From Acidobacteriota bacterium (GTDB lineage: Bacteria > Acidobacteriota > UBA6911 > RPQK01 > JAJDTT01), in NCBI GenBank assembly GCA_965217775.1, contig CBDCJH010000002.1, positions 5,088,001 through 5,152,000 of the forward strand: a stretch of DNA of 64,000 bases. Direction: 5' to 3'. The position numbers and the translations under genes are program-made. The notes beneath the pieces were generated by a model, which did no database searches, was not told the DNA's origin, and saw nothing but the letters and a program-made list of their open reading frames with translations. This document shows positions 1 through 64,000 of this stretch, in pieces. The number at the start of each line of letters is the position of its first letter. The stretch's first letter is position 1.

Positions 1-156
1 ATCGAGACGCCGGGCACACTCCAGGACGCGCGCGGGAGTGTCGGCCGTGGTGATCTCGTAACCCTCGGTCTTCAACAGGAGCCGGAGGGAATGGAGCACG
101 TCGGCCTGATCGTCGGCGATCAGAACACGGGGTTTCTTGGAACGGGTTGTTGGCAT
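1..156 (-). CDS. Response regulator receiver domain, N-terminal part; probably NtrC-type sigma-54 activator; runs off the window
   Basis: Manual translation MPTTRSKKPRVLIADDQADVLHSLRLLLKTEGYEITTA is a classic receiver N-terminus; follows the permease genes on the same strand. Confidence 0.8.
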   Translation of the reverse strand, partial: MPTTRSKKPRVLIADDQADVLHSLRLLLKTEGYEITTADTPARVLECARRLD

Positions 157-183
157 CGTCTTCGTTGTCAGGTCTGCGGGGAA

Positions 184-2733
184 TTATTCATGGCGCAACG
201 CTTCCATGGGTTCCAGCCTGGTGATTCTATAGGCTGGAATCCAGCAAGCCAGCAGCGAGGCCACTACGATCACCAAGGCGGGGACCAGGAAAATCACGGG
301 ACCGGACGGTTCCAACTCGGCAACGACGTTCCGAAGGATTCGAATCCCCGCCAGCGCCAGACCTGCCCCGATGAAAAGGCCGATAGCGACGACTACCAAG
401 GCCCTTCTCAATATCAGCCATACTGTGTCGTAGCGTCTTGCGCCCATAGCCAGTCGAACCGAGATTTCTCGTGTGCGGCGAGCGACCGAATGGGAGAGGA
501 CGCCGTAAAGTCCGACACATACCAGTATCAGCGCCAGAATGGCAAAGGCGGCTAACAGCAGGTTTAGCAACCGCCATTCGCCGATACGCGCCGCGATAGT
601 CGCGGACAAGGACTGTGGTCCAAAGGTCGGGAGATCGGGGTCCAATTCGCGCACGGTTTGGCGCATGGAGGCCACGGTTGCGGTAATCCCTCCTGGTTGA
701 GTTCGTGCCATGAGCGTAAAGTTTCCGACATATCCCTGAAGAATTGGGAAGTACACATGGGGAGAAGGGTTTTCACCGGGCATGCGAAAGTGGACCTCTC
801 CGGCGACTCCGATCACCACCCATTTGTTCGATCCGTGTGAGACCTGCTTCCCTATGGGATCGGCATCGGGCCAGAATCGCTCGGCCAACGTCTGGCTGAC
901 TATGATGACCGGCCGCGCGTCATGATCGTCTGTCCACTGAAAGTCGCGACCCCGGATCAAGGGAAGTCGAACGGTCTCGAAGTATCCGGGACAGATGGAA
1001 TTGACGTTAGCCATAACCGCATTGTCTTCATCTTTACGGATGGAACTTCGGACGCCGCTACTATCGGCAGGAACGAATTGCGCCAGACTTACGGAATTCA
1101 CTCCTGGAGCCGTCTCCGCGTGTCGTAGGAGTTGTCGCAGGAACAAGATTCCTTTGGTCTCGTTGTAACCCTGGTTGGCCACGTCAACCGATAATGTGAC
1201 CACGTTCGCGGGATCGAAGCCTGGATCCAGCGAAAGTCGATTCGCGAGCGAACGGAGGAACAGTCCCGCCACGACCAGCATTGTCAGCGACAATGCGACT
1301 TGCAGGGTGACCAGGCCATGACGCCAGCGTCCCGAACGTACGCGATTGTTCCACTCTGTCCCCTTCAGTGCCGGGAACAGATCAATTCGGCTGGCACGTA
1401 TCGCTGGAATCAAGCCGAAGAAAACGGCTGTCGCCGACGAGAGAGTCACAGTGAACAACAACATGCGGACATCCAGGAAACCGAGGCTCAGTCGAGAAAT
1501 GCTCAGGTAGCCAGCGGACCCATGTGGCAGCGGAATGGTACCCAGCAGGTCCAAGCACCAGAGGGCCACGAGAGTCGCGGCGACACCGCCGGCCAGAAAG
1601 AGCACGGTCGTCTCGATGAGGAGATAGTGGATCAGACGGTTACGGCTGGTTCCCACGGCCAAGCGGGTCGCCATCTCGAGCCTCCTGCTCCGCGCGCGCG
1701 AGAGGAGGAGGTTGGCGACGTTTGAGCACGCGATCACGAGAACGAATCCCGCGATCGCAGTCAGGAAGATCCAAACGTTCTGGAGCCGGGATCTCAGAGA
1801 CGGACGAACACGAGCAAAATGCCCCGGGGCCAATACGAGATTCTCCTCTTCCCACCTTCGGTTCAGGTGTTGTAGTTCGGATACGGGCCCAGCTAGTGTG
1901 GAGCGGGCGCCGTTCCAACTCATGTCCGGTTTGAGGCGTCCTACCAAGTTCAGCCAGTAGCTACGCGGATGCTCAAACCAATCCGCTGAGTCAAAAAGCC
2001 AACGCTTGGGCACAACCTGTGCTCGCATCATCAAGGGGACCCATACGTCTATTTGTCTCAGGGAAAGACCCTTGAAATGCTCCGGCAGGACTCCCACCAA
2101 GGTGAAGGGGCGGCCATTCAATCTTGCGGTCCTCCCCACCACGTCCGGATTCGATTGAAATTGATCGCGCCAAACCCGAGCGCTGATCATCGCCACCGGG
2201 TGGCGCCCAGGAACCTGCCCCTCCTCCGGAAGGAAGCCTCGACCGACGATGGGTTCAATGCCGAGGACATCCGTGTAGTTGGACGACGCCATTTCGCCCG
2301 CTAGCCGTTCCGTGAACCCATCGGCGCTCAGATGGGGCGTGAACCCGGCATAGGCAACCAGGCCGGAGAAAGCTTGGTTTGCTCGCCGGATTAGAAGATA
2401 TTCAGGGAAAGAAAACCCGCTTCCATACGAATCTTCGCTGGACCCGCGGTAGACAGCCGCGATCCGATGGGGATCTGCAACCGGGAGCGGCCGCAATATG
2501 GCAGCGTCGAACAATGTGTAGACAGCCGTATTCACCCCGATGCCGAGAGCCAGAGTCATGATGGCTACAATCGTGAAACCAGGATTCCTGGTCAGCGTCC
2601 GAAACGAGAGCCTGACGTCTCTGACGGTGTCCTCCAGGTAGAGAAGCAGACTTCGTCCTGGTTCCTTTCCTTGCAAAGGGTGATCTATGGGCGAGGTCGG
2701 TTGTGGTGGTCCATTCATGGCTTGGTCAGCCAA
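184..2733 (-). CDS. ABC permease, MacB/FtsX duplicated (ADOP-type)
   Basis: 849 aa; TLALGIGVNTA, IACSNVANLLL, REISVRLAMGA; ends EPMEALRHE. Confidence 0.93.
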   Translation of the reverse strand: MADQAMNGPPQPTSPIDHPLQGKEPGRSLLLYLEDTVRDVRLSFRTLTRNPGFTIVAIMTLALGIGVNTAVYTLFDAAILRPLPVADPHRIAAVYRGSSEDSYGSGFSFPEYLLIRRANQAFSGLVAYAGFTPHLSADGFTERLAGEMASSNYTDVLGIEPIVGRGFLPEEGQVPGRHPVAMISARVWRDQFQSNPDVVGRTARLNGRPFTLVGVLPEHFKGLSLRQIDVWVPLMMRAQVVPKRWLFDSADWFEHPRSYWLNLVGRLKPDMSWNGARSTLAGPVSELQHLNRRWEEENLVLAPGHFARVRPSLRSRLQNVWIFLTAIAGFVLVIACSNVANLLLSRARSRRLEMATRLAVGTSRNRLIHYLLIETTVLFLAGGVAATLVALWCLDLLGTIPLPHGSAGYLSISRLSLGFLDVRMLLFTVTLSSATAVFFGLIPAIRASRIDLFPALKGTEWNNRVRSGRWRHGLVTLQVALSLTMLVVAGLFLRSLANRLSLDPGFDPANVVTLSVDVANQGYNETKGILFLRQLLRHAETAPGVNSVSLAQFVPADSSGVRSSIRKDEDNAVMANVNSICPGYFETVRLPLIRGRDFQWTDDHDARPVIIVSQTLAERFWPDADPIGKQVSHGSNKWVVIGVAGEVHFRMPGENPSPHVYFPILQGYVGNFTLMARTQPGGITATVASMRQTVRELDPDLPTFGPQSLSATIAARIGEWRLLNLLLAAFAILALILVCVGLYGVLSHSVARRTREISVRLAMGARRYDTVWLILRRALVVVAIGLFIGAGLALAGIRILRNVVAELEPSGPVIFLVPALVIVVASLLACWIPAYRITRLEPMEALRHE

Positions 2734-2745
2734 ATCCGCACACGA

Positions 2746-5205
2746 TCATTCATGGCGCAACGCTTCCATGGGTTCCAGCCGGGTGATTCGGTAGGCGGGG
2801 ACCCACGACGCCAGCAGGGATGCTGCCAAAACCACCAAGGCGGCGACCAGATACGTTACCGGATCGCCCAACTCCGACTCGGAAAGAAAACTGCGCATCA
2901 GTTGACTCAAGCCCAACGCCAAACCAATGCCAATGACGAGACCGATGGCCACCAACAGCAGAGCTCGTCTAAGGATCAGCCAGACTGTGTGGTTGCGTCG
3001 TGCTCCCATTGCCAGCCGAACCGCGATCTCGCGGGTCCGTCGAAAGACCGAGAAGGAGAGGACACCATACAGTCCAACCGAGGCCAGGATGAGCGCCAAG
3101 ACGCCAAAAGCCCCCAGCAGGAAGTTCAAGAACAGCCATGGAGCAAGGCTTTCTGCAATCGCGTCCTCCAAGGACGTCGGACCGAAGGTCGGCAGATCGG
3201 CGTCCAATTCGCGCACGGCCCGTCGCATCGTCGGAACCGTGGCTGCAGCCGGTTGTCGAGATCGAACCATGAGGGTGAACGTTCCCTGATATCGTTGGAG
3301 TAACGAAAAATAAACTTGTGGATTTTGGCCGCCGCCGAGTCGGCGCTGCCGGATTTCCCCTGCGACTCCAACCACTTCCCAGCTACCCGATCCGGTAGAG
3401 AATTGTTTTCCGATGGGATCGGCATTAGGCCATAATTGTTCGGCCATTGGCTGACTGACAATAGACACCTGCCGGGAGTGCTGGTCGTCTGTCCAGCGAA
3501 AGTCACGACCCTGGATCACCGGGATACGAACCGTCTCGAAGTATCCTGGGCCAACAGAATTCGTTTCGACCTGAACCCGTTCCTCATTGTTGGTACGGGC
3601 GGAAGCTCCTGAGTAGCTATTGGCCGCAGGGGGGAATCGCGCCAGACTGGCGGAGTCCACTCCCGGCGCATTCTCGACCCGTCGCAGAAGTTGTCGTAGG
3701 AACAGGGCTCCTCGAGTTTCGTCGTACCCCTGGGTGGCGACGTCAACGGACAGTGTGCTTACATTCGCCGGCTCGAACCCCGGGTCCCGAGCGAGTCGAT
3801 CACCGAGAGTACGGATGGAGAGCCCGGCCGTGACCAGCAGTGTAAAGGACAAGGCCACTTGAACCATGACCAGAATGTGGCGCCAGCGGCCCGACCGGAA
3901 TCGACCGGACGGCTCTGTGGTCCTGAGTTCCGAAAACAGATCGATTCGGCTGGCCTGCGCCGCTGGAGCGAGACCAAATATGATGGCCGTCGTCGCTGAG
4001 AGGAACAGGGTGAACAACAGTGTTCGGCTGTCCGGTAACAGCATGCCGAGGTTCGTTGCATCCGTCACCCGGATGAGGTGGCTGGGGAGGGAGAGTACAC
4101 CGGTCATTGCCATAAACCAGGGTGCCACCAGGACAGCGGCGGCGCCTCCGGCCAGAAAGAGCACGGTGGTCTCGGTGAGAAGGTAGCGCACCAAGCTTCG
4201 CCGGCTGGCTCCCGAAGCCAGACGAATGGCCATCTCAAGCCTTCTTCCCCTGGCATGGGAGAGGAGGAGACTGGCGACGTTGGTGCAAGCGATGAAGAGC
4301 ACGGAGCCCATGATCGCAACCAGGATGATCCAGAAGCTCCGGATTTCGGATTGCTCGTTTTCGCCCCTCGTTCCCCGGTGTCCTGGGGCCAAACGCAGGA
4401 CTTGATTCTTCCACCCGGAATCTTCGAGTTCCAGTTGGGAAACAACGGCAGCCAGACTGGATTGGGCGCTTTCCAGATTGATTTCGGGTTTGAGACGTCC
4501 GATTATTCTCAACCAACTGTAGTCGACATTGTCGATACGATTCGGCGGCAACACTTGGGGCTGCATCATCATGGGCACCCACACGTCTTGCCCCCCGAAG
4601 ATTCCTTTGAAATGCGCGGGCATGACTCCCACCAGAGTGAAGGGATGACCGTTCACTTTTGCAGTTTTTCCAACAATATCCCGACTGCCGTGAAACCGCT
4701 CTCGCCAGAGGCGATCACTGATCATAGCCACCGCATGTTGCCCGGGGGCGTTTCCCTCCTGAGGTAGAAAGCCCCTTCCGATGCCCGGTTCTATCCCCAG
4801 GACCTCCATGTAGTTGGCCGACACGATTTCTCCGTCAAGCCTTTCCGTGAATCCATCGGCACTGAGGTGGACTGAGAATAGGCATTGGGCGATCAAACCT
4901 GAGAAAGGACGGCTGGCGGCCCTGATCTTGAGATAGACAGGAAACGAGAACCCTTGGTTGTTGCTATTTTCACGGCCTCGAATGACAGAACCTAGGCTTA
5001 CGATCTGGTGGGGATCTGGCACCGGCAGCGGCCGATATAATAGGGTGTCGACCAGAGTGAAGACTGCCGTATTCACTCCGATCCCAAGAGCAAGGGTCAC
5101 GATGACAATGACCGTGAACCCGGGATTCCTGGCAAACGTCCGGAAGGATAGCTTGAGGTCTCGTAGGGTGTTTTCCAAGGAGAGAATCAGACCGCGCGTC
5201 GGCAT
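2746..5205 (-). CDS. ABC permease, MacB/FtsX duplicated (ADOP-type), paralog
   Basis: Same motifs and C-terminus as the neighbour; start moved to ATG 5205 (MPTRGL) to avoid overlap with the ATPase gene. Confidence 0.92.
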   Translation of the reverse strand: MPTRGLILSLENTLRDLKLSFRTFARNPGFTVIVIVTLALGIGVNTAVFTLVDTLLYRPLPVPDPHQIVSLGSVIRGRENSNNQGFSFPVYLKIRAASRPFSGLIAQCLFSVHLSADGFTERLDGEIVSANYMEVLGIEPGIGRGFLPQEGNAPGQHAVAMISDRLWRERFHGSRDIVGKTAKVNGHPFTLVGVMPAHFKGIFGGQDVWVPMMMQPQVLPPNRIDNVDYSWLRIIGRLKPEINLESAQSSLAAVVSQLELEDSGWKNQVLRLAPGHRGTRGENEQSEIRSFWIILVAIMGSVLFIACTNVASLLLSHARGRRLEMAIRLASGASRRSLVRYLLTETTVLFLAGGAAAVLVAPWFMAMTGVLSLPSHLIRVTDATNLGMLLPDSRTLLFTLFLSATTAIIFGLAPAAQASRIDLFSELRTTEPSGRFRSGRWRHILVMVQVALSFTLLVTAGLSIRTLGDRLARDPGFEPANVSTLSVDVATQGYDETRGALFLRQLLRRVENAPGVDSASLARFPPAANSYSGASARTNNEERVQVETNSVGPGYFETVRIPVIQGRDFRWTDDQHSRQVSIVSQPMAEQLWPNADPIGKQFSTGSGSWEVVGVAGEIRQRRLGGGQNPQVYFSLLQRYQGTFTLMVRSRQPAAATVPTMRRAVRELDADLPTFGPTSLEDAIAESLAPWLFLNFLLGAFGVLALILASVGLYGVLSFSVFRRTREIAVRLAMGARRNHTVWLILRRALLLVAIGLVIGIGLALGLSQLMRSFLSESELGDPVTYLVAALVVLAASLLASWVPAYRITRLEPMEALRHE

Positions 5206-5212
5206 GTTCGTT

Positions 5213-5911
5213 CTACGCCGCCTCGTCCTCGTCGACGATCTGACCATCGAAGAGATGCACGGTCCGCTCGGCATGTTCGGAATAGCGGGGATCGTGAGTG
5301 ACGATGCAAATCGTGGCACCTTCCCGATGCAGTTCGTCCAGAAGCTCCATGACGGCGCTTCTGTTCCTGGAGTCCAGGTTCCCGGTGGGCTCGTCCGCCA
5401 ACAGGATCGCGGGTCTTCCCACCAGAGCCCGCGCCACCGCGACGCGCTGCTGTTGGCCTCCTGAGAGCTGGGAGGGGTAGTGGTTCATCCGGTGGGACAT
5501 GCCGACCCGTTCCAGGGACTCCTCCACTCGCCGGCGCCTCTCGGCCCGTTTCAGATTGCGATAGGTCAGAGGCAGCTCCACGTTCTCGAAGACCCGTAGG
5601 TCGCCGATAAGGTTGAAATTCTGGAAGACGAAGCCGATCTCCCGGTTTCTCAGGTGAGTCCGTTGGGCGAAGGTGAGTCCCGCCACCGGGTGGCCATGAA
5701 GGTAATATTCTCCCGCGGTGGGAGCGTCCAGCAGTCCCATGATGGAGAGCAAAGTGGACTTGCCGCAGCCGGAGGGGCCGGCTATGGAGACGTACTCACC
5801 CTTTCTCACTCCCAGGTGAACCCCGGACAGGGCATGGGTTTCCACCTCCTCCGTCAGGAAGATCTTGGTGATCCCGTTCATCCGAATCAGCCATTCTCCG
5901 TTTCCATCCAT
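5213..5911 (-). CDS. ABC transporter ATP-binding protein (LolD/MacB-like)
   Basis: Walker A GPSGCGKS, signature LSGGQQQRV, Walker B LLADEPTG, VTHD. Confidence 0.96.
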   Translation of the reverse strand: MDGNGEWLIRMNGITKIFLTEEVETHALSGVHLGVRKGEYVSIAGPSGCGKSTLLSIMGLLDAPTAGEYYLHGHPVAGLTFAQRTHLRNREIGFVFQNFNLIGDLRVFENVELPLTYRNLKRAERRRRVEESLERVGMSHRMNHYPSQLSGGQQQRVAVARALVGRPAILLADEPTGNLDSRNRSAVMELLDELHREGATICIVTHDPRYSEHAERTVHLFDGQIVDEDEAA

Positions 5912-5941
5912 CGATTCTTCTCCTTGGTCTGATCTTTGCGT

Positions 5942-7195
5942 CTACTCCAGGCGAATCCGGTCATGATCCTTCCATTGCGCCATGTCGGAGAGCACCACCT
6001 CATCTCCCACGTCCAGGCCCTCCAGAATCTGGATCTCGCTGACCGAACTGGCCCCCAAGCCAACCCGGACCCGCTGGGCGTGAATCCCGTCCGACTCGAC
6101 CCGAAAGAGGCTGGCCGAGCCGTCCTCCTGGCTGAAACCGGGACGCGGCATGTAGAGGACGTCTTCCAGATGCTCCAGCTCCACGGTTCCGTCCACGCTC
6201 AGGTCGGGGCGCGCCCCCCGGGGCAGGTCCCCCTCCAACGCCACGTCCACGGTCACCAGCCCCTCCTTCACGGCCGGGTCGATCCGCGAAACGCGTCCCG
6301 GGACGACGCCGTTGCGGGTGTCGATCTCCGCCTTCTGACCCACCTCCAAATCGCGGGCTTGGGTCGCCGCCACCTCGATCTCCGCCTTGAGCCGGCGGGG
6401 TTCGGCGATGCGGACCAGATTCGTGCCCGGAGTGACCTGCTGTCCCACTTCCACCTCCACCTGCTGCAGGACTCCGGGGATCCCGGCCCGCACCCCCAAA
6501 GACTCCAACTGGCTCCGCCGCAGGCCATGAAGCAGGCGCCGCTGCTCGACCTCGGCCTGCTTGGCCTCCAATTGTGCCTCCAGCGATTTTGAAAAGATTT
6601 CCGTTCTCCTCTTTTCCAGCAGACGTTGAGTCTCAAGGGCCTTGGCTCTGCTCCGGCTGATCTTGGTATCCATCTCCGAAACCAGTCCTTCCCGGAGGAG
6701 CGCGGCGTCCGCCTCCGCTCTCAGAGTTGCCTCCAGATAATCTGACTCGACCCGCGCGGCGGCGGCTTGGCGTTGCATCTTCTCGCTTTCCAACTGGACC
6801 CGGAGATGCGCCATTTCCGCTTCGGCGCGTTTCAACTGGCTCTCCGCGTCCAGAGCCTGCTGCTCCAGCTCCGGGTTGCTCAATTCGAGAATAACGGTCT
6901 CGGGAGTGACCCGTTCGCCCGGTTGGATCAGTACTCGCTCGACGCGGCCTTGGGTGGCGGCGGGATTCCAGCGAATGACCTCGGGGGTCAGCTTGCCCAG
7001 ACCGCGGACGCGCCGGGTGAGGTTGCCCTGATTGACCTCCCCCATCCAAAGAGTGGACCGGTCGACCCGGGGCGCCGCCGGCTCCAGGCGGGAAAGGCCC
7101 GCGCTGATGGCGGCGATGGAGGCGATTGCCGTCAGCAAGTAGAGGATGTGTCTGATTCTGCGGCGGCGGGCTGCGAAGGGTCTTGGGATGTCCAT
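5942..7195 (-). CDS. Efflux periplasmic adaptor (HlyD/MFP family)
   Basis: N-terminal TM segment, lipoyl-like halves flanking a coiled coil, ILEGLDVGDEVV C-terminus; operon context. Confidence 0.92.
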   Translation of the reverse strand: MDIPRPFAARRRRIRHILYLLTAIASIAAISAGLSRLEPAAPRVDRSTLWMGEVNQGNLTRRVRGLGKLTPEVIRWNPAATQGRVERVLIQPGERVTPETVILELSNPELEQQALDAESQLKRAEAEMAHLRVQLESEKMQRQAAAARVESDYLEATLRAEADAALLREGLVSEMDTKISRSRAKALETQRLLEKRRTEIFSKSLEAQLEAKQAEVEQRRLLHGLRRSQLESLGVRAGIPGVLQQVEVEVGQQVTPGTNLVRIAEPRRLKAEIEVAATQARDLEVGQKAEIDTRNGVVPGRVSRIDPAVKEGLVTVDVALEGDLPRGARPDLSVDGTVELEHLEDVLYMPRPGFSQEDGSASLFRVESDGIHAQRVRVGLGASSVSEIQILEGLDVGDEVVLSDMAQWKDHDRIRLE

Positions 7196-7207
7196 GCTGA
7201 ACCTCTA

Positions 7208-7224
7208 AGCAATCAGCGTGCCAA
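7208..7224 (-). promoter_or_regulatory. Sigma-54 -24/-12 promoter for the adaptor-ABC operon
   Basis: Minus strand TTGGCACGCTGATTGCT matches TGGCAC-N5-TTGC. Confidence 0.85.
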
Positions 7225-7314
7225 GGTGAGGGCAAGAATCAAATGCATGTAATTCAACGACTTATACGAAAATGGACATAGTAGTCCGGGACACCGAGTG
7301 TCCAGTTCCGGGAT

Positions 7315-7338
7315 CAGGTGTCCGGAAACGGACACCTG
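7315..7338. promoter_or_regulatory. Palindromic upstream activator site GTGTCCG-N4-CGGACAC
   Basis: caggtgtccg-gaaa-cggacacctg about 100 bp upstream of the sigma-54 site; weaker copies adjacent; same motif at 9597. Confidence 0.7.
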
Positions 7339-7374
7339 GATCGCCATGGCCTTCAGCCGACGTGCTTCGATCCG

Positions 7375-7515
7375 GCCCTTGGAAGAACGGGAGGCGGGGT
7401 TGCGCCCCGGTAAGCCGATCAAGCACAAGAAACAGATCAGCTTTGCGGACCATGAGTCGCGGATCATGAAGCACAAAGGGGATTCCGAGTATGTATACAA
7501 CGTGCAGATCAGTAC
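7375..7515 (+). pseudogene. Transposase fragment (IS1182/IS5-like)
   Basis: Translates to KQISFADHESRIMKHKGDSEYVYNVQIS, resembling the S-x-T-D-P-E-S-R-x-M...Y-N-x-Q region of these DDE enzymes. Confidence 0.6.
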
Positions 7516-7576
7516 AGCCCGGATGCATCAGGACCGACGGGAGATGGCGCTGCTCAACCACCAGGGAGCCTCCCAT

Positions 7577-9475
7577 CTAATCGCGGCGGGCCATCACGAT
7601 GTCGTTGCTGTCGACGATGGTGTACATGGCCTTCTCCAGGTCGGTCACGGCCTGTTGATAGTCCACCCGCGCCCTCAGCTCCTGCACCTGCGCCTGGCTC
7701 AGGTCCCTCTGATACCGGAGCACTTCGAAGTTGGTGGACAGGCCGGCTTGGAATCGCTTGTTCTCGCCCTCTAACTGAGCCTCCGAGAGCTGGCGCGCAA
7801 CTCCGGCTGCTTCCAGGCGCTTTCTCTGGGTGGCGATGCTCTCGTAGGCATTGCGGACTTCCACGATGATCATCTGCTGCTGGTTCTTGAGCTGACTGGC
7901 GAGCCGGCGCTGCCGGATCAGGATTCTCGCTCTTTCGGCCTCGTTGCCCCGGTTCCTCAGCGGGATCTCCACGCTGACGCCGAGAGTGTAGTTGATGTAG
8001 TCGAACCCGAAGACTTGACCCCACGAATTTCCGAAGCCGCCGAAAAACGGACTCGACGGCTGAGGCACGTTCTGCAAACGGGTGTCGGGGACGCCGTCTC
8101 CGTCGGAATCCACGAACTCGCTCCCGAAGATCTCTCCGGCCCGCCCCGTATTGGCCAGGTTCGCCACCAGGTCTACGGTGGGCCTGCCGTCCCGCCGGTA
8201 ATACTCCTGGTCCACCTCGACCTGTTCCCGGAGCAGCCGGTTCTGTTCCAGCTCGGGACGCCTCTCCATGGCCCTGGCGATGGCCTCGTCCAGGGTGATG
8301 GCCAGATCCTGCACCCGGGGAAGCTGAGTCGGGATCAGGGTCAGGTTCCAGATTGGCGCCGTCGGGTCCGGCGCCAGATGATGCTTGAGTCCGTTCTGGG
8401 CGGTGATGATCTGAACCTCCGACTGGATCATCTCCTGCTCGCGTGTGGCCACCTCGGCCCGGGAGGCGGTGATCTCGATGGGCGCCATGACGCCGATCCG
8501 GACCCGTTTCCGGTTGTTCTCATGCTGGATGATGGCCAGCTCCATGGACTTGCGAATGGCCTCGTAGCTCTCAATGGCGAACACTAGGAGTCTGCGCCGT
8601 AGAAATTGATCTACTACGAAAGCGGTGAATCGGTCCATATTTCCTCGATTTCTCGGCGAATAGAACGACTATGCACCTCAAAATCGAGAAAATCTGGCCT
8701 CGATTCCCCACTTTCTCGCTACGATCATTCCTGCGGCGCAGACTCCTAGCTCCCAGTACTGGTTCTGGACCTGTTGGACGATCTCCGACACCTTCTGTTG
8801 AAACTGGCTTTCGCTGATCTCGATATCCAGGTTGTAGAGCTTGAGCTGACGCCTGGTGAAAGTCTCGCGGAATCCCCTCCACAGCGGCTGGCGCAGCGAG
8901 ACGGCGAAGTTGGATCCGAAAGAGGGATTCATGAAGGAGAAGGTGCTGTTGGTGCTGAAGCGGTTGTTGTTGAAGTTCAAGGTGAGGCTGCTTCCGTTGG
9001 GCAGATTCTGCACCAGCGACGTGTCGAAGTAGATTCGGTCCGTCGTGTTCACCGGAATTCCCTGTCCCGCGTCCAGGATCGACCGGGCCGGATTCTCGGT
9101 GGCCGCCCAGCCCACCTCGAACCGGAGCCTGGGATCGTAGAAGCCCCTGGTCCCGAAGATCCACTGGCGGTTCAGATCCTCGTTGTAGTCCTCGATGGCG
9201 ATCTCCAGGTTGTTGGTCAACGCCAGACGGATGGCGTCCTTGACGCTCAACTCCCGCACCGGCCTCTCCCGGCGCATCCGATCCGCCCATGACTCGGGCC
9301 GATCGATCGCCGGCATTTCTGACTGGGCCTGATCAGAGGCCGTTTTCTCTTGCGGGACGGCCCACAAGAAAGGCACGGTCAACACGAGAAAAATCGGAAG
9401 GGCGATCCCCGCAAGCAGACCTCGGGTGCGTCTGATTCTGCGTCGGGGAACGGCGAACGGTCTTGGGATGTTCAT
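7577..9475 (-). pseudogene. TolC-family outer-membrane efflux protein split by a 158-bp MITE
   Basis: The two ORFs (8678-9475 and 7577-8638) are in the same frame; removing the insert and one CTAG restores ...QNQYWELVFAIESYE... Confidence 0.88.
8588..8745. mobile_element. MITE family A, 158 bp, 12-bp TIR GAGTCTGCGCCG, CTAG target duplication
   Basis: ctag|gagtctgcgccg ... cggcgcagactc|ctag inside the TolC gene. Confidence 0.88.
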
Positions 9476-9488
9476 GCGGAACATCCCA

Positions 9489-9505
9489 AGCAATTGGAGT
9501 GCCAA
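9489..9505 (-). promoter_or_regulatory. Sigma-54 -24/-12 promoter for the TolC gene
   Basis: Minus strand TTGGCACTCCAATTGCT. Confidence 0.85.
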
Positions 9506-9596
9506 GGTGGGACGAGATCTATATCTCGTTTCAAGTCAGTAGGTTACGGAACTCCAGTACGACCGGACACACGATCCAACTGTCCGTTTCCGGGAC

Positions 9597-9620
9597 AAAG
9601 TGTCCGCTAGCGGACACTTT
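9597..9620. promoter_or_regulatory. Perfect 24-bp palindromic activator site
   Basis: aaagtgtccgctagcggacacttt; second site tgtccgtttccgggaca at 9581-9597. Confidence 0.7.
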
Positions 9621-11193
9621 TCGGACTGTCCGCCACCTGGAACGCCCAGACGGTCGCGTCCCGGAACAGGAACCGCAGGCGGACGGCCTTGCCTCGGAGG
9701 GAGGCGAGCGAGCGGCCCTTCCAGGTCACCCGGTGAGCCAGCCCGTCTCCCCGGATCACGTCGCAGTCCTCGCGCCGAAATCCGTCCAGCTTCTGCTCGG
9801 CGGCGCCGATGTAGTGGCTCATGTGGACCTTTTTCCCGGTGTCGAACTGCCGCGCCGGGGGGTCCACCACCTCGACCCGCAGTTCACCGCCGACCTGGGC
9901 GTTGACGACCAGTTCGTCCCCCTCCACCACCATCGGCCGGGTCAGGAAAGCCCCCTTTCCCTCCAGCCGCTCTCGGCTCCGGAGACCCATGAGCCGGTCT
10001 TTCGGAACCCAGCCCAGGCCGATCCGGATCTGACGCCGGTCCAGGGGCACGTTCCTGGAGCCGTGGTTGTATCGGGCGCCGGCGTAGTAGAAGAGCATCT
10101 TTTCCCCGAGGACGATCATGGAGGGCCACCAGATGATCCGGTCATCCCAACTGCCCTCTTCTCCCTGGGGGATGAACGCCTCCCCTGGAAAGGGGTGGTC
10201 CCAGCGGAACCCGTCGCGGCTGACGATCAGGTGCTGCTCCACGTCTCCCCTCACGTAGTTGTCCAGCATGGAGGGCAGCCCCAGGTAGACGCCCTCGTAG
10301 CGGATCACCTTCATGCTCTCCACTTCGGGCCAGCGTTCGCTCATGGGATGGAACACCGTCTGCCGGGGGGACCAATCCACGAGGTCCGGGCTCTCCTGGC
10401 GGACGATGTAACGGGGACCGGTTCCGGTCTCGGGGTCCGCCTTCTCCGTCAACTGCCGGTGAAACAAGATGTATTTCCCCAGGTCCTCATCCCAGACGAT
10501 GCTGGGATTCCCGCCGCCGCCCCCGCCCCGGAGGCCGCCGGGCATCTGCTGCCAGGTGAGTCCGTCGGCGCTGTAGGCCATCCCGTTCCAGCCTCCGAAT
10601 CGGCCCCCGTCCCGGTGGTAGGGGGGAACCCCGCAGGTGAGGAACCGGCGTTCCGGCGGGCGCTCTCTCGGGTCCTGGATCAGCCGGATGGCGCCGGCAA
10701 GGGGGCGCTTCCCCAGATGGTCCGCATGGAGCAGGACGTTGTTGTGCATCGTTCCCTGGTAGCGGACCAGTCCCAGGTCCGGCTTCACCCAAGTCACACC
10801 GTCCCGGCTCTCGGCGTAGGCGGCGACGTTGCCGCCGGTATGCTGTTCGATCTGGTACCAGATCTTGAACTTCCGGTCCTGGGGGTCGTAGATGGCGGTG
10901 CCGAGTTGGATCCCCCAGCTCTTCCGCGCCGTCTCCTCCCACGGTGCGTCCGCCTCCATCAGCGGGTTGGCGGGATGTTTTTGGAGCACGCTCTGAACCC
11001 GCTTGACGTTGTACCAGGCGGCGAGGACGTGGTTGTCCACCAGAAGCTGCTTCCGGTTGCCGATCCGGAGCGGCGGTTCCGATTCCAGCGGCCCCAGATG
11101 GACATGGGGAGACCCCGTCTCCTGCTGGGCGGCCACGTTGGAGGCGGCCAGAAGGCAAAATACCGTCATCTTGGCGAGAATTTTCAGATGCAT
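9607..11193 (-). CDS. Secreted glycoside-hydrolase-like beta-propeller protein (GH32/43/130-like fold)
   Basis: Signal peptide MHLKILAK...; repeated S-x-D-G-x-x-W boxes; KQLLVD, WVKPDLG motifs. Confidence 0.65.
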   Translation of the reverse strand: MHLKILAKMTVFCLLAASNVAAQQETGSPHVHLGPLESEPPLRIGNRKQLLVDNHVLAAWYNVKRVQSVLQKHPANPLMEADAPWEETARKSWGIQLGTAIYDPQDRKFKIWYQIEQHTGGNVAAYAESRDGVTWVKPDLGLVRYQGTMHNNVLLHADHLGKRPLAGAIRLIQDPRERPPERRFLTCGVPPYHRDGGRFGGWNGMAYSADGLTWQQMPGGLRGGGGGGNPSIVWDEDLGKYILFHRQLTEKADPETGTGPRYIVRQESPDLVDWSPRQTVFHPMSERWPEVESMKVIRYEGVYLGLPSMLDNYVRGDVEQHLIVSRDGFRWDHPFPGEAFIPQGEEGSWDDRIIWWPSMIVLGEKMLFYYAGARYNHGSRNVPLDRRQIRIGLGWVPKDRLMGLRSRERLEGKGAFLTRPMVVEGDELVVNAQVGGELRVEVVDPPARQFDTGKKVHMSHYIGAAEQKLDGFRREDCDVIRGDGLAHRVTWKGRSLASLRGKAVRLRFLFRDATVWAFQVADSPKSVR

Positions 11194-11362
11194 GTTGATA
11201 GCAGGCCTTTCGGGGCGAAATCGGGATCGGCGGCCCCCCCACCGACGGAGTGAACCAGCGGACCCTCCTTGGATGGAGCGGCTCCTCATCAACCTGCGCG
11301 AGTTTGCCCCGCGCAATGTCTTGGACTGCAACTGGGCCGAGCCGAGCGGATTGGGGAAATGA

Positions 11363-11644
11363 CTATATCTTAGAGACGGTCACGTTCCCCTCGATGTCCA
11401 CCCTGACGAACTCTTTGGTTTCCTTGTGGAACGATATGTCAATCATCCAGATCACCGCCCACAGGCCGACGGTGAAGAAACTGAGCATCAGATGAAGGAT
11501 ATGATTCACTGGAGTGCCGTCGGCGACAATAGCCTGGTAGTCGCCCTGGAAAACAATCCTCTTGCCCTGTTCCACCATTACGGCCAAGTGTTGCGACAGA
11601 AGGCGTCTTCGTTCGGTAGGTGTCAGATTCTCCTTCTCGCTCAT
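11363..11644 (-). CDS. Small membrane protein
   Basis: 93 aa with NHILHLMLSFFTVGLWAVIW hydrophobic hairpin. Confidence 0.7.
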   Translation of the reverse strand: MSEKENLTPTERRRLLSQHLAVMVEQGKRIVFQGDYQAIVADGTPVNHILHLMLSFFTVGLWAVIWMIDISFHKETKEFVRVDIEGNVTVSKI

Positions 11645-11777
11645 AGCCGTACGAATAGGATTCAGTTGCCGCCACAGCCACTCACCGAGATCTGAGGTCA
11701 TTCTCTCGAAAATGCGCGCGGTCCGCCAGCCGAACGGCGTGGCGGCTCCGGCGGCGGGCTGATATAACACACGAGGC

Positions 11778-12563
11778 ATGGCACAAGCGGTTGCGACTTT
11801 ATGGCGCCGGGAGATCATTCGCTTTTACCGTCAGCGAGGCCGTCTGGTGGGGGCTCTGGGCACGCCTCTGGTCTTCTGGATCCTCATCGGATCGGGAGTC
11901 GGCGAATCCTTCCGTCCGGCGGCGGCGCCCGATGACCTCCACTACCTGGTCTATTTCTATCCCGGGACCATTCTCCTGATGCTCCTCTTCACCGCCATCT
12001 TCTCCACCATCTCCCTGATCGAAGATCGCCGGGAGGGGTTTCTGCTTTCGGTCCTGGTGTCGCCCGTCTCCCGGGCCGGCGTGGTGTTGGGGAAGATCCT
12101 GGGCGGAGCGACCCTGGCCTTCCTGCAAGGTCTCGTCTTTCTGCTCCTGGCTCCTCTGGCGGGTATTTCCCTCGGCCTCGTTCAGATCTTGTGGATGATG
12201 GGCGTCATGGCCTTGATTGCCCTCTCCCTGACCGGACTGGGATTCGTCATCGCCTGGCAGAGCGAATCGATTCAAGGCTTTCACGCCGTCATGAATCTGA
12301 TGCTGGTTCCCATGTGGATCCTCTCCGGCGCCCTCTTCCCCTTCTCGGGGGCGTCCACCTGGATCCAGCTTCTGATGCGCATCAATCCCCTCAGTTACGA
12401 GGTGTCGCTGCTCCGGCATGCCCTCCACTCGGAGGTGCCCACCCTGGGAATCCACCTTCCCTCCTTCACCGTGTCCCTGGTGGTGACCCTGCTCTTCGTT
12501 CTGGTGGTCTTCGGCGTCTCCCTGTGGCTGGTCCGCCGACCCGGGCTGCGGGGCCTGTCCTGA
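11778..12563 (+). CDS. ABC-2 type transporter permease
   Basis: Six TM segments; DRREGFL..VLVSP, LSGALFP, INPLSY. Confidence 0.92.
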   Translation: MAQAVATLWRREIIRFYRQRGRLVGALGTPLVFWILIGSGVGESFRPAAAPDDLHYLVYFYPGTILLMLLFTAIFSTISLIEDRREGFLLSVLVSPVSRAGVVLGKILGGATLAFLQGLVFLLLAPLAGISLGLVQILWMMGVMALIALSLTGLGFVIAWQSESIQGFHAVMNLMLVPMWILSGALFPFSGASTWIQLLMRINPLSYEVSLLRHALHSEVPTLGIHLPSFTVSLVVTLLFVLVVFGVSLWLVRRPGLRGLS

Positions 12564-12982
12564 TGGACTTTTCGGACCTGCCGGCTCTCAACGCCGGTCT
12601 CAATGCCCTCAGCGGCTCTTTGCTGGGGATCGGGTACGCGCTGATTCGCCGGGGCCGGGTGGGGGCGCACAAGGTCTTCATGCTGGCCGCGGTGGGCGTT
12701 TCGGCCCTGTTTCTGGTCTCGTACATCTTCTACCACTATCACGCCGGGTCCACGCCGTTTCCCGGGACGGGCTGGATCCGGACGCTGTACCTGTCGATTC
12801 TCGTGACCCACGCCACCCTGGCGGCGGCAGTGGTTCCACTGGCGGCCGTCACCCTGGCCCGGGCGTGGCGGGAGGATTTCGGAGCTCACCGGCGCATTGC
12901 CCGCTGGACGCTGCCTATCTGGTTCTACGTCTCCGTCACCGGCGTGATCATCTACGTCATGCTCTATCACTTCTATGCCTGA
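12563..12982 (+). CDS. DUF420 family membrane protein
   Basis: MDFSDLPALNAGLNA...HRRIARWTLPIWFYVSVTGV; ATG overlaps the upstream stop. Confidence 0.9.
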   Translation: MDFSDLPALNAGLNALSGSLLGIGYALIRRGRVGAHKVFMLAAVGVSALFLVSYIFYHYHAGSTPFPGTGWIRTLYLSILVTHATLAAAVVPLAAVTLARAWREDFGAHRRIARWTLPIWFYVSVTGVIIYVMLYHFYA

Positions 12983-13847
12983 TAAGGGATCCGGCGCCCG
13001 CAAAGTTTCCCTGAAGACCCATCTTCTCGTGTTCGGCTCCCTGTTGGCGTTCGTCCTGGTTCCGGGACTGTTTTGGCACGACGTGTGGTTCGGACGCGTC
13101 CTGAACGACACCGAGTTGGACGAGTACCTCAATGACGAGACCAGTCCCAGGAGAATGCAGCATGGATTGGCCCAATTGGGAGAAAGGATCGGCAGAGGGG
13201 ACCCGGAAGCCCGGCGATGGTACCCGAGAGTGGTGGAGCTGGCGGGGCATGACCAGCCGGAGATCCGGAACCTCTCGGCCTGGCTCATGGGGCAGGACGC
13301 CGCAGCCGCCGGCTTCCGTCTGCGTTTGGCGCAACTTCTGAAGGACTCCAACCCGCTGGTCCGCCGGAACGCCGCCCTTTCCCTGGTCCGTTTCGGCGAC
13401 GACCGGGGGCGGCCCGAGTTGCAGTCCATGCTCCTGCCCTGGGTCGTGAAGAGTCCCCAGGCGGGACGACTCCGGCTGCTGGTCGAGGTGGATGACGAGA
13501 TCGGGAGCGGTTCCCCGGTGGCGGAGATCGAACAAGGGGAAACGTCCGTGGCGGTGCAGGCGCCCGTTTCCGGGATGGCGGAGAACCTGGCCGGCGACGG
13601 GCAGAGCGTCGATGCGGGAACCGCGCTGATGGTCCTGGCGCCGGACCCGGTGCATCTGTGGGAGGCGCTGCGGGCGCTCTATCTGGTTGGTACGGAGGAA
13701 GACCTGGAGCTGATCGAACCCTATCTGGGCTCCGGCGAAGAGAACGAAAGCATTCGCAGCCAGGCGCACCTGACCCGTGAAGCCATACTCAAGAGAGAAA
13801 ATCCGCGAGACGAGAAGATGTCAGGGAGCGGGACGCCGGATCAGTAG
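12975..13847 (+). CDS. HEAT-repeat protein with inserted biotinyl/lipoyl-like domain and N-terminal TM
   Basis: LKDSNPLVRRNAALSL HEAT repeat; VKSPQAG...VQAPVSG hybrid motif. Confidence 0.72.
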   Translation: MPDKGSGARKVSLKTHLLVFGSLLAFVLVPGLFWHDVWFGRVLNDTELDEYLNDETSPRRMQHGLAQLGERIGRGDPEARRWYPRVVELAGHDQPEIRNLSAWLMGQDAAAAGFRLRLAQLLKDSNPLVRRNAALSLVRFGDDRGRPELQSMLLPWVVKSPQAGRLRLLVEVDDEIGSGSPVAEIEQGETSVAVQAPVSGMAENLAGDGQSVDAGTALMVLAPDPVHLWEALRALYLVGTEEDLELIEPYLGSGEENESIRSQAHLTREAILKRENPRDEKMSGSGTPDQ

Positions 13848-14182
13848 GGAAGCGACCCGTGACTGCCTTCGTAGCCCTTGAGCGCCACCATGTCGATGGC
13901 GTCCCAGGGACATCCGTCCAGGAAGGTCCCCTCCGGGCCCTTGCTGGTGCAGAGCTTGCAGCCGATGCAGAGAAGAGGATCGACCTCGATCCGGCCGAAG
14001 GGCGGATGGTCGTCGTCCGGGATCCAGATCATGCAGTTCTCGATGGGGCAGTAGTCCACGCAGGCCGGGGATCCGGAGCAGCCGGTGCAGCAGTCGTTGA
14101 TGACGGCGACCAGCGCCGGCTTCCGCTTCCGCTTGTCGCTCCGCTTGATGGTGCTGCGGTCTTTCAGAACGTCGACTTGCAT
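13841..14182 (-). CDS. 2x[4Fe-4S] ferredoxin
   Basis: CTGC...CVDYCP and CIGCKLC...CPWDAI. Confidence 0.9.
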   Translation of the reverse strand: MQVDVLKDRSTIKRSDKRKRKPALVAVINDCCTGCSGSPACVDYCPIENCMIWIPDDDHPPFGRIEVDPLLCIGCKLCTSKGPEGTFLDGCPWDAIDMVALKGYEGSHGSLPY

Positions 14183-14197
14183 TCCAAAACCATTATC

Positions 14198-14662
14198 TCA
14201 CTTGGCGCGGCGGCGTTTCAACGGGCGCCGCCGTTTCATTGGCCGCCGGCGTTTCACCTTGCGCCTGGGCTTGGGGGGAGGCGCAACGTCGGGACCGAAC
14301 CACGAGACCTCGTAGTCGGGAAAAGCCGCCTTGAAGATCTGGGCCAGGGACTCCCGGTTCGGATCCGCGCCGTATGCAGTGTTCTTGCCGAAGAGAGTGA
14401 GAGTTCCGTAGTAGGGATTGCGGGCCAGCGACCCTCCGCCCTGGACCGTGAACTCTCCACCCGCATCCAGGAACCCCGCGTCGTCCAGATCCTGCCGGGT
14501 CCAGCGGATCAGGGCCTCTTCGCTGTCCACGCCGGAACTGATGTAGTTGGAGCCGCGAGCGATCCTCTTGGTCGCCCCTTCCAACTGCAGCGAGAAGACC
14601 AGGTACTGGAAGACAACACCGTCGCCCAGCAATTCGATGTCCCGGATCTCCTCCAGCGCCAT
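14198..14662 (-). CDS. Janus/Ocnus (PHPT1)-like protein with Arg/Lys-rich tail
   Basis: DGVVFQY, KRIARG, GGGSL, FGKNTAYG and FPDYEVSW parallel PHPT1 motifs in order. Confidence 0.7.
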   Translation of the reverse strand: MALEEIRDIELLGDGVVFQYLVFSLQLEGATKRIARGSNYISSGVDSEEALIRWTRQDLDDAGFLDAGGEFTVQGGGSLARNPYYGTLTLFGKNTAYGADPNRESLAQIFKAAFPDYEVSWFGPDVAPPPKPRRKVKRRRPMKRRRPLKRRRAK

Positions 14663-14673
14663 CTCAATCCGTC

Positions 14674-14829
14674 CTAAATGGCGATCATGGCTATCGCCAT
14701 GCCGGCCAGAAGCAACAGGACGCCGCCGCGGTGCGCCAGGGTGGCGAGGCGGCCGGTTCCGCTGGACCAGCCCACCACGGTGAGGATCAACGTGCCCGCC
14801 AACAAGAGCCCCAAACTCAACCAGATCAC
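14674..14829 (-). CDS. Small two-TM hypothetical protein
   Basis: GTG start, 51 aa, two hydrophobic stretches, fills the gap between same-strand genes. Confidence 0.5.
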   Translation of the reverse strand: MIWLSLGLLLAGTLILTVVGWSSGTGRLATLAHRGGVLLLLAGMAIAMIAI

Positions 14830-14956
14830 TTCGGTTTTTTCCCGTTCCTTTCGTCCAATTGATATAGAGCTTTCCGTCCCAATTGTCAAAGAAAGTCCCG
14901 TAAAGGACGCCGCGCGCGGCGGCATGGGGCTGGCCGGGGAGAAACACCGCCGCCGG

Positions 14957-15205
14957 CTAGACGGCCGCCTTGGCTCGGGGTTTTCGGCGAACGGCGCGGG
15001 TACGCACCTGGCCCCGGCGTCCGAGCTTCGGTTGAATGACATTGGTGGTCTGCTGATATCGTGCCTTCGTCGCCACATAGATCTGATTCCAGCAGGCAGC
15101 GCAGGTGTCCAGATGCATGAGGAATTCCAGCTTGTCATCCAGGTTCAGGGTGTTGTCCAGGAAGCCTGAGATTCGCTTCCGGTCGCACCTGTTGAAGGTG
15201 TTCAT
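14957..15205 (-). CDS. Stand-alone anti-sigma-type zinc finger (zf-HC2-like)
   Basis: C...HLDTCAACW (HxxxCxxC); AGGAG ribosome-binding site upstream. Confidence 0.7.
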   Translation of the reverse strand: MNTFNRCDRKRISGFLDNTLNLDDKLEFLMHLDTCAACWNQIYVATKARYQQTTNVIQPKLGRRGQVRTRAVRRKPRAKAAV

Positions 15206-15374
15206 GATCGTCTCCTATGGTTGTTGATGGAATTCGGCCGAAAGTCGCCGTTGTTTTGCGGTTCAATAACAGAGACGGCGCTTGGACCGAAACGGTTTCA
15301 ACAAATTTGGATCCGCCCGCGGCCGCCGGTGCCAATTGCAACCGGAAAACTCGGTCTGTTATCGTGAGCCGGCC

Positions 15375-15935
15375 ATGATCAACGCCTCGCGGATCCGAAA
15401 AGGGATGATCATCATCCATCAGAACGAGCCCCACCGCGTGCGTGAGTCCCAACACCGGGCGCCCGGAAAGGGGGCCGCCTTTGTCCGGGTCCTGCTCAAG
15501 AATATCCGGACCGGAGCGTCCTACGAGCACCGTTACGCCTCCGGAGACGCCGTGGACCGGGCGACCCTGGACCACCGGGAAATGGAGTTCCTCTACCGGG
15601 ACGGGAACGTCTGCCATTTCATGGACACTGAAAATTACGAGCAGATCGGATTGGACCGGCAGGCGTTGGCCGAAAGTTGGGACTATCTCAAGGAAGGACA
15701 GACCATCACCGTGGAGTTCTTCAACGATAGGCCCATCGGCGTGGAGCTTCCCGCCACCGTCGAGTTGAAGGTGGTGGAAACGGAGGCCGAACTGAAGGGA
15801 GCCACCGCCAGCAATTCTCCCAAGCCGGCCAGGCTGGAGACCGGCGTCACGGTCCAGGTGCCGCCATTCATCCGCGAGGGCGAGCTGATCCGCGTCGATC
15901 CCTCCCAAGGCCGATACATTGAACGCGCCCGCTGA
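15375..15935 (+). CDS. efp: Elongation factor P
   Basis: HRAPGKGAAFV loop; KPARLETGVTVQVPPFI; YIERA. Confidence 0.97.
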   Translation: MINASRIRKGMIIIHQNEPHRVRESQHRAPGKGAAFVRVLLKNIRTGASYEHRYASGDAVDRATLDHREMEFLYRDGNVCHFMDTENYEQIGLDRQALAESWDYLKEGQTITVEFFNDRPIGVELPATVELKVVETEAELKGATASNSPKPARLETGVTVQVPPFIREGELIRVDPSQGRYIERAR

Positions 15936-16101
15936 CAGGAGGGGCGATTTCCAATCGCCCACTCCCACCTCCGCTGACAGGAGAGGCGATTTCCAATCGC
16001 CTACTCCCACCTCCGCCATTTTTGTTTTGGACTGATGTTGGTGCGGAGTTCGGCGACTGGAACTCGCCGCTCCTGTTCGGCGGTTGGAAACCGCCGCTCC
16101 C
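15929..16101. repeat. REP cluster: two tandem 42-bp units plus two inverted copies (GGAG-GGCGATTTCCAATCGCC family)
   Basis: 42-bp period from 15929 and 15971, each with a hairpin; reverse-orientation copies at about 16045-16101. Confidence 0.8.
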
Positions 16102-16133
16102 GCCGGGTCAGTCCCGCAGGGTAAATTGGACCC

Positions 16134-19052
16134 GTGGGAGAGGTTGTCATCCATCATGGTCCCGCCGCTGGGGACCGGTCGCGGCGTCTGCTCGAGGAGC
16201 GTCTTCATCCGGCCCCCGGCCGGTCGCCCGAGTTTCTCTACGTCGTCGCCTCCCGCTGGCGAAAACACCAGTTGGTGCAGACATTTCTGCAGGTGGCCCC
16301 CCGCACCTTCGAAGTTCCGATCCTCACGTTTCAGGACCTGACCCGCGCCCTCTTCCGGGAGCTCGGATCCGGCCGTAGAGTGGTCTCGGAGACCGGCAGG
16401 AGATGTCTGCTGGAGGCGGTTTTGGAGGAGCATCTCGAGGCACCCGGCGGGAACGGCGAAGAGCAATCGCTGTCCCTTTCCGAGGCCGGGGCCTGGGTGT
16501 CGATGCTCAAGGGCCGGGGCCTGACCGGCGAACCCCTGATTCGTCTTCATCTCCAGCGGGAAGATCGCGACCACGATGAAGCGAACCGGCTGATCCGAAT
16601 CTTCCTTGCCTACCAGCAAAAGCTGGAGGAGCAAGGTTGGGAAGACGCGGCGGGAGTTCGCCTGAGTCTCTATGAAGCTCTGTTGACCGGTTCCGTGGAC
16701 TGCCGCAGCCGGTTTCCCGGGCTCCGAGAGATCCTCTTCGAGGGACTCATTGCTAGAACGCCGGTGGAGAAGGGGTTGGTGCGTCTGCTGGCGGATCAGG
16801 TCGGGAAGGCCATCTACTCGTTGGATCTGGAGTCTCCTCACGAAGAAATGCGCCCGTTCACGCTTCCGGTGTCCACGGTAAGAGAATGCTGGGAGGGAAC
16901 GAACCCGGCGTGGTGTTTCCAGGCGGCGGACGAGGCGCCCGCTCAAGTGCGCTTGTCCCGGCCTCCGCACCGGGAAGCCGAGATCCGGATGTTGGCCCTG
17001 GAAATCCAGGTGCTCAAGACTCGGAGGCCTGAGCTCCGGTGGTCCCAGGTGGGTGTCGTCTGTCGCCGCGACGAGAGCTACCTGCTGCTCTTGAGGGAGA
17101 TCTTCTCGCGGCAGGGCATCCCCTGGTTGAACCTGCATGGAGAAGCCGTCAGGTCCACGAACGCCTTCCGAGATCTCGTGGGTTACGTCGAGCTGTTGTG
17201 GCGCGACTTCCGGCGGGACGACCTGTTCGACTTCCTCTCCTCTCCCTGGATCGATCCGGATGGGATTTCTCAGGATCAAATTCGGCTCCTGGAGCAACTG
17301 GCCTGCCGGGGAGGCTTCGGGGGTGGCGTAGAGGCGTGGTCCCAAACGTTCCCGGAATGGATCGAGCGGAAACGGGCCGAGTCTCCGGAAGAACCGGGAT
17401 CAGTCCTGGAGGGTTGCGCCGAGGTTTTTCGGGAATTGATCCGGAAGCTCCAAGCCGATTCATCGGGGCTCCGAACGGCCGGGGAGTGGGTGTCCCTGTT
17501 GGCCGGCCGGTTAGGCCCGCTCCTTCGGTCACCGGCCGGGCCGGGAAACTGGGGGCGAACCGAGGGCCAGGCGCTGTCCCGGCTCCAGGCGAGTCTCCAG
17601 GAGGCCGCCCTGCTCTGGGGAGATTGCCCTCTCAGTCTTGCGCGCTTCCGCTCCTTGCTCCGCCGGCAGATTTCCCGGATCCGAATTCCCCCATCCCTGG
17701 ACCGGGAAGCTGTTGTTGTAGGTGGCGCCCGTCACCTGCAGGAGTGCGACTTCCGGCATCTCTTCTGGCTCGACTTCTCGGAAGGGCAGATCCCTTCCCG
17801 GCGGCCGATGCCGGCGGCCGAAACCGGATCCCGGGTGTCGGAGGAACTTTCGATCTTTCACGGAATCCGTTGCCGGAGCCGCGAAACGGTGCTTCTCTCC
17901 TCGCCCCGGCACGCCGGCAACGGTCCGGTGTTGCCCAGCCACGTGCTGGAGTACCTGGATTACCGGGAAAAGGCCTTGCCCCACCTGGAGGCGCCGCTGG
18001 GACCGGCGCAGGGTACGGCGAGATGCGAAAACGTCCGCCGCGGAGTTCGGGCGCTGTCCCTGAGGCGGTCGGGCCACCCCAACGCCTTCGCCGGGGTCCT
18101 CGCCCGGCCCCAGGTCCTGGAACGGATGCGACGGCGTCACTTTCCGGCCGGGATGGACCTTTCTCCGACTCGACTCGAGGAGTATGGACGGTGTGGATTC
18201 CGGCACTTCGTCCGGACGATGCTCGGGGCCGAACCGCCGTTGCCGGCGGATTCGAACCTGTTGCGGGAACAGCACCGGCTGGTGCGCAGGATTCTGTCCC
18301 GCTATTCGCAGGACGCCTCCGAGAGTCGCCCTCCGGATCTCGAAGATGATCGGCGTCGGATGGCAGGCATCGTCCGTGAAGAATTGGAGCAGCTGAGACA
18401 GACTCTGCCCGCAGTCGGCGGGTTGCTCTGGGAGCAGCTGCAGACCTGGGTCATGGACGGACTGGAAAACTCGAACCCGCCGGGGTTGCTGATGCGGTTC
18501 CTGGACAAGGATCGGCAGAGGGAACCCGACTCGGAGGTTCATTCCGTGGAGACCTCACTGGGGCCCCTCGTCCTGGGTCATCTTCCTCGTGGCGCGGGAT
18601 CCGGTGACGGGCAGGCGCCGCCGGTTCGCCTGAAGGGTTTTCTGGACCGGATCGACCGGACTCCCGAGGGTCTTCAACTGGTGTCCTACGTGGCGGGACG
18701 ACGGAATCGTCTAGGCCGGATCAAGGACGGCTGGGGTTTTCGCCTCCCGTTGTCGCTGCTTCTGGTGCAGTCCTTCCTGGGCAAGGCGGCGTCCGGAGGC
18801 TTCTACCATGTCGGCCTGCCCGGGTACCTGCAGTGGCGGCCATTGCGGAAACCGGGGGGCAGGGCGCCTGCGGAGGACCTGGAGCAATTGATGGATCGTT
18901 ATCGGGAGGAGGCTCTGCTGGCCGCCCGAAGGATCTATTCCGGAAAGTTTCCCGTGACCACGCACAAGCCCGCGGCGGCCGGTTGTGCCCACTGCGGGTA
19001 CAGTCGAGTCTGCCGGCGGGAGGAGGCGCAGGCCGGAGGGACCCTGGTATGA
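16134..19052 (+). CDS. addB: AddB/RexB-like helicase-nuclease subunit
   Basis: SPTRLEEYGRCGFRHF, LKGFLDRIDR, C-terminal CAHC...C; directly upstream of addA. Confidence 0.85.
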   Translation: MGEVVIHHGPAAGDRSRRLLEERLHPAPGRSPEFLYVVASRWRKHQLVQTFLQVAPRTFEVPILTFQDLTRALFRELGSGRRVVSETGRRCLLEAVLEEHLEAPGGNGEEQSLSLSEAGAWVSMLKGRGLTGEPLIRLHLQREDRDHDEANRLIRIFLAYQQKLEEQGWEDAAGVRLSLYEALLTGSVDCRSRFPGLREILFEGLIARTPVEKGLVRLLADQVGKAIYSLDLESPHEEMRPFTLPVSTVRECWEGTNPAWCFQAADEAPAQVRLSRPPHREAEIRMLALEIQVLKTRRPELRWSQVGVVCRRDESYLLLLREIFSRQGIPWLNLHGEAVRSTNAFRDLVGYVELLWRDFRRDDLFDFLSSPWIDPDGISQDQIRLLEQLACRGGFGGGVEAWSQTFPEWIERKRAESPEEPGSVLEGCAEVFRELIRKLQADSSGLRTAGEWVSLLAGRLGPLLRSPAGPGNWGRTEGQALSRLQASLQEAALLWGDCPLSLARFRSLLRRQISRIRIPPSLDREAVVVGGARHLQECDFRHLFWLDFSEGQIPSRRPMPAAETGSRVSEELSIFHGIRCRSRETVLLSSPRHAGNGPVLPSHVLEYLDYREKALPHLEAPLGPAQGTARCENVRRGVRALSLRRSGHPNAFAGVLARPQVLERMRRRHFPAGMDLSPTRLEEYGRCGFRHFVRTMLGAEPPLPADSNLLREQHRLVRRILSRYSQDASESRPPDLEDDRRRMAGIVREELEQLRQTLPAVGGLLWEQLQTWVMDGLENSNPPGLLMRFLDKDRQREPDSEVHSVETSLGPLVLGHLPRGAGSGDGQAPPVRLKGFLDRIDRTPEGLQLVSYVAGRRNRLGRIKDGWGFRLPLSLLLVQSFLGKAASGGFYHVGLPGYLQWRPLRKPGGRAPAEDLEQLMDRYREEALLAARRIYSGKFPVTTHKPAAAGCAHCGYSRVCRREEAQAGGTLV

Positions 19053-22000
19053 CTGCGGCCGTCTCCGCATCCTTCCCGGAGAGAACCGCCGCGAGCCCGT
19101 CCCGAAACCGGGAAACCGACCCGGAGCCGAGATACGATGAGGCCCAGCGCCGAGCCCTAGACCTCTCCTCCCACATGGTCGTGTCCGCGGCGGCCGGATC
19201 CGGCAAGACTCGGGTTCTGGTGGGGCGCTACCTGCGGATCCTGGAAGGTTACGGACACCAGCCTCACCAGACCGTCGCCATCACCTTCACCGAGGAAGCG
19301 GCCTCCCAAATGGCCGCGCGCATCCGGGAAGGGGTCCTGGCCAGACTCTTTTCAGCTCCCTCCCCAGAGAAGAAGCGTCCCTGGGAAGAGGCGCTGGAGG
19401 CCTTGGGAGACGCTCCCATCACCACCCTGCACGGCTTCTGCCTGAGGATCCTCAGGGAACACGGCAGCCGGATCGGCCTCGATCCCGGCTTCGCAGTCCT
19501 GAACGGAGGGGATCAGCGCCTGCTGCTGGACCGGTGTCTCCGGGAGCTGCTCGATTCCTGGTCTCGCACCCGGCTTCCCGCGTTCGCGACGCTGCTCGGA
19601 TATCTGCCCTACCGGAGAATCGAAAGGGTCCTGACCGAGCTGGTCCAGAGACGGAATCACCTGACCGCTCGCTCGTCCCTTGACCAGGCTGAGATCCTGC
19701 GCCGCCTTTATCGGCGGGAAACGGCGCACTTCCTTTCGCAGTCGGATCTGTGGCGCCGGTTGCGGCGCCTCCTGGAGCGGGTGCCGAAACGGCTCTTGAT
19801 CCGGAACGATTCCTATGCCCGAAAATGCGTCCGGCAGCGAGACCTCTTCGCGATTCGCCTCAAGCTGGACGAGATGGAGTTCCTGGTTCGGTTCCAGGAA
19901 TCTCTGGGCCTGGTGGCTCGGCCTTCCAAACCCTGGAAGGACTGGGAACATCGGGCCGACCTGGTGAAGTGCTGGAAGGGTCTCAAAGAGGAATATGGCC
20001 GTTATCCGCTGCAGGTCTCCCGCCCGTCCGATGAATCCGGTTTCGACGGCGACGCTCACTTCGAGAAGGCGACGCTGGCCCTGGAGGAACTGGCCGGACT
20101 GGCCTTGGATTGCTATCGGTCCGAGAAGGGACAGGATTCGCTGCTGGATTTCGAAGATCTGCTGGCGCTGGCTCGTTCCTTGGTCCGTTTGCCGGAAGTT
20201 CGCAGGACACTGCGGAGCCGGCATCGATTTTTTCTGGTGGACGAATTTCAGGACACCAACCGCCTGCAGTGGGAAATCCTCAAGCCGTTGCTGGGTCCCG
20301 GCTCGAATTTCTTCGCCGTCGGCGACGACAAGCAGTCTATCTACCGCTTCCGGGATGCGGACGTCTCGGTATTTCGAGCGGTTCGGAAGTGGGTCCGGAT
20401 GCGGGGACGCGTCGTCGAGCTGCGCCGGAACTACCGCTCCCATTCCAGCTTGGTGCGTTTCAGCAACCGGGTCTTCCGGAACCTGATGCAACCGGGGTTG
20501 GACTATGAGGCGGTTCATCAAGAGATGACTCCCGTCCGGAACGAGTGCGCCATCGCGGATCCGGGAGTCCGGGGATTGCTCTACGAAAAGCTCCCGCAGG
20601 GGTACGACTCCGAGGCCGAAGTGGCGGCGGAGGCGGCCAAGGGCCTGCTGTCGGCAGGGTTCCAGGCCCATGAGATCGGGGTCCTGCTCCGGAATCGCAA
20701 CCGGCTTCAGGAGTTCGAGAACGCGTTCTGCCGCTGGGGTTTGCCCTTTGCCGCCCGGGGGGGCAATCGGCTTCACGATCAACCCGAGATCGTGGACCTG
20801 GCGAATCTACTCGCCTTTCTGGATGATCCCCGAAGGGACCTGGAATTGCTGGGGGTGCTCCGGAGTCCCCTGTTCAGTTTCTCGGACGAGGATCTGCTGC
20901 TCCTTTCATTGCAGGAGGGGTGCGGGATCTGGGATAAGCTTCAGTCTGCGGAATCTCCCGCGGGCGCTTTGCCCGGGCATTGGGTCTTCGCGCGGGAATC
21001 GTTGGAAGCGTGGCTCCAGGCGCTCTATCTGGGATCGGCGGCCATCCTGGCCCGTGCGACCGCGGAGACCGGTTACGATGAGGTCATGGCAGCCGGCGGC
21101 CGGGGAGATCTGGCCCGGACCAGTATCCACCGGCTGCTGGAACTGGCCCGGAGATTCGAGATCGACCATGGACCCTCCCGGCGTCCCTTTCTCCGTTACC
21201 TGGAGGGGCTCCGCCGGCTCGGAGCCCACGAGGGGGGATTCGCGGAAGGCGGCACGGACCGGATTCGGGTTCACACCATCCACGGGGCCAAGGGTCTGCA
21301 ATATCCGGCGGTCATTCTTCCCGATCTGGGTGCGCCGCTCCTGGCCGGGATGAACGATCCTTTCTTCGGCCAGAGGTTGGGGCGGGAAAAGGGCCGGTAT
21401 TGTTTCGGCCTCTCGATCCGAAATCCGCTGCGGAATTATGAGGAATACCGGCATCCGCAGTTCGAGATGTTGCGGCGGCTGGATCGGTATCGCCAGACGG
21501 CCGAGGAGAAACGGCTCCTCTACGTGGCCCTGACCCGGGCCCGTGAGAGATTGGTGCTGATCGGGAAGAAGTCGGGACGGCCATCCTACGCCCGCTGGTT
21601 GCAGGAAGCGGGAGCAGAGACCTCCATGGTCCCGTTGACCCTCCGGCCTCTCGAACGCTCCCGCAAGTCGACCGGGCGGGAGGCAGAAGAGAACGAGCTC
21701 TCTCCCGCCGCCTCTTCCCAAGTTCGTAGCGGAGATTCGACCTTGACGGGTCGGAGCCATCATCTCCCGTCGGCCGCCGGCAGTTGGAGCAAAACCACCT
21801 GGACACCGACCGAGATCGTCTCCTACTATCGATGCCCCCGGAGCTTCTTCCATTCCCGGGTGGAGGGACGGACGGAGGCGCCGGCCACGGGTTGGCGCGC
21901 GAGCCCGTCGGCGCTGGTGGGCTCGGCCGTGCACGAGTTGCTGGAGAATCAGGGTGCGTTGGGAAGTGAAGCGGAGGTGGAACGTTTCCGGGACCGGTGG

Positions 22001-22561
22001 CGGGCGAGGCTTGGCCCCGTCTATTCGGAGGTGGAGATTCGCCGCATGAGCCGCCGCATCGAGGAGAGCCTCGAGGGTGTCCGGAAGTGCCGCCTCGCGG
22101 AGCGTCTCGCCTCCGCCCGGAGGGTCTTCAGCGAAAAGCGATTCCATCTGCTGGAGCAGGGGCGCCTGGTGACGGGGATCATCGACAAGCTCTTTCAGGA
22201 GCGGAACGGCCGCTGGGTGGTCGTGGATTTCAAGACCTCACCTCTGATTGAACCTGAAGACGGCCAGGGGATCGTCGAGAGAGGCTACCGGCTCCAGGTC
22301 CAACTCTACCTGTGGGCCGTGTCCCGAGTGTTGGAGACCATGAATCTGGAGGGGCACCTGTTGTTCACGGAGGCCGGTACGCTCCGGCCGGTGCCCTTCG
22401 ACGCCGGCGTCGCGGGCCGATGCCGGGGTCTGATCGGCGGTCTTCCCAGTACGCCGGATCTGGGCCAATTTCCCCGGACCCAGGTCTCCGAAACGTGTTC
22501 CGGATGTGGATTCAAGACCGGACGGGTCTGCCCGGGAGCGGCCGAGCCCCATCCGGATTGA
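19049..22561 (+). CDS. addA: AddA-like UvrD helicase with C-terminal PD-(D/E)XK nuclease
   Basis: AAAGSGKT, VDEFQDT, VGDDKQSIYRFR, TIHGAKGL, LYVALTRA, IDKL...VDFKT. Confidence 0.93.
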   Translation: MTAAVSASFPERTAASPSRNRETDPEPRYDEAQRRALDLSSHMVVSAAAGSGKTRVLVGRYLRILEGYGHQPHQTVAITFTEEAASQMAARIREGVLARLFSAPSPEKKRPWEEALEALGDAPITTLHGFCLRILREHGSRIGLDPGFAVLNGGDQRLLLDRCLRELLDSWSRTRLPAFATLLGYLPYRRIERVLTELVQRRNHLTARSSLDQAEILRRLYRRETAHFLSQSDLWRRLRRLLERVPKRLLIRNDSYARKCVRQRDLFAIRLKLDEMEFLVRFQESLGLVARPSKPWKDWEHRADLVKCWKGLKEEYGRYPLQVSRPSDESGFDGDAHFEKATLALEELAGLALDCYRSEKGQDSLLDFEDLLALARSLVRLPEVRRTLRSRHRFFLVDEFQDTNRLQWEILKPLLGPGSNFFAVGDDKQSIYRFRDADVSVFRAVRKWVRMRGRVVELRRNYRSHSSLVRFSNRVFRNLMQPGLDYEAVHQEMTPVRNECAIADPGVRGLLYEKLPQGYDSEAEVAAEAAKGLLSAGFQAHEIGVLLRNRNRLQEFENAFCRWGLPFAARGGNRLHDQPEIVDLANLLAFLDDPRRDLELLGVLRSPLFSFSDEDLLLLSLQEGCGIWDKLQSAESPAGALPGHWVFARESLEAWLQALYLGSAAILARATAETGYDEVMAAGGRGDLARTSIHRLLELARRFEIDHGPSRRPFLRYLEGLRRLGAHEGGFAEGGTDRIRVHTIHGAKGLQYPAVILPDLGAPLLAGMNDPFFGQRLGREKGRYCFGLSIRNPLRNYEEYRHPQFEMLRRLDRYRQTAEEKRLLYVALTRARERLVLIGKKSGRPSYARWLQEAGAETSMVPLTLRPLERSRKSTGREAEENELSPAASSQVRSGDSTLTGRSHHLPSAAGSWSKTTWTPTEIVSYYRCPRSFFHSRVEGRTEAPATGWRASPSALVGSAVHELLENQGALGSEAEVERFRDRWRARLGPVYSEVEIRRMSRRIEESLEGVRKCRLAERLASARRVFSEKRFHLLEQGRLVTGIIDKLFQERNGRWVVVDFKTSPLIEPEDGQGIVERGYRLQVQLYLWAVSRVLETMNLEGHLLFTEAGTLRPVPFDAGVAGRCRGLIGGLPSTPDLGQFPRTQVSETCSGCGFKTGRVCPGAAEPHPD

Positions 22562-22574
22562 AGAGCGAGCAGTG

Positions 22575-24242
22575 ATGCAACGGGAACAGTTGGAGGTGGA
22601 CGTTCTCTTCGTCGGTGCGGGACCGGCTTGCTTGAGTGCCGCGTTCCACCTGTCGCGCCTGGTGAGCCGGCATGACCGTGAAGTGGCGGAAGGGGTCCGG
22701 CCGGGTTCGCCCCTGGGTGAGCAGCTCCTGCTGGTCGTGGAGAAGGGAAAGGAGATCGGATCCCATGCCCTGAGCGGCGCCATCGTGGACCCCCGGGCCT
22801 TTCGGAATCTGCTTCAGGATTTCCCCGGTGCGGAACCGCCGCTGGACGCTCTGGTGCGGAAAGAGGACGTCCTGTTCCTTACCGAAAAGTGGCATTTTCG
22901 GCTTCCCATGATCCCGCCGCCGTTGCACAACGAAGGCAACCACGTGGCCTCGCTGGGAAAGCTGGTGAAATGGCTGGCCGGCCTCTGCCAGGACCATGGG
23001 GTCGAGGTCTACCCCGAATTCCCGGCGGTCAAGCTCCTCCTGGAGGGGAATCGGGTGGTGGGCGCCCGGATGGGGGACCGGGGGCGGGACGCCAAGGGGC
23101 GGCCCAGGTCGCACTTCGAGCCCGGAACCGACGTACTGGCCAAAATCACCGTCTTGGGGGAAGGCCCCCGAGGCACGTTGACCCGCCAAGCGGAAGAACG
23201 ACTTGGACTGGACCGCGACAGCGGCCCGCAACTCTATTCGCTGGGTGTGAAGGAAGTCTGGCGGGTCCCGGGAATCGAGCCGGGACGGGTCTACCACACC
23301 TTCGGCTACCCGACTGGAACCCGGGAGTTCGGGGGAGGTTTCATCTACACCCTGACGCAGGAGCAGGTCCATGTGGGGTTCGTCGTGGGCCTGGACTCGC
23401 GAGATCCGCGGGAAGATGCCCACCGGCTGTTGCAGGAATACAAGCAACACCCCTTCGTGAGGCGCCTCCTGGAAGGAGGCCGGGTGGTCTCCTACGGCGC
23501 CAAGGCCATTCCGGAGGGGGGCTACCACTCGATGCCGCGGCTCTACGGCGACGGACTGCTCCTGGTGGGAGATTCGGCCGGATTCCTCAACCCCGCCCGG
23601 TTGAAGGGGATCCACTTGGCCATCGAATCGGGAATGATGGCGGCCGAGGCAGCTTTCGAGGCCCTGGTGGCGCGCGATTGTTCCGCCGACCGGTTGAAGC
23701 GGTACGACGAGTTGTTCCAAGCGAGTGAGGCCAGGAAGGAACTCCACTCCACCCGCAACTTCCGCCAGTCCTTCCAGCGGGGCTTCTGGACCGGCCTCCT
23801 CTACAACGGCTTCCAGACGCTGACCGGATTGGGTTGGGGAGGCGTCTGGAACACGGTGCCGGGCCATGAGCGTATGGTCAAAATGGACGGTTCCGGAGCA
23901 ACCGGAGAGGCGCCGTTTCCCGGGGACGGCGGCCTCACCTTCGACAAGCTCTCCGACGTCTACCTCTCGGACACGGCTCACGAGGAGGATCAGCCCAGCC
24001 ACCTCAAGATCTCGGACCTGGAGATCTGTCGCGACAAGTGCCGGCGGGAATACGGCAACCCTTGCCAGCATTTCTGTCCGGCGGGCGTCTACGAGATGGT
24101 GCAGGATGGGGACGGGCCCAGGCTCCAGGTCAACTTCACCAATTGTGTCCACTGCAAGACCTGCGACATCCTGGACCCCTATCAGGTGATCCTGTGGACT
24201 CCCCCCGAAGGGGGCGGCGGACCGGACTACAAGAACATGTGA
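22575..24242 (+). CDS. Electron transfer flavoprotein-ubiquinone oxidoreductase
   Basis: VGAGPA FAD motif, KGIHLAIESG, C-terminal FCPAGVYE...NCVHCKTC. Confidence 0.95.
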   Translation: MQREQLEVDVLFVGAGPACLSAAFHLSRLVSRHDREVAEGVRPGSPLGEQLLLVVEKGKEIGSHALSGAIVDPRAFRNLLQDFPGAEPPLDALVRKEDVLFLTEKWHFRLPMIPPPLHNEGNHVASLGKLVKWLAGLCQDHGVEVYPEFPAVKLLLEGNRVVGARMGDRGRDAKGRPRSHFEPGTDVLAKITVLGEGPRGTLTRQAEERLGLDRDSGPQLYSLGVKEVWRVPGIEPGRVYHTFGYPTGTREFGGGFIYTLTQEQVHVGFVVGLDSRDPREDAHRLLQEYKQHPFVRRLLEGGRVVSYGAKAIPEGGYHSMPRLYGDGLLLVGDSAGFLNPARLKGIHLAIESGMMAAEAAFEALVARDCSADRLKRYDELFQASEARKELHSTRNFRQSFQRGFWTGLLYNGFQTLTGLGWGGVWNTVPGHERMVKMDGSGATGEAPFPGDGGLTFDKLSDVYLSDTAHEEDQPSHLKISDLEICRDKCRREYGNPCQHFCPAGVYEMVQDGDGPRLQVNFTNCVHCKTCDILDPYQVILWTPPEGGGGPDYKNM

Positions 24243-24289
24243 GTCGGCGACCGGCCGGCAGTGGCCGCCGTCAGGGAAACGCGACCAAA

Positions 24290-24399
24290 GGGGTCGTCCT
24301 ACGTCTGTTTCCTCACCCCTCTCTTCAGTCGAAGCACGGCTTCCACGCCCAGCCAAAGCGACAGCGCCAAGATGACTCCTCCCACGATCAGCAGCAGGT
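24290..24399 (-). repeat. Displaced copy of the cstA 3' end (direct repeat of about 27464-27573)
   Basis: Encodes LLLIVGGVILALSLWLGVEAVLRLKRGVRKQT*, matching the CstA C-terminus except one I/V. Confidence 0.9.
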
Positions 24400-24649
24400 A
24401 CGAGAAAGGGGACCGCGAGAAAGGGGACAGTCTATTTTTCCGGGAGAAAGGGGACAGTCTATTTTTCCCGGACGAGACTTGGTCACCAAGGATGACCTGG
24501 AGCGTGCGGTCGCACCGTTGGCCACGCGCGCCAGCCTCTACCGTGCCCTCTGGCTCCAGACCGGAGCTATTGTTGCCGCCGTTGCGAAAAGGGACAGTCC
24601 GGAAAGGGACAGTCTGTTTTCCGGGACGCTCGAAAGGGACCGTGAAGCG

Positions 24650-24758
24650 CGGACAAGGCGCGATGAGGGAGCATACCGGGAGTATGTGACCGAGTCGCAA
24701 CGCAGTCCGCCGGGATGCAGGGACGGTCGAATGCCGTGACGACTTTTGCCACGGGCTG
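24650..24758. mobile_element. MITE family B, truncated copy
   Basis: Matches the part of the full copies (46024, 63463) ending gacttttgccacgggctg. Confidence 0.85.
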
Positions 24759-24770
24759 GTAGACATCGCC

Positions 24771-25013
24771 TCAGCGCGCAATGGTAAGGATCACAACGAT
24801 GGATTCGTCTGCCTCGATGGCGTAGCAGATACGCCAGTCGCCCACACGGATGCGCCACACAGCACTGACACCTCCAAGCTTTCGGGTGCCAGGTGGGCAC
24901 AAGTCGCCCGCCAATGCCTCAATCGAGGTGGACAATCGCCGAAGGGTTGCTCGCTCAACGATACTGCGGAGGTCTTTTTCTGCCCCTCTCGAAAGTATGA
25001 TCCGGCGGGTCAA
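24771..25013 (-). pseudogene. RelE/ParE toxin, copy 1, premature stop
   Basis: WRIRVGDWRICY motif; reads TIAR*GDVY where R-x-D-V-Y is expected. Confidence 0.8.
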
Positions 25014-25242
25014 AGATCCAGGTCACTTTTGAGATCATCGAAACTAAAGCAGCAGGCGACCAAGAAGGGGACCGCGACCAAGAAGGGGACAGTCTATTGT
25101 TCCGTGTGTTTCGGCCACGCGCGCCAGCCTCTACCGTGCCCTCTGGCTCCAGACCGGAGCTATTGTTGCCGCCGTTGCGAAAAGGGACAGTCCGGAAAGG
25201 GACAGTCTGTTTTCCGGGACGCTCGAAAGGGACCGTGAAGCG

Positions 25243-25351
25243 CGGACAAGGCGCGATGAGGGAGCATACCGGGAGTATGTGACCGAGTCGCAACGCAGTC
25301 CGCCGGGATGCAGGGACGGTCGAATGCCGTGACGACTTTTGCCACGGGCTG
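25243..25351. mobile_element. MITE family B, truncated copy in the duplicated unit
   Basis: Same sequence as 24650-24758. Confidence 0.85.
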
Positions 25352-25363
25352 GTAGACATCGCC

Positions 25364-25606
25364 TCAGCGCGCAATGGTAAGGATCACAACGATGGATTCG
25401 TCTGCCTCGATGGCGTAGCAGATACGCCAGTCGCCCACACGGATGCGCCACACAGCACTGACACCTCCAAGCTTTCGGGTGCCAGGTGGGCACAAGTCGC
25501 CCGCCAATGCCTCAATCGAGTTGGACAATCGCCGAAGGGTTGCTCGCTCAACGATACTGCGGAGGTCTTTTTCTGCCCCTCTCGAAAGTATGATCCGGCG
25601 GGTCAA
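25364..25606 (-). pseudogene. RelE/ParE toxin, copy 2, same premature stop
   Basis: Same as copy 1 except T to N. Confidence 0.8.
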
Positions 25607-25906
25607 AGATCCAGGTCACTTTTGAGATCATCGAAACTAAAGCAGCAGGCGACCAAGAAGGGGACAGTCTATTGTTCCGTGTGTTTCCGGAGGCATAGAA
25701 CAGGCCACAAGAGTGCCGGCTCCTTTGGCCGCCAAGGCGACTCAGGTGGTCACTTGGTCGAGTTTCCGCGGTTGCTTCCTGAAACACGAGGCTTGCCGGG
25801 TTTCCTGAGTTTCCTTCGCCGTTCTCAGTTCTGAATCGTTGGTGTCATAAAGGGTTGCGAAACGACTCCCACGCGAGTCCGAGTCCGATTAACCGAACCG
25901 AGGATC

Positions 25907-26848
25907 GTGGCCATGGCCCGAGCCGCACGACACAAGAGCACAGAAGCCGCCTTCTATCACCTCACCAATCGAGTCGCCGGCAAATCCAATTGGTTCCCCT
26001 TTAAAAACCACCAAGCCGGTCGCAAACTCCTGGACATGATGTTGTTCTACGTCAATGCCTACCGGTGTCGTTTGGCCGCTTTCCAGATCATGGGCAATCA
26101 CTTCCACTTCGTCATCCATTTTGAGAAACTCCGCCCCTTGTCCCGCGAGGAGTTGGAGGAGAGCGCCCACAAGCTTTATGGACGACAGGCAGAGAAGAAA
26201 ACCGCCGATTGGACCGTCGCCCAGTGGGAGGCTTTCAACCAGCGTCTCTTTGACGTGTCGAAACTAATGCAGAACGTGGACGGGCAGTATGCCCTGTGGT
26301 TCAACCGCGAGTTTGAACGGCGAGGCCATCTTTGGGGTGATCGCTTCAAGAACCCGGAACTCTTGGGAAGCGAAGCCGTCCAGGACGCCATCCTCTACGT
26401 GGAACTCAATGCCGTCCGGGCCGGACTGGTCAAAAGGCCCGAGCAATGGAAATTCGGCTCGGCCCGCTGGAGACTCACCGGCGAGGATCAAGACCTGATT
26501 CCACTGGAGGAACTGTTCCCCTCGGATCCCGGAACCGAGGTGTACAGCAGTTACCAGGCTCGCTTGTACTATCGAGGAGCCGTCCCCACCCGGGAGAACC
26601 AGGCCGCGATCCCCCGGTGGATCCTCCATCAGGAGCAGCGACGTGGATTTACCCGTGCCGGAGCCTTTCGCCGTCGATTGCGATTTCTGACGGACGGATT
26701 GGCCGTCGGGCCGGCAGAGAAGGTGGCGCAGTTGCTGGAGACGTATCGGCAACAAGGTCGATATCGACGTCGCCGACACCCCATCCCCCAACTGGGCGGA
26801 GTGCTGTATTCTCTGCGGGAGCAGCGCTCGAACGCCTTCGTCACGTAG
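25907..26848 (+). CDS. HUH/Y1 transposase (IS200-like, REP-associated type)
   Basis: YHLTNR, MGNHFH (HUH), HLWGDRFK, YVELNAVRAGLV..PEQW..GS. Confidence 0.9.
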   Translation: MAMARAARHKSTEAAFYHLTNRVAGKSNWFPFKNHQAGRKLLDMMLFYVNAYRCRLAAFQIMGNHFHFVIHFEKLRPLSREELEESAHKLYGRQAEKKTADWTVAQWEAFNQRLFDVSKLMQNVDGQYALWFNREFERRGHLWGDRFKNPELLGSEAVQDAILYVELNAVRAGLVKRPEQWKFGSARWRLTGEDQDLIPLEELFPSDPGTEVYSSYQARLYYRGAVPTRENQAAIPRWILHQEQRRGFTRAGAFRRRLRFLTDGLAVGPAEKVAQLLETYRQQGRYRRRRHPIPQLGGVLYSLREQRSNAFVT

Positions 26849-26970
26849 AATCTTCTGATCCCCGACCCGCCAGACCTCCAACCGTCGATTCTGCCACCGC
26901 GGCACCGAACGACCCAGATCACGAGAACCACCCAATAGACTCTGGTCTTTCCCCATATTTTCTGACGGTT

Positions 26971-27184
26971 CAGGAGAACAGGGAGAAGGTTTGAACGAGG
27001 ATCGTGACGAGGCGGTCCAATCCCGGCAGCCCGGCCACGTCCCGGGTAATCAAGACTGTCCCTTTCCGTCCGGCATGCAGGAGAACAGGGAGAAGGTTTG
27101 AACGAGGATCGTGACGAGGCGGTCCAATCCCGGCAGCCCGGCCACGTCCCGGGTAATCAAGACTGTCCCTTTCCGTCCGGCATG
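26971..27184. repeat. Perfect 107-bp tandem repeat
   Basis: Units start at 26971 and 27078; each contains agactgtccctttcc. Confidence 0.9.
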
Positions 27185-27311
27185 GTCGCGCGAGAACAAC
27201 TCATTTGGCTGGAGAATAACTTCCACCGACGCGATTTCCTCATCGGAGGCGGACTGGCTGTACGTGGTCGCGCGCCGCGCGCCGGGAATCGAGACGGTCC
27301 CTTTCCGTCTG

Positions 27312-27437
27312 CGGGAGTATCCCCGCGCGCTGCAGGTGACACGGCTCAACAGACAGGGGAGTCTGTCCGTGGGCCAGCGCCGTTACTTTGTGTGTGAGGC
27401 GTTGGATCGGGAATGGGTGGGCAAGACTAACCTGTAA
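27312..27437 (+). pseudogene. Transposase C-terminal fragment (IS481-like)
   Basis: EYPRALQVTRLNRQGSLSVGQRRYFVCEALDREWVG. Confidence 0.55.
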
Positions 27438-27472
27438 AGGATGTCATGACACCAAACACACAAGGGTCGCCC

Positions 27473-29128
27473 CTACGTCTGTTTCCTCACGCCTCTCTTC
27501 AGTCGAAGCACGGCTTCGACGCCCAGCCAGAGTGAAAGCGCCAGGATGATTCCTCCCACGATCAGCAGCAGGTGCGCCCCGGAGGTCCAGAAATCGCGCA
27601 TCTTGAAGCACATGGCCACCAGTGTCGTGATGAGCATGAAAAGCATCGGAACGGCCGTGTACCAGAAGGGCCGCCTGCGGTGCATCAGGTACAGCGTCAC
27701 CGTCAGCAGGGTGAGTCCCGCCAGGACCTGATTGGTGGTCCCGAACAACTGCCAGAGCGCCAGGCCGGCGGCCTTCCCGTCCACTCGATAGAAGGCGAAG
27801 AATCCGATGGTGGCGACTGCCCCGAGAGACGCGACGTAACGGTTCGAGAGGATCCGGACTCCCAGGGTTTCGCCGATCTCGCTGATATTGAAGCGGAGCA
27901 GCCGGGTGGCCGAGTCCAGGGTGGTGAGGGCGAACGAGATGGCGATGAGGGCGACGAAGGCCTTGGCCAGTTCCAGGGGAATGCCCAGTTGGCTCATGAA
28001 CAGGGCGGCTCCGTCGATGAACGCTTTCATGTTCGGACCCAGGCCCAGGGCCATGTCCCAGCTCTGGTAGTGGGCCATCCAGAGGTCGCGCGTGAGGAAA
28101 CCGGCGGTGCAGGCCAGCACGGAGACGAGTCCCAGCAGCGATTCTCCGATCATGCCCCCGTAGCCGATGAAGGTGGCGTCGGTTTCCCGGTTGATCTGCT
28201 TTGCCGTGGTCCCCGAGGAGACGAGTCCGTGGAAGCCCGAGACGGCTCCGCAGGCGATGACGATGAAGACGAAGGGGAAGATGGGGGGAGCCCCGGGCGG
28301 ATGAGTCTGAACGGCCGGAGCCGCGAACTCGGGACCGAGCCAGAAGAACCCGGCGTAGATCAGGAACAGTCCCAGGTACAGAAGCAGTGAGTTGATGTAG
28401 TCCCTGGGTTGCAGCAGGGACCAGACCGGCAACACGGAAGCGGCCAGGCTGTAAGCCAGCAGGATCACGCTCCACTGTCCCAGGCTCAGATCGGGGCTGG
28501 GAAGCTCGACACCCATCCAGACACTCAGGAGGGTCACGGCGAAGGCCACGGCCGTGGCCTTCTTGATGGACGCGTTCCGCTTGTACACGAGCCAGCCCAC
28601 GACCAGAGCGACCACCATGAGGGTTCCGCTGGGGTAGACGGCCTGAGGGTTGTATTGGGTGGTCAGGAGCGTGGCCGAAACGTGGACGAAAACCCCCATG
28701 GCCAAGCCGATGAGGAAGAAGATGATGATGTGGAAAAGGCTCTTGGCCCGGGGACCCACGATGTCCTCGGCCACCTTTCCCACCGACATGCCCTTGGCGC
28801 GCATGGAGATCACCAAGGCGCTGAAGTCGTGGACGGCGCCGATGAACAGCGTTCCCAGGACCACCCAGAGCATGGCGGGCACCCATCCCCAAATCACCGC
28901 GATGGCGGGGCCCAACATGGGGGACAGGCCGGCGATGGAGGCATAATGATGTCCGAACAGCACCCATCGGTTCGCCGGTACGTAGTCCACTCCGTCGTTC
29001 AGTTCATGGGCGGGTGTGGTGGCGTTCGGATCCAGTTGAAAGATCCGGCGGCCCAGATACTTGCCGTAGAACTTGAAGCCGATCAGATAAAGGCAGAAGC
29101 AAAGCAGGGCGGCGAGGATCGGGCTCAT
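27473..29128 (-). CDS. cstA: Carbon starvation protein A (peptide/pyruvate transporter)
   Basis: TPAHELNDGVDYVP, FGHHYASIAG, IACGAVSGFH, WQLFGTTNQ. Confidence 0.96.
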   Translation of the reverse strand: MSPILAALLCFCLYLIGFKFYGKYLGRRIFQLDPNATTPAHELNDGVDYVPANRWVLFGHHYASIAGLSPMLGPAIAVIWGWVPAMLWVVLGTLFIGAVHDFSALVISMRAKGMSVGKVAEDIVGPRAKSLFHIIIFFLIGLAMGVFVHVSATLLTTQYNPQAVYPSGTLMVVALVVGWLVYKRNASIKKATAVAFAVTLLSVWMGVELPSPDLSLGQWSVILLAYSLAASVLPVWSLLQPRDYINSLLLYLGLFLIYAGFFWLGPEFAAPAVQTHPPGAPPIFPFVFIVIACGAVSGFHGLVSSGTTAKQINRETDATFIGYGGMIGESLLGLVSVLACTAGFLTRDLWMAHYQSWDMALGLGPNMKAFIDGAALFMSQLGIPLELAKAFVALIAISFALTTLDSATRLLRFNISEIGETLGVRILSNRYVASLGAVATIGFFAFYRVDGKAAGLALWQLFGTTNQVLAGLTLLTVTLYLMHRRRPFWYTAVPMLFMLITTLVAMCFKMRDFWTSGAHLLLIVGGIILALSLWLGVEAVLRLKRGVRKQT

Positions 29129-29148
29129 GGAAACGGTCTCCTGTGGGA

Positions 29149-32100
29149 TCAATACCAGCGATCGACGCGGCGGGTGTTCCACTCCTGCAGGTAGCGCTGG
29201 TGGGCCGGCGTGTCCGGATAACGCTCGTTCGGGGCGTACGGGAAACGGCTCATGCCGTGAAAAGGCAGCGGTCCTACGGTGTCCGGGGAGGCCGAATGGA
29301 GGTCCATGTCCTTGCCGAATCCATCCACATAGACCAGATAATCCCTCACCCATCCTTCGGGGGGAGCGGGAATTCGGTCCAGATCGAAGAAGGCCTCGAT
29401 CTCATCGCCGGCACGGGTGGTGACGAACATGTCGTCCCGTTTCAGCAGCAGCGGACTCACCTCGCCGAACCGGGTGTAGTTGCCGATGTGCGCCTTCCAG
29501 GGAGCCGTGGGAAGGATCCGGCTGCGGTCATAGGCCAGGAGGGGTTTCCCGATCCCGGCCGGATAGCCCAGGTGGTGAAGATCGGCTCGTTGGGAACTGA
29601 GCCGGAAGGTCCTGAAGTCGCGGCGGGTTGGACTCGCATCCACCAGAATTCGGTCCCAATGAATCCGCATGTTGGTGCGAATCCGGACCTTCCGGCTGTC
29701 GCTCGGGAACTTGCCCGAGAGATCGACGGTCATGGGCTTGGGAAGGCCCGCCGGAAAGCCCATGCGTTCGATGACGGTCACCCAATCGCCGCTCGAATCC
29801 TGAACCTGGAGGACCGGGGGACTCAGGCTCAGACCGGCCTGAGACGCCGCCAGGTTGCTGGTGCTGTCCGCATAGTCGATCCAGGCGTCGAGCAGGAGGC
29901 GCGTGTTCTCTCCCGAAACCGGGCCGAGATCCAGGATCAGCTCATGCGGTTCGGCATAGCCCTTGAAGGGCAGGTTTCGGAACAAGGCGGGGTATTTGCC
30001 GTCGAGTTTGCTGAGGGCGGACAGCAGATCTTGGCCCTTGCCGTCGGTGGCCGAAAGCGGCGGCCGCGGATCGGAGAAGGTCAAGAGTCGAAAGTTGGCG
30101 TAGGGAGGTCCCGGAAGCAGTTTCTCGTCCGGGTAGATCTCGTAGTCGTCCGGATGGTCCACCACCACCAGCTCGAGTTTGTCGAACAGGATCAACTCTT
30201 CCAACTGGTTGTTCAACGTGATCGCCAACCGCCCCTCTTTCAGCGCCACTTGGCCCCGGTTCAGCTTCACGTATTCGTCGGTGTCGGGATAGTTGAAGGT
30301 ACCCGGCGAGAGCAGGTAGCCGTAGGCGCTCCCTCCCAGGAAATCGGTCTGAAAGACGTAGCGCTCTCCGTTCCAGACGTAGAGGATGGGGCAACTCGTC
30401 CCCTTGCGGTCCAGCTCCTGGATCTCCAGAGCCTGGTTCACCTCCTGATTGAGTTCCGACTGCAGGACCCCGCCGGGCCACAATAGCCGGACGATGTCGA
30501 TCTCCGTTCGGCGGCCCAATCCGAAATGCAGGGTGGCTGCATTCTGGCTCAGGAAGCCGTAGCCTCCGCGCACCTCCTCTTTCTGGAGGAGGCGGCCGCT
30601 ACGAATCTCGACCTTGGTTCCGATGGCGCTCTGGTTGCTGTTGGTCCCGCGGGCGGTCACGGAGACCCAATTGTTGCGGTTGCCTCCCTGGTTCCGCAGC
30701 AACAGGGGACGATCTCCATTCACGTTGGCGACCAGGTCCAGGTCCCCATCCCCGTCGTAGTCCGCGGCGCTCACGCCGCGCACCGGGAGACCGCGGAACT
30801 CGTCCAGGCGCGCTTGCCGGCTCACGTCCTGGAAACGGCCCCGGTGATTGGCCAAGAGGTGAAAATTGCGTCGCGGCTCCTCCCAGCTCGAGTCGAACAG
30901 GGGAGCCGCCACGATCAGAAGGTCACGGTCGCCGTCGTTGTCGAAGTCCAGAAGATGAGCCGTATGCGCATGGCCCGGCGCTTCCCAGTCCCGGGGCATC
31001 CAGTCTTGGCGGCGAGCGTACCGGAGGTTCCTGGCCTGCTGGGTCCGGAGGCTGAAGTCGGATCCGGTCAGTGTGGGGAGTACCAAGTCCAGGAAGCCCC
31101 GGTGCGCCAAATCTCCGATTCCGACGCCGACGCCCTCACCGTCGCCGGAGACTCCGGCGGCTTCGGCCAGGTCCACGAAGGTTCCGTCCCGCTGATTGCT
31201 GAAGAGCTGGTTCGGCGCGCCCCGATTGACGAAATAGAAATCGATGTCCCTTCGGTTGTCGAAGTCCGTGCAGACGGAAGACCAGGTCTGCCGGTGCTCC
31301 CCGGCCAGGCCGGAGGATTCGCTGACGTCGGTGAAGGTCCCGTCGGAGTTGTTGCGAAAAAGGGAGTTGATCGCTCCCGGAAAATCCTGGGGAAAACGGG
31401 TCCCGGCCGCGACCCTTTCGGGCCGGCCCGTGAGGTTGGTGACCAGGAGGTCCAGGTCCCCGTCGTGGTCGTAGTCGACGAACGCTCCTCCGCTCCCCCA
31501 GGCGGGGTCGCCGACTCCCGCCTGCTCCGTGACTTCCACAAAGCGCCCGTTCCCTTCATTCCTGTAGAGGACGTTGGGTCCGTAGTTGATGAGGTAGAGG
31601 TCCAGGTCCCGGTCGTTGTCGTAGTCTCCCCAGATGCCGTGCATGGTCCGGCCCTTCCGGTCGAGCCCCGATTCCCCGGTCGTCTCCTGAAAGGTGCCGT
31701 CTCCTTGATTTCGGAAGAGTGAACTCCGGCTTCCTCCGGGCCCGGCGTTGGACAGGAACAGGTCCACATGACCATCTCCATCGTAATCGCCAAAGGAGCT
31801 TCCCGATCCGACCCAAGGGACCAGATGGTCCTCCAACTCCCGGACCGAGGACACCTCCGGATCGACCGTCCCGGGGCCCGCATGTCGAAAGCTCAGGCCC
31901 GCGGCGTCACCGTCCTCTTGGAATCGAACCGCAAACTCTTCCCGGTCCTGAATGGAAGGCTGTGGCAGGTAGTCGTCAAGATCCTCCAGCACCAGGGCGT
32001 AGCGTCCTTGCTCCAGATATTGGAGTCCCAGAGTCGTGGCGCCGAACATCCCCTGGAGAGTTCGAAACCGCTCCATCTCCTGTCGGCCTTCTTCCCCCTG

Positions 32101-32649
32101 GCCGCTTCGGGTCAGGGCGATGGCCAGATTGTAGTGGGCCGAAGCGTTGTACGGCTCCAAGGAGAGGACTTTCCGAAAGTGGCCGATGGCTTGCTCGTAA
32201 CGTCTTGCGCGCGAGCTCAGCAGTCCCAGGTAGTACTGCGTCGAAGGGTCCTGGGGATCCTGCCGGGCGACCCGGCCGAAGGCCTCTGCCGCCTTCGCGG
32301 CCTGATCCTGGTTCCGATAGATGAGACCCATCATGTAGTGGGACTGGATCTGCTCCGGATCCAATTCCAAGGCCTTCCGGAAGGATCGGGCCGCCTCCTC
32401 GTGGAGTTGCTGATTGAACAGCGCGACTCCCAGGTTCACATGCCCGGGCACGAAATTCGCGTCCAGTTCCAGAAGCCGAGAAAATTCCGAGGCGGCGGCC
32501 TTGTAGTCGAGCTGTTCCATGAAGGCCACGCCCCGGCTGTTGAGCCGCAGGAGTTCCCTCACTTCAACCGAATCGCTCCGGGGGGGCAACCCGAAGATGG
32601 TCCAAAGGGCGGCAGCGGCGAGGAAGGGAGTCAGAAGCAGACGAACCAT
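29149..32649 (-). CDS. TPR + FG-GAP/VCBS + ASPIC/UnbV (CRTAC1-like) protein
   Basis: N-terminal TPRs, repeated DYDxDGDxDL, LHFGLG, SCPILYVWNG. Confidence 0.9.
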   Translation of the reverse strand: MVRLLLTPFLAAAALWTIFGLPPRSDSVEVRELLRLNSRGVAFMEQLDYKAAASEFSRLLELDANFVPGHVNLGVALFNQQLHEEAARSFRKALELDPEQIQSHYMMGLIYRNQDQAAKAAEAFGRVARQDPQDPSTQYYLGLLSSRARRYEQAIGHFRKVLSLEPYNASAHYNLAIALTRSGQGEEGRQEMERFRTLQGMFGATTLGLQYLEQGRYALVLEDLDDYLPQPSIQDREEFAVRFQEDGDAAGLSFRHAGPGTVDPEVSSVRELEDHLVPWVGSGSSFGDYDGDGHVDLFLSNAGPGGSRSSLFRNQGDGTFQETTGESGLDRKGRTMHGIWGDYDNDRDLDLYLINYGPNVLYRNEGNGRFVEVTEQAGVGDPAWGSGGAFVDYDHDGDLDLLVTNLTGRPERVAAGTRFPQDFPGAINSLFRNNSDGTFTDVSESSGLAGEHRQTWSSVCTDFDNRRDIDFYFVNRGAPNQLFSNQRDGTFVDLAEAAGVSGDGEGVGVGIGDLAHRGFLDLVLPTLTGSDFSLRTQQARNLRYARRQDWMPRDWEAPGHAHTAHLLDFDNDGDRDLLIVAAPLFDSSWEEPRRNFHLLANHRGRFQDVSRQARLDEFRGLPVRGVSAADYDGDGDLDLVANVNGDRPLLLRNQGGNRNNWVSVTARGTNSNQSAIGTKVEIRSGRLLQKEEVRGGYGFLSQNAATLHFGLGRRTEIDIVRLLWPGGVLQSELNQEVNQALEIQELDRKGTSCPILYVWNGERYVFQTDFLGGSAYGYLLSPGTFNYPDTDEYVKLNRGQVALKEGRLAITLNNQLEELILFDKLELVVVDHPDDYEIYPDEKLLPGPPYANFRLLTFSDPRPPLSATDGKGQDLLSALSKLDGKYPALFRNLPFKGYAEPHELILDLGPVSGENTRLLLDAWIDYADSTSNLAASQAGLSLSPPVLQVQDSSGDWVTVIERMGFPAGLPKPMTVDLSGKFPSDSRKVRIRTNMRIHWDRILVDASPTRRDFRTFRLSSQRADLHHLGYPAGIGKPLLAYDRSRILPTAPWKAHIGNYTRFGEVSPLLLKRDDMFVTTRAGDEIEAFFDLDRIPAPPEGWVRDYLVYVDGFGKDMDLHSASPDTVGPLPFHGMSRFPYAPNERYPDTPAHQRYLQEWNTRRVDRWY

Positions 32650-32652
32650 GGC

Positions 32653-33306
32653 TCAAGACCGACCGTGGAAGGCAAAGATGTACTCCTTGAAACCGTTTCG
32701 AAGCCTGAAGGAACTGAAAAGCCGGAAGTGGGGCATCATCCGGTTCAGGTCCGCCCGGTGGTATCGAGGGGACGTGCGCAGCAATGAGGAGAGGTACTCG
32801 TAGCGGAGCCGCTCCGAATCGATGACCTGGAATCGGATCGGTCTCTCCGGAATGTACCGGTTTGTGGAAATCATGGAGAACAGCAGCGTCCCCGGATGGC
32901 AAAAGCGGTCCAGGTGTTTGATCAGGCCGGAAATCTCAAGCTTTTCCAGGTAGTTGAACAGATCCCAACCCAGGATCAGGTCGAACCGCATTTCCTCGCT
33001 GTAGGGAAATAGATAGCGGTAGACTGCGTCATAGGAACGGGGCTCACGGGGATCGAAGAAGTCGAAGGAGGACAAGGTCTCGTAGAGGTCTTCGATTTCG
33101 ATGTGCAGGGAGCGAACGCACTGGGACAGCAATTGGAAATTCGAGGCGGAAGCCGACCCCAGGTCCAGAACGCTCAGTTTCCGCCGGCCCCGTACCTGAT
33201 TGTAGGCGATGTTGAAGCCGACGGAGGTATGGACTTCGGCTTCCGGCAGAGTCGGTTCCGGAGCGAGTCTGGGCTCAGGATTGCGGAGAAGGGACCACCG
33301 CATCAC
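32653..33306 (-). CDS. Class I SAM-dependent methyltransferase-like protein
   Basis: VLDLGSAS, FDLILGWDLFNYL. Confidence 0.7.
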   Translation of the reverse strand: MMRWSLLRNPEPRLAPEPTLPEAEVHTSVGFNIAYNQVRGRRKLSVLDLGSASASNFQLLSQCVRSLHIEIEDLYETLSSFDFFDPREPRSYDAVYRYLFPYSEEMRFDLILGWDLFNYLEKLEISGLIKHLDRFCHPGTLLFSMISTNRYIPERPIRFQVIDSERLRYEYLSSLLRTSPRYHRADLNRMMPHFRLFSSFRLRNGFKEYIFAFHGRS

Positions 33307-33878
33307 GCCTTTGGAAAGGGCGACGTGGTCTGGGCGGAGATGACGGGCTCGGATACGACTCTCGGTGAAGCCGGCGCAGCATCCACCATCGAGTCTGCGC
33401 CGCGGGATTCTCCACCATCTCCTGACGACTCCTGGTAGTCGTCATTGTCGCCCATGTCAATGCTGCCCTTGAACCTGCAGCCCTCTTCGAGAACGACCTG
33501 GGGAGCGATGAGATTTCCCCGGACACTTCCAGTTCCACGCAGGACGATCTTCTCTTCACCCTGAATGGTCCCTTCAACGTAGCCCTCGATGCTGATCAAC
33601 TTGGCGAACATGTCGGCCTTGATCCGTCCTTCCCGGCCCACGGTGAGACTCTGGTTGGCAAGCGACAACTTTCCTTCAATCCGTCCATTGACCAACAGGT
33701 CCTGGGCTCCACTCACCTCCCCGTGGATGACGATGGCCGTCCCGATGACGGCCCGTTCCTTCAGCCGTTCGACGGGATCCCGTTGGATTGGGTTTCGTGG
33801 GACAGTCCCCGGTTGAATCGGGTCCATGGCAGGAATAGAAGGTTCAGGCGAATCTTTTTTCCACATGTTTTGCTCCAC
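33303..33878 (-). CDS. Bactofilin (polymer-forming cytoskeletal protein)
   Basis: Beta-helix pattern AVIG..IVIHGEV...VRGNLIA..VVLEEGCRFKGSIDM. Confidence 0.92.
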   Translation of the reverse strand: MEQNMWKKDSPEPSIPAMDPIQPGTVPRNPIQRDPVERLKERAVIGTAIVIHGEVSGAQDLLVNGRIEGKLSLANQSLTVGREGRIKADMFAKLISIEGYVEGTIQGEEKIVLRGTGSVRGNLIAPQVVLEEGCRFKGSIDMGDNDDYQESSGDGGESRGADSMVDAAPASPRVVSEPVISAQTTSPFPKA

Positions 33879-33964
33879 AGATGACTAGCTATCTCTTTTA
33901 TAGGCTATTACCTCGCAAGTCAACAGGGCCGGGGCGGTAGTTCCATCGATCGGAGGGCGTTACA

Positions 33965-34441
33965 ATGCCGAAAAATCGGTCCATGAAGTCGGTTGAAGGA
34001 AGAGTTCGTAATCTGACGGGGGAATTCTTCGCTTATTATCCGGATTATCGGCTGTGCTACACCTTGGCCGTCAACGTCGAGAATGGCGTGACCAGCTACG
34101 GGGATGCGCTGTCCGCCATGTCCGGCAAGGCGCGTGCCGCCGAGTTGAATCGTGAGGCCATCGAAGAGAAGCTGAACCTCCGCAGTGTCGGCGTCCGGGG
34201 TCGAACAGTGCGAATCAGCGAACTTTCCCTGGGGGAGATCCTGCGCCTGGATCTCGACACTTGCCGGACCGTGGTGGACTTCTACTTCAAGCATCCCTAT
34301 GCCCACGGCCGGACCAGAAAGTCGCGATGGTGGCCGAGGTGGTTTCGGACTCTCTTTCTATCGACCATTCTGGGACACGCCAAGAGACATGGAATCGACC
34401 TGGACTACGGAAGCTGCTTCGAGATACTGAAGCTGTTGTGA
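33965..34441 (+). CDS. Hypothetical protein
   Basis: 158-aa ORF with GGAGG upstream; no motif recognised. Confidence 0.65.
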   Translation: MPKNRSMKSVEGRVRNLTGEFFAYYPDYRLCYTLAVNVENGVTSYGDALSAMSGKARAAELNREAIEEKLNLRSVGVRGRTVRISELSLGEILRLDLDTCRTVVDFYFKHPYAHGRTRKSRWWPRWFRTLFLSTILGHAKRHGIDLDYGSCFEILKLL

Positions 34442-34460
34442 CGGTTGGGAGTAGAGACAG

Positions 34461-34769
34461 GTGAAGAAGAGTCGAGCGGCCATTCTGCTGCTGCCGTTCA
34501 TCTTTCTGGGGGCACTCTTCGTCCTCAGATCCTACCGGGTGGATCTGGTCCACACCGTAGTTTTGGAGGGCCTCGTGGAACGAGCGCCGGAAGCATATCC
34601 TCGCGAGCGGATCATCGATGCCTTCGAGGAAGCACGCCGCCGGGCTCGGGAAACAGACCAGGCCGAGATCTATCTGGGGCGGTTGTTCAGGATTTCCCAC
34701 CGCCTGGAAAAGGTCCAGCACATAGACGACGAACAGGTGGCTCAGATGTTGCAAATCCTGGAAGAATGA
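34461..34769 (+). CDS. Hypothetical membrane-anchored protein
   Basis: N-terminal hydrophobic segment followed by a helical domain. Confidence 0.6.
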   Translation: MKKSRAAILLLPFIFLGALFVLRSYRVDLVHTVVLEGLVERAPEAYPRERIIDAFEEARRRARETDQAEIYLGRLFRISHRLEKVQHIDDEQVAQMLQILEE

Positions 34770-34926
34770 AGGGCTCTCCCCTTGGCCGGTGCCGGGCGAA
34801 GTCCGGTAGAAACTGCCCCTCGATTCAGACTGGTTCGGGCGTACCGGGCAAGATCGTTTTCCGTTTACTTCCTCGCTGGGAGGGGACATGCTCGTCCTCC
34901 AGTCCTGCTCGTCCTCCGGCTCCACC

Positions 34927-34956
34927 GGAGTTCGGCGGCTGGAAACCGCCGCTCCC
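34927..34956. repeat. REP, GGAG family
   Basis: ggagttcggcggctggaaaccgccgctcc, matching copies near 16075 and 62673. Confidence 0.75.
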
Positions 34957-35003
34957 CCCACGCACCCCTTTTCGTTCCCCCTCGTCTGCTAGTATCTATA
35001 ACC

Positions 35004-35807
35004 GTGTTGTGTCCACGTTGCCGTACCCGGAGCCGTGGGAACATCTGCTCCAAATGCGGCTGGACCGCCGAAGCGCGACAGCGGTCCATTTTGTTTCAAT
35101 CCGGGTCCGTCCATTCATCCCGGGGCAGGACCACCCGTGACGTGCCCGCCGGCCACGGGACCGGGGGTGGATCCGTCCAGGAAAACCCCCCGGGTTTCCA
35201 GCGTGCAAGAGTCCGCCAGGGCGACAACAGAAGGGTCATTCGAGTCGCGGGGAGGCCGCGAACCGGAAATCCGCCCAGGATCCATCGCCAGCAGAAACTG
35301 AAGCTGGAGACTCTGCCTCCCGCCCCCCGGGCAGTAAAGGCGCCCGAGCCCGCAGTCACGGTGACCAGCCTGCCGAGGGAGATCCTCCTGTCGCGGATTC
35401 TGGCCGCAATTCTGGACCTCTCGTTGGCGGGCTTGATCGGTTTTTTCTTCTGTTTCCTGGCTTATTGGGCCCTGAATCTGGATTTCTTCTCTCTTGAATC
35501 GCTACGACTCGGAGTCGGCTCCACCAGCGGTTTCTATGTCTTCAATTCCTTCTTCTTTCTCCTGGGAGCCGGGCAAACGCCTGGAATGTATTTCACGCGG
35601 CTGAGACTGGAGAGCGAGAAACAGCAGGAGTCCATACCCGTGTGGGCCGTCGCACTGTGGATTTTCCTCTACCCTCTGGCCACGTTGACTCTGGTGGGGC
35701 TCCTTTGGGGTCTGATCGATCCCTGGAGGCGCTGCATACACGATCGTATAAGCGGTATCCGAGTGGTTTCGTTTGTCGATCCGGTCAGCGCTCCGCTTCC
35801 CGAATGA
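35004..35807 (+). CDS. RDD family protein with N-terminal zinc ribbon
   Basis: CPRC...CSKC; RILAAILD, GQTPG, IHDRISG; start approximate. Confidence 0.85.
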   Translation: MLCPRCRTRSRGNICSKCGWTAEARQRSILFQSGSVHSSRGRTTRDVPAGHGTGGGSVQENPPGFQRARVRQGDNRRVIRVAGRPRTGNPPRIHRQQKLKLETLPPAPRAVKAPEPAVTVTSLPREILLSRILAAILDLSLAGLIGFFFCFLAYWALNLDFFSLESLRLGVGSTSGFYVFNSFFFLLGAGQTPGMYFTRLRLESEKQQESIPVWAVALWIFLYPLATLTLVGLLWGLIDPWRRCIHDRISGIRVVSFVDPVSAPLPE

Positions 35808-36243
35808 ACTGATTCACCAGCGTCCGCAGGCGGGGACGGCAGCGGTACTCCACATCCGGGTCGGAAAGAAAGACCTCGACAATGACGACCATGGCCGGAA
35901 TCGGATCCTCCGATTCCGCGTCCGAAAACGGTTTGGAAGTCAGAATATCCAAGGCCTGACAGAAGTCGCTCCGTTGTAGAAACCTCTGCAGAGGAAACTG
36001 TTTCAGAACCAGAGCCAGGATTCTGCAGAATGCCGGGAACCGTTTCTCGTAGAGCAGGAGGGGGACCAGGTGATGGCTGTCCTCCAGCGGTTCGCCGGCA
36101 CGGGTGGAATCGAGCAGGCGTTGGAGTTCACCGGATGAAGCGGCGGAACGGCGCCGGCCAATGAAAAGGAAGATTCCCAGCGCGATCAGGGTCAGGGCGA
36201 AGATGAGGAGCAGGACGGGGTAGCTGAGAAGCGCCTGTTGCAC
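35785..36243 (-). CDS. Hypothetical protein with N-terminal TM
   Basis: 152-aa ORF with GTG start. Confidence 0.6.
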   Translation of the reverse strand: MQQALLSYPVLLLIFALTLIALGIFLFIGRRRSAASSGELQRLLDSTRAGEPLEDSHHLVPLLLYEKRFPAFCRILALVLKQFPLQRFLQRSDFCQALDILTSKPFSDAESEDPIPAMVVIVEVFLSDPDVEYRCRPRLRTLVNQFIREAER

Positions 36244-36278
36244 GTTTCATCCGCCAAGCCGGCATCGCCCGGTGCTAG

Positions 36279-36408
36279 CCCGCATTTCTCACCAGCGGGC
36301 GCGCGCCCAGCGCAGTCTGTCCCGGAGAAACCTTGGCAAAATCCGCGTAAATGCTCAAAAACAGATTATTTTTCATTCTACGCGTAGCGAGCTGGTGAGA
36401 ATTGCGGG
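36279..36408. mobile_element. MITE family C, 130 bp, 18-bp TIR CCCGCAWTTCTCACCAGC, CTAG flanks
   Basis: ctag|cccgcatttctcaccagc ... gctggtgagaattgcggg|ctag with an AT-rich core. Confidence 0.78.
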
Positions 36409-36425
36409 CTAGGAGCCTGATGTTC

Positions 36426-38366
36426 TTATTCTACCGGATTGTGGATGAGATGGATTCCCTCGGAGAGGGTGCCGGCGAGAAGCTCTCCCGAAGTGGACAG
36501 ATGCAGGGTCGTGATGCGTGGTCCGGAGCTGCCTCGATCGAAAGTGTGCCAGCTTTGGCCCCCGTCAGGACTGGCATAAAGGTGTCCCAGCAGGGAGTCG
36601 CTGGCGAAGACTCGGGTATTCCGTCCGCGGGCGCCGGCCGAAAGGGCCGCAATGTCCAGAGGCTGAATACCCCCGGCCCGTACCCATTCGTCTCCGTTTT
36701 CGTTGCTGACGAAGACGCCTTTGCCCGTTCCACAAAAAAGGCGCGGTCCTGACCGGCCTACGACGTTCACCCGGACCGCCGGGAGCCCCGGGGGTGGAAG
36801 CAGCCAGATCTCACCGCCGTCGCGCGATCGAAACATTCCAGAGTCGGTCCCGGCAAACAGGGTCGCCGTGGGCAAGTCATACAATACGGTCTGCACTCCG
36901 CCGATATCGCCTGAAATCTCCTTCTTTTCCAGCTCTCCGGTTTCCAGGTCCAAATGGAAGACCCCCTGCGGTGTGGCCAGGAAGAGGCCCGTTTCCTTCC
37001 GGTTCGAAAAGGACAAATCGAGGACGGGCAGCTTGGAGATCTCCCCGACCGGCTGCCATGGAGCCTCGTCGGGAACCCCCACGAACAGGCCTGTCCCTGT
37101 CCCCAGGTACACCTTGGAGGAGAGGCGCGAGGGACGGATCGCCCGGATCGAGTCCGCGCTCCCGTCCAGACCGTCGTTGAACGAACTCCACTTCCAACTT
37201 CTTCCTTTCAGGGTGAAGAATCCGCCGTGACCCCGGTCCAGGACGACGCTGGCGTAATAGACGTGGGAGCGGCGTGGATCGGGCTCCAGAGCGCCGATCT
37301 GGCGGTGGACGAATCCTCGGTTTGAAGGGGAGAAGCTGGCACCCCCATCGTCGGAGCGGAGGATGCCTGCGTCGTCGGAACCGACCAGAATCACCGAAGG
37401 TCGGTTGGGATGCACGACCACGGCGTTCACGACGACCCCGGAGGTCAACTGCTTCCAGGATCTGCCGGCGTCTCTGGTGACGAACAGGCCCTTGGTCGTT
37501 CCGGCGTAAAGGGTTGCCGGGTCGGAGGGATCCATCTGGAGCGCACGGGTTCGCCTCGCCTCCTTGGGCAGTCCGTTCTTCAACCTGGACCACTTCTCAC
37601 CGCCATTGTCCGACTTGTAGATTCCGGAGCAGGCGCCGGCGTAAATCGTGTCCGGCTTGCCGGGTTCCACGACCATGGAAAACAGGTCGCTGTCATCGGC
37701 CATCCCCTTGTGGATCGGGATCCACTTGCGGCCCAGGTTGGCGGTCTTCCACGCCAAGTGGAAGGTTCCCACGTAGAGAGTCGGCGGGTTCTGGTCATCG
37801 AAGGCCAGGGAGTCGACGTTGTAGAGACTCCTGTATCCGCGCGTGATCCGGTCCCAGGTCTTGCCTCGGTCGCGGCTCAGCAGGACACCCTCGGAGATCC
37901 CGATGGCGATGATGGAAGGGTCCGACGGCGCAATGGCCATGGCCCGGATGGTGCTGTCATAACGACCCAGGGCGATAGGCTCCCATCCCGAGCCCCCGCT
38001 GCGGGTTCGGAACAATTGTCCCCGGTCGGCTTTCAGTTCCCAGGTGGCGGCATAGAGGGCGCCCGAATCCGAGGGGTCGAAGGCCAGGTTGTCCACCACG
38101 AGGTCCCTGCGCCCCAATCCGGGATCGATTCGAGACCAGTCCAGTCCCGTGTTCCGAGAGACGTAGATCTGACCGTCGCTGGTGCCCAGATAGAAGGTGT
38201 CAGGTTTTTGGGGATGGACGGCCAGAGAACGCACGTCTCCCCCGAAGGGACCCAGAACCCGGGAATCCGCGTTGGCTGCGAGGGGAAGATCGACCAACAA
38301 CAGGGTGAGCCAGCAGAGTAGAGCCTTCCGGCAGTACTCCCGCCAAATCGTCTTGGCCTCCTTCAT
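36426..38366 (-). CDS. Secreted BNR/Asp-box beta-propeller protein (YCF48/Vps10-like)
   Basis: Signal peptide; many S-x-D-G-G-x-x-W repeats. Confidence 0.88.
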   Translation of the reverse strand: MKEAKTIWREYCRKALLCWLTLLLVDLPLAANADSRVLGPFGGDVRSLAVHPQKPDTFYLGTSDGQIYVSRNTGLDWSRIDPGLGRRDLVVDNLAFDPSDSGALYAATWELKADRGQLFRTRSGGSGWEPIALGRYDSTIRAMAIAPSDPSIIAIGISEGVLLSRDRGKTWDRITRGYRSLYNVDSLAFDDQNPPTLYVGTFHLAWKTANLGRKWIPIHKGMADDSDLFSMVVEPGKPDTIYAGACSGIYKSDNGGEKWSRLKNGLPKEARRTRALQMDPSDPATLYAGTTKGLFVTRDAGRSWKQLTSGVVVNAVVVHPNRPSVILVGSDDAGILRSDDGGASFSPSNRGFVHRQIGALEPDPRRSHVYYASVVLDRGHGGFFTLKGRSWKWSSFNDGLDGSADSIRAIRPSRLSSKVYLGTGTGLFVGVPDEAPWQPVGEISKLPVLDLSFSNRKETGLFLATPQGVFHLDLETGELEKKEISGDIGGVQTVLYDLPTATLFAGTDSGMFRSRDGGEIWLLPPPGLPAVRVNVVGRSGPRLFCGTGKGVFVSNENGDEWVRAGGIQPLDIAALSAGARGRNTRVFASDSLLGHLYASPDGGQSWHTFDRGSSGPRITTLHLSTSGELLAGTLSEGIHLIHNPVE

Positions 38367-38395
38367 CGTGCGTATTCTACTCCGTTCGTCACCAG

Positions 38396-38427
38396 CAGTC
38401 CGTGGTGAAAGTCCCGCGAGCACCGAG
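38396..38427. mobile_element. MITE family B end remnant
   Basis: cagtccgtggtgaaagtcccgcgagcaccgag differs by one base from the 63463 end. Confidence 0.7.
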
Positions 38428-38481
38428 CAGTCGTCGAGCGGGTCGTGATGGACGGAAACATTGCCCGGACATCCTCTCCGC

Positions 38482-39690
38482 TCAATTCCCACTCCTCAAC
38501 TCTCTCTCCACGCGGATCTCCACCGTACAGGTGGAGGTGCTCTCCGAATCGCTCAGTTCCACAGCGAGGGTGTAGACGCCTTCTTCCAGTCCGGTGGAGT
38601 CGAATCGGGCCGAATCGCCCTGCAGCGATACGGCGCCCCCGCTGGCAATCCAGGCAATACTCAGGACGTTGTCGTCCGGATCCATGGCATGGACCTGTAT
38701 TTTGGCCGATTTCCCTGACTTGACCGTCTGGCGACCCGGACGGCAGCGGATGAAGGGAGGACGGTTGATCTTACTCTGGATGACCCACTGAGCTGTCCAT
38801 CCGTGTCTTCCGGCGTCCGGCACCCCGAGCCGGCCAGGTCCCGCGCGGTTGAGGTTCAGACTGTACCCGGCCGAGAGTTGGAACCAGCGCCGGGAGAGGA
38901 GTGTCATCCCGAGGTGCAGTTCAAGAGGTGACTCGAATCCGGAACCGCCGAAGCGGGTGCCGACCAACTCGGCCACGAAGGTGGTCTCTCGACCCAACGG
39001 AAAGTCCAGACCCAGGCCGTAGTCGAACTGGTGTCCGGGGTTCGATTCCGGTCCGTCGCCGGAGTAGAGGAAGCCTCCGTTGATGGTGAGTCTCAAGGAG
39101 GTGGAGATCTGACGCGAGAGGAGAACATCCAGGCCCAGGCCGGATCGGTCCGGAGTCAGTTCGGGGAAGGCGGATGGGAATCCGGTCGCAGTGGAGACTC
39201 GCACCTTGGGCTGGAGAGCAAGACCTATGGGATGTCCGTGGCTGGGTGACCACAGATTCAGCTTCAGGCCGGCCCGGAGGGCCCCGGAAAACGCCGCGGG
39301 CGAAAGGCCCGGAAGGGTGGAATGGTTGGACAGAATGAACCGGTTGCCGGAGAGCCCGCTCTCGTCGAGGGCTCCCATTCGAGTCGTGCCCAACCAACTC
39401 CGAGCCTCCCAGGAGAGGAAGCCTTCCAAGTAGTCGCGGAGTCCCAACGTGAAGGAGACGGGGAAGTGGGTGATTCTGGCTTGCCCGGACCTTCTGTGAA
39501 ACCGGGCGTGATGGAGCCCCAGGCTGAATTCACCGGTTCGCAGAGTGTCGGGGGTAGCCAGGTTGAAGAGTCCGGTCGACCCCTTCCAACTGGGACGTAA
39601 CTGCTTGATCCTGTTGTGTCCGGCGGCGTCTGCGGTATTGGGAAGCAGGATCACGAAGCCCAAAACTGCCAGCGTGACGCGTCTATCCAT
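38482..39690 (-). CDS. Outer-membrane beta-barrel-like protein with C-terminal Ig/PKD-like domain
   Basis: Signal peptide; GSTGLF..ATPDTL; NRPP...DPDDNVL..W.ASGG. Confidence 0.65.
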   Translation of the reverse strand: MDRRVTLAVLGFVILLPNTADAAGHNRIKQLRPSWKGSTGLFNLATPDTLRTGEFSLGLHHARFHRRSGQARITHFPVSFTLGLRDYLEGFLSWEARSWLGTTRMGALDESGLSGNRFILSNHSTLPGLSPAAFSGALRAGLKLNLWSPSHGHPIGLALQPKVRVSTATGFPSAFPELTPDRSGLGLDVLLSRQISTSLRLTINGGFLYSGDGPESNPGHQFDYGLGLDFPLGRETTFVAELVGTRFGGSGFESPLELHLGMTLLSRRWFQLSAGYSLNLNRAGPGRLGVPDAGRHGWTAQWVIQSKINRPPFIRCRPGRQTVKSGKSAKIQVHAMDPDDNVLSIAWIASGGAVSLQGDSARFDSTGLEEGVYTLAVELSDSESTSTCTVEIRVERELRSGN

Positions 39691-39758
39691 GCCTGCAACA
39701 GTCGATCGGGACGCCTCCCTGGCGCTCCGGAATCGGTGGGGCCGACGAGTCCGGGCTG

Positions 39759-39932
39759 CTAGATCCCGGCATCCTCCTGACCGCCGTCTCCGTTGGCGTT
39801 GTTATCGTTCAAGTCGGCGTAGTCGTCGAAGTAGTCCGCCTCGTCTTCGTAGTCTTCAAAGTCGTCGTATTCTTCCTCGTCCTCGAACTCGTCGTACAGA
39901 TCGTCTTCCTGTGCCAAGATGCTAGCAGTCAT
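39759..39932 (-). CDS. Small highly acidic protein
   Basis: 57 aa rich in D/E/Y/F; GGAG upstream of the ATG. Confidence 0.55.
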   Translation of the reverse strand: MTASILAQEDDLYDEFEDEEEYDDFEDYEDEADYFDDYADLNDNNANGDGGQEDAGI

Positions 39933-40040
39933 CGAATTTGTCTCCGGAGCGATTATCCGCCGCCTTCCCAATCCAGTTCAACCACTGTCAGGCGTACCTT
40001 GTGGTCGCCCTCCCCGGGCCGATCAGTACGGCGCGACAGC

Positions 40041-40065
40041 GGGCACCCACAAGGGGTGCCCCTAC
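40041..40065 (-). repeat. GTAG-type REP
   Basis: Minus strand gtaggggcaccccttgtgggtgccc. Confidence 0.78.
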
Positions 40066-40088
40066 TTCCGTAGTAGAGTAGTTCCGAA

Positions 40089-40772
40089 GTGAGATCCTTG
40101 GGCGCGCTCTTGGAAGTGGTTGCAGTGGCTGTGGGCGGCTTGGTCCTGGCGCCGGCCGGGATCAGGCTGCTGGGCATTTCAGCCCGGGACATCTATGGAG
40201 ACGTGTCGCATCTCGTCCTCTATCTGACCTTGGAGTCGTCGTTGACGCTGGGCATTATTCTGATCCTGTTGTGGTCGGGAGGCCGGCGTCTCCGAGACCT
40301 GGGGTGGGCCAATCGGGGCTGGTGGAGGGAGTCGTTTGCCGGGGTGTCCGTCGTGCCTCTCCTCTTCGGCGCCACGGTTCTGGTGGGGTTCCTCTTCCGG
40401 ATCTTTCTACCGCAGTATGTCTCGGAAACGAACCCGCTGCTGGAGATGATCCAGGACGGAACCGACCTGGGGTTGCTGCTGTTCAGCAGCATCTTTGTCG
40501 GCGGGATCAAGGAAGAGGTTCAGAGAGCCTTCATTCTGGTCCACTTCCGAAACCACCTCGGAGGCGCGGTTCCGGGATTGATCCTCTGGAGCGCGTTCTT
40601 CGGCGCGGGGCACTCCTTCCAAGGCGTCGATTTCGCCGTGGCCGCGGGTGTCCTGGGCCTGCTCTTCGGTCTCCTCTATCTGTGGAGAGGACATCTGGCG
40701 GCGCCCATCGTGGCCCATGCCCTCTACGACGTCGTCACCCTCTCTATCTTCTGGGGGTGGCTCCGCTCCTGA
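40089..40772 (+). CDS. CPBP (CAAX/Abi) intramembrane metalloprotease
   Basis: EEVQRA, FGAGH, AHALYD. Confidence 0.9.
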   Translation: MRSLGALLEVVAVAVGGLVLAPAGIRLLGISARDIYGDVSHLVLYLTLESSLTLGIILILLWSGGRRLRDLGWANRGWWRESFAGVSVVPLLFGATVLVGFLFRIFLPQYVSETNPLLEMIQDGTDLGLLLFSSIFVGGIKEEVQRAFILVHFRNHLGGAVPGLILWSAFFGAGHSFQGVDFAVAAGVLGLLFGLLYLWRGHLAAPIVAHALYDVVTLSIFWGWLRS

Positions 40773-41539
40773 TCGCGTTCCAGCTCGGCCAGAGCCAGCC
40801 GCGCGGCTTTCTGTTCGGCCCGTTTCTTCGACCTGCCCTGGGCTCGGGCCAAGACCCGATTCAGGCCTCGCACCTCGATCAGGAAGGTCTTGGAATGCTG
40901 CGGACCCGTCTCCCGGATCACCTTGTAGCTCGGTTCCCGTCCTCCCAGCACGTGCAGGCGCTCCTGGAGCCGGGACTTGTAGTTTCCCAACTCGAGTTCG
41001 TCACGGGCGTCCTGTTTCAGATGATCTCGAAACTGGTCCAGAATGAAGGAACGGGCCGCCTCCAGACCGCCATCCAGATAAATGGCGGCGATGACACTTT
41101 CGAAGGCGTCAGCCAGGATGGTCTTTCGGCTTCGCCCTCCTGTCTTCTCTTCATTGCGGCTCAGCCTGAGATACCGACCGAGACCCAGGCGCCCGGACAG
41201 GTTGGCCAACTCGGACTTGGAGACGAGAAAGGAACGGGTCTTGGAGAGCTCTCCCTCGGGCCGGTCCGGGTTGGCGAGGTAAAGGGTCTCACTGATGACC
41301 AGTTCCAGAACCGAGTCCCCGAGAAACTCGAGGGACTCGTAGTGATGTCCCGGCGTTCCCGCTTCGTGAGCGAAAGATCGGTGGGTGAGAGCTCGCTCCA
41401 GAACACGTATCCGGCGAAACCGGTGACCCAAGCGGCTCTCCAGATCCTTGAGATCTTTCCGGCGGGGACCCGACTGAATGCGGCGATGAGATCGGATCCG
41501 GGCCAACAGCCCGGACCATGAAAGAAAGAGTCTTTTCAA
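40724..41539 (-). CDS. rnc: Ribonuclease III
   Basis: ALTHRS, ESLEFLGDSVL, ADAFES; C-terminal dsRNA-binding domain. Confidence 0.97.
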   Translation of the reverse strand: MKRLFLSWSGLLARIRSHRRIQSGPRRKDLKDLESRLGHRFRRIRVLERALTHRSFAHEAGTPGHHYESLEFLGDSVLELVISETLYLANPDRPEGELSKTRSFLVSKSELANLSGRLGLGRYLRLSRNEEKTGGRSRKTILADAFESVIAAIYLDGGLEAARSFILDQFRDHLKQDARDELELGNYKSRLQERLHVLGGREPSYKVIRETGPQHSKTFLIEVRGLNRVLARAQGRSKKRAEQKAARLALAELERDQERSHPQKIERVTTS

Positions 41540-41593
41540 GTACCGACCCGGAACACAGTTTCCCTTTTCTGTCCGGAATGAACCGAATTCGTG

Positions 41594-42568
41594 TCAGGGA
41601 GTCTGTGTCTGAGGGGTCTCTCCCACCTCCGGAAGGATGAACTGCTGCATCTCCTGATTCTGGAGTTCCTGAAGCGCCGCTTCCTTGGCCGCCTTTTGTT
41701 GCATCAGGTACTCACGCTGCTGCTCGATGAGTTCCTCGATGCCTTCCGTCTTCTTGTGAACGAAGGTGTAGAGTTGACTGAGTTGCTCCCGAGCGATCTG
41801 AGCCGTCATTCCCCCGGTGGCCACCGCGCGGGCATAGGCTTCGAGGGCCTTCTCCGCATTCCGCTTTCCGAGGTAGGCTCGCCCCATGCGCAGATAGGCT
41901 CGATCATGGTCCGGTTCCAGTTCGACCACCTTGGAGAAATGTTCGACGCAACTGTCCAGGTGCTGGGCCTTGGTCGAGCTGCTCTTCATGGACTGATGCA
42001 GATTCGACAGTCCCAGGGCGTAGTGGCCATCCGCCTCCAGCCGCTCTTTCTGGCGAGTCCATTCAACCAGGCTCAATTGTCCGGGCTGTTGCGCCGCCGT
42101 GGCGCCGTCCAGGCCCTGTTGAGCCCTGGCCAAGGCCTTCTGTATCTCGCCCCTTTCGGCGTATCCCACGGCCAGTTCGATCAGGAGGACGTAACTGGAG
42201 GGTAGCTCCGCGATCGCCTTCTCGCCGTGCTCCACAAACCTCTCGTATTCATTCTGCTGTTGGAAGAAGAGAGCCAAGAGCTGGTGAGCCAGCGGAGTGA
42301 GGCCGCTCTTCGGATGGTTCTCCAGGAAGTCCATGGCCAGTTCGGCCTTCGGCAGCAGCTCTTCGGTCTGATCGATGGCCGTCCAGGCGTCGTACTCTTC
42401 CTTGGTCTGGGCTTGTCCCACGACCCTGACTACCTCGGGTGGAGCCACCAGGGGTTCTTCTTCGTCCAGGAGGAGCCCTTCGTCTTGCTGTCCCGTGTTC
42501 TGAGCAGCCGCCCAGTCCCAGGTGGAGGACAAACCTAGGAGAGCAATAGTGGCGAGTACCTGTTTCAT
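41594..42568 (-). CDS. Exported TPR protein
   Basis: Signal peptide MKQVLAT...; TPR-like helices. Confidence 0.8.
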   Translation of the reverse strand: MKQVLATIALLGLSSTWDWAAAQNTGQQDEGLLLDEEEPLVAPPEVVRVVGQAQTKEEYDAWTAIDQTEELLPKAELAMDFLENHPKSGLTPLAHQLLALFFQQQNEYERFVEHGEKAIAELPSSYVLLIELAVGYAERGEIQKALARAQQGLDGATAAQQPGQLSLVEWTRQKERLEADGHYALGLSNLHQSMKSSSTKAQHLDSCVEHFSKVVELEPDHDRAYLRMGRAYLGKRNAEKALEAYARAVATGGMTAQIAREQLSQLYTFVHKKTEGIEELIEQQREYLMQQKAAKEAALQELQNQEMQQFILPEVGETPQTQTP

Positions 42569-42733
42569 TCTATTTTCTCCGATATCCATGAAAGGAAGGC
42601 CGCCCCGATCAGGCGGCTGGACAAGGGTCATTGTGGCACAAAAAGTCAGCGAAATCACGGAAGAGGAGGAGTGAGAAAAGAGACAAGAGGGAGAGAGAAG
42701 AGGTCGTGTTCTTGCGGCGGGAAAGAGAGCGCC

Positions 42734-44302
42734 TCACTCCTCCTGTCTTTCCGAACTCAGGGCTTCGATCAGTTCGGCGGCTTCTTTCCTGGCCCCCTTC
42801 AGATCTCCTTCCAGGCCCAGGACCTGCTGAAAGCGTTTCCGGGCCTCGGCCATGGAACCCTGGGAGGCCAGGATGCGGCCCATGCGGACCAGGGACAAGC
42901 CCCGGACCCACACGGGGGCGTTCGAATTGGAGACCCTCTCGTAGTACACGAACGCCCGCTGCAAGTCTCCCGTCTGAGACGAGATCTGAGCCATGTAGAA
43001 GAGACCGGTGGAGTTGCCCGGATCTTGCCGGAGGAGCTCTTCCAGGCGCTGCCCGGCCTCTTTAAACTGCTTCTGAGCCATCAGTTTTCCGGCCTCGTTG
43101 AGGAGCGAAATGATGAGGTTTTTCCGCTCCACCCGCTGCCGTTCGCGGTCTTGGGCTTCCTGGAGCTCCCTTGCTTCTTCCGCCAGCGATTCCTCCATGG
43201 CCGCGATGGCGGATTCCGCCTCCTTCAGGCTGTCCTCGTCCAGGTCCTGGAGGAGCAGTTCGGCGTAAGCTGGAAAAGAAAGCAGCCCGCTGCTCTCATA
43301 TTCGACCAAATGGCGGTAAAAGGATGGGAGGGCCACCAGTCCCTGTCGAAAAAACCCGACGATCTCCCGCCTGGGGTCGTCGGGCGGGTGCATCCTCAGA
43401 CTCAGGCTTTCGATCATCGATTCGGCCAGGACAAGCAGAATCCGGTCCCGGTACTCGGGCTTCAGCTGGGGCTGTTTGTTGGCCAGCCGCAAGAGATTCG
43501 AGTCCTCGTCCATCCGGGCCACGTACTTCTCGATCAGAGGATCGATGAGCACGTGGAGGTACTCGTGCTGGAGCGCGACGTAGTTCTCCGCAGGGTCGTC
43601 CGCGGGCCCCACGATGACGTAGTAGACCCGTTCCAGATTCCGTGCATTCACGGTGTCCTTGGCATTGAGGAGGTCCGGAATGAAGATGATGGTTCGATCC
43701 AGGACTCTGCGCGGACCGATGCGGAAGTAGCGGAGCGTCTGATGGATCAATTCTTCGAGCACGGGACGGTAACGTTCGACTTCGAGTTCGTAGCGCTTGA
43801 GGTAGCTGGGCCAGAGCTCGGCGACGCGGGCGGGAGCGTAGAGTTCCCGCACCAGATCGGCGAAGCCTCGCAAGGGAACGATGTCTGCCGGCAGGTGGTC
43901 GGTCTCTTCCGGGAAGGTCAGCTCCGGGACGTCCGACAGGAGCAGCGCCAGGGAGATGTAGTCGGCGCTCTCCCGGCCCTCGTCCCGATACCGGCGGTGG
44001 GATTTGTAGTACGTCTTCAGCCGAAGAATCAGATCGGGATCGACTCCCTCCAGTTGCTGCCGGACCGCCTGCCGCTCCTGCGATAGGGTTTTCCCGGATC
44101 TCTCGTAGTCGAAGCCGGCGGCGTTGAGCGCGGTCATGACGGCGAACACACGGGCGTCGTTCTTGAACGTGATGTTGACCAGATCTTCCAGTGCGAGCTG
44201 CGAATCCTCCGGTGCCGGTTGCGGATCCTCCGCAGGGGTCTCCTCACACCAGACCGGTGTCGAAAACAGCAGAAAGAATGTGAGAAATCGGATTGGCGTC
44301 AT
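42734..44302 (-). CDS. Exported protein with C-terminal TPRs and an HEYLH motif
   Basis: Signal peptide; QHEYLH possible zincin motif; TPRs. Confidence 0.75.
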   Translation of the reverse strand: MTPIRFLTFFLLFSTPVWCEETPAEDPQPAPEDSQLALEDLVNITFKNDARVFAVMTALNAAGFDYERSGKTLSQERQAVRQQLEGVDPDLILRLKTYYKSHRRYRDEGRESADYISLALLLSDVPELTFPEETDHLPADIVPLRGFADLVRELYAPARVAELWPSYLKRYELEVERYRPVLEELIHQTLRYFRIGPRRVLDRTIIFIPDLLNAKDTVNARNLERVYYVIVGPADDPAENYVALQHEYLHVLIDPLIEKYVARMDEDSNLLRLANKQPQLKPEYRDRILLVLAESMIESLSLRMHPPDDPRREIVGFFRQGLVALPSFYRHLVEYESSGLLSFPAYAELLLQDLDEDSLKEAESAIAAMEESLAEEARELQEAQDRERQRVERKNLIISLLNEAGKLMAQKQFKEAGQRLEELLRQDPGNSTGLFYMAQISSQTGDLQRAFVYYERVSNSNAPVWVRGLSLVRMGRILASQGSMAEARKRFQQVLGLEGDLKGARKEAAELIEALSSERQEE

Positions 44303-44379
44303 CGTCCGCAGACCATCGTAATGCAGAAGTCGAGGAGTGAGAAGTGAGGAGATAGGAGAAAGAGGGAGCGTCGAGGCGG

Positions 44380-45378
44380 TCAGGGTCGGCGGGCGAAGTG
44401 ATCGAAGCCGTGGGCCGGATCCGTCTCCATGCTCTCGCCCGCGTCCGCCTGGCGGAGGAAGCCGAGGTGGCGCCATGCGGGCAAGTGCTCCGGGTATTCG
44501 GTCCGAAAGCGTTCCAACCGGTCGCCGGGAATCGCGGCCAGGAGAGCGTAGTCCTCTCCGCCGGCCAGTGCGCCCTCTCTGGAGATGGAGGCGGTCAACC
44601 CGGGTTCGAGCGGGATCCTGGGACCGGGCTCGAAGCGCAGACGGCTGTCGCCGGCCAGGCGCTGGAGGTCGATGGTCAATCCGTCGCTCACGTCGATCAT
44701 GGCGCTGGCAAAGCCGTTGCGGCGAAGCCAGTCTCCCGCCTGGATCTGCGGGGCGGGAAGGAAATGGGCTTTCAGACAGCGCCAGCGGAAGGAATCGCCG
44801 GCCCAGGCGGCCAACTCCTCCTCCTTCCGGATGTCCGCCAGCTCCGTCGGGTCCTCGCGCTCCAGGAGATTCAATCCGGCCGCGGAGAGGCCGACGTCTC
44901 CCACCAGAACGATGGCGTCACCCTCGGCGGCCGTGGACCGGTACACGGGTTCTCCAACTTCCACGTGGCCCCAGACGGTGACACCGGCGTGGACGGAGGA
45001 ACCCCGGGAAAGGTCTCCCCCCACCAGAGGGATCTTCCAACGCCGGACCTCCTCCAGAAAGCCGTCCATGAACGAGCGAAAGAAGCCGCCGGTCAGATCA
45101 GGTGGAAGAGTCAGGGTGAGCAGACAGGCGGACGGCAGAGCCCCCATGGCCGCCAGATCGCTCAGATTGACCAGCAACGCCTTGCGCCCCAGGAAGTAGG
45201 GATTCATCCAGCGCCGCCGGAAGTGAACTCCTTCCACCAGGACGTCGGTGCTCACCACCAGCCGGGATTGCAGTGCGGGATCCAAGACGGCGCAATCGTC
45301 TCCCACGCCCTTGAGGACGAAGGGAGACTCATCCTGTTTCTGATTCCGAATCCAACGGATCAACTCAGATTCGGTCAT
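44380..45378 (-). CDS. thiL: Thiamine-monophosphate kinase
   Basis: GVGDDCA, NLSDLAAMG, IDVSDGL, GGEDYAL. Confidence 0.96.
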   Translation of the reverse strand: MTESELIRWIRNQKQDESPFVLKGVGDDCAVLDPALQSRLVVSTDVLVEGVHFRRRWMNPYFLGRKALLVNLSDLAAMGALPSACLLTLTLPPDLTGGFFRSFMDGFLEEVRRWKIPLVGGDLSRGSSVHAGVTVWGHVEVGEPVYRSTAAEGDAIVLVGDVGLSAAGLNLLEREDPTELADIRKEEELAAWAGDSFRWRCLKAHFLPAPQIQAGDWLRRNGFASAMIDVSDGLTIDLQRLAGDSRLRFEPGPRIPLEPGLTASISREGALAGGEDYALLAAIPGDRLERFRTEYPEHLPAWRHLGFLRQADAGESMETDPAHGFDHFARRP

Positions 45379-45469
45379 GGCAAGCTCTCCAGAGGTCCGC
45401 GGTGCTGACGTTGGGATTATATTGGTTCCTTAATCTCGAATTCTTGTGCAAATTGACGAACAATATCCG

Positions 45470-45494
45470 GTAGGGGCGCCCCTTGTGGGCGCCC
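45470..45494 (+). repeat. GTAG-type REP
   Basis: gtaggggcgccccttgtgggcgccc. Confidence 0.8.
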
Positions 45495-45651
45495 TCTTCG
45501 GTCCAAAGCGGAGCAAGACGGGGCCAGACGAAGAGTCGGCGGCTGGGGGCCAGGTGACCCCTCTGGTGACTGGCCTGGGAATGAACAGGATGCGAGCTAC
45601 ACTTGAATCCTCGCCGGTCGCTGCGATCGTTCCCCGTGGAGGAGCCTATCG

Positions 45652-46023
45652 ATGACCAATCCCATACCCCCAACCTTCACGCTCGGCGGTGAAGAATATG
45701 CCGTCGTCCCGCGCGCTGAATACGAGGCGTTGCGAAATGCCGTTGACGAGGACGCCATGGACGCCGCAATCCTTCAGCGTTTTCTGGAAGAGCCCGATCA
45801 AGAAGTCATCCCTTTCGAACTGGTCCGGCGCATTGTGAGCGGAGACCACCCGGTGCGGGTTTGGCGCGAATATCGGGGGATGAAGGCGAGTGAGCTAGCT
45901 GCGGCTGCCGGGATCGTGGCCTCCTACCTTTCGAATATCGAGACGGGGAAGAAGACGGGTTCAGTCAAAGCCATGAAGCGCATCGCCGACGCGCTCGATG
46001 TCACCGTGGATGATCTCCTCTAA
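45652..46023 (+). CDS. XRE-family HTH protein (orphan antitoxin-like)
   Basis: YAVVP..EYEAL N-terminus; HPVRVWREYRG...YLSNIETGKK HTH. Confidence 0.88.
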   Translation: MTNPIPPTFTLGGEEYAVVPRAEYEALRNAVDEDAMDAAILQRFLEEPDQEVIPFELVRRIVSGDHPVRVWREYRGMKASELAAAAGIVASYLSNIETGKKTGSVKAMKRIADALDVTVDDLL

Positions 46024-46181
46024 CAGCCCGTGGCAAAAGTCGTCACGGCATTCGACCGTCCCTGCATCCCGGCGGACTGCGTTGCGACTCGGTCACATAC
46101 TCCCGGTATGCTCCCTCATCGCGCCTTGTCCGGCGGGCGCAGGAACGGTCTCGGTGCTCGCGAGACTTTCACCACGGGCTG
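46024..46181. mobile_element. MITE family B, full 158-bp copy, CTAA target duplication
   Basis: ctaa|cagcccgtgg ... ccacgggctg|ctaa. Confidence 0.92.
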
Positions 46182-46400
46182 CTAAGAGTATCTCGGAATT
46201 CGTGCGCAGTTTGTGGGTTTCTGGTCCCCACTACATCCTCCTCTCCACCCGCCAGCGACTGCGCGCCCAGAGGCAGTGAACCTTCAAGGGCTTTGACGCT
46301 GGTGTTCAGACGGCGTAGAAGTTCTGGTCCCGGTTATGCTGGGTTGGGAGGCCCCCCGGGCTTCACGAGATCATTGGGGAAGTGGAGGAAATGAAAGCCT

Positions 46401-47054
46401 ATGGGAGAATGTGTCGTTGCCTGTGCCATGAAGAAGGAGTCCAGGATCCTTCAGGACCGGTTGGAGACCAGGTGCACCCACCTGGTGACCGGCCTGGGAA
46501 TGAACAGAACGCGAGCTACGCTTGAATCCTACCTCCGGGCGCAGCGCCCCTCGATACTGGTCTTTACCGGCACCGCAGGGCAGTTGGATCCCGGGTTGAA
46601 GATGGGCGACGTCGTCTTCCCGAGGCGCTGGTGTCTGCAAACGGGAGGATGCTTCGAATCGGATCCGGCACTGGTGGCCTTCCTCAGGAAGCACCGGGTA
46701 CGAATCTCCGGCGCCGGAGTCACGGTCCGAGTTCCGGTCATCAAGAAGCAGGATCGGGAACGCTTGCATCGGAGTCAGGGCGCTTCCATCTGCGACATGG
46801 AGAGCGCCGCGGTTCTGGAGGTCGCCCGGGTCCACGGAGTGCCCGCCGTGGCTCCCAAAGTCGTTTCCGACACGGCGGAGACGGGAATCCTGGGATTTCG
46901 GAGGGAATTCGAAGCCAACCTGATTCGGCTGAGCCACTATTTGGACGGCCTGCTCCGGATCGCCACCGAGTTCAATCCGGATGCCGGCGGAGATGAAAGA
47001 AGGTTTCCCGATTCCCCTTCCGGCCCCGGACCGGGGAGGGATACTCCGCCTTAA
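46401..47054 (+). CDS. Nucleoside phosphorylase family protein (MTA/SAH nucleosidase or HpnG-like)
   Basis: TGLG, GTAGQL..GDVV, CDMESAA, KVVSD. Confidence 0.85.
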   Translation: MGECVVACAMKKESRILQDRLETRCTHLVTGLGMNRTRATLESYLRAQRPSILVFTGTAGQLDPGLKMGDVVFPRRWCLQTGGCFESDPALVAFLRKHRVRISGAGVTVRVPVIKKQDRERLHRSQGASICDMESAAVLEVARVHGVPAVAPKVVSDTAETGILGFRREFEANLIRLSHYLDGLLRIATEFNPDAGGDERRFPDSPSGPGPGRDTPP

Positions 47055-47709
47055 GCTGATATTCGGAGGAGGAAACGAAGTCTTTGAAGCGGTTCAGGAT
47101 CTCGCGCCGTTTCTCCGGACTCCGGATCACGCCGCCCGCCTCGACTTCGCCTTGGAAAGCTTCGAACTGGGGCTTGACCAGAAGCAGGAGCTCCAGTTCC
47201 GGAAAGAGCTCCAAGCGGGGGAGAATGAGGCGGAGTGAAATGAAGGACAGGTCTGCCGTTGCCAGTTCCGGCGATCGAGGCAGATGGCCGGGGGACAGGA
47301 AGCGGGCGTTGATTCCTTCCAGGACCACCACCCGGGGATCCTGCCTCAGCTTCCACTCCAACTGACCCTTGCCCACATCCAGGGCGAGCACTTCCCGGGC
47401 TCCGTGCTGGAGCAGGCAGTCGGTAAAACCGCCCGTCGAGGCGCCCAGGTCCAGGCAGACGCGGTTCCGGACCCGGACCTGAAGGGCGGCCAGCGCGGCC
47501 TCCAACTTGAAGCCGCCCCGGGACACGTAACGGGGTGGAGCATTCCGCAATTGGATCCGTTCTCCGGCCGCCACCAGCGTCCCGGGTTTGTCCAGCCGTT
47601 GCTCGCCCAGGAAGACCCGGCCGCTCAGGACCAGAGCGACAGCCGTTCTGACATCGGGCGTCATGCCTCTGGACACGAGCAGCTCGTCGAGTCGGATTTT
47701 TCTCGTCAT
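46972..47709 (-). CDS. tlyA: TlyA rRNA methyltransferase
   Basis: S4 domain; YVSRGGFKL, DLGASTGGFTD, LVKPQFE. Confidence 0.95.
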   Translation of the reverse strand: MTRKIRLDELLVSRGMTPDVRTAVALVLSGRVFLGEQRLDKPGTLVAAGERIQLRNAPPRYVSRGGFKLEAALAALQVRVRNRVCLDLGASTGGFTDCLLQHGAREVLALDVGKGQLEWKLRQDPRVVVLEGINARFLSPGHLPRSPELATADLSFISLRLILPRLELFPELELLLLVKPQFEAFQGEVEAGGVIRSPEKRREILNRFKDFVSSSEYQLKAEYPSPVRGRKGNRETFFHLRRHPD

Positions 47710-47755
47710 GCGCTGAGCGACCCGGTGAGAAACGCGGAGTGGCCCCAGTTCGCTG

Positions 47756-48682
47756 TCAATAGCGCCGGCTTGAGATGAAGGCCGCGATTCCAATCAGCAT
47801 CCTGGCCCTGGAGCCCAGGAAGGAGACTTCCCGCGTCGCCTGATGCATCAGGCGATCCGCAATCTCATGGCTCCGGGGGACCCCCAGCAGGGCGGGGTAG
47901 GTGGCCTTCTCCAACAGGACGTCCTTTTGGGAGCCCTTCCCCAATTCCTCTTGGGAGCCTTCCACATCCAGAAGGTCGTCCACGATCTGAAAGCAGAGAC
48001 CGACCTGCCGGGCGTAGCAACTCAAGCTCTGACGGGCGCTGCGGGGGGCTCCGCAGAGGAGGGCGGCGGTCGTGACGGAGGCCTCGATCAGGGCTCCGGT
48101 CTTGCAAGAGTGGATGTACCGGACCTCCTCTTCCGTATAGGCCTTGCCCTGTGAGACCAGATCCATGACCTGGCCGCCGATCAGGCCGGTGGCGGTGCCG
48201 ATGGATCGGCACAGATGGGTGATGACTTGCAATCTTACCGAATCCGGAACTGCTGCTCCCGGCAGCTCCGCCAAGAGTCGGAAGGCCAGGGTCATCAGGC
48301 CGTTCCCGGCCAGAATCGCGATTCCCTCCCCGAACTTCCTGTGGGCCGTGGGAAGCCCCCGGCGGTAGTCGTCGTCGTCCATGGCGGGAAGGTCGTCGTG
48401 GATCAGGGAGTAGGTGTGGATCAGCTCCAGGGCGCAAGCCAGTTGCAAAGAGGTTTCTGCGTCCCCGTCCAAGGCTTCCGCCGTGGCCAGAGCGAGAGCC
48501 GGACGAACCCGCTTGCCCCCGGCGAAGAGGCTGTAGCGCATGGCCTCGTGGACGACCTTGGGATAGGTGTCCGGAGGCGGCATCAGGTTCTCCAGCTTGC
48601 CGTCGACCCTTCGCTGCTGCAGCCGGAGATAGGTCTTGACCTCCGCCGAGTCCGCCTCGGCTGCCGCCGGGCGCGGCATCAC
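47756..48682 (-). CDS. ispA: Polyprenyl (farnesyl) diphosphate synthase
   Basis: GGKRVRP, SLIHDDLPAMDDDDYRRG, FQIVDD. Confidence 0.95.
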   Translation of the reverse strand: MMPRPAAAEADSAEVKTYLRLQQRRVDGKLENLMPPPDTYPKVVHEAMRYSLFAGGKRVRPALALATAEALDGDAETSLQLACALELIHTYSLIHDDLPAMDDDDYRRGLPTAHRKFGEGIAILAGNGLMTLAFRLLAELPGAAVPDSVRLQVITHLCRSIGTATGLIGGQVMDLVSQGKAYTEEEVRYIHSCKTGALIEASVTTAALLCGAPRSARQSLSCYARQVGLCFQIVDDLLDVEGSQEELGKGSQKDVLLEKATYPALLGVPRSHEIADRLMHQATREVSFLGSRARMLIGIAAFISSRRY

Positions 48683-48918
48683 TCCTCCTTCTGCCCGGAG
48701 AGTTGGAAGGGACCCGTTTCCAGCTCACCCTCCTGGTTCCTGGTCAAGATTTCCACTTTGCGCTCCGCCTCCTTCAAGACACGCGCACAGTAACGGGAGA
48801 CCTGAACTCCCTCCTCGAAGAGCTTCAGAGCCTCTTCCAACGAGAGGTCTCCCTCCTCCAGGTCTCCGACGATCTTTTCCAAGCGGGACAGCGCCCCTTC
48901 GAATTCCCTATATTTCAC
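48679..48918 (-). CDS. xseB: Exonuclease VII small subunit
   Basis: FEGALSRLEKIV..LEEG.LSLEEAL..FEEG. Confidence 0.96.
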   Translation of the reverse strand: MKYREFEGALSRLEKIVGDLEEGDLSLEEALKLFEEGVQVSRYCARVLKEAERKVEILTRNQEGELETGPFQLSGQKEE

Positions 48919-50212
48919 GTTCGTCCTCGCGTCTGGCCATGAAGCTGCCGCGTCCGGTTCGGACCCGAACCAGCTCGTGATCGGAAACCTGGGCGGCTTC
49001 TCGAACCACCTGCCCGCTGCCGGTCGTGATTATAGCGTAGCCTCGTTCCAGGACCGCCAGCGGTGAGTAGGCCTGAAGGCGTCCCGCGGTTTTCCCCAGT
49101 CGGTGCTTCAACTCCTTCAGGTAAAGGTCCATCCGATGTCCGAGGGCGATGGTCGATTGCTCCAGCCGGGTCGCGATGGGCGCCAGGAAAGCGGGGAGCG
49201 CCTTGTGGAATCTCCCGTGGAGCTCGTCGAGGCGTTGCAGGAAAAATTTGAGACGAGTCTCGGCGTCCACGAATCCGCGGCTGGCGGTGAGTGTACGCAG
49301 CCGCTCCTGTTTTCTGTGGAGAACCAGCGACATGGCCTGCAGGGCACGTTTCTCCAGATGCGCCGTCCGTTGAACCAGTTCCTCCCGGGCCGCGGAGACG
49401 GTTTCAGCCGCGGCGGACGGGGTTGCCGCCCTCACGTCGGCGACGAAGTCCGCGATGGTGAAGTCGGTCTCGTGACCGACGGCCGAGATCACCGGGACGC
49501 GAGATTCGAAAATGGTTCTGGCCAGGGCCTCGTCGTTGAATGCCCACAGGTCTTCCGTCGATCCTCCTCCGCGCGCGATGATGATGGCGTCCACGTCACC
49601 ACGCCGGGCCAGCTCCCGGATGCCTTCGGCGATTTGCGGGGGGGCCGTGGGTCCCTGGACCGTGGCCGGGTAGATCAGGACGCCGACCCGGTCGTTCCGC
49701 TCCTGGAGGACCCGGAGAATGTCCCGCACGGCCGCGCCGCTGGGGGAAGTCACCACCCCGACCTTGGCGGGAAACAACGGGAGCTTCAGCTTGTGGGCGG
49801 GGTCGAACAGACTCTCCTTGGAGAGCCGCTCCTTGAGTTGTTCGAAAGCCACCTGGAGCGCGCCGCGGCCCAATGGCTCCAGGTGACTCACCATCAGTTG
49901 GACCTGTCCTCTCGGCGCATAGACCGAGATCGAACCCCGGGCCAGAAGCTCCATGCCGTCCTCGGGCAGAAACTTCAAATAGCGGCGCCGCATCCGGAAA
50001 CAGACGGCCGGGATCTGCGCCGCCGAGTCCTTGAGGGTGAAGTAGAGGTGGCCGGACGGGGGAATTCGCAGGTTGGAGACCTCGCCCTGGACCCAGACGT
50101 CGCGGAATCCGGTCTCCAATCGGGACTTGATCTGATAGACGATCTGCGAAACGGACAGGATCCGGCGTTCTCCCAACTGTCCGAACTTCCCCATCATGTC
50201 GAGCTGCTTCAT
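48908..50212 (-). CDS. xseA: Exonuclease VII large subunit
   Basis: SGHLYFTLKD, ARGGGS.EDLWAFN, GHETD, TPSAAAE. Confidence 0.97.
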   Translation of the reverse strand: MKQLDMMGKFGQLGERRILSVSQIVYQIKSRLETGFRDVWVQGEVSNLRIPPSGHLYFTLKDSAAQIPAVCFRMRRRYLKFLPEDGMELLARGSISVYAPRGQVQLMVSHLEPLGRGALQVAFEQLKERLSKESLFDPAHKLKLPLFPAKVGVVTSPSGAAVRDILRVLQERNDRVGVLIYPATVQGPTAPPQIAEGIRELARRGDVDAIIIARGGGSTEDLWAFNDEALARTIFESRVPVISAVGHETDFTIADFVADVRAATPSAAAETVSAAREELVQRTAHLEKRALQAMSLVLHRKQERLRTLTASRGFVDAETRLKFFLQRLDELHGRFHKALPAFLAPIATRLEQSTIALGHRMDLYLKELKHRLGKTAGRLQAYSPLAVLERGYAIITTGSGQVVREAAQVSDHELVRVRTGRGSFMARREDEREI

Positions 50213-50386
50213 CGGAATTCCGAGCTGTTCCTGAACACTAGCACCCCGCCGGCTTCCCATTTAAGGCGAATGCAGTGTCTTTGTCATTCGCGTCCGGCGG
50301 GCCGACTCGGAACTGATGGTAGAGATTCCTCCGACGCTCTGAGGGTAATAAAGGACGGCGAGTCATAACTGTCGCCACCCTCTACA

Positions 50387-51325
50387 TCAGACTGAGTTCC
50401 ACGACGAATCGAGGGTGATCGTTTTGGATGTCATGGCCTTCATGGTGAAGATTAGAACCAGAATATTGTAGGTCGTGTCGAACGCCTCAGCGACGCACTC
50501 ATGCGGCACATTATTCCTGTCGAGGAATGGGATCAAGACAGGTCGAGTCATCCTGCAACCGATTGGCAACACTGGCCAAAGGAAATGATCGGGGGTAATC
50601 GTGGTGTCGTTGGGTAGACCAAACTGAGTAATGAAGGAGGGTGATGCCTCAATGCGCCGAACCGAGGCCCACATTGCGTTATCTCCAAATCCATCAGTCT
50701 CAACGGGATTCAGGACATAGACGACGCACGCGCTGTGGTTGGTCCGGGCGTATTCTCGGATTGAGGCATAGATGGAGGCCCCGAACTTCTTCGCAAGGCC
50801 GATCGGGGTTTTGATTCCTAATTCGCAGTCTGCAGCGTGGTCCGAAAAGGTGTTTCCCTTGAAGATCGCAAAGCGGGCGAAATTATTCGCCTCGCGCTCG
50901 AACTGATCTGTGATCTCCGGTGCAAGGGTCTTACGACAATCTTGGAAGAACCGGAACAACTTGCGATGCGTTGGCATCTCATGATGGGCAATTTCATGGA
51001 GTTTCAAGAAAGTCTGTTTAGCAAGTACGACACTGCCGTCGACGTGGATGAGTTTTTCACCGGCATCGTACAGGGCCAATACTTTGGCAATCGCTGACTT
51101 GATAAGGGCCCCCGTTCTGGTCGCCTTATCGTTGACATAGGAGAGAAGGGCGCGGCGATCAAAAGCGCTGGTGGGCGCAACCTGAACCTTGGCAGCCGCA
51201 AGAATGTCAGCTATGGGGATCGGGTATTTGTTCCAAGCATCGGCTCGGTCGAGGAGCCTTCTTGATCGCTCCTCGACCGCGCGCAGGTCTCCGGGATCAA
51301 GGCTGCTGTCGTCAGGTTTTATCAC
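50387..51325 (-). CDS. ImmA/IrrE-family metallopeptidase (CapP-like)
   Basis: HEIAH zinc motif followed by EREANNFA; overlaps the HTH gene. Confidence 0.88.
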   Translation of the reverse strand: MIKPDDSSLDPGDLRAVEERSRRLLDRADAWNKYPIPIADILAAAKVQVAPTSAFDRRALLSYVNDKATRTGALIKSAIAKVLALYDAGEKLIHVDGSVVLAKQTFLKLHEIAHHEMPTHRKLFRFFQDCRKTLAPEITDQFEREANNFARFAIFKGNTFSDHAADCELGIKTPIGLAKKFGASIYASIREYARTNHSACVVYVLNPVETDGFGDNAMWASVRRIEASPSFITQFGLPNDTTITPDHFLWPVLPIGCRMTRPVLIPFLDRNNVPHECVAEAFDTTYNILVLIFTMKAMTSKTITLDSSWNSV

Positions 51326-51677
51326 GGGGTAATTTCCTGTGAGATCGAAGGAATTGGAGATACCGTATCAATTCAGATTCTTCCTCAGATGTCAGTTGAT
51401 GCTCGGAAAAAGCCGCAACTCTGCCACGTCTTTCTTCGCTCCGTTTGGTTACTGCCGCGACGTATCCAGCCAGTTCCATGAGCCTTTCGAAGCTGATGCC
51501 GTAGGTCTCCGCCAGTGCATACAGGATATTGGGCGAAGGCTTCTGGATTCGGTCATTCTCAATCTGGCTGAGATAGGCGTTTGATACTCGCCTATTCGTT
51601 GCATCTTCGACCGCGCGCAGTGTCATTTTTCGGTCTGTCCGAATCGATATGAGATATTCTCCCAGCGTTGTCTCCAT
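51312..51677 (-). CDS. XRE HTH repressor (CapH/ImmR-like)
   Basis: LRAVE...VSNAYLSQIEN..I.KPSP; purine-rich ribosome-binding site before ATG 51677. Confidence 0.9.
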   Translation of the reverse strand: METTLGEYLISIRTDRKMTLRAVEDATNRRVSNAYLSQIENDRIQKPSPNILYALAETYGISFERLMELAGYVAAVTKRSEERRGRVAAFSEHQLTSEEESELIRYLQFLRSHRKLPRDKT

Positions 51678-51749
51678 GACCCCCCTTTCGATGGCTTCCT
51701 TGGTCAAGCGGACGTTTCTTCTCTAAACATCTTGGCGTCACCCTTCAGG

Positions 51750-51805
51750 AAAAATCAAGCGTGCGTATTTTTTGCTTGACATACTTAGCATGCGTATCTT
51801 AATAT
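51750..51805. promoter_or_regulatory. Divergent promoter/operator region of the Ubl operon
   Basis: AT-rich; TTGACA at 51776; TTGCTT-17 bp-TATCTT; inverted TCAAGC/GCTTGA; TGCGTAT occurs twice. Confidence 0.55.
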
Positions 51806-51847
51806 GCAGATGACGGCGGGACGCGGTGTCCCGCAGAGCGAAGATCA

Positions 51848-52546
51848 ATGACCGGAGAAGTCAACATGCAGATTGTGAGGGCTTTCGATGAATGTCTTTT
51901 CGGCGTGGCAGTGGCCAAAGCCGACTTCGATTTCCAGGCTTTCAAAGTAGCCGACCCCAAGCCCACGGGTCGACAGCTACTCGAAGTGGCAGGTTTCAGG
52001 CCGGCGGAAGAGCATCTGCTTTTCCAGTTGCTCCAAGACGGGGCGCTTGAGGAGCGGCGCCTTGAAGAGACCGTTGAGCTACGTAAGAAAGGAGCGGAGC
52101 GCTTCATAGCATTCCGAAGTGATCGGTCTTTCCGCGTCGAGATTGACCAACGGCGTTTCGAATGGGGCGCAACCCAGCTGACCGGGCTGACCGCGAAGCG
52201 GATGGTCGGCGCAGACCCTTCGTGCACTGGAGTCTGGCTGGAGCGGCGAGACGGTCCCGATCTCTTCATCAAGGACTCCGACATTGTGAAGCTCACGGCA
52301 GCAGGGGTCGAGAAGCTCCGCACTGGTCCGTCATTCGCGCTCTCGATCGAGGGTAAGGAGTTCCAGTGGTCTGAGCCGACCATCTCCACGGAGCAGATCG
52401 CCCAGCTCGGAGGCTGGGATCCGTCGCAGGGCGTTCAGCAGATCGACCTGGACACAAACGAAGCCCGTACTCTCAAGCTGGATGAAATCGTCGATCTGAG
52501 GAAAATCAAGACCTTTGCGAAAAAGATCGGGTGGCAACGTGGCTGA
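51848..52546 (+). CDS. Multi-ubiquitin-domain protein, three beta-grasp repeats (BubA/BilA-like)
   Basis: Three repeats of about 70 aa (PTGRQLL..AG...ETVEL..GAERF; TGL......DIVKL..GVEK; EQIAQLGG...EIVDL); C-terminal glycine (WQRG). Confidence 0.85.
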   Translation: MTGEVNMQIVRAFDECLFGVAVAKADFDFQAFKVADPKPTGRQLLEVAGFRPAEEHLLFQLLQDGALEERRLEETVELRKKGAERFIAFRSDRSFRVEIDQRRFEWGATQLTGLTAKRMVGADPSCTGVWLERRDGPDLFIKDSDIVKLTAAGVEKLRTGPSFALSIEGKEFQWSEPTISTEQIAQLGGWDPSQGVQQIDLDTNEARTLKLDEIVDLRKIKTFAKKIGWQRG

Positions 52547-52949
52547 GCGCGAACACCGCCTTGAGGAAGAATACAATCTCATCGCCACGATCTTTCGGAG
52601 TGTCGTTCGCTCGGGGGATTGGTTTCTTATTCCGGATGACGTTCGAGCGACACGACTCGGCTGGACTCCAGATCCGTTTCCGGTTGCGTTTCACGCGCAG
52701 GCACGACACCCAGGTCAGGTGCCGTACGGAATCTATGTGTCATCGTCCGCCCGGATCGGCGGCCAAATTCCGAACAATTTCAGCGCCAACGTGAACCATC
52801 GGCCGCCGTTCGAGGGGCCGTGGGGTGTTCTTTCTTGGCAAGGCGATGGCCATGGCATTCCCTGGATCCCGGCACAACGGATCCGCAAGGGGGCCAACCT
52901 GCTGAACTTTGTCATCACGTTCGAAGAAAGGTTCAAAGAAGGTGTCTGA
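52539..52949 (+). CDS. Prokaryotic E2-like protein without cysteine (BubB-like)
   Basis: HP...PYGIY, NNF, WGVLSW, W.P....GANLLNF; GTG overlaps the Ubl stop; lies between Ubl and JAB-E1. Confidence 0.75.
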   Translation: MAEREHRLEEEYNLIATIFRSVVRSGDWFLIPDDVRATRLGWTPDPFPVAFHAQARHPGQVPYGIYVSSSARIGGQIPNNFSANVNHRPPFEGPWGVLSWQGDGHGIPWIPAQRIRKGANLLNFVITFEERFKEGV

Positions 52950-54327
52950 GGCCTCCAGAGAATGGAGACTCCGTTTTGGGACCGAGGCGCAGTACCAAGC
53001 ACTTCGGGCCGCGCTCCTACCTGAAGGATATGCGAAAGATCGCGAGCACGGCGCCTTTCTCTTCGCCTCTCCAGCCGACGATGCGGGACTGGACATCGTT
53101 GATGTCGTCGTGCTCAAGCCAGCCGATTTTGTTGTGCAGTCGAGCTGCTACTTGGAGCTGCACGAAAATGTGCTCCAGAAGATGATCGTCCATGCGCACA
53201 GGACAAATACTACACTAGTCGAGGTCCACTCACATCCCCATGCGGACGGGCCACTAGTGCGTTTCTCTCCCTTTGATTGTAAGGGCTTAGCCGAAATCGG
53301 ACCGCAGGTGTCGTGGCGACTTCCTGGGCGACCTTATGTCGCCGTGGTCTTCGGTCGGGATGGGTTCGATTCCCTCTACTGGGAGGGTCGAGAGCGGCGG
53401 CCGCAAGGCGCCGTGGACCTCGTCGTCGCGGGACAGTTGTTACTCGCGAGCCGTGAATCCGAGCGCTCTTGGAGGAGAAAAATCGTGGATAGATTTGATA
53501 GGCAACGGATGATCTTCGGAGACAATGGGCAGAGGCGCCTGCGCGCCACGTCAGTCGGTATCGTCGGTGGGGGAGGGCTAGGTTCATTCATGGTACTGGA
53601 ACTTGCCTATTTGGGGATTGGGAAGATCGTGATCATCGACGATGATCTGCTGGAGATCCCGAACCGGAACCGATTGGTGGGCGCTTGGGCGTCGCACGCG
53701 GTAGGAAAACCCAAAGTCCAGCTACTTCGCGACCTAGTTATGCTCATCGACCCTGATATCGAGATCGAGGTGGTGCAGGCCCGGGTCGAAAAACCCGAAG
53801 CAGAGGCTGCCCTTGCAAATGTGGATATTGTTGTGGGGTGCGTCGACAACGATGGCCCCCGTTTCGTGCTGAATGAATTATGCTGCCAACAAGGTCTGCC
53901 GTTAATCGATGCTGCAAGCGATACTATTCCCGAGAAGGACAGTGTTCTTTTCGGAGGAAGGGTTTGCGTTGCAACGCCGGAGACAGGCTGCCTCATGTGT
54001 TTCAATGTATTGGACCAAAATGAAATTCAAGACTACTTCGCTTCTCCGGAGCAACGGGCTGACCAGCTCGCGGTCTACGGCGTACCCGAGAGATCCTTAG
54101 GTGATGGAGGTCCATCGGTGATCACGGTCAACGGAGTGGTAGCGTCGATCGCAGCGACCGAGATGATGGTCCTGGTGACCGAGATCCGAACTCCGATAGC
54201 ACACCAAGAATGGCGTGGTGATGAGGGACGCCTGATTCCTGTCGTCGACCGTGAGGAAGACTGCTATTACTGCGGCTTGCGCCCCATCAACAGTCAGAAG
54301 GACTTGGCCGGCGGCGTGGCACAGTAA
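52942..54327 (+). CDS. JAB/JAMM peptidase fused to ThiF/E1 adenylation domain (BubCD-like)
   Basis: EHGAF...EVHSHP...FSPFD; RFDRQ, GGGGLGS, NRNR, GCVDN, CLMC...CYYC. Confidence 0.9.
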   Translation: MSEASREWRLRFGTEAQYQALRAALLPEGYAKDREHGAFLFASPADDAGLDIVDVVVLKPADFVVQSSCYLELHENVLQKMIVHAHRTNTTLVEVHSHPHADGPLVRFSPFDCKGLAEIGPQVSWRLPGRPYVAVVFGRDGFDSLYWEGRERRPQGAVDLVVAGQLLLASRESERSWRRKIVDRFDRQRMIFGDNGQRRLRATSVGIVGGGGLGSFMVLELAYLGIGKIVIIDDDLLEIPNRNRLVGAWASHAVGKPKVQLLRDLVMLIDPDIEIEVVQARVEKPEAEAALANVDIVVGCVDNDGPRFVLNELCCQQGLPLIDAASDTIPEKDSVLFGGRVCVATPETGCLMCFNVLDQNEIQDYFASPEQRADQLAVYGVPERSLGDGGPSVITVNGVVASIAATEMMVLVTEIRTPIAHQEWRGDEGRLIPVVDREEDCYYCGLRPINSQKDLAGGVAQ

Positions 54328-54373
54328 GCCGAGACAGTCGCGTTTCCGCTCGAACCATTTCAAAAGGCGTTCC

Positions 54374-54760
54374 TCAACCGTCCCATTGTTCTGCGCGTCG
54401 ACGACCTCCTGCCGCTATCGGGCCGGCCCAATTGAGATCGTCGCCCGACATGCGCATCTCGTCCATAGAAGCACCTCTCCCGGATGTAGCGGATCGCCCG
54501 CTCCACTTTCCACTTCGTCTGGGCGCAATTGGGTTGGAAGGCTTGCAGCTCAATCCCCCAGTGACGGCTGAACCACAGAAACTCCCGGTGTCGGTTGACC
54601 GACCGCCATCCGAGAGCTTGTCCCCGATGATGATTGCTTTCATCTTGTCGAACAGAAGTTCCCTCGGCACACCCCCGAAGTAGCCATACGGTGCCTCCAA
54701 GCCTCGCATCACCAACGGCATAGTCTGACGAAATTAGTACCGTACCGCAGCTGAAAGAGC
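54374..54760 (-). pseudogene. IS21-family transposase (IstA) relic
   Basis: YFGGVPRELLFDKMK, then after a frameshift AQTKWKVERAIRYIR. Confidence 0.8.
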
Positions 54761-54862
54761 CGGAACTACGCGAAGTTCAGTTTCCCTGGGTACCGCGGAG
54801 GAGTTTCGAATCATTGCACGGGTTTCGTGGGAGTCTGCCTCAGCGAGTGGCGCACCCCCCCC

Positions 54863-54918
54863 GGAGCGGGGACAGGAATGTCCCCGCTCCCATCCGGCGA
54901 CAAGAAAGTCGCCGCTCC
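54863..54918. repeat. REP-like hairpin pair, GGAG family
   Basis: ggagcggggaca-ggaa-tgtccccgctcc and cggcgac-aagaaa-gtcgccgctcc. Confidence 0.65.
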
Positions 54919-54932
54919 GTTATGATTGCGCC

Positions 54933-55793
54933 ATGGCTTGGTTCAAGCGGGAAAAGAGGCCATTGCGGGCTCTGCCGGAAGAAGATCGCCGAGTTCGAGC
55001 CGAGGGGGTATTCACCAAGTGTCCCGGTTGCGGCAGCATCATCTGGAACAAGGAGTTGGCAGAGAACCTCCTGGTCTGCCCCCGCTGCAGCCACCATTTC
55101 AAGATCGGCGCCCGGAAGCGTCTGGAAGTGCTTCTGGACGATTCGGAATATGAAGAATTCGCTGCCGAGATTCGTTCTTCCGACCCGCTCGATTTCGAGG
55201 ACAAGAAGAACTACCGCGATCGAATCGAGGCGTCCCGCCGATCGACCGGACTCAACGAGGCCGTGATCTGTGCGGAAGGCGTCCTGCGCGGTCATCGAGT
55301 CGTGTGCGCCGCCATGGAATACAGCTTCATCGGCGGATCCATGGGGTCCGTCGTCGGTGAGAAGATCACCTTGGCGGTGGAGCGTTCCCTGGAGCGAAAG
55401 ATCCCCCTGATCATCGTTTCCGCCAGCGGCGGCGCCCGCATGATGGAAGGGGTGCTCTCGCTGATGCAGATGGCCAAGATCAGCTCCGCCCTCTCCCGCC
55501 TGGACCGTGAAGGGACTCCCTATGTCTCGCTTCTGACGGATCCCACCACCGGCGGTGTCACCGCCAGTTTCGCCATGCTGGGAGACCTGAATCTGGCCGA
55601 GCCCAAGGCTCTGATCGGATTCGCCGGCCCCCGGGTCATCGAGCAGACCATCCGCCAGCGGCTGCCCGAGGGGTTCCAGAGAAGCGAATTCCTCCTGGAG
55701 CATGGAATGTTGGATGCCGTGGTCCAAAGGAAGGACCTGAGAGCGTTCATCGGAGACTGGCTCGTCTTCATGGACCATGCTCCGAGCCAGTGA
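54933..55793 (+). CDS. accD: Acetyl-CoA carboxylase carboxyltransferase beta subunit
   Basis: C4 zinc finger, GGSMGSVVGE, SGGARMMEG, GFQRSEFLLEHG. Confidence 0.97.
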   Translation: MAWFKREKRPLRALPEEDRRVRAEGVFTKCPGCGSIIWNKELAENLLVCPRCSHHFKIGARKRLEVLLDDSEYEEFAAEIRSSDPLDFEDKKNYRDRIEASRRSTGLNEAVICAEGVLRGHRVVCAAMEYSFIGGSMGSVVGEKITLAVERSLERKIPLIIVSASGGARMMEGVLSLMQMAKISSALSRLDREGTPYVSLLTDPTTGGVTASFAMLGDLNLAEPKALIGFAGPRVIEQTIRQRLPEGFQRSEFLLEHGMLDAVVQRKDLRAFIGDWLVFMDHAPSQ

Positions 55794-57139
55794 CGACCGG
55801 CCGCGGGACGCACTTCCCGTTCACTGACGTCGACAACATGGATCACGCCGAGTGCCTCGCCTACCTCCGGAGGCTGGGGGACGAAGTGCTCACCATGCGC
55901 CTCGGCCTGGAGCCCTTTCGAGCCCTTCTGGGGCAGTTGGATCACCCTCATCTCAGATTTCCCTCGGTCGTGATCGCCGGGACCAACGGCAAGGGGTCGG
56001 TCACCCGGTTCCTGGGATCCATCATGTCCTCCTGTGGTTTCCGGACCGCCGTCTACACGTCGCCTCATGTCATCCGGCTGGAGGAGCGGTTCGTGGTGGA
56101 CGGGAAACCGATATCCCGGCGGGAGTTCGCCGTCTGCTTCAGCCAGGTGGCAGAGGCCATCCGGCAGGCGGAGCTGCGATTCCATCCCACCTATTTCGAG
56201 ACTGTGACCGCGACGGCATTCGAATACTTCGCCCGCCGCCAGGTCGATCTGGCGATCCTGGAAGTGGGGATGGGCGGCCGGCTGGACAGCACCAACGTCG
56301 TGGACCCCCGACTCTCCATCATCACCCGGATCGGACTGGATCATCAGGCGCAGCTCGGGGAGACGGTGGAGAAGATTGCCGTCGAGAAGGCGGGGGTGCT
56401 CAGGCCCGGATCGCCGGTCCTCCTTGCTCCCCAGAGGGAGGAAGTGAGGCGGGTGTTGGGAGAGCGGGCGGCCCATGTGGGAGCCTCGGTTCATGATCTG
56501 GATCTGCCCGCATTGCGTGCAATGGAGGAACGGCAGGGCAGGTATTCCTTCTCGTTCCGAGGGACGAATTTCCGTCTGGGAGTGCACGGCAGGCATCAGA
56601 TCGAGAATGCGGGGGTGGCGATCCAGGCATCGGAGATCCTGGAGCGGATGGGGTTCTCACGGCACGGAACGGGGGTCCGGAAGGGAATCGAGAAGGCGAG
56701 TTCCCTGGGAGTGCTGCAGAAGATCGAGGGTCGTCCGGAGGTTTACCTGGACGGAGGTCACAATCGAGACGCCGTGGCCAAACTGGCGGCATTTCTTCAA
56801 AGACACACGACGACGCCCCGATCACTGGTCTTCGGGATCATGCGGGACAAGGAGATCGAGGTCGTGCTTCGGCTTCTGGAGCCGCTCTTCACACGGATCT
56901 ATCTGACTTCCTTCACGTCGGCCCGGGTGGCGGCTCCGGAGAGGTTGAAGGAGGTCTGTCCCCGGGGTGTCGTGGAGCCGGATCCCGTACGCGCGTTGAG
57001 CCGGGCTCTGGAGGCGGGAGCGACGACGGTGGTGGCCGGATCCTTCTACCTGGTGGGCGAGATCCTGGCGGCAATCGAAGAGGGGCGAGTCAGTTGGAAT
57101 CGTCGAGCTCCAACTCGAAGAGGAGATCTCCCGTCGTGA
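55790..57139 (+). CDS. folC: Folylpolyglutamate/dihydrofolate synthase
   Basis: AGTNGKGS, EVGMGGRLDSTN, DGGHN. Confidence 0.95.
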   Translation: MTTGRGTHFPFTDVDNMDHAECLAYLRRLGDEVLTMRLGLEPFRALLGQLDHPHLRFPSVVIAGTNGKGSVTRFLGSIMSSCGFRTAVYTSPHVIRLEERFVVDGKPISRREFAVCFSQVAEAIRQAELRFHPTYFETVTATAFEYFARRQVDLAILEVGMGGRLDSTNVVDPRLSIITRIGLDHQAQLGETVEKIAVEKAGVLRPGSPVLLAPQREEVRRVLGERAAHVGASVHDLDLPALRAMEERQGRYSFSFRGTNFRLGVHGRHQIENAGVAIQASEILERMGFSRHGTGVRKGIEKASSLGVLQKIEGRPEVYLDGGHNRDAVAKLAAFLQRHTTTPRSLVFGIMRDKEIEVVLRLLEPLFTRIYLTSFTSARVAAPERLKEVCPRGVVEPDPVRALSRALEAGATTVVAGSFYLVGEILAAIEEGRVSWNRRAPTRRGDLPS

Positions 57140-57629
57140 CGCTCGTGTCCTCGCGGACGTGGCAAGCCTGAATCGTCCCGGCTCCCGGGGCGGCGATCTG
57201 ATTTTGCATCTTCATGGCTTCGATCACCACCAGCCCGTCGCCGGCCTCGACCCGGTCACCCGGACGCCGCAGGATTCGGATCACTTTACCCGGCATCTTG
57301 GCCCTCAGGGTCGAATCCCCGGATCGGCCGCCGCCGGAGCCTCCGCGCCGGAGCCGGTCCCTCGGGTCCAGGGCCTGCACCGGGACGGTCCGCCCCAGCC
57401 AGGACACGAGAATCTCTCCGCCCCGCCGCCACGAGGAAATTTCCTGGATCCGGCCGTCCAATTCCAGAAGCCAACCTGACGCGGTTCGCCCCAGCAGCCG
57501 CGCCGTCAGTGCTCGGGAGAATTCACCGGGTCCTTGTAGCCGGATCCTGAATTCGGGAACCGAACCGCTCCGGACACGATCGATCTCGGCCCGGAATGAT
57601 TCTTCCTGGTATTGGAGATCCAGCTTCAC
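57090..57629 (-). CDS. Biotin carboxyl carrier subunit of acyl-CoA carboxylase
   Basis: MPGKV...EAMKM; GTG overlaps the upstream stop. Confidence 0.92.
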   Translation of the reverse strand: MKLDLQYQEESFRAEIDRVRSGSVPEFRIRLQGPGEFSRALTARLLGRTASGWLLELDGRIQEISSWRRGGEILVSWLGRTVPVQALDPRDRLRRGGSGGGRSGDSTLRAKMPGKVIRILRRPGDRVEAGDGLVVIEAMKMQNQIAAPGAGTIQACHVREDTSVTTGDLLFELELDDSN

Positions 57630-59146
57630 GTCCGAGACCAACCCCCTCGCAGGCCGGAAAAGGGTCCCCGAGACTTCCAGGCGCTGCCGGCGGTGGTTTC
57701 CGGCGCCCTCTTCTCCCCCTCTTCCAGTATTCGGTGAATCGCGGCGGCCACCAGAGGAACGGCTGGCTCCGCGCTTTCTTTCTGATGGCCGGGGTGGGCC
57801 ATCATTTCCTCCACCAGACCCGTATCCAGGTCTCCCCGAACGAAGCGGGGGTTCTCCAGCAGGGATCTGAAGAAGGGAATGGTGGTGGTCACGCCGGCGA
57901 TCCGGTATTCGTCCAGAGCGCGCCTCATTCGGCGCAGAGCTTCCTGGCGGTCTTGTCCGTAGCTGGTCAGCTTGCTGATGAGCGGGTCATAGTGGACGGG
58001 AACCTCAACCCCCGCGTAGACGCCGGAGTCCACTCGGACCCCGGGACCGCCCGGTTCCAGCAGGTCCCGGATGCGCCCGGGCGCCGGCAGAAAATCGTTG
58101 CCGGGATCCTCCGCGTAGATGCGGCATTCGAGGGCGTGTCCCTGCATCCGAATCTCCTCCTGTTTCCGTCCCAGCGGTTCCCCGGCGGCGATTCGAATCT
58201 GCTCCCGGACCAGATCGATCCCGGTGACCAGCTCGGTCACGGGATGCTCGACCTGAAGGCGCGTGTTCATCTCCAGAAAATAGAAGCGCCACCCGTGCCC
58301 GCCGTCCGGTTCCACCAGGAACTCCACGGTCCCCGCGTTGTAGTATCCCGAGGCGCGGGCGACCGCCACGGCGGCCCTCCCCAGCTCGGCCCTCAAATCG
58401 GGTGTGACCACCGGCGAGGGGGCCTCCTCGACCAGCTTCTGGTGGCGGCGCTGGGTCGAGCACTCTCTTTCTCCAAGCTGGATGAGGTCGCCGTTCCGAT
58501 CCCCCAGGACCTGCACTTCCACGTGGCGCGGCTGTTCGAGGTACTTCTCGAGGAACACCCGGGAGTCCTGGAAGGACGCATGGGCCTCACTGCCGGCAAT
58601 GCGGAGGGCGGGCTCCAGGTCCTCCTCGCGAGGGACCACACGGAGTCCCTTGCCACCGCCCCCCCCGCTGGCCTTGACCATGACGGGAAACCCGATCCGC
58701 CGGGCCGCCCGAACCGCTTCTTCCGGGGATCGAACCGGGTCCGGCGTTCCCGGAATCACCGGAACCTCGACCTCCTCCGCGATTCGGCGGCTCGCGATCT
58801 TGTCTCCCATGAGACGCAGGGACGAAACCGAGGGTCCTATGAAAACCAGGCCGGCGTCCTCGCAGGCGCGTGCGAAACCGGCGTTTTCCGAGAGGAAGCC
58901 GTAACCGGGATGGATGGCGTCGGCCCCGGCCGCCTTGGCCGCGGCCAGCACCCTTTCCACCGAAAGGTAGCTCTGGTCGGCCCGGGCCTCTCCGATGAAG
59001 TGCGCCTCGTCGGCCAATCGGACGTGGAGCGAGTCGAGATCCGCCTCCGAGTAGACGACGGCCGCCGGAAGCCCCAGGTCGCGGCAGGTCCGCAGGATTC
59101 GTACCGCAATCTCGCCCCGGTTGGCGATCAGGACCTTCTTGAACAT
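57626..59146 (-). CDS. accC: Biotin carboxylase subunit (AccC/PccA-type)
   Basis: ANRGEIA, HPGYGFLSEN, EMNTRLQVEHP. Confidence 0.93.
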   Translation of the reverse strand: MFKKVLIANRGEIAVRILRTCRDLGLPAAVVYSEADLDSLHVRLADEAHFIGEARADQSYLSVERVLAAAKAAGADAIHPGYGFLSENAGFARACEDAGLVFIGPSVSSLRLMGDKIASRRIAEEVEVPVIPGTPDPVRSPEEAVRAARRIGFPVMVKASGGGGGKGLRVVPREEDLEPALRIAGSEAHASFQDSRVFLEKYLEQPRHVEVQVLGDRNGDLIQLGERECSTQRRHQKLVEEAPSPVVTPDLRAELGRAAVAVARASGYYNAGTVEFLVEPDGGHGWRFYFLEMNTRLQVEHPVTELVTGIDLVREQIRIAAGEPLGRKQEEIRMQGHALECRIYAEDPGNDFLPAPGRIRDLLEPGGPGVRVDSGVYAGVEVPVHYDPLISKLTSYGQDRQEALRRMRRALDEYRIAGVTTTIPFFRSLLENPRFVRGDLDTGLVEEMMAHPGHQKESAEPAVPLVAAAIHRILEEGEKRAPETTAGSAWKSRGPFSGLRGGWSRT

Positions 59147-59153
59147 GACCAGG

Positions 59154-60704
59154 TCAGAGAGGGATGTTGCCGTGTTTTCTGGGCGGATTGGTGTCGCGCT
59201 TGTTGGCGCTCATCTCCAGGGCCCGGATCAGTTTGGGCCGGGTCTGGCTGGGCTCGATGATCTCGTCCACGTAGCCTCGCTCGGCGGCCACGTAAGGGTT
59301 TGCGAACTTGTTTCGAAATTCCCGGGTTTTCCGCGACTTGAAGTCTTGAGGCTGCGATTCGTCCCGGAGCTCCCGCCGATAGAGGATCTCGACGGCCCCC
59401 TCCGGACCCATGACGGCGATCTCGGCCGTGGGGTAGGCGAAGTTCAGATCGGCCCGGATCTGTTTGGATGCCATGACGCAGTAGGCGCCGCCGTAAGCTT
59501 TCCGCGTGATGACCGTGATCTTGGGTACGGTCGCCTCCGCGAACGCGTACAAGAGCTTGGCGCCGTGACGGATGATCCCCCCGTGTTCCTGGTCCACGCC
59601 CGGAAGAAACCCGGGCACGTCCTCGAAGACCACCAGCGGCAGGTTGAAGGCGTCGCAGAAACGGACGAACCGGGCTCCCTTGACCGACGAATCGATGTCC
59701 AGGGTTCCGGCCAGGATGGCAGGCTGATTGGCCACGATGCCGACGGGACGGCCGTCGAAGCGAGCGAAGCCCACGACCAGATTGGGGGCGAAGCCGGCCT
59801 GGACTTCGAAGAAGTAGCGGTCGTCCGCCACGGTCTGAATCAGATCCTTGATGTCGTAGGCCTGGTTCGGTTCGGCCGGGATCAGGTGATTCAATTCCTC
59901 CGAGGTCCGGTCGGCCGGGTCCGACGTCTCGAGCCGGGGAGGATCGTCGACGTTGTTGGAGGGCAGGAAGGAGATCAGCTCCCGAATCTGAGCCAGGCAT
60001 TCCTCCTCCGTGGGACTGGCGAAGTGGGCGACGCCGCTCACGTTGTTGTGCGCCGTCGCTCCCCCCAATTCGGATTTGGTCACCTCTTCATGAGTTACCG
60101 CCCGGATCACGTCGGGACCGGTGATGAACATGTAGCTGGTCTTGTTCACCATGAAGATGAAGTCGGTGATGGCGGGGGAATAGACGGCCCCGCCCGCACA
60201 GGGACCCAGAATGGCGGAAATCTGCGGGATGACGCCGCTGGCCAAGGTGTTGCGGAGGAAGATGTCGGCGTAGCCCGCCAAACTGACCACGCCCTCCTGG
60301 ATCCGGGCGCCGCCGCTGTCGTTGAGGCCGATGACCGGCGCCCCCATCTTCATGGCCAGACCCATGATCTTGCAGATCTTGGCCGCGTAGGTTTCGGAGA
60401 GGCTGCCGCCGAAGACGGTGAAATCCTGAGAAAAGACGTAGACTAGCCTGCCGTCGATCCGGCCGTGACCGGTGATCACCCCGTCTCCCGGGATCCGGCG
60501 CTGGTCCATGGAGAAATCGGTGCAACGATGGACGACGAACTTGTCCAACTCCTGGAACGAGCCCTCGTCCAGAAGCAAGGCGAGCCGTTCCCGGGCGGTC
60601 AGCTTTCCCGCGTCGTGCTGGCGTTGGATTCGAGCCGCGTCGTGACCCTTCTCGGCCTCCCGGTTTCGCCGTCTCAGCTCCTCAAACTGTTCCCGGGTGT
60701 CCAT
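59154..60704 (-). CDS. pccB: Propionyl-/acyl-CoA carboxylase beta subunit
   Basis: [25 protein letters not shown]. Confidence 0.93.
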
Positions 60705-60746
60705 GGCGGCAGGCGCTTCCGCGGGTATCTCTCCGGTTTCGGAGCC

Positions 60747-61397
60747 TCAGGCCGGAGTCTTGCGTTTATTCCAGTCGGCCAGGAACTTCTCCAGGCCGAT
60801 GTCGGTCAAGGGATGCTTCATGAGTTGCTCCAGCACCTTGGCCGGCAGGGTGGCGATCTCGGCGCCCATCTTGGCCGCCTCCACCACGTGGACCGGGTTT
60901 CGAACCGAGGCCACCAGGACCTCAGTGCCGAAGTCGTAGTTCTCGTACATGAGCAGGATTTCGGAGATGAGTCCCATTCCTTCCTGGGAGATGTCGTCGA
61001 GCCGGCCGATGAACGGGCTCACGATGGCCGCGCCGTTCTTGGCCGCCAACAGCGCCTGACCCGGACTGAAGATCAAGGTGACGTTGACGGAAATGCCTTC
61101 CTGGGCGACCACGTGGAGCGCCTTCAGCCCCTCGCGGATCATGGGAAGCTTCACATAGACATTCTTGTGGAGGCCGGCGAGGTAGCGAGCCTCGTGGATC
61201 ATGTCGACCGCGTCGGTGGAGACGACTTCCAGGTTGACGGGTCCGTCCACCAGTTCACAGATCTCCAGGGCCAACTCCTCGAGATCCCGGCCTTCCTTGG
61301 CGATCAGGCTGGGATTGGTGGTGACCCCGTCGACCAGGCCCAGTTCAACTCCCCTTCGGATCTCTTCTACGTTGGCGGTGTCGAGGAAAAACTTCAT
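60747..61397 (-). CDS. fsa: Transaldolase / fructose-6-phosphate aldolase
   Basis: [32 protein letters not shown]. Confidence 0.93.
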
Positions 61398-61412
61398 GAG
61401 ACCTCCTTCCCC

Positions 61413-62423
61413 TCAATTTCGGATGGTAACGCCGGCCTCCCGCGAGCGCGGGCTTTCATTGTCTGACTTGTCCACGGCGGAGACCCGGTACCGATAGGCT
61501 TCGCCTTCCTTGACCGTGGTGTCCTTGAACATTCGACCCTGCAACAGAGGCGAAATCCTGCGGACCGTTTCGCCTTCCGATTCCCGGTACACGAAATAGC
61601 CTGCCAGATCCGCCTCGCGGTTCGGGTCCCAGTAGACTCGGACCTCACCCTCCCAGTAGACCGCCGTGACATTCTGGGGAGTCCCCGGAGCGAACGAGTC
61701 TTCGGGGACGATGGTCAAAGTATCACCGGCCCGGCTCAGAATCAAAGGATCGGCAGCGCGGCTGATGGTCTGAACACTGTACCGCTGGGGATGACCGAAG
61801 CGGAATTCCGGGTCCCGAAACACTTCGGTGGCAACACGATGCCGGGAATTGACCAGGTATCCGGCGACGTTGGCCGGACGGCTCCCGTCGAAGTTCGACT
61901 GGGGGCGGTCCCACTCCAGCCGCAGGTGGTCCGGGTTGACTTCACAGCGCAGATTCCGGGGCGCTGCCGCCGCTTTGACAGAGGATGCCCGGACCAGGTT
62001 GGAAGGCGGAGAAAGACGGTCGTCCGAGTCCAGGAATCGCAGGTAGTAGCCGCAGGGGTCTTCATCATCCGGCAGCTTCCGCTCCACCAGGTACTCGGCG
62101 CCGTCATTCCGTCTTCGAAGCTGACCTCTGTCCAGCAGCATCTCAGGCTCCGTGGAGGCCTCGCCTCCGGGACACTGGCGGTAGATTTGAACTTGAATGA
62201 CGTCCTGGGACGCCAGAGGAAAGTGCAGTTGAGCCCTGTCGTCCACCTGGACCAGCTTCAGGCTCCGAGTGGTGGGAGGCGGTTGGGAGAGCGGCGGCAG
62301 CGGGTCTCCCACCTTGGCGCAACCCGGGCCGGGGATCTGCACGATGAGCGAGATCAGGACGACGGGACGCACCCAGTTACGACTGGACTGAAGCTCCTGT
62401 TCCAACGGCATGGAGGGCCTCAT
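61413..62423 (-). CDS. Fibronectin type III domain lipoprotein
   Basis: GCAKVGDPLPP; DLAGYFVYR; YRVSAVD..NES. Confidence 0.85.
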   Translation of the reverse strand: MRPSMPLEQELQSSRNWVRPVVLISLIVQIPGPGCAKVGDPLPPLSQPPPTTRSLKLVQVDDRAQLHFPLASQDVIQVQIYRQCPGGEASTEPEMLLDRGQLRRRNDGAEYLVERKLPDDEDPCGYYLRFLDSDDRLSPPSNLVRASSVKAAAAPRNLRCEVNPDHLRLEWDRPQSNFDGSRPANVAGYLVNSRHRVATEVFRDPEFRFGHPQRYSVQTISRAADPLILSRAGDTLTIVPEDSFAPGTPQNVTAVYWEGEVRVYWDPNREADLAGYFVYRESEGETVRRISPLLQGRMFKDTTVKEGEAYRYRVSAVDKSDNESPRSREAGVTIRN

Positions 62424-62592
62424 CCTACACGATCTTCCGCGCCGTAAGAGCGGGTCGCCGGGCGTGCCATGAAAAGTTCTTAAAACCTTTTCCGGTGTAA
62501 CGGCATCAAACTATGCAGGGAGTGGGATCAGGGGTATTCTCCCCTCCTTACAAGTCCCGACAGGACACGCCAACCCTGGTTCCACTCCCGAT

Positions 62593-62702
62593 GGAGGGGC
62601 GATTTCCAGTCGCCCATTCCTCTTTTCGCTCGTACGCCGGTTCCCCAAGCTCTCTTGGTGTGTTGATACTCGGGAGTTCGGCGGTTAGGAAACCGCCGCT
62701 CC
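62593..62702. repeat. Inverted REP doublet, GGAG family
   Basis: ggaggggcgatttccagtcgccc ... ggagttcggcggttaggaaaccgccgctcc; same arrangement as downstream of efp. Confidence 0.75.
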
Positions 62703-62719
62703 GCTTCGCGGGCGATCTC

Positions 62720-62938
62720 TTACTTGCAGTCTTGCAGAAGCGCAATGCGGATAAACCGATACGCGTCCAGGCAGGTGGGACACTCGAAGAAATGGTCGAT
62801 GGTCTGGATGATTTCCAGGTTGGAGAGCTGATGCGTCGCAAGAGAGTGCATCTTGCGTGCAGAGACGTGACCCCGCCGTTGGTACCGGACGGGAAACGTC
62901 ACGGTAAAGGCGATTTTGCATACAATCGGCGCAGCCAT
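62720..62938 (-). CDS. Small HxxxCxxC zinc-finger-like protein
   Basis: HFFECPTCLDAY; start uncertain. Confidence 0.4.
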   Translation of the reverse strand: MAAPIVCKIAFTVTFPVRYQRRGHVSARKMHSLATHQLSNLEIIQTIDHFFECPTCLDAYRFIRIALLQDCK

Positions 62939-63176
62939 CGACTCGCTCGCATCATAGCAGATAGGCGGAACTTGGGAAACGGGCTTGTCGTTAGTACGTC
63001 AAGTGTGCGGTCCAAGAGGCGGGAGGTAAGTACAATCTCATTCTGCCCCCGGGAAGGAGTGAGACATGGCACTGGATCCGCCCGTGCAGGCCGCACTCGA
63101 GCTATCAGATGATCCAGTGAACGCTGTCTCCGTCCGCCCGATTGAAGGAATATAGCGGAGGCGCTATATATGTGGC

Positions 63177-63661
63177 ATGAGATGGACGGTGGAAACTGTC
63201 TCTGCCGTCGATGTGAAATAGAGTCCCTGCCGGTGAAACTGCGCGCGCGGCTGTTCCGGCTACTGGAGGCGGTGGAGAACGTCGGTCTGGAGGCGCTTCG
63301 CGAACCGCATGTCAAGCATCTCCAAGGCAAGCTGTGGGAACTGCGGGTTAGGGCCGAAGGGGGAATCGCCCGGGGCATCTACGTGACGGCGGCGCAGCGG
63401 CGGGTCGTGGTCCTGCATGTCTTTGTGAAGAAGTCGCGCAGGACACCGCGGCGAGCGCTTGACAGCCCGTGGTGAAAGTCCCGCGAGCACCGAGACCGTT
63501 CCTGCGCCCGCCGGACAAGGCGCGATTCGGGTGCATACCGGGAGTATGTGCCCGAATCGCAACGCAGTCCGCCGGGATGCAGGGACGGTCGAATGCCGTG
63601 ACGACTTTTGCCACGGGCTGTTGAGACCGCCAGAAAACGTATGCGGCAGGTGACACCATGA
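63177..63661 (+). pseudogene. HigB/Gp49-like (RelE superfamily) toxin, frameshifted and MITE-interrupted
   Basis: MRWTVETVSAVD, then a frameshift to EIESLP...KLWELR...LHVFVKKS..TP; removing the MITE restores RRALETARKRMRQVTP*. Confidence 0.82.
63463..63620. mobile_element. MITE family B, full 158-bp copy, TTGA target duplication
   Basis: ttga|cagcccgtgg ... ccacgggctg|ttga. Confidence 0.92.
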
Positions 63662-63942
63662 CGACACTGAAAGACTTGAAGAAGCGCCTCATGAAAGACC
63701 CTGAATTCCGGGAGGAATACGCGCGCGCCGATGCCGAGTTCGCACTGATCGAGGCGCTGATTTGCGCCCGAACGGCAGCGAAACTGACGCAGGAGGAACT
63801 TGCGAGCCGTCTCGGCACGACTCAGTCCGCGATCGCAAGGCTGGAAGGCGGTGGCGTTTCACCGTCCTTCGCTACCTTGCACCGCTACGCCGAAGCGACT
63901 GGCACGCGGCTGACGGTAAGGCTGGTACCGGTGGAGAATTGA
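63658..63942 (+). CDS. HigA-like XRE antitoxin
   Basis: LMKDPEFREEY...LTQEELA..LGTTQSAIARLE..PS..TL..YA. Confidence 0.92.
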   Translation: MTTLKDLKKRLMKDPEFREEYARADAEFALIEALICARTAAKLTQEELASRLGTTQSAIARLEGGGVSPSFATLHRYAEATGTRLTVRLVPVEN

Positions 63943-64000
63943 ACCGGCGCGTCGCCAGGAAGCTCTCCAAAACACCGTACATGTCCAGGGCCGCAACCTC

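Follow-up and report, generated by a model that had tools for sequence, protein, structure and literature searches.

A predicted cysteine-free BubB-type E2 in a Bub-like operon without BubE from an Acidobacteriota bacterium

How could a ubiquitin-like protein be conjugated when neither the E1 crossover loop nor the E2 encoded with it carries a cysteine? This question is raised by a locus in the window analysed here, a stretch of 64,000 nucleotides from an Acidobacteriota bacterium (contig CBDCJH010000002.1, positions 5,088,001 to 5,152,000 of the forward strand). The operon encodes, in this order, a polyubiquitin-like protein, a small E2 and a JAB-E1 fusion, and is flanked by CapH- and CapP-like genes:

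50387..51325, minus strand: CapP-like ImmA/IrrE metallopeptidase, regulator partner (PADLOC capP, E 6.8e-10)
51312..51707, minus strand: CapH-like HTH repressor of the XRE family, oriented divergently to the operon (Pfam HTH_3, E 4.8e-10; PADLOC capH, E 1.7e-7)
51848..52546, plus strand: BubA-like ubiquitin-like protein (Pfam Multi_ubiq in three stretches, E 1.6e-36)
52539..52949, plus strand: predicted cysteine-free BubB-type E2 with UBC fold, 136 aa (GTG start, TGA stop)
52942..54327, plus strand: BubCD-like JAB/JAMM peptidase-E1 fusion (Pfam ThiF, E 1.1e-41; weak Prok-JAB)
54360..54776, minus strand: frame-broken transposase-like remnant, directly downstream of the operon (stop-to-stop frames)

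The ubiquitin-like protein (Ubl) ends in ...KKIGWQRG followed by the stop codon, with the Gly already exposed, and matched the PDB sequences 9cd2, a multi-ubiquitin protein of E. coli ZDHYS365 (E 7e-27), and 9d59 (E 2.6e-23). Its stop overlaps the GTG start of the E2 gene by 8 nt. Ubl and E2 are encoded by two ORFs that lie in different frames, and the same arrangement was found at the related loci L001-L007, L012 and L013, where the Ubl also ends in ...RG-stop. The JAB-E1 gene may begin at GTG 52942 (461 aa), sharing 8 nt with the E2 gene up to its stop, or at TTG 52909 (472 aa). The operon has neither an E3 gene nor a gene for another candidate transferase.

The E2 product contains no cysteine in its 136 aa and has a WGVLSW motif at residues 95-100 of the translation, both as described in the earlier note on this DNA. 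A protein of 136 aa without cysteine is by itself not unusual; its conservation is the part that goes beyond chance. We placed the start at GTG 52539 because the homologues are mostly exactly 136 aa long and begin in the same way (77 homologous proteins were found, 30 of which were aligned); the alternative start at TTG 52515 (144 aa) had no backing from homologue lengths. Searched alone, the E2 gave no match in Pfam (E up to 10), NCBIfam, PADLOC or the PDB sequences, and BubB was reached from it by profiles and fold only. Profile A2, representing the E2 family, matched BubB with E 1.5e-7. The AF2 model (pLDDT 95.6) had BubB (9eae_C) as its top Foldseek match (TM 0.62/0.66), and VIA-align superposed it on Citrobacter BubB over 117 residues with Z 12.2 and an rmsd of 2.5 Å. 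The UBC core fold is also shared with the canonical E2s UbcH7 and UBE2D2 and with the Cap2 E2 domain; against the first two, VIA-align gave Z 7-8 over about 109 residues (E2 residues 1-116), a Z range that is middling on its own. Unlike the canonical E2s, the window protein has Ser in place of Cys and a P-P-F-x-G-x-W stretch in place of HPN, and its model aligns to E2 residues 1-116 only. BubB itself is described as having a UBC fold without its two C-terminal helices (Ye, Gong, Chambers, Corbett, bioRxiv 10.1101/2024.11.21.623953; hereafter Ye et al. 2024). As judged from profiles and the predicted structure, the 136-aa protein is an E2 of the Bub type with a UBC fold, closest to Citrobacter BubB, and the E2-like identity given to it in the earlier note stands. 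We also considered a frameshifted BubAB fusion or a sequencing error at the Ubl/E2 junction; this was rejected because stand-alone homologues of 136 aa and Ubls ending in ...RG-stop recur in independent genomes.

A cysteine-free E2 as such is already known: Iyer et al. (2006) assigned an 'inactive E2-/RWD like' domain without cysteine to operon class 6e, and Ser-dependent activity is described in Ye et al. 2024. Type I Bub (class 6E.1), represented by BubAB/BubCD/BubE of Citrobacter sp. RHBSTW-00271 (PDB 9ea4, 9eae, 9eav), has among its defining features a Ubl of one to three beta-grasp domains with a reactive C-terminal Gly, and a Ubl-E2 fusion (BubAB) from which the JAB domain releases the Ubl (Ye et al. 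2024). The window operon shares with it a multi-ubiquitin Ubl with C-terminal Gly, a UBC-fold E2 that is free of Cys and has Ser in the S333 column, a JAB-E1 protein with a conserved Tyr in a Cys-free crossover loop, and CapH/CapP neighbours; the Citrobacter JAB-E1 is likewise fused. In contrast to Type I, Ubl and E2 of the window are separate overlapping genes with the Ubl ending in Gly-stop, the E2 has Tyr63 for Asp299 and no His at +2, and the window clade lacks BubE/DUF6527 and has its E1 domains on a separate branch. Type II Bub (BubA, BubBD as a DUF6791-ThiF fusion, and BubE) follows the same pathway logic but has its E2 fused to the E1, contains BubE and has no JAB; its E2 Ser is accompanied by Lys and His (Ye et al. 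2024).

Pfam Prok-E2_E (PF14462; 'E2/UBC family protein' at NCBI) is homologous to the window E2 over 122 columns (hhalign 99.35%) and is matched by 46 of the 88 aligned relatives. The window E2 itself stays below threshold, without a PF14462 match even at E 10, and at the sequence level it is a divergent PF14462 homologue and not a model-level member. Stand-alone PF14462 E2s, such as those on Mesorhizobium, Deinococcus and Rhizobium plasmids, resemble it in length (126-137 aa) and in the gene order Ubl, E2, JAB-E1. These Asp/Ser/His-type E2s differ in carrying PDxF...FSWH and in having a phosphotransferase-like gene and DUF6527 behind them.

Two residues of the E2 alignment are central to the argument:

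52833..52835, plus strand: codon (TCT) of Ser99, proposed oxyester nucleophile and BubB S333 equivalent (alignments)
52725..52727, plus strand: codon of Tyr63, in the BubB Asp299 column (alignment)

In the Ser99 column, 87 of the 88 aligned rows have Ser, in an alignment with a mean column identity of 19% and without any Cys column conserved family-wide. The rows comprise the window protein and 87 of the 106 representatives of clusters at 50% identity. Among the 19 representatives left out (fragments, partial matches, one 939-aa repeat protein and four full-length proteins), 14 reach the column and 13 of these have Ser, including all four full-length ones (P0091, P0106, P0144 and P0171). The exceptions are Ala in one representative and Pro in one fragment. 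The earlier note had named poor conservation of the LSW serine among homologues as grounds for abandoning its reading; this serine proved to be nearly invariant.

The profile region W95...P111 aligns without gaps to 'NWQRWSRHNSAWRP' in an E2 that is encoded on a P. koreensis plasmid and that in turn aligns with S104/H106/D70 of the Citrobacter chain (= S333/H335/D299). Through this bridging Citrobacter-type homologue Ser99 corresponds to BubB S333. In addition, Pfam Prok-E2_E members have the Ser of their S-x-H motif at the Ser99 position in the hhalign alignment (99.35%), and two of four haloarchaeal homologues carry Cys in the same column. When the family was aligned directly to the Citrobacter chain with HMMER, its Ser fell on residue 108 (S337), four past S333, in both alignments made. 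From the sequences, we attribute this offset to the deletion of one residue in Citrobacter and to an 'SW' there that acts as a decoy, and S337 as the counterpart of Ser99 was dropped after the P. koreensis bridge had pointed to S333. A run of Ser at residues 68-70, about 10 residues past the HPG motif, was likewise set aside as nucleophile, its columns not being conserved. On the strength of these alignments Ser99 is proposed as the nucleophile, equivalent to BubB S333, at the position where the earlier note had expected the WGVLSW serine to act.

Next to the E2, the JAB-E1 protein matched Citrobacter BubCD (PDB 9ea4, E 1e-12) over residues 65-407, covering both domains, and contains:

53227..53277, plus strand: JAMM metal motif HSHPHADGPLVRFSPFD (H-x-H...S-x-x-D), intact in the translation
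53989..54273, plus strand: CLMC-to-CYYC segment of the E1 (Zn-type CxxC pair) with Cys-free crossover loop, no Cys between the two CxxC
54076..54078, plus strand: codon (TAC) of crossover-loop Tyr379 (residue 390 in TTG 52909 numbering), proposed site of the E1 oxyester (alignment)

The JAMM counterpart in Citrobacter BubCD is HSHPGGFLVFSDTD. All E1 adenylation motifs are readable, and the E1 domain has VGCVDND, CLMC at residues 350-353 and CYYC at 441-444 (GTG numbering). The earlier note had pointed out the lack of a Cys shortly after the first CxxC, and there is none anywhere between CLMC and CYYC. A Tyr of this loop is invariant in all 15 E1s compared (the window, L001-L013 and a Tenderia plasmid), the loop being otherwise variable. 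It lies in the C-terminal part of the loop, 9-13 residues before a P[SA]V strand, as does Y370 in Citrobacter. MAFFT put the Citrobacter-type Tyr outside the Tyr379 column, the loop being flexible and its alignment approximate; judged by position in the sequence, Tyr379 is the probable counterpart of BubCD Y370.

How the Ubl would travel from E1 to E2 is where we depart from the earlier note, which had the Ubl-adenylate pass directly to the E2 serine. In such a direct transfer the E1 would only adenylate the Ubl, and Ser99 would attack the acyl-adenylate with no covalent E1 intermediate. A crossover loop without Cys is compatible with this, and ThiF/MoeB-type enzymes, the closest relatives of the E1 domain, can skip the covalent intermediate (MoeB/MoaD; Iyer et al. 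2006). Moreover, in Citrobacter the adduct of BubA with BubCD persisted in the Y370F mutant and was considered off-pathway, so that a tyrosyl ester between E1 and Ubl was not directly seen, and the oxyester intermediates were deduced from mutants, with none trapped (Ye et al. 2024). Against direct transfer speaks the Tyr that stays invariant (15/15) in an otherwise variable loop. In the published systems, Y370F abolished conjugation in Citrobacter, as did S333A/H335A, while E. coli BubBD Y342F gave no product and S106A was also inactive; the crystal structures put the E1 Tyr against the E2 Ser/His (Ye et al. 2024). We regard direct transfer as unlikely. A Tyr-to-Ser relay is better supported, given the invariant crossover-loop Tyr together with the published loss of conjugation in Y370F, and by analogy we infer that the window clade uses this relay.

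The relay requires an active E2, and the surroundings of Ser99 bear on this point. In Type I E2s the Ser, His and Asp (S333, H335 and D299) are called invariant (Ye et al. 2024). Asp and His are both absent in the window E2, and the Ser alone is kept. Tyr63, aligned with the D of the P. koreensis E2, the Citrobacter E2 and the PF14462 clade, is part of a column with Tyr in 85 of 88 rows; at +2 from Ser99, Gln101 stands instead of His, in a variable column. With these partners missing in the clade and no Cys present, the protein could be a non-catalytic, UEV/RWD-like E2 variant that scaffolds or presents Ubl or target, the chemistry taking place elsewhere. The 'inactive' label given to class 6e by Iyer et al. 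(2006) and the weak Pfam RWD matches in 3 of 88 relatives would fit such a role. Nevertheless, Ser99 is the most conserved polar residue of the E2 alignment (87/88), and its column is that of the S of S-x-H in active relatives and of Cys in two archaeal homologues. The corresponding mutations S333A/H335A in Citrobacter and S106A in E. coli kill activity (Ye et al. 2024), and the operon has no other candidate for the transferase. A non-catalytic E2 thus appears quite improbable, and we retain Ser99 as the proposed acceptor in the relay.

Furthermore, we searched for BubE (DUF6527/PF20137) and found none in the window. DUF6527 was found within 3 kb at 0 of 14 related loci (106 ORFs scanned) and in 0 of 5 whole related genomes, whereas it was present at six of six plasmid loci of the Asp/Ser/His type. 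The 0/14 amounts to fewer independent observations, because the sampled loci are phylogenetically clustered and L008-L010 are near-identical. The window genome has a single DUF6527 copy, which belongs to a complete Type II Bub operon at a distance of 690 kb. In the E1 tree, a branch with support 96/97 separates the 15 Tyr/Ser-type E1s from the others. As far as sequence comparison goes, the Tyr63-type, BubE-less branch is a distinct Bub subtype, and this subtype is the new part of the finding. Among the papers listed by the literature searches, namely the two 2024 preprints and papers on regulators, we found no account of a subtype that is BubE-less or Tyr-type, Table S1 of Ye et al. lying outside that search. 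The published Bub catalogue was drawn from DUF6527-containing operons (companion paper, Methods), so that a BubE-less clade falls outside it by construction.

The transposase-like remnant occupies the place of BubE in published operons. It gave no Pfam match at E 0.01, and it may resemble IS21 IstA. That the unit is defunct, BubE having been lost to a transposase insertion and the JAB-E1 fusion being a frameshift artefact, could be argued from this frame-broken remnant, from a run of A at the JAB-E1 junction that differs in length by 2 nt from that of the three nearest relatives aligned there (L004, L006 and L007), and from the second, complete Bub operon in the genome. It is highly improbable, since DUF6527 is missing clade-wide, none of the three ORFs is truncated, their motifs are intact and their starts and stops overlap in a coupled manner, and working relatives have both fused (Citrobacter) and split (L001-L013) JAB and E1.

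Taken together, we think it likely that the 136-aa protein acts as the E2 of a Bub-like (class 6E) ubiquitination-like pathway that uses a Tyr-to-Ser relay and belongs to a distinct BubE-less subtype. In this pathway, the E1 domain of JAB-E1 would adenylate the C-terminal Gly232 of the three-domain Ubl, and the invariant crossover-loop Tyr379 would accept the Ubl as a tyrosyl oxyester. The Ubl would then move to E2 Ser99 as a seryl oxyester, and the E2 would aminolyse it onto a target lysine. Maturation of the Ubl would not be needed, as its gene ends at the reactive Gly, and the intact JAB domain would be the deconjugating enzyme because the operon is without the BubE serine protease.

Regulation of the operon may be read from its neighbours. 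The CapP-like ORF has a weak Pfam Peptidase_M78 match (E 0.0071, under the cut-off). HTH and M78 ORFs also occur as a pair at L001, L004, L007 and L013, with the M78 ORF only at L002 and the HTH ORF only at L005, and relatives' loci show mobile or defence-island contexts. CapH and CapP together accompany 31% of the published Bub operons, and no phage protection was found for any Bub operon (Ye et al. 2024). The window operon is probably under a CapH/CapP switch responding to damage or phage. A defence role of the operon, like the deconjugating role of JAB and the activation of Ser99, is putative.

By record titles, the BubE-less lineage spans at least eight phylum-level groups. Cysteine-free Ubl conjugation has so far been tested in two bacterial systems, both from DUF6527-containing operons. 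The clade described here is a sizeable sister lineage (106 clusters) that has kept the E1 Tyr and the E2 Ser and dropped the Asp/His partners and BubE. It offers a natural test of which residues a serine requires to act like an E2 cysteine, and of which protease takes the tag off. Tentatively, the clade may represent a third, uncatalogued Bub type that is BubE-less, has a Ser-Tyr E2 site and a Ubl pre-matured in many members, and uses JAB for deconjugation. If the Ser-Tyr site reacts differently, its chemistry or target class could differ from published Bub; examples would be a longer-lived E2~Ubl oxyester, or a second hydroxyl relay provided by Tyr63 opposite the E1 Tyr. The archaeal alternation of Ser and Cys provides a matched pair in which an oxyester and a thioester version of the same fold can be compared. 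For annotation, Tyr63-type E2s are now 'hypothetical', and the window E2 is missed by Pfam, NCBIfam and PADLOC.

The separation of Ubl and E2 is not universal within the clade, as fused Ubl-E2 forms were found at L008-L011 and on the Tenderia plasmid. A word-indexed search for longer fused E2 relatives had returned none, a false negative when compared with the exhaustive search, in which 18 of the 106 E2 representatives were longer than 200 aa, with the E2 at the C-terminus in 17 and at the N-terminus in P0136.

The operon comprises three overlapping genes:

51848–52546, plus strand: ubiquitin-like protein (Ubl), upstream of the E2, with the C-terminus ...KKIGWQRG-stop
52539 (GTG) to stop 52949, plus strand: E2-like protein of 136 residues without cysteine, containing W95-G-V-L-S99-W100
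ORF ending at 54327, plus strand: JAB-E1 protein with a JAMM motif (HSHPH...SPFD), Rossmann GGGGLGS, VGCVDND, CLMC and CYYC

The Ubl stop and the E2 start share an 8-nt overlap (GTGGCTGA), and the E2 stop overlaps the GTG of the JAB-E1 ORF in a like manner. The GTG start at 52539 is backed by 77 database homologues, mostly of exactly 136 aa (30 aligned). We re-read the features described in the earlier note, namely a cysteine-free E2 with WGVLSW and an E1 with its motifs but no cysteine shortly after the first CxxC, and all of these statements were correct; the whole segment from the first CxxC to the second is free of cysteine. In Pfam, the Ubl is a Multi_ubiq protein (E 1.6e-36, three stretches) and the JAB-E1 protein matches ThiF and, weakly, Prok-JAB. 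Among solved structures, the Ubl matched the multi-ubiquitin proteins 9cd2 and 9d59, while the JAB-E1 protein matched Citrobacter BubCD (PDB 9ea4) over both domains (residues 65–407, E 1e-12). By its sequence alone, the E2 matched neither Pfam, even with a cut-off of E 10, nor NCBIfam, PADLOC or the PDB.

An exhaustive HMMER search (E up to 0.001) recovered E2 homologues in 106 cluster representatives, most of them stand-alone proteins of 126–137 aa. Eighteen exceed 200 aa, with the E2 at the C-terminus in 17 and the E2 match N-terminal in P0136. In the alignment of the window protein with 87 representatives (88 rows), 46 rows match PF14462 (Prok-E2_E) and 13 match Multi_ubiq; in the long representatives with a Multi_ubiq match, the Ubl domains precede the E2. 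Column 99 is Ser in 87 of the 88 rows and column 63 is Tyr in 85; W28, W42, P90, W95, W100, W109, G118, N120, R7, E11 and R131 are also near-invariant. Of the 19 representatives outside the alignment, 14 extend over column 99, with Ser in 13. The serine proposed as nucleophile in the earlier note is conserved among homologues. The family profile reached Citrobacter BubB (9eae_C, E 1.5e-7). This chain was also the best Foldseek match (TM 0.62/0.66) of an AlphaFold2 model built from the family alignment (mean pLDDT 95.6), and VIA-align superposed the two over 117 residues (Z 12.2, rmsd 2.5 Å), whereas canonical E2s such as UbcH7 and UBE2D2 scored lower (Z 7–8). One representative excluded from the alignments, P0121 (939 aa), has nine separate matches to E2 residues 61–118, suggestive of a protein composed of tandem repeats of part of the E2 fold.

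The residues published for the Citrobacter E2 (Ye et al. 2024, bioRxiv 10.1101/2024.11.21.623953) are D299, S333 and H335. Direct HMMER alignments of family profiles with the Citrobacter chain placed the family Ser, with low posterior confidence, on chain residue 108 (S337), four residues downstream of S333. This pairing was dropped as misleading in view of four other comparisons. First, a Pseudomonas koreensis plasmid E2 carries QRWSRH as in Citrobacter but in the form ...SRHNSAWRP. It aligns without gaps to the family profile from W95 to P111, with the family Ser on the Ser of WSRH. Second, the same protein aligns with the Citrobacter chain at D70, S104 and H106 in chain numbering, which are D299, S333 and H335; the one-residue gap in this alignment lies exactly at the origin of the Citrobacter 'SW'. 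Third, profile-profile comparison of the window protein's close family with a stand-alone PF14462 clade (PDNFYV...WGCFSWH; 99.35% probability) pairs Y63 with Asp, S99 with Ser and Q101 with His. Fourth, ten homologues were aligned with MAFFT: eight have Ser in the S99 column, and Cys (KYCIH) stands there in two of the four haloarchaeal plasmid proteins, those of Natribaculum and Salinigranum (L021 3029–3445, L027 1820–2236); Halorubrum and Halorarius have Ser (LSWH). A column that alternates between Ser and Cys, with His after it in most lineages, looks like a nucleophile position, and we therefore predict that Ser99 is the nucleophile and the counterpart of BubB S333. Among these haloarchaeal proteins, one fold may occur in both a thioester and an oxyester version.

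A further E2 variant, from a Mycolicibacterium chubuense plasmid (L023 3076–3477), has S-R-K replacing S-x-H, and its Asp column holds Tyr; the locus has ImmA/IrrE upstream and no DUF6527 annotated nearby. The stand-alone clade with the Asp/Ser/His pattern has a near-invariant Cys two residues ahead of the Ser (WGCFSWH), which may reflect shared ancestry only, since identity to the first row is 50–70% across the aligned rows (P0167: 41%).

The earlier note had proposed that the Ubl-adenylate passes directly to the E2 serine. However, the loop after the first CxxC of the E1 holds one invariant pattern, Y-G-[VI], shared by the window with 13 genomic relatives and also with a Tenderia plasmid E1. 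The window's Tyr379 (codon 54076–54078) lies 12 residues ahead of the PSVIT strand, and Y370 of Citrobacter BubCD (chain index 372, an offset of 2 that D104 at index 106 confirms) lies 9 residues ahead of the same strand. MAFFT put the two tyrosines in different columns, so their equivalence is positional. The preprint reports Y370 as the sole invariant residue of the crossover loop and describes complete loss of conjugation, both in vitro and in cells, for the mutant Y370F and, in the Type II enzyme of E. coli, for Y342F (Ye et al., bioRxiv 10.1101/2024.11.21.623953). The conserved Tyr argues against direct transfer and for the published Tyr-to-Ser relay.

In such a relay, Gly232 of the Ubl would be adenylated, transferred as an oxyester to E1 Tyr379 and then to E2 Ser99, and finally joined to a lysine by aminolysis. 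With Asp/His absent, the obvious candidate for activating Ser99 is the residue in the Asp column, Tyr63. The JAMM motif of the JAB domain is intact; as the Ubl already ends in Gly, leaving nothing to mature, and BubE is absent, we infer that this domain recycles or removes conjugates.

Type I Bub is defined in the preprint as a BubAB fusion with BubCD and BubE (DUF6527), which also states that bubE is present in every Bub operon (Ye et al., bioRxiv 10.1101/2024.11.21.623953); the operon set was drawn from DUF6527-containing operons (companion paper, Methods). In contrast to BubAB, the Ubl and E2 of the window are separate, with the Ubl ending at its reactive Gly, as in nine of its relatives (L001–L007, L012, L013). 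Elsewhere in this clade, in L008–L011 and on the Tenderia plasmid, Ubl and E2 are fused, the junction reading ...KRG|F. The clade also differs by the absence of DUF6527 from the loci and genomes searched: there was no copy within the window, none in the flanks of 14 related loci (106 ORFs) and none anywhere in five whole genomes carrying such loci, whereas all six plasmid loci with an Asp/Ser/His-type E2 have one. The only DUF6527 of the window's genome lies 690 kb from the locus in a second, Type II Bub operon (G000:C2:4399197-4400836; L015 8197–9836, minus strand), where a DUF6791-ThiF fusion (397 aa) is followed by the DUF6527 protein (149 aa), adjoining a DDE transposase. Finally, D299 of BubB is replaced by Tyr63 and H335 by a variable residue (Q101 column). 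A maximum-likelihood tree was built from 24 E1 sequences, including several near-copies and with JAB domains in the Asp/Ser/His rows but only the E1 domain in the Tyr/Ser rows; in it, a branch supported at 96/97 sets the 15 Tyr/Ser-type rows apart from the others, consistent with a separate clade.

A cysteine-free serine E2 is by itself already known: the cysteine-free E2 of polyubiquitin operons was listed by Iyer et al. 2006 (Table 1, row 6e), who termed it inactive, and its serine chemistry was published in the 2024 preprint (Ye et al., bioRxiv 10.1101/2024.11.21.623953). The BubE-less Tyr/Ser lineage appears to be undescribed in the papers searched.

The opposite strand of the operon encodes an XRE-type HTH protein (capH, E 1.7e-7) and an ImmA/IrrE-like peptidase (capP, E 6.8e-10; both PADLOC), and related loci neighbour restriction-modification, AbiJ, TIR, deaminase, integrase and transposase genes. 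Together these point to a role in defence or stress. Ye et al. (bioRxiv 10.1101/2024.11.21.623953), however, saw no protection against phage from any Bub operon.

JAB and E1 form a single ORF in the window, while in the nearest relatives they are separate, frame-shifted genes. When the junction was aligned for three relatives (L004, L006, L007), a run of A just ahead of the E1 start (53470–53490) differed from them by 2 nt in length. This length difference gives rise to the fusion, which is either genuine or a homopolymer indel of the assembly; both fused and split forms occur in working systems. Directly 3′ of the operon lie two broken frames (54360–54776, minus strand) without a Pfam match at E 0.01, which by eye resemble pieces of an IS21-type transposase.

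The Asp/Ser/His-type operons of Rhizobium, Mesorhizobium and Deinococcus plasmids (L016, L019, L020), with stand-alone Ubl and E2, carry a 'phosphotransferase' gene of about 480–490 aa between JAB-E1 and DUF6527, unlike the published Type I scheme as we read it.
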